Source of the DNA: a virus
Taxonomy: Duplodnaviria > Heunggongvirae > Uroviricota > Caudoviricetes
IMG/VR virus record: IMGVR_UViG_2850773344_000006
Strand: one strand, 5' to 3'
DNA: 35,652 nt
Part shown: one piece after another, positions 1 through 35,652 of the stretch
Layout: each line of letters opens with the position of its first letter
How positions within the stretch are numbered: the stretch's first letter is position 1
Notes under the pieces: model-generated
Told to the model about the DNA's origin: nothing
Databases searched by the model: none
Seen by the model: only the letters and a program-made list of their open reading frames with translations
Translations under genes and position numbers: made by a program

Positions 1-10055: not shown

Positions 10056-10410
10056 TTGCAAAGTTTGCCCCCAATTTGCCCCATTTAGTACCAGAGAACT
10101 GAAATAATGCAAGAAAATCAACAAATTACAAAGAAAGAACAATACAACCTGAACAAGTAAGGGCAAAAATCACAACTATCTGACTCATAAGTATTTTATT
10201 TATTTTTCAATATGTTAAACATTATCAGCGACAACAATAAGCTACGATAACCCACTCTTTTTTGCCCCTTATACAGCGTTTTGCCCCATTTTTGCCATCA
10301 ACAATTTTCCTCATAAAGTCATTTCAAAGCCTAATAGCTGCTCTACTTTTTTCCTCAATATCATGTCGCCAGCAGGAAACAACCTAATCCCTGTTTTAGG
10401 CCTCAAAGCT

Positions 10411-10431
10411 GTTAATGATAATTATTTTCAT
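10411..10431 (+). promoter_or_regulatory. Fur-box-like sequence upstream of sitA
   Basis: gttaatgataattattttcat resembles the GATAATGATAATCATTATC consensus (partial match). Confidence 0.5.
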
Positions 10432-10451
10432 TTTGTATAGGTTATGCTATA

Positions 10452-10473
10452 AAACATAGCCGTTGCTATGTTT
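10452..10473 (+). promoter_or_regulatory. MntR-box-like perfect palindrome upstream of sitA
   Basis: AAACATAGC-cgtt-GCTATGTTT, a perfect 9-bp inverted repeat matching the remembered MntR operator half-sites, 33 bp before the sitA ATG. Confidence 0.65.
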
Positions 10474-10505
10474 GTTCTAATTTTGCTCACTATAGGTACT
10501 AAATT

Positions 10506-11420
10506 ATGCACTCAATAAAAAAAGTAACCATGCTCTTGGGGTGCCTCGCCCTCACCTGCTCGATCGCATTTCAGGCAAGTGCAACTGAAAAATTCAAGGT
10601 CATTACAACATTTACCATCATCGCGGATATGGCCAAAAACGTGGCTGGAGATGCTGCAGAAGTCTCATCCATAACCAAGCCTGGTGCAGAAATTCATGAG
10701 TATCAGCCTACCCCTGGCGATATTAAACGTGCGCAGGGGGCACAACTGATTCTCGCCAATGGTATGAATCTGGAATTGTGGTTCCAACGCTTTTACCAGC
10801 ATCTCAATGGGGTTCCAGAAGTAATTGTCTCTTCGGGTGTGACGCCAGTAGGGATCACCGAAGGACCCTATGAGGGCAAACCTAATCCCCATGCATGGAT
10901 GTCGCCAGATAATGCTCTGATTTACGTCGATAATATTCGTGATGCGTTGATAAAATACGATCCGGCAAATGCACAAACCTACCAACGTAATGCCGATACT
11001 TATAAAGCCAAGATTACCCAAACCCTTGCCCCCCTGCGTAAGCAGATTACGGAACTCCCTGAGAATCAGCGATGGATGGTCACCAGTGAAGGGGCTTTTT
11101 CTTATCTCGCACGCGATTTGGGGCTAAAAGAGCTTTATCTGTGGCCGATTAATGCCGATCAACAAGGAACACCGCAGCAGGTACGTAAGGTTGTTGATAT
11201 AGTTAAGAAAAATCATATCCCGGCAGTCTTTAGCGAGAGTACGATTTCCGATAAACCAGCGCGTCAGGTTGCGCGTGAAACCGGCGCACACTACGGCGGT
11301 GTGCTCTATGTCGATTCCCTGAGCACAGAAAACGGCCCGGTACCTACGTATATCGACCTTCTTAAGGTTACTACCAGTACGCTGGTACAGGGAATTAAAG
11401 CCGGGAAAAGGGAGAAATAA
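10506..11420 (+). CDS. sitA: Periplasmic metal-binding protein of an Mn/Fe ABC transporter
   Basis: 304 aa with signal-peptide-like N-terminus; first gene of a four-gene operon with overlapping stops and starts. Confidence 0.85.
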
Positions 11421-12247
11421 TGATGCAATCTGCAGGCATTGTCGTTAATGATGTTACTGTCACCTGGCGTAACGGGCACACAGCACTGCGCGATGCATCC
11501 TTCACAGTACCAAGTGGATCTATTGCCGCTCTGGTTGGGGTAAACGGTTCCGGAAAATCGACGTTGTTTAAAGCGATTATGGGATTTGTGCGTCTGACCA
11601 GCGGAAAGATATCTGTTCTGGGTATTCCCACGCGACAGGCGCTACAGAAAAACCTGGTTGCCTACGTCCCTCAGTCAGAAGAGGTTGACTGGTCATTTCC
11701 TGTACTGGTGGAAGATGTGGTGATGATGGGCCGCTATGGGCATATGGGTATGTTGCGTATAGCCAAAAAGAGGGATCGTCAGATTGTCACCGATGCGCTG
11801 GAACGTGTCGATATGGTGGATTTTCGCCATCGTCAAATCGGCGAGCTTTCCGGTGGACAAAAGAAACGCGTCTTTCTGGCGAGAGCAATTGCACAGCAGG
11901 GTGATGTGATCCTGCTGGATGAACCTTTTACCGGCGTTGATGTGAAAACCGAAGCGAAAATCATCAGCCTGTTGAGGGAGTTACGCGCGGAAGGCAAAAC
12001 GATGCTTGTCTCAACGCACAATCTCGGCTCAGTCACGACATTTTGCGATTATACGGTCATGGTCAAAGGCACCGTCCTGGCAAGCGGGCCGACAGACACC
12101 ACTTTTACAGCCGAGAACCTGGAGCTGGCTTTTAGCGGCGTACTGCGCCATGTCACACTTAACGGCTCGGAAGAAAGCATTATTACTGACGATGAACGCC
12201 CTTTTGTGGCACATCGACCGTCAGCGGTGCAGAGGGAAGCAAGATGA
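11420..12247 (+). CDS. sitB: ABC transporter ATP-binding protein
   Basis: Walker [10 protein letters not shown], signature LSGGQKKR, Walker B ILLDEP; start overlaps the sitA stop (TAATG). Confidence 0.85.
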
Positions 12248-13101
12248 ACGTGCTACTGGAACCCTTCAGCTATGAATATATGCTCAATGCGATGTGGGTC
12301 TCGGCAATGGTCGGCGGTCTCTGCGCTTTCCTGTCATGCTATTTGATGCTAAAAGGCTGGTCGCTGATTGGCGATGCGCTGTCGCACTCTATTGTCCCGG
12401 GTGTTGCGGGGGCATATATGCTGGGGCTTCCGTTTTCTCTGGGAGCCTTCTTTTCCGGCGGACTGGCAGCGGGCAGCATGCTGTTTCTTAACCAACGCAC
12501 CCGCTTAAAAGAAGATGCCATCATCGGCCTGATCTTCTCGTCCTTTTTTGGCCTGGGGCTGTTTATGGTGTCATTGAACCCGACATCCGTGAACATTCAG
12601 ACCATCGTCCTAGGCAATATTCTGGCAATCGATCCGGCGGATATCCTGCAACTCACTATCATTGGCATTCTCTCGATCATCGTGCTTTTTTTCAAATGGA
12701 AAGATCTTATGGTGACCTTTTTCGACGAGAATCACGCCCGTGCTATTGGATTACATCCGGGCAGATTAAAAATCCTCTTCTTCACCCTGCTGTCGGTTTC
12801 GACCGTTGCGGCGCTGCAAACGGTTGGTGCCTTTCTGGTGATCTGTCTGGTGGTGACTCCCGGTGCAACAGCATGGTTGTTAACCGATCGTTTTCCCCGC
12901 CTGCTCATAATTGCTGTAACTATTGGCAGTGTAACCAGTTTCCTCGGCGCGTGGGTCAGTTACTTTCTGGACGGCGCGACAGGTGGAATCATCGTGGTGG
13001 CGCAGACACTGCTGTTTCTTTTAGCATTTGTATTTGCGCCCACCCATGGACTTTTGGCAAATCGTCGGCGTGCGCATAAAGCGCTGGAGGATCGCTCATG
13101 A
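12244..13101 (+). CDS. sitC: ABC transporter permease
   Basis: 285-aa hydrophobic multi-span protein; start overlaps sitB stop. Confidence 0.85.
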
Positions 13102-13955
13102 TGGCATTATTACTGGAGCCACTGCAGTTCACCTTTATGAGTCACGCACTGCTGATTTCACTGGTAGTTTCCATACCCTGTGCGCTGCTGTCGGTCTTTC
13201 TGGTCCTGAAAGGTTGGGCACTGATGGGTGACGCGATGAGTCATGCGGTTTTTCCTGGCATCGTGCTTACCTGGATTCTGGGGTTACCTCTGGCTACAGG
13301 GGCATTCGTCGCCGGAGTATTCTGCGCGGTGGCGACGGGATACCTGAAAGACAACAGCCGAATCAAGCAAGATACAGTTATGGGGATTGTTTTTTCTGGC
13401 ATGTTTGCCGCAGGTCTGATCTTGTATATTGCAATTAAACCAGACGTACATCTTGACCATATTCTTTTCGGCGACATGCTCGGGATAACCATCGGCGATA
13501 TAATCCAGACGGTGATTATTGCCGGGCTGGTTACACTTGTTATTAGCGTAAAATGGCGGGATTTTTTGCTGTTCAGCTTTGATTATCAACAGGCGCAGGT
13601 AAGCGGTTTGCATACGAGATGGCTGCATTATGGGCTGCTGTGCATGGTTTCCCTGACCATTGTGGCGACGCTGAAAGCAGTAGGTATCATTCTCTCTATT
13701 TCTCTGCTCATTGCGCCTGGCGCCATTGCAGTACTCCTGACACAACGCTTTCATATTGCGCTCCTACTGGCGACTGGCATATCGGTAATAGTGTCAATGA
13801 CTGGTGTCTGGCTGTCCTTTTTTATCGACAGCGCACCAGCTCCGACGATTGTCGTCTTATTCGCGGTCGTGTTCATCATGACGTTTACCGTTACCAGCAT
13901 CAACGCACGCACAAAGGGAAACGCCCATACACAGGATCTGTTATCACCCAATTAG
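13098..13955 (+). CDS. sitD: ABC transporter permease
   Basis: 285-aa hydrophobic paralogue of the preceding permease. Confidence 0.85.
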   Translation: MMALLLEPLQFTFMSHALLISLVVSIPCALLSVFLVLKGWALMGDAMSHAVFPGIVLTWILGLPLATGAFVAGVFCAVATGYLKDNSRIKQDTVMGIVFSGMFAAGLILYIAIKPDVHLDHILFGDMLGITIGDIIQTVIIAGLVTLVISVKWRDFLLFSFDYQQAQVSGLHTRWLHYGLLCMVSLTIVATLKAVGIILSISLLIAPGAIAVLLTQRFHIALLLATGISVIVSMTGVWLSFFIDSAPAPTIVVLFAVVFIMTFTVTSINARTKGNAHTQDLLSPN

Positions 13956-14080
13956 CACAACATCCGAGGACAGCATCGTCCGCCAGCCTACAGAAGTCCG
14001 GAAAGCCATGGAAGGTCGTTGGGAGGAGGTACGAATTCTATCATGCAAAAAATACGTAAAATCGATAACGCCTAGAAATC

Positions 14081-14170
14081 ATTCAATACTCGCACTATCG
14101 AAAGTTTACCAGCCAACCGCGGCACGTTCCTGCATACGACGTGCCGCAGCTTCTGTTATTCCACGATAAA
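14081..14170. repeat. Roughly 90-bp conserved hairpin element, copy B
   Basis: 8-bp stem GCGGCACG/CGTGCCGC at 14119..14147; aligns with 2585..2672. Lies between the sitD stop and the tfa copy 2 stop. Confidence 0.6.
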
Positions 14171-14779
14171 ATTCCTAACCGAATTCAAATCCTTCAGACT
14201 ATTCAGCTCTTCCTTCAGCTCCCGCTGACGGCGATAAATCTCATCGTTGCGATCGACCTGCGCCTGCACCATTGCTGCCGCCAGTTCTTCCAGTTCCGGC
14301 ATCGACAGTTTCACCTGCTGATTATCGGCATCGCTCCACGCCATATGTGTTTGTGCTGTGACAGATTTTGCCAGCATGACTACCGGGGACAGGCGGCCCA
14401 GTGAGTCGGGACCAGCATTCCAGATACGACCGTTCCATTCAAACGTGAACAGCTTCGCCTCCTGTTCTGCGCGCCATGCTTCAATTTCCTGACGTCTGGC
14501 CTCTCTGGCCGCTTCCAGCATTTCTGGTGTCACAGTGAATGGGGCTATCTCACCCCATTTGCCACTTTGCAGTTCCTGCCAGATTCGCTGACCCGTCGGT
14601 GCGACATCATCAGCGGTGGCTGTGTAGGGGACTGCTTGGTCCCTGTCGTCAAAAAAAACGTCACAGTCTACTGCGCCACTTTCGGTATAACGGGGATTAA
14701 TGATTTTTTTAATTTCCACGGTGCATTCCTCACGATGTGCGAATAAAAAGCCCGGGCATTGCGCCAGAGACATGAGCAT
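14156..14779 (-). CDS. Phage tail-fibre-associated protein (putative tail fibre assembly or chaperone), copy 2
   Basis: 207-aa paralogue of 4776..5399; 14223..14897 is near-identical to 4843..5517. Confidence 0.5.
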   Translation of the reverse strand: MLMSLAQCPGFLFAHREECTVEIKKIINPRYTESGAVDCDVFFDDRDQAVPYTATADDVAPTGQRIWQELQSGKWGEIAPFTVTPEMLEAAREARRQEIEAWRAEQEAKLFTFEWNGRIWNAGPDSLGRLSPVVMLAKSVTAQTHMAWSDADNQQVKLSMPELEELAAAMVQAQVDRNDEIYRRQRELKEELNSLKDLNSVRNFIVE

Positions 14780-15993
14780 CCGGCACCCCGGACAGGGCGC
14801 AATATGACCCCGGTAATGAATGCTCTGAACATCCCGTAATGAAAAATTGTGGGGATGCTATATACGTTCCGGTGGGAGTACTGGGCACTGAAATCCCCAC
14901 CGGTCCCAGTCGTGAGCCTCTGTATGACTGCCCCCTGACAAGTCTGATGACTTTATCACCGTCAGCTTCTCCCTGGTACGCAGCAATAATCAGCCCGCCA
15001 ATGTCAGGGTCTCCCCATCTGTTGCGGACAGAGCTCGCCACGATTCTGTAAATAATATCTTCTGTGGTTATATTTATTTTCACCCAGTCAGTCTGGATAT
15101 GGGCCAGTAGCGGTAGCGGGTGTGATAAATGGGGCCGTTAATGCCGTAAAAAGTAAGGGATTTGGCTCTGTACCGCGGTTCTGTTGTCTCAGGGCGTGCA
15201 TCAGTCCACCGGATGCTGAGCACCCCTTCAAACCGTGTGTCGGGTATGATGATGCCGTAGGGGCCAGCAACGGAATATTCACCTGGCAGCGCATTCCTTA
15301 CCCAGGCCAGGAAATCACTCTTAGTGTCAAAACGGATAACATCTTCAGGCAGAAAAGCACACCCAAAGCCGAATGCGCCGGGTATCGCCAGACGGCCTTT
15401 TGTCCGGTCGTAAATGTCGCTCTGTGCTTCCATCGTGGCCGCACTTTTCAGCCCCAGATTATCCCGGGACTTCTGTTGTGCCTTTTCGCCTGCTGCTGCG
15501 ATTTCAGACAGATGGTTAGCCGTTTTCAGAGTGCCGGTCAGCGCAGCATCAATGTCATTTTTGGCCTGCTCTGCTGCGCGGGCATAACCTGCGGCTGCCG
15601 CCACATCCTGCGCCGTCTGCTGTGCGTTTCCGGCTGCGGCCCCGGCGCTCTGCTGCGCCTGCGCCACCATTTCCTCAAAGCGTTTGACGACATCCGGTTT
15701 CAGGTCGCCCTCATCAGGAGCAATCAGAAAGTCATTCAGCGTACCGGGCTTTGAGTCCTCATATACAGCAATGTCGCCAACGTTGTACTCGTTGTGCCAG
15801 TCCTGTTTCAGATACACACCATATTTCCAGTCCGCGCATGGAAACAGTATTCACCATCGTTTCCTGTCATCACATCAGCAACAGTGTGCATCACCACTTC
15901 CGGGGTGTTTACCCGGGATTTCAGAATAATATGGTATCCGGACATGGAGATACCTGCGCCATCAGTCAGCGCACCTGATATCACTACAGACAT
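14730..15993 (-). pseudogene. Lambda Stf-like side tail fibre gene, shortened and broken by at least two frame changes
   Basis: N-terminal ORF 15808..15993 (MSVVISGALTDGAGISMSGYHIILKSRVNTPEVV...) and ORF 15080..15817 (...VYEDSKPGTLNDFL...) resemble the remembered lambda Stf N-terminus; the C-terminal piece 14730..15083 is in a third frame. Confidence 0.6.
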
Positions 15994-16016
15994 AGTTTTT
16001 CTCGCGATAAATTAAA

Positions 16017-16504
16017 TCAGGAAGAAATTTCCGGAGAAGCGGGCCATTCAATGGCGTTGTATGAGGTTTTATCAGTGATGACACTGAAATCCATCGCCTG
16101 CAGCGATTTCGCGTAAATGCGGTACGCTTTCAGTTTTTCCCGGTCTTCGTCGCTGATTAGCCCCAGCAACAGGTCTTCTTCCCATTCCCCTGTCCGGGCA
16201 CTGACCTGAGCCAGAAGGGCATCACGCTCATCTTCCGCTTTGAGTCTGTAGTCAAAGACAAATTCATCATTGCGGTAAAACCAGTAACCCGGCGCGGTAA
16301 TGCGGCGGTTGGCGGTAATATCAGGAACTTCAATAACACTGGCGTTACGGGGTTCAATGCCTGTCACATCCTTACCGACCCACACCACGCGACCGTCTCC
16401 GGTGTAAGTTATTTTAATTGTGTCCTGGCGAAATTCTTCAGCTCTTCATACCAGTTTTTTCCGTCTTCTGAAAAAAGCCAGGTGACCGAATATCGTTTTG
16501 TCAT
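16017..16504 (-). pseudogene. Tail fibre assembly protein gene with an internal stop or frameshift
   Basis: ATG at 16504 gives [25 protein letters not shown]... then a stop; ORF 16017..16388 continues with ...EVPDITANRR...EDERDALLAQ...REKLKAYRIYAKSLQ, typical of Tfa C-termini. Confidence 0.6.
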
Positions 16505-16584
16505 CTGATATTGTTCTGCTGTTTTCGGATTACCCGTAGTAATATTTTTTAAATGCAACATTGTTAAATACTCGCTACGTTATA

Positions 16585-16937
16585 CTAGGTGCCATTAATC
16601 AGTTTTTGCAGTGGTCGGTAATACACACCGTCAACGTTATCCGCTGAGTTACGGCCGGTATCCGATATCGCCATCCCTGACAGCCCGTGTCCCGAAGGTG
16701 CGCAAAATCTCCACGAAACGGTGTTACTGCCGGGGCTGTAATACATTTCATGGCCATACCGTACATCCTGTACCCCCTCTGTTCGATATTTATAGCGGGC
16801 ATCGAAGTTTCCGTCATTTAACGGAATTACCTGTCCGTTAACAGTGAACACTATGCTGTTATCCGGGTTTCTCTGGCTGAAAAAATGCCAGCCTGAATCA
16901 TCGCCAAGCTCTGCAACAACAGGCCTGGATGGATTAC
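16585..16937 (-). pseudogene. 3' fragment of a tail fibre gene truncated by IS600 copy 2
   Basis: The track ORF 16585..16953 starts inside the IS600 end; the phage-derived part begins at the IS boundary (16937). Confidence 0.5.
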
Positions 16938-17884
16938 TGAGGTGTACTGGCAATAGCGGACACTACCATTTGTTCTTTTTTTAAGCAGCCATCTGATGAT
17001 ATTTTTCCCTGAAGGCTGCCGGGGATATTCCCCAGACGAGAGTGACGACGCTGACGATTGTAGAAAATCTCAATGTATTCCCGTATTACTGAGATGGCTT
17101 CATCCCGGTTATTAAAACGATAGTGGCTCAGGCTCTCATTTTTCAGCGTTCCCCAGAAGCTTTCCATCGGAGCGTTGTCGTAACAGTTACCTTTACGCGA
17201 CATTGATGTTTTCAGACCAGACTGCTCCTGTATGACCCGGTAATCGTATGCGCAGTACTGTGAACCTCGATCAGAGTGGTGGATTAGCCCGGCAGGTGGG
17301 CGCTGGCTCCTGAGCGCCATAAACAGGGCTTTACCTGTCAGCTCTTTTGTCATGCGCTCTCCCATGGCGTAGCCGACAATTTCGCACGTATAAACATCTT
17401 TGATGCCAGCGAGGTACAACCATCCCTCCTGTGTGGCAACATACGTCAGGTCCGCCACCCAGACCTGATTTGGTGCTGTAGGAGCGAACGTCTGGTTCAG
17501 CAGATTTGGCGCAACTGGCAGATTGTGGTTCGGGTTCGTAGTCGCTCTGAACTTGCGTTTCTGCTTACAGCGTAGCCTCAGCTCCTTACGAAGACGTGCC
17601 AGTCGGTCACGACCAACGATGATGCCATTCTCTGCCAGCTCCGTCTGGAGCCGCCGGGTTCCATATGTTTCGCGAGTGCGGATATGTGCCACCTTAATCT
17701 CCAGTTTTAGCCGCTCATCACTTTGTTTTCTGTCTGAGGGTTCATGCTGTACCCAGTTGTAATAACCGCTCCTGGATACACCAAATACCTGACACATCGC
17801 TTCAATGGGAAATTGTTGTCGCCATTGTTCGATTAACGCGTATTTTTCAGCGACTCCTGTGCAAAATACGCTGTTGCTTTTTTT
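16938..17884 (-). mobile_element. IS600, copy 2, truncated (orfA side replaced by IS1 B)
   Basis: End TGAGGTGTACTGG at 16938; identity to other copies stops at the T7 run at 17878-17884, where IS1 begins. Confidence 0.85.
16981..17797 (-). pseudogene. IS600 orfB, frameshifted (2-bp loss at the same site as copy 1)
   Basis: gccggggatattcccc versus gccggggagatattcccc in the intact copies; C-terminus becomes ...RLGNIPGSLQGKISSDG... Confidence 0.8.
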
Positions 17885-17899
17885 GGTAATGACTCCAAC

Positions 17900-18403
17900 T
17901 TACTGATAGTGTTTTATGTTCAGATAATGCCCGATGACCTTGTCATGCAGCTCCACCGATTTTGAGAACGACAGTGACTTCCGTCCCAGCCTTGCCAGAT
18001 GTTGTCTCAGATTCAGATTATGTCGCTCAATGCGCTGAGTGTAACGCTTGCTGATAACGTGCAGCTTTCCCTTCAGGCGTGATTCATACAGCGGACAGCC
18101 ATCCGTCATCCATACCACGACCTCAAAGGCCGACAGCAGGCTCAGAAGACGCTCCAGTGTGGCCAGAGTGCGTTCACCGAAGACGTGCGCCACAACCGTC
18201 CTCCGTATCCTGTCATACGCGTAAAACAGCCAGCGCTGACGTGATTTAGCACCGACGTAGCCCCAATGTTCGTCCATTTCAGCGCAGACAATCACATCAC
18301 TGCCCGGTTGTATGCGCGAGGTTACCGACTGCGGCCTGAGTTTTTTAAGTGACGTAAAACCGTGTTGAGGCCAACGCCCATAATGCGTGCACTGGCGCGA
18401 CAT
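17900..18403 (-). CDS. insB: IS1 InsB
   Basis: Identical 167-aa ORF. Confidence 0.9.
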
Positions 18404-18597
18404 CCGACGCCATTCATGGCCATATCAATGATTTTCTTGTGCGTACCGGGCTGAGAGGCGGTGTAAGTGAACTGTAGTTGCCATGTTTTACGGCAATGAG
18501 AGCAGAGATTGCGCTGATGTCCGGCAGTGCTTTTGCCGTTACGCACCACGCCTTCAGTAGCGGAGCAGGAAGGACATCTGATGGAAATGGAAGCCAC
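18322..18597 (-). CDS. insA: IS1 InsA
   Basis: 91 aa; one substitution (R to N at residue 29) relative to copies A and C. Confidence 0.9.
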
Positions 18598-18652
18598 GCA
18601 AGCACCTTAAAATCACCATCATACACTAAATCAGTAAGTTGGCAGCATTACC

Positions 18653-18808
18653 CGCGTTAAGTTCTTCGAGCATCTTACGAATATCACGAAGGACATTTCG
18701 GTGCTCGTTGCCTGTCAGCTCAGCAATTTCAACTGAGGTCATGGACACAAGCTGGTCGAGGTTAATGATGCTGATTTCTTGTTGTGGTTGTTGTGGTTGT
18801 TGAGACAT
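18653..18808 (-). pseudogene. 5' fragment of a Rha-family phage regulatory protein gene, truncated by IS1 B
   Basis: MSQQPQQPQQEISIINLDQLVSMTSVEIAELTGNEHRNVLRDIRKMLEELNA, then the IS1 end; N-terminal motif resembles the Rha/ORF6N family (from memory). AGGAAA ribosome-binding site 7 nt upstream. Confidence 0.55.
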
Positions 18809-18969
18809 CGCTTGATTTCCTTTTTGTTTGCACCCTGAAGTCGCCCCCCCACTGACCTACTCAAAGTCCCCAAGCGAAGGGAGACCAGCAGGACAACAGG
18901 ATGCAAACAGAATGACTTTGAGATTGAATACTATGATGATGACGATGTAGCTGTGCGGAGCTACTGGGA

Positions 18970-19190
18970 GGGTCTCTCTAGGAGCCACTCTAGGGTCTCT
19001 CTAGGCATCAGGCTATACGAAACTACAGGGCATCCTAAAGAATGACGTACAGGGCCATAGAGGACCATAGAGGGCCATAGAGTTAGCTTCTGGGGGTAAT
19101 GCCTAGAGGAGACCCTAGAGGAGACCCTAGAGAGACCTATAGAGAGACCATAGAGAAGACCTATAGAGAGACCCTAGAGAAGACCTATAG
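18970..19190. repeat. Arrays of short degenerate tandem repeats (units CC(C)TA(T)AGAG / GGTCTC)
   Basis: Seven consecutive 11-13 bp units (GAGACCCTAGAG, AGACCTATAGAG, AGACCATAGAG...) at 19104..19190; three CCATAGAG units at 19049..19081; two GGGTCTCTCTAGG at 18970..19004. Non-coding. Confidence 0.85.
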
Positions 19191-19239
19191 GTTTGGTGAT
19201 TGATTATTATAAATATCATCACCCCTTAAGGTATTCCCT

Positions 19240-19335
19240 TAGAGTTAATCTTTAATTGGTCTTTAATTAAATCTTTTATTTAATACTTAAAGTTAATCTC
19301 TAATTGTGTCTTTAAGTTAACTTTAAGTTAAGCCC
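19240..19335. other. AT-rich block with reiterated CTTTAA(G/T)TTA motifs
   Basis: tctttaattggtctttaattaaatcttttatttaatacttaaagttaatctctaattgtgtctttaagttaactttaagttaag; lies between the T7-type promoter and the tandem repeats. Confidence 0.7.
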
Positions 19336-19525
19336 CTGTAGGGACTAGAGACCATAATTAAGATGATTGTGTCTTATTGCTATTCACTTATCGACTGACC
19401 CAGAGCACACAGGAAGCATTCACTTTAAGTAGAACGCTTGGTGTCTGTAATTGGTCATCCCGCCCCTGAAAGGATGCGATAAGTTACGGTTAGTTGTCCT
19501 AGAAGAGAAAACTTTTTGTGTCCCT

Positions 19526-19548
19526 TCTCCCTATAGTGAGTCGTATTA
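19526..19548 (-). promoter_or_regulatory. Exact T7 RNA polymerase class III promoter consensus (TAATACGACTCACTATAGGGAGA), firing leftward
   Basis: Plus strand reads tctccctatagtgagtcgtatta, a 23/23 match to the T7 consensus; predicted +1 G at 19531; 88 bp downstream of the int stop. Confidence 0.75.
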
Positions 19549-19635
19549 ATTATCCTTGACAAGTAGAGAAAACTATGAGTCAAAAACATGACCACACAGG
19601 TCTGTAGTAAGTGTCATCCTAGACTATGGTCTCCT

Positions 19636-21240
19636 CTAGGTCTCCTTATAAACATCAGCCATCACATTGACCAGCCTATCAACCTCGACCTCTTTAGCAT
19701 AACGGTCGTAAGTAATAGACCCTGAACTATGCCCCATGATCGCCTGTGCATACGCCAACTCGACCCCATGTTGTTTTAACTGGGTCGCAACTGTATGTCT
19801 AAACGAGTGAAACGCTAAGCCGCTACGGTCTACGAGGACTTTAGGCAACAACGTCCGATTAAACCATTTACTCACCTGCTCACCGTAACCGTTCTTCATG
19901 AGACGCAGACCATCGAACACCATAGCGTCATCACCGTCAGCGCCTCTACGGGTCTCTACAAGCGCCATAAAGTCAGCCAATATAAAACCATAGGCCCCAT
20001 CGACCAGAGGCACACAGCGGTCACTATGAGCGTTCTTGATGCTCTTACCGGGTAGACTACTATCGTCTTCATTGATATGAATATAAACGGTTCCCGCCTC
20101 AGTGGTCCTGACGTCTTTGACCTGTAGTTGGGCTATTTCATTGAGTCTCGCCCCAGTGATAGCAGCCAAGGCGGTAACATAATAATGATACGGCTTACCA
20201 GAGGTCTTCTGAGAGTATGCCTTAGCTGCGACCAGTAGTTGCCCCACCTGCTCCGTAGAGAAGGCGTTACGGGCCCCTGAGGCTTTACGCTGAGGGACTT
20301 TAAGCTCCAGACCCTCAGTCATGTTCTTTTTAATCAAGTCATTGCGCACAACCCACCTAAAGACAGCAGCCATCTTAATAAGATACTTGTTGTTGATGGT
20401 AACGACATCCAGACAATCTGTCTTATCTTCACGGCTCAACAGGTCAGCAAGTGGGACATCCTTGAAGCGCTGCTTACGGTTCCTAGGTAACTGCTGGAGC
20501 ACATCACGGACCCTAAGCATGTCAGCCCTGTTAGCGTCTGCATTGAGACCCAGATGGTCGAATATTTCGATTAACGCAGCGTGTGACGCCTTGTTTTCCC
20601 TTAAGGTTGCAGGCTTCCAGTTCTGATAGTTCTCCGCTTCGTATTGCTCAAAGAGGCTCGCTATGGTAATGCTAGGCGTAACTTCTGGTTTTACTTCTGG
20701 AGCATTAACAGATAGGGACACAGAGTCTGCTTGGTTATCTTGCCTATCAATATCATTAAAAAGATCGACGTAATCTATCAGAGGCTGACTGTCTCCCGCT
20801 TCGATACGCCTCATACAGGCTTTTAGCACCTTCAGGGCCTCATTGATGTAACGATGCTGGTCAATGCTTAGCGGCTCACTAGCCAGAGCATCGGTAAGGC
20901 TCTCACCAAGTTCTCCGTATTGGTCCCGGTAGATATCCCTCATGTCAGGCTCAAAGAGATCTGAACGGCCCATAGACAGTTCACACTCAGCGATGTCCTT
21001 AAGGTGTTCCCTCATTTCCTCATAGGTAGCGTTGGGTCTGTCTGCGTGTATTGCCTTGAGTGCTGCCTTTATGTGCCTTGAGTAAGCCATAGCGGTGCGT
21101 CTATCCTTGGTCCGTAATGATATTGAGGTCATTCTATCATTGTTTGATTGTCTGACCCTAAGACGGAAGTAGTAGACGCCGTTACGCTGGTAGAGATAGT
21201 AGACTGCTGGAAGTTTGTGACTACTGGATAGCTGAATCAT
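19636..21240 (-). CDS. int: Tyrosine recombinase / integrase (534 aa)
   Basis: C-terminal catalytic region with ...GARLNEIAQL..., HSFRHTVATQL and ...GHSSGSITYDRYAKE (R, HxxR, Y signature); long N-terminal domain. Confidence 0.8.
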   Translation of the reverse strand: MIQLSSSHKLPAVYYLYQRNGVYYFRLRVRQSNNDRMTSISLRTKDRRTAMAYSRHIKAALKAIHADRPNATYEEMREHLKDIAECELSMGRSDLFEPDMRDIYRDQYGELGESLTDALASEPLSIDQHRYINEALKVLKACMRRIEAGDSQPLIDYVDLFNDIDRQDNQADSVSLSVNAPEVKPEVTPSITIASLFEQYEAENYQNWKPATLRENKASHAALIEIFDHLGLNADANRADMLRVRDVLQQLPRNRKQRFKDVPLADLLSREDKTDCLDVVTINNKYLIKMAAVFRWVVRNDLIKKNMTEGLELKVPQRKASGARNAFSTEQVGQLLVAAKAYSQKTSGKPYHYYVTALAAITGARLNEIAQLQVKDVRTTEAGTVYIHINEDDSSLPGKSIKNAHSDRCVPLVDGAYGFILADFMALVETRRGADGDDAMVFDGLRLMKNGYGEQVSKWFNRTLLPKVLVDRSGLAFHSFRHTVATQLKQHGVELAYAQAIMGHSSGSITYDRYAKEVEVDRLVNVMADVYKET

Positions 21241-21354
21241 ATGTCTGTATGCCCTGAGAGGGTTACACAGTGGGTTACAGTAAGTAACTCTGCAAGGAGG
21301 CTTAAAGCCGTATCCCTTAGGATTCAGTAGGTTGGAGTACTTTAAGAAAGGTCA

Positions 21355-21429
<75 letters not shown>

Positions 21430-21432
21430 ATA

Positions 21433-21508
<76 letters not shown>

Positions 21509-21510
21509 GC

Positions 21511-21587
21511 TGGCCCACCACCGAGGACTCGAACCTCGCACCGTCAACTTAGAAGGTTGATGCTCTATCCGGATGAGCTAGTGGTGG
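21511..21587 (-). tRNA. tRNA-Arg (anticodon UCU), with an atypical C1:G72 acceptor pair
   Basis: Reverse complement CCACCACTAGCTCATCCGGATAGAGCATCAACCTTCTAAGTTGACGGTGCGAGGTTCGAGTCCTCGGTGGTGGGCCA; all four stems pair. Confidence 0.65.
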
Positions 21588-21588
21588 T

Positions 21589-21665
21589 TGGTGGCCCTTG
21601 CTGGACTTGAACCAGCGACCTGGCGATTATGAGTCGCTCGCTCTGACCAACTGAGCTAAAGGGCC
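21589..21665 (-). tRNA. tRNA with CAU anticodon, probably Ile2 (lysidine type) rather than elongator Met
   Basis: Reverse complement GGCCCTTTAGCTCAGTTGGTCAGAGCGAGCGACTCATAATCGCCAGGTCGCTGGTTCAAGTCCAGCAAGGGCCACCA; resembles the remembered E. coli ileX more than metT. Confidence 0.65.
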
Positions 21666-21752
21666 GGAGGCAGAATAATAACCATATGTCATCACATCTG
21701 CAAACTCATCTGACCACCAGCGCGTTTAACGCCCTGTGCCATTTTTCAGGCA

Positions 21753-21780
21753 CAAAAAAACCCGCATAAAGCGGGTTCTT
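21753..21780. terminator. Bidirectional intrinsic terminator (ACCCGC-ataaa-GCGGGT flanked by A-run and T-run)
   Basis: acaaaaaaacccgcataaagcgggttcttt; follows the antirepressor gene on the minus strand. Confidence 0.65.
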
Positions 21781-22426
21781 TCAAGTGTCCATGTCTGCTA
21801 TTCGCCTCGCGATACAGCTTTGCGAAGCTTACCGGAATTGAAGCAGTTTATGTGCAAAAATGCAAGAACTTTTTTAAAGCTGCATCAACCTTTCCACCAG
21901 TTTATCTCTGCGAACAACAAACCAACCATTGGCTCTCGCCAGTTCCAGCCATGACTCAAGGGAAATAACAATATCATCATCCCGTAACTGAATTGTGGAA
22001 ACAGTGACACCGCCTCTCTGATAACAGAGAACTCGCGTGTCGTAACTTTTCTGGCATGAAACTGGCGTTGACGGATCCCTTTGACTGAAATAGCAGTCTT
22101 CCAGTTTTTCGAACACATCCCACGCCTGATCGGTTTCGAGCATTTTGCCGTGGCGTGCTGCGCCTCGTTCTGTCCAGAGGATGAGGGAGCGGGCTTTGGG
22201 TGAAACTGGATTTTGTGAGTAGTTTAAAGCGACCCGCAATTCTTTAAGGTCATTACCAACAACTTTGAAAAAGTGTTTCCCTTCAACGAAGCGTACTTTG
22301 TTCTCATGATGATTCTGGCGAATACGCACCGGCTCAGTGCCGTAAAGCTGCGCCAAAAGTTCGGTGGTAATAACAGGAATCTGTGAGGTGTACTGGCAAT
22401 AGCGGACACTACCATTTGTTCTTTTT

Positions 22427-23245
22427 TTAAGCAGCCATCTGATGATATTTTTCCCTGAAGGCTGCCGGGGAGATATTCCCCAGACGAGAGTGACGACGCT
22501 GACGATTGTAGAAAATCTCAATGTATTCCCGTATTACTGAGATGGCTTCATCCCGGTTATTAAAACGATAGTGGCTCAGGCTCTCATTTTTCAGCGTTCC
22601 CCAGAAGCTTTCCATCGGAGCGTTGTCGTAACAGTTACCTTTACGCGACATTGATGTTTTCAGACCAGACTGCTCCTGTATGACCCGGTAATCGTATGCG
22701 CAGTACTGTGAACCTCGATCAGAGTGGTGGATTAGCCCGGCAGGTGGGCGCTGGCTCCTGAGCGCCATAAACAGGGCTTTACCTGTCAGCTCTTTTGTCA
22801 TGCGCTCTCCCATGGCGTAACCGACAATTTCGCACGTATAAACATCTTTGATGCCAGCGAGGTACAACCATCCCTCCTGTGTGGCAACATACGTCAGGTC
22901 CGCCACCCAGACCTGATTTGGTGCTGTAGGAGCGAACGTCTGGTTCAGCAGATTTGGCGCAACTGGCAGATTGTGGTTCGGGTTCGTAGTCGCTCTGAAC
23001 TTGCGTTTCTGCTTACAGCGTAGCCTCAGCTCCTTACGAAGACGTGCCAGTCGGTCACGACCAACGATGATGCCATTCTCTGCCAGCTCCGTCTGGAGCC
23101 GCCGGGTTCCATATGTTTCGCGAGTGCGGATATGTGCCACCTTAATCTCCGGTTTTAGCCGCTCATCACTTTGTTTTCTGTCTGAGGGTTCATGCTGTAC
23201 CCAGTTGTAATAACCGCTCCTGGATACACCAAATACCTGACACAT
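22427..23245 (-). CDS. IS600 orfB transposase (DDE), intact
   Basis: 272 aa ending ...RLGNISPAAFREKYHQMAA. Confidence 0.9.
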   Translation of the reverse strand: MCQVFGVSRSGYYNWVQHEPSDRKQSDERLKPEIKVAHIRTRETYGTRRLQTELAENGIIVGRDRLARLRKELRLRCKQKRKFRATTNPNHNLPVAPNLLNQTFAPTAPNQVWVADLTYVATQEGWLYLAGIKDVYTCEIVGYAMGERMTKELTGKALFMALRSQRPPAGLIHHSDRGSQYCAYDYRVIQEQSGLKTSMSRKGNCYDNAPMESFWGTLKNESLSHYRFNNRDEAISVIREYIEIFYNRQRRHSRLGNISPAAFREKYHQMAA

Positions 23246-23280
23246 CGCTTCAATGGGAAATTGTTGTCGCCATTGTTCGA

Positions 23281-23583
23281 TTAACGCGTATTTTTCAGCG
23301 ACTCCTGTGCAAAATACGCTGTTGCTTTTTTTAATATATCTCGCTCAAGGCGAGCTTCATTTAACGCCTTACGCAGTTGCAGAATTTCAGATTCCAGTTC
23401 AGCCACCGTGCGGGAACCAGGAGTACCGAGCCCTTTTCTGGCGGCGGTAACCCATTGTCCTAAAGTGCCTTCAGGAAGAGATAATCGGGAAGCGCCTTCA
23501 CTGATCGAAAGTTGATTTTCAAGAACCGTTCTGACAGCTTCGGCTTTGAACTCTTTAGAGTAACGTTGGGTTTTTCTGCTCAT
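23281..23583 (-). CDS. IS600 orfA
   Basis: 100-aa HTH protein. Confidence 0.9.
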   Translation of the reverse strand: MSRKTQRYSKEFKAEAVRTVLENQLSISEGASRLSLPEGTLGQWVTAARKGLGTPGSRTVAELESEILQLRKALNEARLERDILKKATAYFAQESLKNTR

Positions 23584-23860
23584 TATTAGCTCCTTCTGAT
23601 GCCATTCTATTTCAGGAAGGAGTGTCCGTTAAACTCAGGCTACCTCACTGGTTATGGGTGATCGGGGAGAGAGTTTCAACAGAGATTTGAGTGGTCATAA
23701 CGATAACTCCGTACATTTGGAAATTATCGCCACCGACGACGCCAATCGAACTGGTGGCGAACTGTGCAGGGTTGGCGTAACCGGGTACGGAAACCGGCGA
23801 GCCTTTCGGCTCCCCCACACAGCCCGCCATAAATCGCGAATGTGACTGTGCAAACGATAT

Positions 23861-23881
23861 GAAAAAAGACGCGGGCGCGTC
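23861..23881 (-). terminator. Intrinsic terminator about 100 bp downstream of the Q-like gene (tR'-like position)
   Basis: GACGCG-gg-CGCGTC stem followed by a T6 run on the minus strand (plus strand gaaaaaagacgcgggcgcgtc). Confidence 0.6.
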
Positions 23882-23970
23882 TCATATCGCTCCGTAAACA
23901 TCCGGGACGCCAATCCCGACGCCAGATTTTGCTGGCGCGTGAGGAATATAGCCCCGGATAACAGATTGAG

Positions 23971-24525
23971 TCAACAAACGGTTTTTAGATCCCCGGAAGA
24001 GAATGCATCACGCATCGGTAGATAGAGCATATATTCAGCAAGATTTAGCCATACATCTACCCGACTGCAGCACGTCCGGAAACACCACTCAGGGTGTGCG
24101 TCATTCAGCAATTCAGCCATTTTACGCTTAGTCATCCCCCGCCCTTCATACCGTTGCCGGAGGACACTAATCAATCCAGGATGCTCTGCCAGCACCTCAC
24201 TTATGACTCTATCAATACATAACGCCTCTGCATCAGTACAATGCGCCAGCCAGGTCTTTTGCTTGCCATTGATCATCTCTCGCAAAAACGCTTCCAGCTC
24301 AGGTTTCTCTATTCCCGCTTTTTTCATCCTGCGCAGGGCTTCATTGACGGCTGTTTTCGTCAATTTTTTGGATGCCAGCAACTGGTTAAACATATTTCCC
24401 GTCTTACCGCCGCCAATATACGACCAGCGCCCCCACATGCGCAGTTTTCCCTGAATCCAGACACTTTCCAGCGTGGTGAGACGAAGGTGTTCCCCGCTTT
24501 TGCCTGTATTTGTTGGGTAAATCAT
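23971..24525 (-). CDS. Putative late-gene antiterminator (Q-like), 184 aa from the ATG overlapping the upstream stop
   Basis: Position after nin-like genes and before a terminator fits lambdoid Q; ATG at 24525 overlaps the ybcO-like stop (ATGA). Family call by synteny and weak memory only. Confidence 0.45.
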   Translation of the reverse strand: MIYPTNTGKSGEHLRLTTLESVWIQGKLRMWGRWSYIGGGKTGNMFNQLLASKKLTKTAVNEALRRMKKAGIEKPELEAFLREMINGKQKTWLAHCTDAEALCIDRVISEVLAEHPGLISVLRQRYEGRGMTKRKMAELLNDAHPEWCFRTCCSRVDVWLNLAEYMLYLPMRDAFSSGDLKTVC

Positions 24526-24812
24526 AAATAACCTTCCTTTCTCCAGATTTCTTGTGTGCGAAAAACACCTTCTGCATGCATCAGGCGTAATTCTTCTTTG
24601 GTGTAATCGCTGGTTTTTACCCGCCCGTCGATTAAATCGTGGCATGAGCTACAGGCAATCGCTGCCTGCATATCGTGTGGTTTTGTCGCTGTTCCGCACG
24701 TCCCCGCCAGCCTGTAATGCGCCAGCACAGAAGTTTCGGGATTGTGATTGCAGTAGCCAGGAATTCTGACGGTGCACATCTGCCCCCGCGCCGCTTTACG
24801 TAAATCCACCAT
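24522..24812 (-). CDS. Small Cys-rich lambdoid nin-region protein (YbcO-like, 96 aa)
   Basis: MVDLRKAARGQMCTVRIPGYCNHNPETSVLAHYRLAGTCGTATKPHD...; size and motif recalled from DLP12 ybcO. Confidence 0.55.
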   Translation of the reverse strand: MVDLRKAARGQMCTVRIPGYCNHNPETSVLAHYRLAGTCGTATKPHDMQAAIACSSCHDLIDGRVKTSDYTKEELRLMHAEGVFRTQEIWRKEGYL

Positions 24813-25411
24813 TACGCAAACTCCAGTAACTGCGCGGCCACATTTTCGACTTCCTCCGGAGAGGAAAATTTACGGAACAGGATCCAGTTCCACAGCACAT
24901 TCAGTACAGATTTATAAACCTGCTGAAACTCGGTTTCGTCCATGTTCGCAAATGCGATAGATTTTGCCCTGCGCCCACGACTACCATCAGGATAAATATG
25001 CTCGGTGTAAAATCCGGCCTGAATGGTTACCCACTCGCGGAAAGCGTCAAACGACTTTAGCAATGCCGTATCCCGGGTTCTGCATGTCGCAACTGTATTA
25101 AGGTATTGCTCTGCGGCATCACTCAGGGCTGGAGTGTGTTCCCGACCTACTGATTCGCACAGGTAATCAACGAAGCCTGATACCAGTTTTCGTTCGCGAG
25201 GAGTGATCGCCCCACCGACCGGAGTCCAGTAATCAAATCCCAGTTGCAGGAGTTTGAAAAAACGCTTGTGGAATGCGTAGTTACGCACACGCTTAAAGTC
25301 TGCGTGTATCCACTCACCTATTTTGATTTGATGCAGAAAATCGCAACTCTCCGGCGTCGCCGGGAGAAGTAATCCGGAAGAGGTTTGTTTGACCAGTTGT
25401 ATATGCGCCAT
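24812..25411 (-). CDS. Lambdoid early or nin-region hypothetical protein (199 aa)
   Basis: Complete ORF with RBS GGAGAAC; translationally coupled to the downstream gene. Family uncertain. Confidence 0.5.
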   Translation of the reverse strand: MAHIQLVKQTSSGLLLPATPESCDFLHQIKIGEWIHADFKRVRNYAFHKRFFKLLQLGFDYWTPVGGAITPRERKLVSGFVDYLCESVGREHTPALSDAAEQYLNTVATCRTRDTALLKSFDAFREWVTIQAGFYTEHIYPDGSRGRRAKSIAFANMDETEFQQVYKSVLNVLWNWILFRKFSSPEEVENVAAQLLEFA

Positions 25412-25544
25412 CGTAGTTCTCCGCTGGCGCAGTAGAATGGGTGTTCAGCCCGTTATGTAGTATACCAGAATTAATGCCAATACTAACAGGGTAATGCTGC
25501 CAACTTACTGATTTAGTGTATGATGGTGATTTTAAGGTGCTTGC

Positions 25545-25820
25545 GTGGCTTCCATTTCCATCAGATGTCCTTCCTGCTCCGCTACTGAAGGCGTGGTGCG
25601 TAACGGCAAAAGCACTGCCGGACATCAGCGCTATCTCTGCTCTCATTGCCGTAAAACATGGCAACTACAGTTCACTTACACCGCCTCTCAGCCCGGTACG
25701 CACCAGAAAATCATTGATATGGCCATGAATGGCGTCGGATGTCGCGCCAGTGCACGCATTATGGGCGTTGGCCTCAACACGGTTTTACGTCACTTAAAAA
25801 ACTCAGGCCGCAGTCGGTAA
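25545..25820 (+). CDS. insA: IS1 InsA
   Basis: 91-aa ORF. Confidence 0.9.
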
Positions 25821-26242
25821 CCTCGCGCATACAACCGGGCAGTGATGTGATTGTCTGCGCTGAAATGGACGAACATTGGGGCTACGTCGGTGCTAAATCA
25901 CGTCAGCGCTGGCTGTTTTACGCGTATGACAGGATACGGAGGACGGTTGTGGCGCACGTCTTCGGTGAACGCACTCTGGCCACACTGGAGCGTCTTCTGA
26001 GCCTGCTGTCGGCCTTTGAGGTCGTGGTATGGATGACGGATGGCTGTCCGCTGTATGAATCACGCCTGAAGGGAAAGCTGCACGTTATCAGCAAGCGTTA
26101 CACTCAGCGCATTGAGCGACATAATCTGAATCTGAGACAACATCTGGCAAGGCTGGGACGGAAGTCACTGTCGTTCTCAAAATCGGTGGAGCTGCATGAC
26201 AAGGTCATCGGGCATTATCTGAACATAAAACACTATCAGTAA
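25739..26242 (+). CDS. insB: IS1 InsB
   Basis: 167-aa ORF. Confidence 0.9.
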
Positions 26243-26259
26243 GTTGGAGTCATTACCTA

Positions 26260-26511
26260 CTAACAGGATGCTCTGACTCGCAATTCATCCAGCAGTTTAT
26301 CATTTCCCATAATGTCACTTACCCTCATCGGTAAAAAAATTGCCTTTCGACCATTACGATACATTATTGATTTTGGGGTTTCAGGGAAGTAATCCATTTC
26401 GACTATAACTGACAGGTCATCACGACGTATGACTGCGTATTTGCTACTAAATAGTTTCTTTATTTTTTCCACGATGCCTCCAGGTTTATAAGTACAAACG
26501 GTTATATCCAC
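26260..26511 (-). CDS. Small prophage protein (83 aa), possibly Rem-like
   Basis: 83-aa ORF directly upstream of hokD in the direction of transcription; name suggested only by size and neighbourhood in the Qin prophage, from memory. Confidence 0.4.
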   Translation of the reverse strand: MDITVCTYKPGGIVEKIKKLFSSKYAVIRRDDLSVIVEMDYFPETPKSIMYRNGRKAIFLPMRVSDIMGNDKLLDELRVRASC

Positions 26512-26656
26512 ATAGAGACAAAAATATTAATCTGATAAATATTTATTTCACGCCGTATATTTGATTGTTTAATGTGCAAGTACAATGACTTTTATTTTTT
26601 GTTGTGTATATAATCAAATATATGGTTATTTTTCACCCTGCGTATTCAGCACGCAA

Positions 26657-26680
26657 CAAAAAACCCGCCGAAGCGGGTTT
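26657..26680 (-). terminator. Intrinsic terminator downstream of hokD
   Basis: CCCGC-cgaa-GCGGG stem with T-run on the minus strand. Confidence 0.6.
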
Positions 26681-26747
26681 AGTGCGGGTGCGTTGAGGAT
26701 GCCTGACACATGAGAGGTGGCGAGGGATTTCTCCCCCGCCTGGTCTC

Positions 26748-26903
26748 TTACTCCTCAGGTTCGTAAGCTGTGAAGACAGCGACCTCCGTCTGGCCGGTTC
26801 GGATTCGTACCTCGCAGAGGTCTTTCCTCGTTACCAGTGCCGTCACTATGACGGTTAAACAGATGACGATCAGGGCGATTAACATCGCCTTTTGCTGCTT
26901 CAT
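26748..26903 (-). CDS. hokD: Hok/Gef-family small membrane toxin (51 aa)
   Basis: MKQQKAMLIALIVICLTVIVTALVTRKDLCEVRIRTGQTEVAVFTAYEPEE; the track ORF is extended upstream in frame. Confidence 0.85.
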   Translation of the reverse strand: MKQQKAMLIALIVICLTVIVTALVTRKDLCEVRIRTGQTEVAVFTAYEPEE

Positions 26904-27246
26904 AGCCTGCTTCTCCTTGCCTTTCGGCACGTAAGAGGCTAACCTACATTTGTGAGACATAGATTGGGCCTCAGATTAATGTTAAGCGTCTTGCAGGACG
27001 CGTAATGTTAACTGGGGCTTTTCTCTGTCTGCCTTACAGTGGCATGCCCGAGGCAGACAGCCTCAAGCACCCGCAGCAATCTTACCGATACCGATAAGAA
27101 AACGCTATTTTTTATTGCCAGCACCTTCTATCCAGGCTAATTTATCTGCGTCAGAACGGCGCAATGCGCTCGCCTGAGATACGTTTACTTGCCATGGTAA
27201 CAACAGGTAACGGCAATTGCTGTTTCTGTTTTGTTTCCTTCAAAAA

Positions 27247-27275
27247 CCCCGGACCATCAATCCGGGGTTTTTGTT
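27247..27275. terminator. Bidirectional intrinsic terminator
   Basis: CCCCGG-accatcaat-CCGGGG with flanking A-run and T-run; immediately 3' of the gene ending at 27278. Confidence 0.65.
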
Positions 27276-27277
27276 TG

Positions 27278-27712
27278 TTAACCCCAACGGCAAATCGAAT
27301 ACACCACCAGCGCCACCGCCATCGCAATTCCTACCGTGGTGAATGCCTCAGGCCAGGTCATTGATTCACCTCCTGCGGTGGTTCCGGTAGCGGCATCCAG
27401 TGAGTTGAGCTCTCTGTCTTTGTCCACAAAAGCCATCTTATTCCCGCCACGAGTGGGGCAAAAAACCTTATCCCAGGAACCGGGGAATACATTCCCGAGA
27501 TCATCGAGAAGAATCACATCGCAATATTCAGCAGGAACTGCATCACTACAGCTTATCCAGCCAGCCAGAGTTACCGGAGAGTTGCCAGCCTTACGCATGG
27601 CCATTTCCACGATTTCAACCATATCTCCTGGTGGAATTTTACAAAGTTGCCCAATACATTTCTGCTGCCTGGCATATTCGAGAATGTGCTCCAGTTTGGT
27701 TCGATTAATCAT
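27278..27712 (-). CDS. Hypothetical prophage protein (144 aa) with C-terminal hydrophobic segment
   Basis: Complete ORF, coupled to upstream gene (ATGA overlap); C-terminus VGIAMAVALVVYSICRWG. Confidence 0.5.
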   Translation of the reverse strand: MINRTKLEHILEYARQQKCIGQLCKIPPGDMVEIVEMAMRKAGNSPVTLAGWISCSDAVPAEYCDVILLDDLGNVFPGSWDKVFCPTRGGNKMAFVDKDRELNSLDAATGTTAGGESMTWPEAFTTVGIAMAVALVVYSICRWG

Positions 27713-28377
27713 TATTTATCTCCCTTAAGCATGGCAGCGCGGCAGGCGTTCCAGCCATCAACATAATCAAACGTATTACTATCGTTTGGCCCGATTTCAT
27801 CCGGCACTATCGGCTCTGGTTGGATAGTGACGTTGGCAAAGGCAGCACGCAAACCGGTTTTAATTTCTTCGATTTCATCAGAGCCAAGCGATGAATCTGA
27901 CAGTGCGTGATGGAATGCGTAAGCCATGTCGTCGTTTACTGCAACCGGCACTGCCGGCGCTGCGTAAAGCGGTGTTATATCTGCCCGAAAATCACATGCT
28001 TTATGCAGTCGTACCCAACGCTCAACTTCCGCTTTGTAAAAATATATAGCAGTGAACGTATTAGATTCCTGGTCAACTTGAGTAAACGTCACCTTCCACG
28101 CTACAGCTACGGCTTTCCATCCATCAGGTTGTCGCATTCGCGGGGCAGCATAAAGCTCATGCATTCCATCAGGCAGCGAGTGACCCACATACTCACCGAA
28201 CCCGTCAATACACATGCCCCCATCTTCAACAATGCATTCCGCTACAGGCTCTGCTTCCAGTGATGCCAGAGCGATAAGAGCCAGTTCACGAATTTCACCG
28301 CCGTCTATATCGTCAATATCATCGCGGCCAGAAATGTTAGCCAGCCATTGCAGTCGCTCTTTGGTAATAGTAGTCAT
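27712..28377 (-). CDS. Hypothetical prophage protein (221 aa, acidic)
   Basis: Complete ORF in an operon-like array; no recognisable motif. Confidence 0.5.
   Translation of the reverse strand: MTTITKERLQWLANISGRDDIDDIDGGEIRELALIALASLEAEPVAECIVEDGGMCIDGFGEYVGHSLPDGMHELYAAPRMRQPDGWKAVAVAWKVTFTQVDQESNTFTAIYFYKAEVERWVRLHKACDFRADITPLYAAPAVPVAVNDDMAYAFHHALSDSSLGSDEIEEIKTGLRAAFANVTIQPEPIVPDEIGPNDSNTFDYVDGWNACRAAMLKGDK

Positions 28378-35652: not shown

Follow-up and report, generated by a model that had tools for sequence, protein, structure and literature searches.

What does a perfect promoter for T7 RNA polymerase (RNAP) do in a non-coding region (NCR) between an integrase gene and a truncated rha-like gene? 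The locus lies in a 35,652-nt stretch of viral DNA (IMG/VR record IMGVR_UViG_2850773344_000006), which at its full length is called the window here. Our answer, to which we give a probability of roughly 0.7, is that the window carries a defective, IS1-truncated copy of an integrative element, and that the family of this element represents satellites (hitchers) of virulent T7-like phages (Autographiviridae, Studiervirinae). The argument builds on the following features:

21355-21429, minus strand: tRNA-Gly(UCC) gene (ARAGORN), the last gene of a Met-Arg-Thr-Gly tRNA cluster
19636-21240, minus strand: tyrosine integrase gene int, 534 aa (Phage_integrase and a weak DUF6538 match)
19503-19622, minus strand: promoter-bearing unit of ~120 bp, delimited by NCR alignment, one copy in the window
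19526-19548, minus strand: T7 class III promoter TAATACGACTCACTATAGGGAGA, exact match, single occurrence in the window
19452-19492, minus strand: near-invariant 41-nt block TAACCGTAACTTATCGCATCCTTTCAGGGGCGGGATGACCA (nhmmer matches in 14 loci, and alignment)
19236-19331, minus strand: AT-rich block with reiterated ACTTAAAG units, a T7-type origin look-alike
19195-19223, no strand assigned: inverted repeat GGTGAT-N17(AT-rich)-ATCACC, where the AT-rich block ends
19102-19190, minus strand: array of ~7 copies of a 12-bp repeat (CCTAGAGGAGAC on the plus strand)
19049-19082, minus strand: three 10-bp repeats (AGGGCCATAG on the plus strand; 3.2 copies at 19051-19082)
18969-18982 and 18992-19005, minus strand: two exact copies of AGGGTCTCTCTAGG, inverted relative to the main array
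18829-18905, minus strand: conserved leader hairpin of the first gene, long and imperfect
18653-18808, minus strand: 5' fragment of a rha-family gene, 52 codons (Pfam Phage_pRha, E = 2.6e-9)
17885-18652, minus strand: IS1 copy with InsA/InsB open reading frames (far-end coordinate approximate; IS1 is annotated in matching records)

The setting is the one described in the sequence-only reading of this DNA: int (19636-21240) and the start of rha (18808) enclose the region on the minus strand, and an ORF search of 18809-19635 returned nothing of note. The promoter, which had been called perfect, indeed agrees with the T7 class III consensus at 23 of 23 positions (-17 to +6), with 0 mismatches at 19548..19526 on the minus strand, and is unique in the window; 100 shuffles of the sequence gave 0 matches to the 23-nt promoter. 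The 23-mer is identical to T7 phi6.5, phi9, phi10, phi13, phi17 and phiOR, and together with its flank the identity with phi13, phi6.5, phi10 and phiOR reaches 26-27 nt. Transcription is predicted to start with the G at 19531 and to proceed towards rha. No sigma-70-like promoter was found on this strand of the NCR. The flanks, described earlier as unlike vector polylinkers, contain no polylinker, and the promoter with both flanks recurs in many chromosomes. While the window has a single copy of the promoter-bearing ~120-bp unit, close relatives have 2-3 in tandem: the related loci L026 and L029 possess three promoters each, spaced 120-121 bp apart, and L002 and L004 two each.

In T7, the primary origin as well as the secondary origins phiOL and phiOR consist of one or more T7-RNAP promoters followed by an AT-rich region. 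The window has the architecture of such a putative origin, though with a gap of ~190 nt between promoter and AT-rich block. As the sequence-only reading had noticed, the block is built of reiterated units; these are of the CTTTAAGTTAA type, and the GC content falls to 22-26% across 19200-19349. When the block was compared with the whole T7 genome, the best local alignments fell on the primary origin (downstream of phi1.1B) and on the AT-rich region of phiOL, with a score of 37 for the T7 origins versus 18 +/- 3 for shuffles. The AT-rich block of a Klebsiella element gave the corresponding result with phage K11. The inverted repeat GGTGAT..ATCACC occurs once per element wherever it is found, and its T7 counterpart is also single, lying ~100 nt downstream of phiOR (39329-39354). 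The T7 primase pentamers GGGTC, TGGTC and GTGTC are ~5-fold enriched on both strands of the NCR, a value confounded by the GGTCTC-containing repeats. The 41-nt block TAACCGTAACTTATCGCATCCTTTCAGGGGCGGGATGACCA is absent from T7, K11 and CR44b. A 25-mer of it was detected in 22 metagenome contigs, 19 of which have T7-group promoters 68-232 nt upstream. Structured RNA does not explain its invariance, because the 187-nt RNA leader 3' of the promoter folds no better than shuffles (z = -1.5); an Rfam scan of 18500-19800 (E <= 1) gave no matches.

The repeats announced by the sequence-only reading were all recovered. The at least seven tandem degenerate units correspond to 7.1 copies of the 12-bp unit CCTAGAGGAGAC at 19102-19185, the three-unit repeat near 19049-19081 to AGGGCCATAG, and the two-unit repeat near 18970-19004 to the exact AGGGTCTCTCTAGG pair. 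A further copy of the latter motif overlaps the int stop (19624-19640), again inverted relative to the main array, in line with the recurrence claimed for that place. It is reasonable, if only in a loose sense, to liken these arrays to those at T7 genome ends; their copy number, and even their presence, differ among close relatives. The leader hairpin is retained in 20 loci regardless of the identity of the first gene, and in the RNAalifold prediction 5 of its 27 pairs show compensatory changes. It is possibly an RNase III-type processing or stabilising site.

The integration target is the tRNA-Gly(UCC) gene, with attL at its 3' end. The same tRNA junction, together with a 100% identical integrase, is present in L025, L026 and L029. 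On the other side, the IS1 terminal repeat GGTAATGCTGCCAACTTACTGATTTAGTG reads from 18652 downwards and cuts rha after codon 52. The fragment is the first gene of the element's operon, and a full-length homologue of 248 aa exists in L018. IS1 itself lies outside the element, yet it marks its break. Since everything beyond rha codon 52 was lost to IS1, the element in the window is a remnant. Besides the 52 rha codons, it retains attL and int, a single promoter, the region resembling an origin and the repeat arrays. With these parts, transcription and perhaps replication in a T7 infection are the most that this copy could achieve, and it would not be packageable.

To learn what normally lies downstream of the promoter, the sequence-only reading had suggested looking for copies uncut by IS1. 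Such relatives do exist, and they show a rha-type gene, a DUF6971 gene and a gene for a capsid-like protein at this place. In eight loci, att repeats of 17-31 nt bound 5.5-6.5 kb of DNA (typical size ~6.4 kb), and the site used by the relatives is the 3' end of tRNA-Gly(CCC), glyU. The intact layout comprises int, in some cases DUF4145, the NCR, a Rha/KilA-N/Bro-N gene, a small ORF, DUF6971 and the capsid-like protein of 330-380 aa, with a hairpin-T-run terminator 3' of the capsid gene. An AlphaFold2 model of the capsid-like protein (pLDDT 65.6, pTM 0.63, i.e. moderate confidence) matched structures with the HK97 fold, among them the SaPI Ccm capsid-fold redirecting protein. According to this model, the family encodes an HK97-fold capsid-like protein of its own, whose family profile has no sequence similarity to T7 gp10. 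Instead of a packaging container, the predicted protein could also be an assembly poison or an encapsulin-like shell. For DUF6971, the fold search returned a sole match, its own crystal structure (5EUR), and a scaffold role is therefore a guess from its helical, charged C-terminal half. A tiny hydrophobic ORF after the capsid gene occupies a gp19.5-like position ahead of the terminal repeat; its similarity to gp19.5 of T7, K11 and CR44b is not significant. Some members are devoid of the capsid module and have a Phd/Doc toxin-antitoxin pair or a resolvase instead. Genes for RNAP, DNA polymerase, portal, terminase and tail proteins were sought in the intact att-bounded relatives and not found, nor did the element reveal a replication initiator or a recognisable excisionase.

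Of 5426 complete E. coli chromosomes, 91 contain the region, in each case flanked by a tRNA-Gly-adjacent integrase and a Rha/KilA-N-type gene. Integrase homologues with 65-87% identity adjoin tRNA-Gly in about 20 Enterobacterales genomes/genera, where they share the layout and are likewise followed by T7-group promoters. Hosts of the family belong to the Enterobacterales and include E. coli, Shigella, Klebsiella, Citrobacter, Enterobacter, Pectobacterium, Proteus, Serratia and Yersinia. CACTATAGGGAGA, the 13-mer core of the promoter, was counted 32 times in the 633 kb that related loci make up, versus 0.019 expected occurrences, and lies downstream of the integrase in all loci inspected. The promoter type varies with the host: T7 promoters are present in E. 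coli and Shigella, K11 and KP32 promoters in Klebsiella, and CR44b promoters in Citrobacter. The element of K. pneumoniae ATCC 13883 has the exact 23-mer of K11 phi9/10/13, the promoter of KP32 type has matches in 369 Klebsiella phage records, with 10-12 sites in each genome, and the Citrobacter and Enterobacter elements carry a 23-mer identical to CR44b phi10. Many metagenome copies have promoter sets of mixed specificity. Going by these matches, the predicted promoter specificity tracks the T7-like phages of each host genus.

Another phage-like signal is located near attR of intact copies. There, a motif composed of ..AAAAATCTGAG, about 6 nt, ATCT.., a spacer and CCCCCATAG aligns with the junction at which unique DNA meets the right terminal repeat in T7, K11 and CR44b. 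Its 28-nt spacer is exactly common to T7 and L034, and the alignment of L013 with the CR44b junction scores 61 (shuffles 20 +/- 2.5) at the best place in the whole phage genome. This putative packaging-site mimic belongs to the portion of the element that the window copy has lost. Taken as sequence signals, the element's predicted cis elements match the replication and packaging systems of the presumed helpers. A BLAST search with the 842-bp region against 50,697 phage records retrieved only a 58-bp promoter-centred match in the T7-like Salmonella phage Vi06; hence, there is no long DNA homology to any sequenced phage.

Of the two options that the sequence-only reading had offered, a derivative of a T7-like podovirus or an integrative element dependent on a T7-like helper, comparison with the relatives favours the second, on account of the compact att-bounded islands, the host-matched promoters, the origin-like block and the junction mimic. 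As in satellites, we found a discrete integrative unit with int and att sites that is far smaller than a phage (the window retains only attL and int), and its gene content lacks a full set of virion, replication and lysis genes. A more specific proposal, which we regard as somewhat better than an even bet, is that the ~6.4 kb elements form an unrecognised family of capsid-encoding mini-satellites that are induced by the helper RNAP, in which helper-specific promoters, at times several specificities in a row, drive origin and capsid module and the junction mimic directs packaging.

In such a life cycle, the element would be silent in the chromosome, as is in part evident from an operon that has phage-type promoters only. 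Upon infection by a T7-like phage, the single-subunit RNAP would initiate at the matching promoters, and transcription through the AT-rich block would open a T7-type origin, from which the helper's DNA polymerase and primase-helicase could amplify the element; we infer this step from the resemblance of the block to the T7 primary and phiOL origins. Following the observed gene order, the transcripts would express the Rha/KilA-N/Bro-N protein, the small protein, DUF6971 and the capsid-like protein, and end at the hairpin-T-run terminator past the capsid gene. The integrase would excise the element, and a circular or tandem 6.5 kb form is indeed found in a metagenome assembly. Finally, the helper terminase might recognise the copy of the terminal-repeat junction near attP, and concatemers may be packaged in helper heads, or in smaller heads made from the element's capsid protein.

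Several observations sit less easily with satellites. Because int lies upstream of the phage promoters, the timing of excision is awkward, and a 6.4 kb genome has no obvious fit to a standard capsid size. The presumed circular form is L034, a 6628-bp metagenome contig whose ends overlap by 141 bp and whose genes are permuted, with the capsid gene joined to int; it assembles as a ~6.5-kb circle, and L035 spans the same capsid-int junction. This contig could stem from a tandem duplication rather than from an excised circle. The 22 metagenome contigs with the invariant 25-mer contain no tandem copies, terminal overlaps or concatemers. When IMG/VR was searched with the integrase and with the profile of the capsid-like family, all matching contigs came, by the style of their identifiers, from isolate genomes. 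No virion-derived contig or read of the element was found.

Among other explanations, the strongest is an infection-sensing defence island, where the phage RNAP triggers the synthesis of interfering proteins and the element itself is not transferred. Its products would be DNA binders of the Rha/KilA-N type, toxins, or a decoy with a capsid fold by which head assembly is poisoned, while the look-alikes of origin and genome end would titrate replication and packaging proteins of the helper. An operon that apparently depends on phage RNAP, with no sigma-70-like promoter on its strand, suits such an island, promoters of mixed specificity look like broad sensors, and SaPI Ccm is among the structural matches. 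The cargo swaps, in which Phd/Doc or other small genes replace the capsid module behind the same promoter/origin region, fit it at least as well as a satellite. Yet it leaves unexplained the conserved integrase and att repeats, the horizontal spread over at least 20 genera at one tRNA site, the mimic of the terminal-repeat junction beside attP and the circularly assembled 6.5 kb form, and we therefore consider it unlikely. Interference with the helper is also usual among known satellites, so the two explanations overlap.

A decayed prophage of a temperate T7-like podovirus, from which int and a circularised genome end (phiOR, repeats, terminal repeat, phiOL) were left over, is considerably less probable still. 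Promoter, AT-rich origin, inverted repeat and short repeats in the NCR do resemble a T7 concatemer junction, and T7-like prophages with integrases are known from other bacteria, e.g. from Pseudomonas putida, as are integrase-bearing T7-like marine cyanophages. The element may well descend from a temperate T7-like phage. However, the DNA between the att repeats amounts to only 5.5-6.5 kb in 8 loci, and the small gene set is constant across distant genera. Such constancy of size and genes points to a maintained element, not to independent decay. Moreover, no copy contains a gene for RNAP, DNA polymerase, portal, tail or terminase, the sequence of the capsid-like protein shows no relationship to gp10, and similarity to phage DNA is confined to short motifs. 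The att-bounded units are thus compact and do not harbour the gene set of a T7-like (Autographiviridae) phage, and we have rejected a prophage of this kind.

An artefact, in which a laboratory T7 promoter came in by contamination with a cloning vector or expression strain or by chimeric assembly, is scarcely credible. The 23-mer is identical to the promoter of common vectors, but 91 independent complete E. coli genomes have promoter and non-polylinker flanks at one and the same place in the chromosome, and both recur in metagenomes (22 contigs) and in those IMG/VR contigs whose integrase is 100% identical. Promoter copy number and specificity vary in a way for which no vector accounts, and integrase homologues elsewhere are also followed by T7-group promoters. 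We have rejected this artefact.

Considered as a satellite again, the element can be compared with known systems. T7-group genomes, with phiOR, terminal repeat and phiOL and the primary origin at phi1.1A/B, share with it the promoter consensus, the ACTTAAAG-type AT-rich sequence of the origins, the GGTGAT..ATCACC repeat after phiOR, the short-repeat arrays, the junction motif ahead of the terminal repeat and the terminator past the capsid gene. In contrast to them, the element has no replication, transcription, portal, tail or lysis genes, and the shared parts are interleaved with int and att. The capsid-forming cf-PICIs (e.g. EcCI2) measure ~10-15 kb, encode portal, protease or scaffold, head-tail connectors and small terminase, and take only tails, from temperate helpers. 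The element has only the capsid-like gene and DUF6971, with neither portal nor terminase, and does not fall into this class. It also differs from SaPI/PICI and P4 (Ccm, CpmAB, Sid) in having no Stl/AlpA, primase-replicase or TerS modules; Pfam and PHROG scans for PICI/SaPI modules gave none, and its ~6.4 kb compare with ~10-15 kb. Moreover, its predicted mode of induction would be the helper RNAP and not derepression. PICMI/VEIME carry AlpA, Fis or replication genes, and phage-RNAP promoters are not reported for them. With ~5-7 kb, an integrase, virulent helpers and plausible concatemer packaging, they belong to the same size class as the element (PMC10803314, PMC9618062). They are reported without capsid genes, from marine Vibrionaceae and bacterioplankton (PMC10803314, PMC9618062). 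The element, which possesses a capsid-fold gene and other gene content, is not one of them.

Another close counterpart is man-made. According to a passage in PMC13236587 that cites Chung & Hinkle 1990, a T7 origin, a pac site and a terminal repeat are sufficient for T7 to replicate, package and transduce the plasmids that carry them. Engineered T7 phagemids of this kind combine a T7-RNAP promoter, an AT-rich origin and a terminal-repeat/pac region, and the element has sequence look-alikes of each. Unlike them, it occurs in nature as an integrated part of the chromosome (int, att at tRNA-Gly), has its own operon with a capsid-fold protein, and shows promoter and junction motifs tuned to different T7-like genera. 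Most likely, the family would in effect be a natural T7 phagemid with a predicted capsid-fold protein of its own. The sequence-only reading knew of no described example in Shigella or E. coli, and our literature searches agree: full-text searches of PMC and bioRxiv returned no description of a satellite of T7-like phages.

T7-like phages are strictly virulent by the textbook and a mainstay of phage therapy, above all where Klebsiella and E. coli are the targets. If our proposal is true, promoter recognition by the helper RNAP would constitute a novel, very direct principle of induction that needs no repressor. Induction would automatically be specific to one phage genus and could be widened by stacking promoters, as in the Klebsiella copies. 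The elements would also represent a natural route of horizontal transfer via virulent podoviruses and a likely source of interference with therapeutic T7-like phages. Synthetic biology would gain a minimal chassis for T7 phagemids that occurs in nature and comes with defined look-alikes of origin and pac as well as a small module for the capsid. Finally, they would give context to DUF6971 (PDB 5EUR) and to an unannotated family of HK97-fold proteins.

The promoter of the window is a T7 promoter by identity: TAATACGACTCACTATAGGGAGA lies on the minus strand at 19548..19526, is the sole exact match in the window (0 in 100 shuffles), and with its flank shares 26-27 nt of identity with T7 phi13, phi6.5, phi10 and phiOR.

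Features of the integrase-rha region in the window
19636-21240, minus strand: integrase gene (int); a further copy of the 14-mer type, likewise inverted relative to the main array, overlaps its stop codon
19200-19349: AT-rich block (GC 22-26%) of reiterated ACTTAAAG-type units, downstream of the promoter along transcription
19102-19185: array of a 12-bp repeat, 7.1 copies, downstream of the promoter
19051-19082: three 10-bp repeats, downstream of the promoter
18969-19005: two exact copies of a 14-mer, inverted relative to the main array
18808 (start), minus strand: rha-like ORF, broken after 52 codons by the IS1 terminal repeat ending at 18652

The promoter, AT-rich block, arrays, int-stop motif and truncated rha described in the sequence-only reading are all borne out at this locus. 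Within the window, neither a credible ORF between int and the rha-like ORF nor a sigma-70-like promoter on the operon strand of this non-coding region (NCR) was found. The T7 primase recognition pentamers GGGTC/TGGTC/GTGTC occur 9 and 10 times on the two strands of 18809-19650 versus 1.9 +/- 1.4 in shuffled sequence, a ~5-fold enrichment that is confounded with repeats containing GGTCTC.

Of 5426 complete E. coli genomes, 91 have a counterpart of the 842-bp region with 88-96% identity, in each case chromosomal and unannotated. In these copies a tRNA-Gly (glyU, beside actS and the ETT2 island) is followed by an integrase of ~540 aa, ~1.1 kb of non-coding DNA and a Rha/KilA-N gene. Integrase homologues with 65-87% identity occur in 20 genomes from Klebsiella, Citrobacter, Enterobacter, Buttiauxella, Pectobacterium, Proteus, Morganella, Kluyvera, Shimwellia, Rouxiella, Lonsdalea, Edaphovirga, Serratia, E. 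coli and Shigella, and wherever a tRNA was called in these 20, it was a tRNA-Gly immediately upstream. In three IMG/VR contigs the integrase is 100% identical to that of the window, and the site is again tRNA-Gly(UCC) in a Met-Arg-Thr-Gly cluster; other genera have the family at chromosomal glyU, tRNA-Gly(CCC). Units of 5.5-6.5 kb are bounded at eight loci by a directly repeated tRNA 3' end (17-31 nt). The element is conserved and mobile.

In the common gene order, int is often followed by a DUF4145 gene and then by the NCR. What comes after the promoter where IS1 is absent, a point raised by the sequence-only reading, is a first gene that varies between copies and encodes a DNA-binding domain of the Rha, KilA-N or Bro-N type, a small ORF (58-81 aa), DUF6971 (136-163 aa) and a gene for a capsid-like protein of 330-380 aa, followed by a hairpin-T-run terminator, a tiny hydrophobic ORF, ~250 bp of non-coding DNA and attR. 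The window copy stops at codon 52 of the first gene, so that everything from the small ORF through DUF6971 and the capsid-like gene to the distal non-coding DNA is missing from it. In the element, int lies upstream of the phage promoters, and no recognisable excisionase was found. The 330-380 aa protein has no Pfam or PHROG match; its HK97-type capsid fold is predicted by an AF2 model of moderate confidence. DUF6971 corresponds to PDB 5EUR ('hypothetical protein SF216' of S. flexneri 5a M90T), in which long charged helices come after a small beta unit. Its gene is located directly upstream of the capsid-like gene (14197-14607 in the K. pneumoniae ATCC 13883 locus L005; homologues P0038-P0068), and a scaffold-like role is only a guess. 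Some members retain int, promoter and origin-like region and have the capsid module replaced, either by a Phd/Doc toxin-antitoxin pair (locus L024, 13068-13672) or by a serine recombinase (resolvase) and unknown small genes (loci L011, 12658-15224, and L021, 11569-15210). These replacement genes may be defence cargo triggered by a phage RNA polymerase (RNAP).

At most loci examined, between one and four T7-group 23-mers lie downstream of int and point the same way as the operon; their shared core CACTATAGGGAGA was counted 32 times in the 633 kb of loci versus 0.019 expected. Window-type copies in E. coli and Shigella have 1-3 tandem units of ~120 bp that bear the T7 consensus, and a second E. 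coli/Shigella subfamily has a CR44b-like type. The K. pneumoniae ATCC 13883 copy combines a T7-type promoter with the exact 23-mer of phi9/phi10/phi13 of the Klebsiella phage K11, AATTAGGGCACACTATAGGGAGA, and with AATTAGGTAGCACTATAGGGAGA. The latter matches KP32-like phages: 369 of 392 matching phage records are Klebsiella phages, in which it recurs at 10-12 places per ~40 kb genome. Two or three specificities (T7-, K11- and KP32-type) are stacked in one NCR in Klebsiella-type copies (L005, 12250-12845; metagenome loci L046-L066), which suggests hedging across several helper RNAPs, a helper being an infecting T7-like phage. Citrobacter, Enterobacter and Buttiauxella copies have GACTAAACTATCACTATAGGGAGA or GACTTAACTATC.., the very sequences of phi10 and phiOR in the Citrobacter phage CR44b; Proteus and Kluyvera copies have the T3-like AATTAACCCACACTATAGGGAGA, the Pectobacterium jejuense copy has three CACTATTGGGAGA variants, and the metagenome contig L034 has a further type, ATTAAGACTCACTATAGGGAGA and ..CACTAAAGGGAGA. 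Among 22 metagenome contigs picked by an invariant NCR 25-mer unrelated to promoter sequence, 19 have T7-group promoters 68-232 nt upstream of it, often with 2-3 specificities combined. Promoter type matches the local phages, a pattern that selection for recognition by helper RNAPs would produce.

The DNA downstream of the promoters resembles T7-type origins in sequence. When the AT-rich block of the window (19195-19345, transcribed orientation) was slid along both strands of the whole T7 genome, the top two places lay downstream of phi1.1B, the primary replication origin, and downstream of phiOL, both in the same orientation relative to a promoter (score 37 versus 18 +/- 3 shuffled). Against K11, the Klebsiella element likewise aligns best just after two promoters, phi1.05 and phiOL. 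The block terminates in GGTGAT-N17-ATCACC (19195-19223), which occurs once per element where found and exactly once in T7, ~100 nt downstream of phiOR. In T7, an origin reportedly comprises T7-RNAP promoters with AT-rich DNA behind them and also works on a plasmid during infection (Saito et al. 1980; Rabkin & Richardson 1988).

A second resemblance is confined to intact copies. In the stretch from the tiny ORF to attR, all full-length members that were checked have a motif that aligns with the junction of unique DNA and right terminal repeat in T7-like phages.

Junction motifs of phages and elements
T7 junction: ATACCATAAAAATCTGAG TGACTA/TCTCACAG..(28 nt after the GAG)..GTTCCCCCATAGG
L034 (metagenome contig) motif: ATACCATAAAAATCTGAG AGGGTATGTAATAGG..(28 nt)..GTTCCCCCATCG
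CR44b junction: GACGATGAGTTTTGGACTAAAAGTTTGAGACCA/CATCTCACAG..CCCCATAGGCCC
L013 (Citrobacter element) motif: GACGATGAGTTTTGACTGAAAAATGTGAGACCCTATCTAATAC..CCCCATAGCCC

The L013 alignment scores 61 versus 20 +/- 2.5 shuffled, is the best place in the entire CR44b genome and spans the annotated terminal-repeat start at 39025; the Klebsiella motif aligns best with the K11 junction at 40.97-41.03 kb. Plasmids with a T7 origin, pac site and terminal repeat are replicated, packaged and transduced by T7 (PMC13236587, citing Chung & Hinkle 1990). One metagenome copy also assembles in circular or tandem form. L034 (ENA ERZ27247387, 6628 bp) is a complete element with an exact 141-bp terminal overlap, and its permuted order (NCR, Rha, small ORF, DUF6971, capsid-like gene, junction mimic, int) is that expected of a 6487-bp circle or tandem. 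Contig L035 covers the same capsid-to-int junction, and L033 (6466 bp) has the tRNA 23-mer at both ends. Among IMG/VR matches and metagenome contigs, no virion-derived element sequence was found.

A 41-nt block, TAACCGTAACTTATCGCATCCTTTCAGGGGCGGGATGACCA (window 19452-19492, minus strand), is near-invariant from E. coli to Morganella, Rouxiella and Edaphovirga and in cross-genus comparison is more conserved than the element's proteins. T7, K11 and CR44b are without it, and folding as RNA does not account for it. A long imperfect hairpin in the leader of the first operon gene (18829-18905, minus strand; five pairs with compensatory changes) is conserved in 20 loci irrespective of first-gene type. 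It may serve RNase III-type processing or stabilisation, and would then resemble in kind the RNase III sites of T7 mRNAs. Close relatives differ in the copy number of the short-repeat arrays and in whether an array is there at all. Between int stop and promoters, some E. coli copies (L004, 12930-13200; L002, 15720-15850) have long arrays of other short repeats, for instance ~15 copies of GGCGATGACCATAG and several TGTGGTCC units, which are absent from the window copy; these upstream arrays recall those beside T7 terminal repeats. L001 and L004 have an extra degenerate promoter-like sequence, AATCAATACGACTTACTAATAGGAGA, downstream of the arrays.

In the window, the element lies within a degraded lambdoid prophage, inserted at a tRNA-Gly that the phage carries, and a Q-like antiterminator gene lies upstream of this tRNA.

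Surroundings of the element in the window
2941-4596: ipaH-type NEL E3 ligase effector gene
10506-13955: sit-type (ZnuA-family) metal transporter operon
14156-16388: lambdoid tail-fibre and tail-fibre-assembly genes
17885-18652, 16585-17797 and 22427-23583: IS1 and IS600-type copies flanking or truncating the element
21355-21665: Met-Arg-Thr-Gly tRNA cluster, tRNA-Gly(UCC) last
21874-22521, minus strand: ORF6N-domain (KilA-N-related) protein gene just past the tRNA cluster, part of the surrounding prophage and not of the element
23971-24645: Q-like gene (DUF1133/Phage_antitermQ)

Given this insertion site, a putative satellite of T7-like phages is nested in a lambdoid prophage. The ipaH gene, sit-type operon and tail-fibre genes point to a Shigella-type chromosome, and the window is a typical Shigella prophage-island mosaic. 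In L029, which has the same integrase, an IS is inserted within the NCR instead, which points to repeated independent IS hits on the element in Shigella-type genomes.

The reading with the best support, which we consider probable (roughly 0.7), is that the element belongs to a new family of hitchers, mini-satellites that exploit virulent T7-like phages, and that the copy in the window is dead. The satellite-like interpretation put forward from sequence alone is supported, and much extended, by an att-bounded family, helper-matched promoters and origin and junction look-alikes. Helper RNAP would start transcription at the element promoters, helper replication proteins would fire its origin, the element would excise, and helper terminase would cleave and package its DNA. 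The capsid-like protein might form small heads of its own, enter mixed heads or poison assembly; a 6.4 kb genome matches no standard head size, unless a multimer is packaged.

The main rival, a defence-only island with phage-RNAP-triggered interference, draws on the members that swap the capsid module for Phd/Doc or other genes; it is compatible with a satellite and, as the whole explanation, rather unlikely. Comparative data favour the helper-dependent integrative element that had been proposed at the outset; its alternative, derivation from a T7-like podovirus as a decayed prophage, is not supported and quite improbable, as the element lacks the defining features of a T7-like prophage. A vector artefact can be dismissed almost entirely, with flanked 842-bp counterparts in 91/5426 E. 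coli chromosomes and integrase homologues in many genera.

Functionally, the element is closest to the engineered T7 phagemid. In size and lifestyle its closest natural counterparts are PICMI and VEIME, which are reported to lack capsid genes, and in its private capsid protein it is closest to cf-PICIs. The latter also bear portal, connectors and terminase. By their defining features the element does not qualify as a PICI, a cf-PICI, a PICMI or a T7-like prophage, so we file it under none of them. No description of Studiervirinae satellites, chromosomal T7-type-promoter elements or DUF6971 was found in the full texts searched in PMC and bioRxiv, in agreement with the earlier statement that no example was known in Shigella or E. 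coli. The setting of DUF6971 in the element provides a first functional hint for this protein. As a hitcher of T7-like phages, the element would be a phage satellite with a new induction logic.

What the first reader, a model, noticed from the sequence alone, without database searches (positions are those of the whole stretch)
21874..23830. Antirepressor gene is the first gene after the Q-like gene and terminator, and is split by IS600 (CTG duplication)
The interrupted Ant/KilAC-like gene reassembles in frame across the insertion. It occupies the position where lambdoid phages normally start their lysis and structural genes; none of those is present between here and the tail-fibre module, indicating large deletions of the late region.
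Basis: partly seen in the sequence, partly recalled or inferred. Interest (0 to 1): 0.4.

Follow-up and report, generated by a model that had tools for sequence, protein, structure and literature searches.

The report
IS600-split anrP-type antirepressor pseudogene
A Shigella flexneri prophage remnant carries a known RNA-controlled antirepressor module (isrK/C4 RNAs plus an AnrP-like gene) whose protein gene was cut in two by an IS600 insertion, so this is an ordinary pseudogene in a decaying prophage.

Summary
IS600 (1264 bp, window 22384..23647, minus orientation) sits between two CTG copies. Removing it and one CTG restores an open frame, and an E. coli relative has the same gene intact with a single CTG.

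The real gene is 185 aa and starts at ATG 23698. It has an ORF6N domain and no KilAC domain. It is 54% identical to Salmonella Gifsy-1 AnrP, which has been studied experimentally, and 92% identical to another Salmonella copy.

The first 132 nt of the stated interval is that RNA and its upstream ORF (uORF), not antirepressor coding sequence. The locus is therefore the known antQ-isrK-orf45-anrP module, which resembles phage P1 immI.

The gene is native at this position. Intact relatives read Q, isrK/C4, anrP, (tRNAs), holin. The late-region loss is real, about 20 kb. It begins exactly at the 3' end of the phage tRNA-Gly, where a glyU-type island integrase is joined, and ends at an IS1 without target duplication next to a truncated IS600.

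Verdict: an ordinary, already-known kind of module, here inactivated.

The parts
23971..24525 (-). Q-like antiterminator gene (184 aa, DUF1133). It occupies the antQ position of the module.
   Evidence: Pfam DUF1133 at 5.1e-108 with a weak Phage_antitermQ hit, and PHROG 753 'Q-like' at 2.5e-80. It is 72% identical to the protein at the same position in a Salmonella isrK locus.
23945..23974 (-). Promoter-like site TTGACT-18-TATATT, corresponding to PisrK.
   Evidence: It matches 10 of 12 consensus positions. It is conserved in the alignment with Salmonella and E. coli loci. This is a consensus match only.
23862..23938 (-). isrK sRNA. Its loops carry a1 (CAAAAUC, 23931..23925) and b1 (UUGGCG, 23913..23908), and its Rho-independent terminator is 23883..23866. 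It overlaps the c4-a1b1 motif at 23899..23951.
Evidence: Rfam RF01394 scores 75.6 bits against a gathering score of 50, over model positions 1-77 of 77. RF03163 scores 52.2 bits against 46.7.
23750..23834 (-). C4-type antisense RNA, with a' (GGUUUCC, 23795..23789) and b' (CGCCAA, 23777..23772). It overlaps an orf45-like uORF that starts at ATG 23830 and here runs in frame into anrP.
   Evidence: Rfam RF01695 scores 77.6 bits against a gathering score of 45, full length. The fold z-score is -4.6. b1, b' and b2 covary between loci (PMC4825925 S7 Fig).
23699..23749 (-). Leader with the b2 target (UUGGCG, 23745..23740) and the GGAG Shine-Dalgarno sequence (23710..23707) of anrP.
23648..23698 (-). 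5' fragment of the anrP-like ORF6N gene, codons 1-17 (MTTQISVETLSPITHNQ). Codon 17 (CAG) is one copy of the duplication.
22384..23647 (-). IS600 (IS3 family), 1264 bp, with orfA at 23583..23281 and orfB at 22427..23245.
   Evidence: It is 99.6-99.8% identical to three other copies in the window.
22381..22383 (.). CTG target-site duplication. The second copy is at 23648..23650.
21874..22380 (-). 3' fragment of the anrP-like gene, codons 18-185 plus the stop. It holds most of the ORF6N domain and the C-terminal domain.
21754..21782 (-). Terminator-like hairpin AACCCGC-UUUAU-GCGGGUU followed by U7, after the anrP stop. It marks the end of the roughly 910-nt module transcript.
   Evidence: Read from the sequence. 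It appears in the fold of 21745-21875, z-score -3.5. The terminator scanner did not list it. No Rfam IsrJ hit was found.
21355..21665 (-). Phage tRNA array: Ile2/Met(CAT), Arg(TCT), Thr(TGT), Gly(TCC).
18653..21354 (-). Remnant of a glyU-type integrative island joined to the last base of the phage tRNA-Gly. It contains a 534-aa tyrosine integrase (21240..19636) and a Rha-gene fragment (18808..18653).
16938..18652 (.). IS600 truncated at nt 949 (16938..17884), abutted by IS1 (17885..18652) that has no 9-bp target duplication. This is the scar of the late-region deletion.

Best explanation
The interval is the Shigella flexneri copy of the antQ-isrK-orf45-anrP module. This module is known from Salmonella prophage Gifsy-1 and is built like the c4-icd-ant immI operon of phage P1. 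Here its protein gene is inactivated by IS600.

How the intact module works. These steps were shown in Salmonella and are inferred here by homology:
1. A promoter at the end of the Q-like gene makes mostly a 77-nt terminated sRNA, IsrK, which carries the a1 and b1 loops.
2. Read-through transcripts carry a C4-type RNA whose b' segment pairs with b1. This locks the leader in a form that is not translated.
3. Excess free IsrK opens the leader. A short uORF is then translated, and by translational coupling so is AnrP.
4. AnrP is a 185-aa protein with an ORF6N DNA-binding-type domain and a small C-terminal domain. It derepresses the prophage early operon that contains the Q-like gene and so triggers induction.

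What the sequence shows directly in this window:
- IS600 inserted after codon 17, duplicating CTG.
- The leader RNAs are intact.
- Translation of anrP stops at the TGA formed by the first bases of the IS, so AnrP is null.
- The gene is native to this position and does not replace the late genes.

The late genes, about 20 kb, were lost separately (inferred from the junctions). A glyU-type island had integrated site-specifically at the 3' end of the prophage's own tRNA-Gly. An IS1-associated deletion then removed the rest of the island and everything up to a truncated IS600 beside the tail-fibre genes.
For: IS anatomy, duplication and in-frame restoration.

Protein identity:
- The protein is 54% identical to SL1344 AnrP. 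The first 27 residues and the LILWTERGAARHAKMLETDQAW.VFEKLEDCYF core are shared.
- It is 92% identical to a Salmonella protein in a locus that also has isrK and C4.

RNA elements:
- isrK, c4-a1b1 and C4 are all above Rfam gathering scores and full length.
- The b1, b' and b2 segments change together between loci. The window and FDAARGOS_944 have UUGGCG/CGCCAA/UUGGCG; L014 and EPSSH018 have UUGGAA/UUCCAA/UUGGAA. Two further types appear in S7 Fig of PMC4825925.
- The pairs G28-C162 and G31-C159, for which compensatory mutants were tested, fall on b1 and b' when the numbering is transferred.
- The distance from the transcription start to the second terminator, minus the IS, is 914 nt. The reported transcript is about 910 nt.

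Synteny in intact relatives.

AnrP function in Salmonella.

Deletion anatomy:
- Homology to the intact prophage stops exactly at 21355.
- The tRNA is phage-type through CCA, and glyU-island sequence follows.
- The same integrase family sits at chromosomal glyU in other E. coli.
- An independent island bounded by att sites sits in a phage tRNA-Gly in EPSSH018.
- The IS1 has no target duplication and adjoins a truncated IS600 and a truncated Rha gene.
Against: - No experiment exists for this protein or for any Shigella copy. Identity to the characterised AnrP is only 54%, and the C-terminal halves are weakly alike.
- The Salmonella paper shows derepression and induction but not repressor binding, so 'antirepressor' is itself an inference.
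- No IsrJ-family hit was found downstream.
- The uORF here is fused in frame to anrP and is not a separate 45-codon ORF.
- The window has no attR for the island, so its integration is inferred from the junction and from another genome.
Confidence: 0.8

Rival explanations
1. The protein is a DNA-binding transcription regulator of the Bro/KilA-N network. It acts directly on promoter DNA, for example by activating the early operon, and does not bind a repressor. 'Antirepressor' would then be an annotation habit.
For: - The only Pfam domain is ORF6N, with no KilAC/ANT, AntA or P22_AR domains.
- The N-terminal domain is joined to many different C-terminal partners across 2,162 cluster representatives.
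Against: - The module architecture equals P1 immI, whose product is a true antirepressor. This rests on my own knowledge of P1 c4-icd-ant and was not tested here.
- PHROG families sharing the N-terminal domain are annotated Ant.
- AnrP expression induces Gifsy-1, which is the phenotype expected of an antirepressor.
- Foldseek against the PDB gave nothing significant.
Confidence: 0.25
2. The split gene is still functional. The 215-aa ORF that starts at a TTG inside the IS600 end (21874..22521) is annotated in S. flexneri and would yield an active N-terminally altered protein, perhaps driven by an outward IS600 promoter.
For: - The ORF exists and is annotated on 105 contigs as 'putative bacteriophage protein'.
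- It retains residues 18-185, including the invariant core motif.
Against: - It lacks the first 17 residues, which are conserved (L10 and I13 are nearly invariant).
- It replaces them with 47 IS-derived residues read in another frame of orfB.
- It has a TTG start with no evident Shine-Dalgarno sequence, and it is cut off from the isrK/C4 control region.
- The window copy has A95G at a position that is invariant in all 18 aligned homologues.
Confidence: 0.05
3. The tRNA-Gly/integrase junction arose by homologous recombination or a chromosomal rearrangement between the chromosomal glyU island and the prophage tRNA-Gly. The late genes would then have been moved elsewhere and not deleted.
For: - Shigella chromosomes are heavily rearranged.
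- The integrase and its flank are 94-95% identical to a glyU-linked island.
- No attR is present in the window.
Against: - The two tRNAs share only 13 nt and 10 nt of identity near the 3' end, and the switch lies within or after the last 10 nt. That is too short for RecA-dependent exchange.
- EPSSH018 shows a complete attL/attR-bounded island of the same integrase family in the same phage tRNA.
- The distal side of the gap is an IS1 without target duplication between two truncated elements, which is the signature of an IS-mediated deletion.
Confidence: 0.1

Closest known systems
Salmonella Gifsy-1 antQ-isrK-orf45-anrP-isrJ locus (Hershko-Shalev et al. 2016, PMC4825925)
   Same: - The gene order is the same: Q-like gene, promoter, 77-nt terminated IsrK, structured leader with a uORF, then a protein of about 185 aa with an ORF6N domain.
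- IsrK is found above the Rfam threshold, and the b1/b' sequence type matches that of SL1344.
- The transcript length, about 910 nt, matches.
- The proteins are homologous (54% identity).
- The lysis genes lie downstream in intact relatives.
   Different: - anrP is split here by IS600.
- The uORF is fused in frame to anrP. The paper noted the same for S. dysenteriae.
- There is no IsrJ-family hit.
- A four-tRNA array follows the module.
- The Q-like protein was compared only with a different Salmonella locus (72% identity), not with SL2579 itself.
- The C-terminal halves of the proteins are diverged.
Phage P1/P7 immI operon (c4 antisense RNA - icd - ant1/2)
   Same: The C4 RNA family and its upstream a1/b1 targets are detected by Rfam (clan CL00128). 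A b2 copy lies between C4 and the ribosome-binding site of the downstream gene. The specificity loops covary between variants, as they do between P1 and P7.
   Different: No icd homologue was identified. The downstream protein has ORF6N plus a small C-terminal domain and is not a P1 Ant-type protein. The module sits after a Q-like gene in a lambdoid prophage. The comparison with P1 biology rests on my own knowledge, not on a test here.
ORF6N+KilAC 'Ant' genes of Stx-converting phages
   Same: They share the isrK/C4-like leader (282 phage records, 162 of them covering at least 80% of the leader). They also share the N-terminal ORF6N domain.
   Different: In Stx phages the module lies in the nin region upstream of Q, and the protein carries a KilAC C-terminal domain. 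Here the module is downstream of Q and has no KilAC domain.
Helper-embedded PICIs and tRNA-targeting islands (PMC10111431). This applies to the side finding only.
   Same: An integrase-bearing island sits inside a prophage, just upstream of its late genes. An integrase is followed by a Bro-network (Rha) gene. The tRNA 3' end serves as the att site, with a displaced fragment at attR in EPSSH018.
   Different: The target is a phage-borne tRNA gene and not a late protein gene. The integrase is of the glyU-island type (534-538 aa). The EPSSH018 island has no primase or capsid-redirecting genes; its cargo is the defence gene PD-T7-4.

Membership tests
IS600 (IS3 family) insertion | An element of about 1.26 kb with TG...CA imperfect terminal inverted repeats and two overlapping transposase ORFs (HTH_Tnp_1, then rve). 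| tested here: met
   The element is 1264 bp, and its inverted repeats, orfA and orfB are. Records at 99% or more identity are annotated as IS600.
IS600 (IS3 family) insertion | A 3-bp target-site duplication that is present once in the empty site. | tested here: met
   CTG flanks both ends. The empty site in FDAARGOS_944 has a single CTG.
ORF6N / Bro-network DNA-binding proteins | A Pfam ORF6N domain above the gathering score. | tested here: met
   It scores 69.6 bits against a cutoff of 27.8.
Ant/KilAC antirepressors (Pfam ANT PF03374, AntA, P22_AR) | Presence of a KilAC/ANT, AntA or P22_AR domain. | tested here: not met
   Only ORF6N was found at E<=0.01. NCBIfam gave nothing. The C-terminal 65 aa match only PHROG 2379, PHROG 22471 and PHROG 340.
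isrK-orf45-anrP module (Gifsy-1) | An IsrK sRNA with a Rho-independent terminator, immediately downstream of a Q-like gene. | tested here: met
   RF01394 scores 75.6 bits over its full length. The terminator is and the DUF1133 gene.
isrK-orf45-anrP module (Gifsy-1) | A leader segment complementary to IsrK (G28-C162 and G31-C159 in SL1344), with a uORF start. | tested here: met
   b1 UUGGCG is complementary to b' CGCCAA, and the ATG at 23830 aligns with the first orf45 AUG. The segments covary across loci.
isrK-orf45-anrP module (Gifsy-1) | A downstream protein homologous to AnrP. | tested here: met
   It is 54% identical at E 4e-63 over the full length.
isrK-orf45-anrP module (Gifsy-1) | An IsrJ sRNA after anrP. 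| tested here: not met
   RF01393 gave no hit even at E<=1. Only a terminator hairpin and a sub-threshold isrK-like hit were found.
isrK-orf45-anrP module (Gifsy-1) | AnrP derepresses the antQ operon and induces the prophage. | not testable with these tools
   This was shown only for SL1344. The gene here is disrupted.
P1-type immI (c4-icd-ant) | A C4 antisense RNA with a1/b1 targets upstream and a2/b2 targets downstream at the ribosome-binding site. | tested here: inconclusive
   C4 and a1b1 are met and b2 was found. A convincing a2 match next to the Shine-Dalgarno sequence was not established.
P1-type immI (c4-icd-ant) | An icd gene between c4 and ant. | tested here: not met
   Only the 44-codon uORF lies there. 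Its weak Phage_ASH hit (E 1.3e-3, below the cutoff) overlaps the RNA gene.
Lambdoid late-operon leader (pR'-tR') | A Q-binding element and a promoter-proximal pause that allow Q to load at the promoter downstream of Q. | not testable with these tools
   Only a sigma-70-like promoter and a terminator are seen. Whether PisrK also serves as the late promoter is an inference.
tRNA-targeting integrative island (side finding) | A tyrosine integrase next to a tRNA 3' end, with an att repeat at the far end. | tested here: inconclusive
   In the window the integrase and junction are present but attR is absent. In EPSSH018 both att sites are present.

The most novel reading that the evidence does not exclude
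The most novel reading not excluded is that loss of the late region began when a glyU-targeting island used the prophage's own tRNA-Gly as a secondary attachment site. Such islands would then form a recurrent class of prophage-embedded elements, sitting between the Q/anrP control region and the lysis cassette. There they could be transcribed or mobilised with the late operon and could deliver cargo such as the defence gene PD-T7-4 in EPSSH018.

A second, weaker possibility concerns the IS600 insertion. It leaves PisrK, IsrK and C4 intact, and it may have been selected because it disarms the toxic AnrP-to-AntQ cascade while keeping RNAs that can still cross-talk with anrP modules of the same b-loop type in other prophages.
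Probability: 0.3. Interest if true: 0.5.

Novelty: already known. Interest (0 to 1): 0.22.

Why it matters
The finding matters little by itself. It is one more IS-inactivated gene in a degraded Shigella prophage, the one that carries sitABCD.

Recognising the isrK/C4 RNAs does correct the annotation. The 44-codon extension and the 215-aa 'bacteriophage protein' are artefacts. The 'terminator after Q' belongs to an sRNA. The gene belongs to a studied induction switch whose product is toxic through AntQ in Salmonella. Its inactivation fits the picture of a virulence-linked prophage remnant being locked in place.

The side observation may be of modest interest to people who study prophage-embedded elements. 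A glyU-type integrase uses a phage-borne tRNA-Gly, once with a defence-gene cargo.

Tried and rejected
- Phage_ASH reading of the upstream extension. The 44 codons upstream gave Pfam E 1.3e-3, PHROG 3960 at 1e-10 and PHROG 4908. I rejected a protein domain because the stretch is a full-length C4 RNA. Those protein families probably contain translated RNA genes or uORFs.
- NCBIfam and PDB sequence searches of the protein found no hits.
- RNA duplex energies for IsrK with C4 and for C4 with the leader were no better than shuffled controls. I did not use them and relied on covariation.
- A search for an att repeat of the tRNA-Gly 3' end elsewhere in the window found none.
- Rfam IsrJ was not found in the window, nor in the Salmonella locus L014, which has isrI instead.
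- I first assumed that the Salmonella protein P0022 (92% identity) was SL1344 AnrP. Primer and alignment data in the paper's supplements show that SL1344 AnrP is a more distant family member at 54% identity.
- My first IS boundaries were off by one base and broke the frame. They were corrected.
- The terminator scanner missed the hairpin after anrP, probably because the stem can extend into the U-tract.
Full report
**1. The observation**

On the minus strand, a 184-aa Q-like gene (DUF1133, 5e-108; weak Phage_antitermQ hit) occupies 23971..24525. An intrinsic terminator follows at 23883..23866.

IS600 occupies 22384..23647. It is 1264 bp, has TG...CA inverted repeats, and carries orfA and orfB on the minus strand. 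CTG is present on both sides, at 22381-83 and 23648-50. My first boundaries were one base off and broke the frame.

Deleting the IS and one CTG gives a single open frame from 23830 to the stop at 21874. In E. coli FDAARGOS_944 the same locus is uninterrupted. The two window flanks overlap there by exactly 3 bp, and the site reads caggaatCTGgttatgg.

The interrupted sequence is identical in a complete assembly, CP037923.1, which I recall to be S. flexneri 5a M90T. The IS-fused 215-aa ORF is annotated on 105 S. flexneri contigs. No complete E. coli genome among 5,426 has the insertion.

**2. What the gene is**

PHROG 2379 ('anti-repressor') matches at 2.6e-92, over its full length but only from Met45 of the long ORF. 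Pfam gives ORF6N at 2.9e-19 and nothing else above threshold. There is no KilAC/ANT domain. NCBI annotates the intact gene as a 185-aa 'ORF6N domain-containing protein'. A GGAG lies 8 nt before ATG 23698.

The N-terminal 120 residues are shared with 2,162 cluster representatives that carry many different C-terminal partners. Only a minority share the whole architecture.

**3.

An Rfam scan of the window found three full-length hits on the minus strand between the Q-like gene and ATG 23698:

| Family | Accession | Window coordinates | Bits | Gathering score |
|---|---|---|---|---|
| c4-a1b1 | RF03163 | 23951..23899 | 52.2 | 46.7 |
| isrK | RF01394 | 23938..23862 | 75.6 | 50 |
| C4 antisense RNA | RF01695 | 23834..23750 | 77.6 | 45 |

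- The first 132 nt of the stated interval is the C4 RNA with an overlapping uORF.
- The weak Phage_ASH and PHROG 3960 hits to that stretch are therefore not evidence of a protein domain.

**4. Match to the published system**

In Salmonella Gifsy-1 the order is antQ (Q-like), isrK, orf45, anrP (predicted anti-repressor), isrJ. PisrK makes the 77-nt IsrK and also a read-through mRNA of about 910 nt that is not translated. IsrK acting in trans opens the leader, orf45 is translated, and anrP follows by translational coupling. AnrP raises antQ-operon mRNA and induces Gifsy-1, and AntQ is toxic. A processed RNA of about 80 nt arises from the orf45 region (PMC4825925).

- In the window, the distance from the IsrK start to the hairpin after anrP, minus the IS, is 914 nt.
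- The alignment with a Salmonella locus and two E. coli loci shows a conserved promoter, IsrK, C4 and leader.
- The b1 loop, the b' segment of C4 and a downstream b2 copy change together. They read UUGGCG/CGCCAA/UUGGCG in the window and in FDAARGOS_944, and UUGGAA/UUCCAA/UUGGAA in L014 and EPSSH018.
- S7 Fig of the paper shows the window type in SL1344 and two further types.
- The pairs G28-C162 and G31-C159, for which compensatory mutants were tested, map to b1 and b'.
- SL1344 AnrP, taken from S8 Fig, is 54% identical to the reconstructed protein (E 4e-63). The first 27 residues are identical and the core motif is shared.
- A second Salmonella protein, P0022, is 92% identical. It lies in a locus with isrK, C4, a DUF1133 gene and the lysis genes.
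- The paper already listed E. coli and S. dysenteriae homologues, and it noted an orf45-anrP fusion in S. dysenteriae. The uORF is fused in the same way here.

**5. Position**

- In FDAARGOS_944 the order is DUF1367, DUF1364, DUF1133, ORF6N gene, four tRNAs, holin, lysozyme, Rz, terminase through tail, then sitABCD.
- EPSSH018 and Salmonella have the same module ahead of the lysis genes.
- The gene is therefore native to this slot and does not stand in for the late genes.
- In Stx phages the same leader precedes ORF6N+KilAC Ant genes in the nin region.

**6. The missing late region**

The window is collinear with the FDAARGOS_944 prophage from 34431 down to 21355, apart from IS elements. Homology stops at the last base of tRNA-Gly.

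Between that point and the tail-fibre genes lie only the following:
- a 534-aa tyrosine integrase (21240..19636);
- a 5' fragment of a Rha gene;
- IS1 (17885..18652), whose 9-bp flanks differ (GCTTTTTTT versus CGCGTTAAG);
- an IS600 copy cut at nt 949 (16938..17884).

About 22.7 kb of the intact relative corresponds to 5.8 kb here.

In other E. coli the integrase and its flank lie at chromosomal glyU, next to actS. In the window the tRNA is phage-type through ...CCCGCTGCCCGCTCCA, and island sequence follows directly.

In EPSSH018 a related prophage carries a 6.3-kb island at the same tRNA. Its attL is a hybrid tRNA with a glyU-type 3' end. Its attR is the displaced phage-type 3' fragment, followed by native phage sequence and the holin. 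The cargo includes PD-T7-4.

I infer site-specific integration into the phage tRNA, followed in Shigella by an IS-mediated deletion. The two attL patterns, GCT versus TTC, could both arise if the crossover overlap spans that triplet. This point is unproven.

**7. Consequence and verdict**

In the window the promoter, IsrK and C4 are intact. Translation of anrP ends after 17 codons at the TGA formed by the IS end. The copy also has A95G at a position invariant in 18 homologues. The gene is a pseudogene within a known, experimentally studied module, located in a prophage remnant that has lost its late genes. Interest is low. The island in the phage tRNA is the only mildly unusual feature.

Noticed in passing
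window 18653-21429: A 534-aa tyrosine integrase that sits at chromosomal glyU in other E. coli is joined here to the last base of the prophage's own tRNA-Gly(TCC). The tRNA stays fully phage-type. The island is cut off by IS1 after a Rha-gene fragment.
   Followed up: yes
L004 (E. coli EPSSH018, NZ_CP125889.1) 1735-8166: This is an independent 6.3-kb island in a phage tRNA-Gly, between the Q/ORF6N module and the holin. It has a hybrid attL and a displaced tRNA 3' fragment at attR. Its cargo is an integrase, the PD-T7-4 defence gene (3.4e-97) and five hypothetical genes. It is the only such case among 5,426 complete E. coli genomes.
   Followed up: partly
window 16938-18652: IS1 (17885-18652) has no 9-bp target duplication. 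It lies between an IS600 truncated at nt 949 and a truncated Rha gene. This is probably the scar of the deletion of about 20 kb that removed the late genes.
   Followed up: partly
L005 (CP000266.1) 5230-6000 and L007 (CM001474.1): These S. flexneri assemblies lack the whole isrK-C4-anrP-IS600 segment. A diverged 3' end of the Q-like gene runs straight into the sequence that follows the anrP stop in the window. This is either a recombinant prophage variant or an assembly difference. The newer assembly CP037923.1 matches the window.
   Followed up: partly
window 22090-22092 (codon 95 of the reconstructed gene): RHAKML is RHGKML here (A95G), at a column invariant in 18 aligned homologues. Some other S. 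flexneri copies keep the A. This is consistent with decay after inactivation.
   Followed up: no
window 23740-23913, and loci L001, L004, L014: The b1, b' and b2 segments of the isrK/C4 module occur in at least four mutually exclusive sequence types across E. coli, Shigella and Salmonella. This suggests RNA-level specificity classes like those of P1 and P7.
   Followed up: partly
window 23699-23830: The orf45-like uORF has no stop codon and is in frame with anrP, so translation from it would give a 229-aa protein. Gene callers sometimes annotate 229- or 237-aa versions (P0064, P0112).
   Followed up: partly
proteins P0009, P0016 (homologues): The ORF6N family has length variants of 185, 193 and 203 aa. 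They are caused by a short repeated insert (NLRVTLSNSQ / NLQPSLRGLQ) in a loop of the N-terminal domain.
   Followed up: no
window 2630-2812 and 2941-4596: The Rfam CssrB sRNA (151.6 bits) lies just upstream of a 551-aa ORF. Matching E. coli records annotate ipaH3 across this region. sitABCD lies at about 10506-13955, beside the tail-fibre genes.
   Followed up: no
window 26898-27072: A sok antitoxin RNA hit (118 bits) lies next to a Hok-type ORF in the prophage early region. An IS1 at 25489-26257 lies immediately downstream of this cassette.
   Followed up: no
phage record PP818812.1 (hits H3, H126): A record named Actinobacillus phage vB_Apl-pPE4 carries this enterobacterial Q-isrK-C4-ORF6N region at 93% identity. 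That host assignment is unexpected.
   Followed up: no
phage records, e.g. KU977419.1 and U82619.2 (SfV 'immunity region'): The isrK/C4-like leader occurs in 282 phage records, mostly Stx-converting phages. There it sits in the nin region upstream of Q, ahead of ORF6N+KilAC Ant genes.
   Followed up: no

Follow-up and report, generated by a model that had tools for sequence, protein, structure and literature searches.

Which promoter and terminator would the Q-like protein of this prophage act upon? The window, i.e. the whole stretch of 35,652 nucleotides analyzed (IMG/VR record IMGVR_UViG_2850773344_000006), contains a lambdoid prophage of Shigella type in a degraded state, and with it the junction of Q and late promoter. 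A preliminary description had recognized a lambdoid late-control architecture, which was borne out, and had proposed that the first hairpin beyond the Q-like gene belongs to the promoter/terminator pair modified by Q, with the expression of everything further left depending on it. The explanation that we consider likely is a different one: an antirepressor cassette separates the Q gene from the late promoter that belongs to it, and the unit served by Q lies at 21865..21754 (-). It was assembled from homologies, RNA family matches, covariation and synteny statistics. The finding is an ordinary one, the DUF1133 Q, the IsrK/C4/Ant cassette and the late unit of this locus being new examples of already known kinds.

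A Q-like gene of the DUF1133 family

The open reading frame at 23971..24525 (-) is intact, encodes 184 amino acids, and its ATG overlaps the stop of a ybcO-like gene upstream. DUF1367 and YbcO genes precede it, which is the position of a Q gene after nin-type genes and that of Q in phage 21. The profile searches for antitermination families gave matches, and the gene is real and Q-like. The protein matched the Pfam family DUF1133 (PF06576) over its full length (E = 2.7e-108; 359.5 bits, cutoff 23.1; residues 1-175 on profile positions 1-175 of 176), as well as the Q21 family PF06530 (27.6 bits, cutoff 26) and PHROG 753, "anti-termination protein Q-like" (E = 1.4e-80), while a profile search against the PDB matched Q21 (E = 5e-5). 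Comparison of DUF1133 with Q21 by hhalign (94%, E = 1.4e-7, 134 columns) yielded an alignment that was colinear nearly from end to end and took in the WGxW segment at the N-terminus as well as the C-terminal helix. NCBIfam holds no model for either DUF1133 or Q21.

An AlphaFold (AF2) model of the protein was counted as weak support only, given its low confidence (pLDDT 55.8) and shallow alignment (32 sequences, 77-89% identical), which could not be deepened because a representative search for DUF1133 returned just 72 clusters, mainly fragments. The best nine Foldseek matches of this low-confidence model in the PDB were all Q21 (E = 8e-4 to 1e-2; TM 0.50-0.68), the next match having E > 1.

By sequence comparison, DUF1133 is a small branch of the phage 21 Q family and a remote homologue of Q21 (PF06530; PDB 6P18, 6JNX), whose structures were its sole significant fold matches. 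The identity between the two is just 17-27%. DUF1133 lacks the 12-residue loop (RKMLCRGGGRIQ) of the Q21 HT[loop]H, where the hhalign alignment has a gap, and carries about 30 additional residues near positions 40-85; a plain helix-turn-helix without the minor-groove loop of Q21 would be implied. Genes of this family were present in 1764 of 5426 complete E. coli genomes, about a third, and in the intact relative CFS3292 the DUF1133 gene is upstream of holin, lysozyme, Rz and terminase genes. Searches of the literature yielded an HHpred-based label for DUF1133 and functional data neither for it nor for Rac-SA53; we refer to the protein as a putative antiterminator. As such, it would load onto RNA polymerase paused just past its cognate promoter and make it resistant to terminators.

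An IsrK-like sRNA directly downstream of the gene

A good promoter was indeed found between the gene and the hairpin. It occupies 23974..23945 (-), with the -35 hexamer TTGACT (23974..23969), an 18-nt spacer and the -10 hexamer TATATT (23950..23945), agrees with the consensus at 10 of 12 positions, and includes the TGA stop codon of the Q gene inside its -35 hexamer. Its -10 hexamer and the 3' half of its spacer are identical to the PisrK region of Gifsy-1, where promoter activity has been demonstrated (PMC4825925). The 77 nt that follow (23938..23862, -) matched the Rfam family isrK (RF01394) from model position 1 to 77 of 77 (75.6 bits, gathering score 50; E = 1e-14), and transcription would start at G 23938. 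The predicted RNA comprises a first hairpin (23938..23919), a second one with the loop TTGGCGT (23913..23907), and an intrinsic terminator (23883..23866, with T6 at 23867..23862), which is the hairpin of the preliminary description.

This hairpin has a GC stem of 7 bp (GAGACGCG-CCC-GCGTCTT on the minus strand, read on the plus strand as GACGCGGGCGCGTC) and, together with its T6, lies 88-110 nt past the Q stop codon on the same strand, in agreement with what had been described. Its characterization as strong was overstated: its folding energy was -9.7 kcal/mol, compared with -16 to -19 kcal/mol for a second terminator further downstream and the homologues of the latter; it is described here as leaky. 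In raw counts, terminator-like sites were not above chance (3 found, 1.2 expected); the hairpin is nevertheless real, judging from its position as the 3' end of the full-length isrK match. Four distinct stem sequences were found among homologues, all keeping a hairpin followed by T6. RNAalifold applied to ten IsrK variants recovered the two 5' hairpins and missed the terminator, since MAFFT had aligned the four stem variants out of register; these were folded one by one.

Proposed gating of the antirepressor by a C4-type antisense RNA

The promoter -10 and the 5' part of IsrK overlap a further RNA element, the a1/b1 target hairpins of C4 RNA (23951..23899, -; RF03163, 52.2 bits, gathering score 46.7), b1 being the loop of the second IsrK hairpin. 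A C4-type antisense RNA, corresponding to the STnc1160 or "orf45" region of Gifsy-1, was recognized at 23834..23750 (-; RF01695, 77.6 bits, gathering score 45). Its loop ACGCCAA (23778..23772) is complementary both to b1 and to a second site, b2 (TTGGCGT, 23745..23739, -), identified by sequence and covariation 29 nt 5' of the ribosome-binding site of the antirepressor gene ant (GGAG, 23710..23707). Both pairings, of 7 bp each, were 100% paired in 13 sequences, with four pairs altered on both sides and none of 500 shuffles reaching the score, while slid controls were 14-45% paired. The double-sided changes span four specificity types of the C4 loop. In addition, isrK, C4 and c4-a1b1 exceeded the Rfam gathering scores in Gifsy-1, in a Stx2a phage and in CFS3292.

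Under the proposed mechanism, the constitutive promoter would produce the 77-nt IsrK, ending at the leaky terminator, and the read-through RNA would carry the C4-type antisense, whose loop would pair with b1 in IsrK and with b2 in front of ant. Because the C4 loop pairs with both sites, antirepressor synthesis would be gated by RNA-RNA pairing and not by Q, and RNA control of the antirepressor is most likely. Such gating has been shown experimentally for isrK-orf45-anrP of Gifsy-1, where the substitutions G28A/G31A in IsrK and C162U/C159U in "orf45", which fall within the b1 and C4 loops, de-repress anrP translation (PMC4825925). Processing of STnc1160 is reported for Gifsy-1.

The same logic applies to the immI region of phages P1 and P7, in which a C4-type RNA and its targets share one transcript, with a1/b1 upstream and b2 before the regulated gene, and in which P1 and P7 differ in specificity through coordinated loop and target changes, the pattern also seen among relatives of the window. 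Gating of ant by the c4 antisense RNA in immI (c4, icd, ant) was reportedly established by experiment by Citron and Schuster in 1990. The present case differs by its host, a lambdoid prophage, by its antirepressor, an ORF6N protein, and by the presence of an intrinsic terminator at the end of the a1/b1 segment, which is set free as the Hfq-binding sRNA IsrK.

The cassette does not follow the type of Q

About 90 loci were sampled, and a phage collection was scanned for the cassette core (TATATTCC, 5 N, CGCCAGC). The cassette was present in 170 phage records and the DUF1133 gene in just 32, and two loci had a second copy of the cassette, upstream of Q (L017 and L030). A close described counterpart is antQ-isrK-orf45-anrP-isrJ of Gifsy-1 (PMC4825925), with about 80% identity and an identical -10 hexamer and IsrK hairpins. 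There, as in the window, the cassette comes right after a Q gene, includes a C4-like RNA (STnc1160/orf45) and an ORF6N antirepressor, and is followed by a second short terminated RNA and then a tRNA. The two loci differ in the Q gene itself, which in Gifsy-1 belongs to the unrelated Q82 family (PF06323), in the unit after the antirepressor (isrJ in Gifsy-1, unrelated in sequence), in an orf45-like ORF that in the window runs in frame into ant, and in the disruption of ant in the window by an insertion sequence. In Stx2a phages, the cassette follows a Dam methylase gene in the nin region, upstream of Q and apart from PR'.

Whether preceded by DUF1133, by a Q82-type Q or by Dam, the cassette had an identical -10 hexamer, 3' spacer half and transcript start (~55 nt). 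Given this identity, the promoter does not track any type of Q, and the pair 23974..23862 probably belongs, on these comparisons, to a self-contained IsrK/C4/antirepressor cassette. This bears directly on the earlier proposal, in which 23974..23945 is pR' and 23883..23862 is tR', IsrK is a terminated pR' leader like lambda 6S RNA or StxS, and ant, the tRNAs and the rest are Q-dependent. The promoter does start within the Q stop codon, which is the pR' position of phage 21, and exactly this junction recurs in all 30 class A loci; yet its -10, start region, both hairpins and a -10-like CAAAAT at +8..+13, which would otherwise speak for Q loading, are the same after a Q82-type Q or Dam and hence show no specificity for the type of Q. 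CAAAAT is part of an invariant hairpin loop found in every genomic context, the transcript has at +2..+7 the sequence CGCCAG, which is not -10-like or pause-like, and the promoter has no copy of the conserved DUF1133 spacer motif and no similarity to the spacer of the downstream unit described below. What is particular to copies after DUF1133 is the 5' half of the spacer (TCAATCTGT), which differs in nin-region and Gifsy-1 copies. A promoter under antitermination control has been described as the source of IsrK (Sy et al. 2020, PMC7547250), in agreement with the earlier proposal. The IsrK terminator is weak, and read-through in Gifsy-1 is reported without a demonstrated requirement for Q. Moreover, a separate unit with the layout of pR' always travels with DUF1133 genes. 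We consider it unlikely that the pair is the late promoter and terminator; this part of the preliminary description was probably wrong, the pair being that of the IsrK sRNA.

A candidate late unit beyond the antirepressor gene

The unit favored here as the target of Q begins beyond the stop codon of ant. Its pR'-like candidate promoter (21865..21837, -) consists of a -35 hexamer TTGCAT (21865..21860), a 17-nt spacer (21859..21843; TTTTGCACATAAACTGC) and a -10-like hexamer TTCAAT (21842..21837), in which position 2 is not the customary A. The spacer, present once in the window, is the candidate Q-binding element. Five nucleotides past the -10-like hexamer lies TAAGCT (21831..21826, -), a candidate sigma-dependent pause element that matches TAAGCTG, the element annotated in phage 21, over its first six bases. 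Every variant of the unit conserves TA-N-GCT, with changes confined to position 3. A leader of ~78 nt is predicted (21832..21754, -), ending in a strong tR'-like terminator with the stem AACCCGC/GCGGGTT (21777..21759) and a T run to 21754. The whole leader folded at -30.7 kcal/mol (z = -3.5) and the terminator alone at -17.2 kcal/mol (z = -6.6), with compensatory variants of the stem in relatives; terminators of this unit were far stronger than those of IsrK. The consensus scan reported neither this promoter nor its terminator.

Synteny tied the unit to DUF1133. It is homologous to the unit directly 3' of class B DUF1133 genes, and of 81 close DUF1133 genes, 80 have it downstream, the remaining one being on a contig that ends first. 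In 50 of these 80 it is adjacent to the gene and in 30 it lies past the cassette, while in the phage collection all seven occurrences were next to a DUF1133 gene. Its architecture is kept in homologues from Rac-SA53, Providencia and Edwardsiella (70%, 43% and 33% identical, respectively), and the spacer is conserved out to the latter two. The predicted recognition helix of the Q of the window is variant A1 (RTCCSRVDVWLNL), and the association between helix variant and -35/spacer variant was perfect (A1, 14 loci plus the window; A2, 17; B, 49), the three spacer variants being GCAC, AGCC and ACGC. Reassortment between A1 and A2 was seen for the cassette types and for the 3' half of the unit. Rather than selection for matched pairs, two or three clonal backbones swapping only the cassette could lie behind the association. 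A class A-specific C-terminus had also been considered as a mark of specificity for the IsrK promoter; this idea was dropped, as both classes have the same downstream unit and the IsrK promoters of A1 and A2 are identical.

The layout corresponds to that of pR' of phage 21, whose anatomy was taken from the annotated genome record: a Q-binding element in the spacer, a pause element TAAGCTG at +2, a terminator, tRNAs and a holin gene. The -35 close to the Q stop codon, the weak -10 and the short leader of phage 21 are likewise found in the downstream unit. Differences concern the spacer, which bears no relation to the element bound by Q21 (ATTGAGCA/AATGAGCA) and in which no clear direct repeat of that kind was seen, the length of the leader (~78 nt vs. 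~50 nt), and the 0.85-kb cassette between Q and the unit. The concept of a constitutive promoter after Q giving a short terminated RNA, known from PR'-tR'/StxS of Stx phages and from lambda 6S RNA, also fits 21865..21754, in the absence of any sequence relationship with StxS, which ends 258 nt from PR' (PMC7547250). The sRNA isrJ takes this place behind anrP in Gifsy-1; in other phages, the isrJ sequence lies right next to Q-like genes.

From these comparisons, 21865..21754 (-) is most likely the cognate late unit of the DUF1133 Q. By analogy with phage 21, transcription would start and pause as at pR', and Q would modify RNA polymerase on the -35, spacer, weak -10 and TAAGCT, carrying it through the ~78-nt leader and strong terminator into the tRNAs and, in intact relatives, the lysis genes.

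A combined scheme, in which Q loads at this unit and also at PisrK through the half-spacer, so that in a positive loop Q raises Ant, and Ant de-represses the prophage further, appears quite improbable to us. It would account for the junction-specific TCAATCTGT, invariant throughout the 30 class A loci, including those whose cassette is otherwise only 76% identical; the same half-spacer, however, accompanies both A1 and A2, between which the downstream unit differs, it has no similarity to the spacer of that unit, and its invariance is explicable by a single ancestral junction together with the fact that it overlaps the Q coding sequence at the 3' end of the latter. That DUF1133 is instead a sigma-region-4-like DNA-binding regulator, e.g. 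an activator of 21865..21837 and no antiterminator, with the leader as a plain sRNA gene, is very improbable: the poor -10-like hexamer would suit an activator-dependent promoter, and the missing Q21 loop, the ~30-aa insertion and the lack of functional literature leave room for it, but the Q21 homology is colinear and almost full-length (WGxW segment and C-terminal helix included), TA-N-GCT stands where phage 21 has its pause element, and all relatives keep, between promoter and late genes, a strong terminator with compensatory changes, which an antiterminator needs and an activator does not.

State of the prophage

In the window the system is defunct. The ant gene is split by an IS3-family insertion sequence of 1264 bp (22384..23647, -) with ends TGAGG...CCTCA and a transposase ORF with rve/HTH_21 domains. 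It was placed by the break in homology with two intact relatives (L001 and L004), with a 3-bp overlap, and is flanked by a 3-bp target duplication, CAG (23650..23648 and 22383..22381). We take it to be IS600-like. The first 17 codons of ant (MTTQISVETLSPITHNQ) are left at 23698..23648 (-), as seen by alignment with intact relatives, and the remainder at 22383..21874 (-; stop TAA at 21876..21874) comprises the ORF6N domain (Pfam, E = 5.6e-18) and the C-terminal part, with 96-97% identity to relatives. The uninterrupted Ant of one relative (L029) has 185 aa and matches the PHROG "anti-repressor" (E = 1e-90). With ant disrupted, its control by IsrK is moot here.

A cluster of phage tRNA genes, Met(CAT), Arg(TCT), Thr(TGT) and Gly(TCC), detected with ARAGORN and Rfam at 21665..21355 (-), directly follows the tR'-like terminator, an arrangement shared with phage 21 and with Stx phages, which carry tRNA genes and cargo between tR' and the lysis genes. 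In L029 the same cluster is followed by a holin gene. Similarity to intact relatives stops at the 3' end of tRNA-Gly, beyond which everything has been replaced by an integrase-bearing element; the integrase of the window is part of this different element. A search of the window for an att repeat of this element, in the form of a duplicated tRNA-Gly 3' end, found none. The supposed Q dependence of the leftward genes would hold for the tRNAs and for what once followed them, and not for the antirepressor, most likely under RNA control, or the integrase. As the prophage is dead, with an IS in ant and its late genes lost, these results are of little importance for the window itself.

Implications

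Two linked readings of wider scope are put forward together, tentatively and somewhat on the doubtful side. According to the first, DUF1133 would be a functionally distinct sub-family of Q21-like antiterminators that would recognize the conserved promoter spacer TTTT-NNNN-ATAAAC as their binding element through a plain helix-turn-helix, and helix and spacer would form at least three naturally matched pairs. According to the second, IsrK/C4/Ant would be an induction cassette that is portable and regulates itself, and that has entered phages whose Q genes belong to unrelated families (DUF1133 here, Q82 type in Gifsy-1) precisely at the Q|pR' junction; for the Gifsy-1 Q, the Salmonella sRNA IsrJ would then be the pR' leader in its terminated form.

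Since an RNA-controlled antirepressor cassette can intervene, taking the first promoter and terminator after Q as pR'/tR' is an unsafe rule in enterobacterial prophages. DUF1133 genes would also offer natural matched variants of Q helix and promoter spacer for studies of Q-loading specificity. If IsrJ and the unit of the window are indeed pR' leader RNAs, they would enlarge the group of sRNAs derived from antitermination that has been proposed for StxS.

The DUF1133 protein and its relation to Q

The 184-aa ORF that the preliminary description had regarded as Q-like (minus strand, ATG at 24525 to TGA at 23973..23971, its start overlapping the stop codon of the upstream gene) was matched by the Pfam family DUF1133 (E 2.7e-108) and marginally by PF06530 (Phage_antitermQ; 27.6 bits, cutoff 26), while in PHROGs it was assigned to phrog_753, "anti-termination protein Q-like" (E 1.4e-80). 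Searching the PDB with a 32-homologue profile retrieved the phage 21 Q (Q21) structures (E 5e-5, colinear at both ends), and hhalign of the protein against Q21 gave 94% probability (E 1.4e-7, 134 columns, residues 18-182 vs. 6-152). The best nine Foldseek matches in the PDB were all Q21, the next having an E above 1, with a poor AlphaFold model (pLDDT 56) as query. Compared with Q21, the protein lacked the 12-residue loop of the HT[loop]H DNA-binding motif (Yin et al.) and had approximately 30 additional residues around positions 40-85. Genes for YbcO and DUF1367, typical of the nin region, were located 5' of the ORF, and in the E. coli strain CFS3292, carrying an intact relative of the prophage, the Q-like gene was followed by holin, lysozyme, Rz and terminase genes. 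Homology together with gene position thus supported the Q-like label, and the lambdoid architecture proposed for the region was right. The DUF1133 family comprised 72 clusters at 50% identity, fragments for the most part; no experimental work on it was found in a literature search, which gave only a label in a genomics paper, "Q antiterminator (HHPred)".

The promoter and terminator directly behind the Q-like gene

The ORF, hairpin and T6 tract initially described were all present, the hairpin (GAGACGCG-CCC-GCGTCTT followed by T6; 23883..23862, minus strand) starting 88 nt past the Q-like stop codon. A promoter, sought between gene and terminator, was found at 23974..23945 (minus strand; TTGACT-18-TATATT, 10 of 12 matches), with the Q-like stop codon within its -35 hexamer. 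Terminator-like sites across the region were not above chance (three seen vs. 1.2 expected), and the hairpin/T6 site was taken as real because of homology evidence, namely its match to the isrK family and its retention in homologues. Three Rfam families exceeded their gathering scores here, all on the minus strand: isrK (23862..23938, full length, 75.6 bits), the a1/b1 targets of C4 (23899..23951) and the C4 antisense RNA (23750..23834); the ORF6N antirepressor gene ant starts at 23698 on the same strand. CFS3292, a Stx2a phage and Gifsy-1 (at the studied isrK-orf45-anrP locus) had this trio as well. At the Gifsy-1 locus, transcription from the isrK promoter gives isrK, and the fraction that passes the IsrK terminator extends into orf45-anrP; the longer transcript is not translated until IsrK acts on it, and AnrP in turn lifts repression of the antQ operon (PMC4825925). 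Four versions of the IsrK terminator stem were seen, all with T6 behind them and with energies of -7 to -10 kcal/mol; the terminator first called strong is genuine but modest, which fits its reported leakiness in Gifsy-1. An orf45-like ORF (window 23645..23830, minus strand; ATG at 23830, inside the C4 RNA) was in frame with the ant start with no intervening stop, being continuous with ant, whereas orf45 of Gifsy-1 is a separate 45-codon ORF (PMC4825925).

Thirteen cassette variants were aligned to analyze pairing within the cassette, with 500 shuffles and slid controls. The C4 target site b1 (loop of IsrK hairpin 2), the C4 loop and the second target site b2 (29 nt 5' of the ant ribosome-binding site) changed in step, forming four types (TTGGCGT, TTAGCAC, TTGGAAC and TTAGGAAC). 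Both 7-bp pairings of the C4 loop, with b1 and with b2, were intact in 100% of cells across the 13 variants, against 14-45% paired in the slid controls; four pairs were altered on both sides, and none of the 500 shuffles matched the observed score. This co-changing pairing is the established c4-ant logic of P1/P7. Mutations studied in Gifsy-1 (G28A/G31A and C162U/C159U) map to the b1 and C4 loops (PMC4825925). Two viral contigs, L017 (1289..1645 and 4551..4900) and L030, carried two cassette copies, one in the nin region and the other after Q; both copies had the TTGGCGT specificity, so that a single C4 RNA could control the two.

Cassette copies behind the DUF1133 gene, behind the Q82-type AntQ of Gifsy-1 (PF06323) and behind a Dam methylase gene in the Stx2a phage were identical in their -10 hexamer, in the spacer's 3' half and over the initial ~55 nt of the transcript. 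The Stx2a copy is located in the nin region, 5' of NinG and of a PF06530 Q. The cassette occurred in 170 phage records, the DUF1133 gene in only 32; in these comparisons, the cassette is tied to no Q type. No -10-like hexamer was seen at +2 of the IsrK start region, and the sole pause candidate after the start, CAAAAT at +8..+13, forms the loop of a hairpin that occurs unchanged in all contexts. Given these two results and a better candidate downstream, the proposal that Q modifies the pair at 23974..23862 is most likely wrong: this promoter and terminator most likely belong to the cassette and are not pR'/tR'.

A candidate late promoter after ant

The probable pR'/tR' is a unit at window 21865..21754 (minus strand). 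Among 80 IMG/VR loci with 87-96% identical proteins, plus CFS3292, class B (50 loci) encoded a 180-aa protein and had no cassette; its stop codon abutted a conserved ~110-nt unit (GCTTGATTTTTTACGCATAAACTGCTTCAATTCCGGTATGCTTCGCAAAGCTGTATCGCGAGG...) with a strong terminator at its end, followed by highly variable sequence (cargo genes, tRNAs). Class A, consisting of the remaining 30 IMG/VR loci and CFS3292, as well as the window, encoded the 184-aa protein and had the cassette at the identical junction. Right behind the ant stop codon, window 21875..21752 showed 79-85% identity to the class B unit (BLAST), and every class A locus reaching far enough had the unit. Of the 81 loci, 80 thus had it, right next to the Q-like gene in 50 and at +800 to +1000 nt in 30, the lone exception being a contig that ended first; in the phage collection it was found in seven records, each with a DUF1133 gene beside it.

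In the annotated phage 21 genome, used as reference, a -35 (TTGACA) is followed by a Q-binding element (QBE) in the spacer (ATTGAGCA/AATGAGCA), the -10 and start, the pause element TAAGCTG at +2, a terminator, tRNA-Asn and tRNA-Thr, and the holin gene. The unit shared this order on the minus strand: -35 TTGCAT (21865..21860), a 17-nt spacer (TTTTGCACATAAACTGC), a -10-like TTCAAT (21842..21837) 5 nt before the candidate pause element TAAGCT (21831..21826), a predicted leader of ~78 nt, a terminator (21782..21754; -17.2 kcal/mol, z -6.6), and tRNA-Met, Arg, Thr and Gly. L029, an intact relative, had the same tRNAs and then a holin gene. A promoter-like site between the terminator and tRNA-Met (TTTGCA-18-TATTAT, window 21675..21704, minus strand) is reminiscent of the distinct promoter for tRNA genes that Sy et al. 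(PMC7547250) mapped in Stx phages, between tR' and stx2.

Each of three helix versions, read at the segment aligned with the Q21 recognition helix, was paired with a single -35/spacer version: A1 (RTCCSRVDVWLNL) with TTGCAT TTTTGCAC... (14 loci and the window, where the A1 spacer occurs once), A2 (ATCRNRIDAWLKM) with TTGCAA TTTTAGCC... (17 loci), and B (STCEKRIANWLAV) with TTGATT TTTTACGC... (49 loci). The IsrK promoter was identical in all A1 and A2 loci. The cassette lying between gene and unit reassorts, b1/terminator types being common to both backgrounds, and so does the 3' half of the unit. The association is what would be expected of a cognate Q/QBE pair, yet it is graded as suggestive because a few clonal backbones swapping just the cassette could also yield the pattern.

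The plan of the unit was retained beside DUF1133 homologues of Rac-SA53 (70% identical), Providencia (43%) and Edwardsiella (33%): the stop codon lay within or beside TTGAyw, the spacer TTTTAC(G/C)(C/G)A(T/A)(A/G)AA was conserved, the -10 was followed after ~5 nt by TAAGAT, TATGCT or TACGCT, and a terminator closed the unit; GCT(T/G)CGC(A/G)AAGCTG came after the pause-like hexamer in Providencia and Edwardsiella and was absent from Rac-SA53. The Klebsiella KpF5 homologue (63% identical) was a poorer fit, sharing only the layout (stop in TTGAAT, terminator, tRNA-Thr). Spacer conservation over such distances suggests a protein-binding site.

A parallel was observed in Gifsy-1 (L003), where the sRNA gene isrJ (3380..3500, minus strand) lies directly 3' of anrP, preceded by TTGCAA-17-TATATT and followed by tRNA-Arg. 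Since isrJ-like units touch or overlap the 3' ends of annotated Q-like genes in at least seven other matching phage records, it seems that in Gifsy-1 too, with its unrelated Q family, the cassette was inserted between Q and the Q leader, and IsrJ may represent the pR' leader of the Q82-type AntQ in its terminated form.

State of the prophage

In the window, a 1264-bp element of the IS3 family (22384..23647; ends TGAGG...CCTCA, 3-bp target duplication CAG), presumably IS600-like, interrupts ant behind its 17th codon; further copies of the element's transposase were found at 301..1350, 16934..17797 and 34834..35652. Homology to intact relatives ends at the 3' end of the phage-borne tRNA-Gly(TCC) (21355), abutted by a 534-aa tyrosine integrase gene (19636..21355; Phage_integrase and DUF6538); in E. 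coli chromosomes the same integrase adjoins a tRNA-Gly gene. No lysis or structural late genes were found 3' of tRNA-Gly in the window, nor a second copy of the tRNA-Gly 3' end within it. Integration or recombination at tRNA-Gly probably removed the late region. An IS1 insertion with insA/insB-like ORFs (window 25545..26242) lies just 5' of the DUF1367 gene, and elements of the IS3 family were located at 31443..33794, so that the early region that would express Q is also disrupted.

The window also contained an IpaH-type E3 ligase gene, CssrB, sok, IS1 and more IS3-family copies, a metal ABC transporter and tail-fibre remnants. Overall it is chromosomal DNA of the Shigella type, including a decayed prophage. 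The Shigella sRNA CssrB (2630..2812) adjoins the IpaH-type gene (LRR and NEL, 2941..4596), and the hok/sok-type locus (26898..27072; Rfam sok, 118 bits) is in the nin region, as in CFS3292 and Rac-SA53. PP818812.1 (Actinobacillus phage vB_Apl-pPE4) was 92-96% identical to this E. coli/Shigella prophage segment, including the Q gene, cassette and unit; its attribution to an Actinobacillus host looks questionable.

All components of the locus belong to already described kinds, and its modestly interesting part is the DUF1133 sub-family with its predicted promoter unit.
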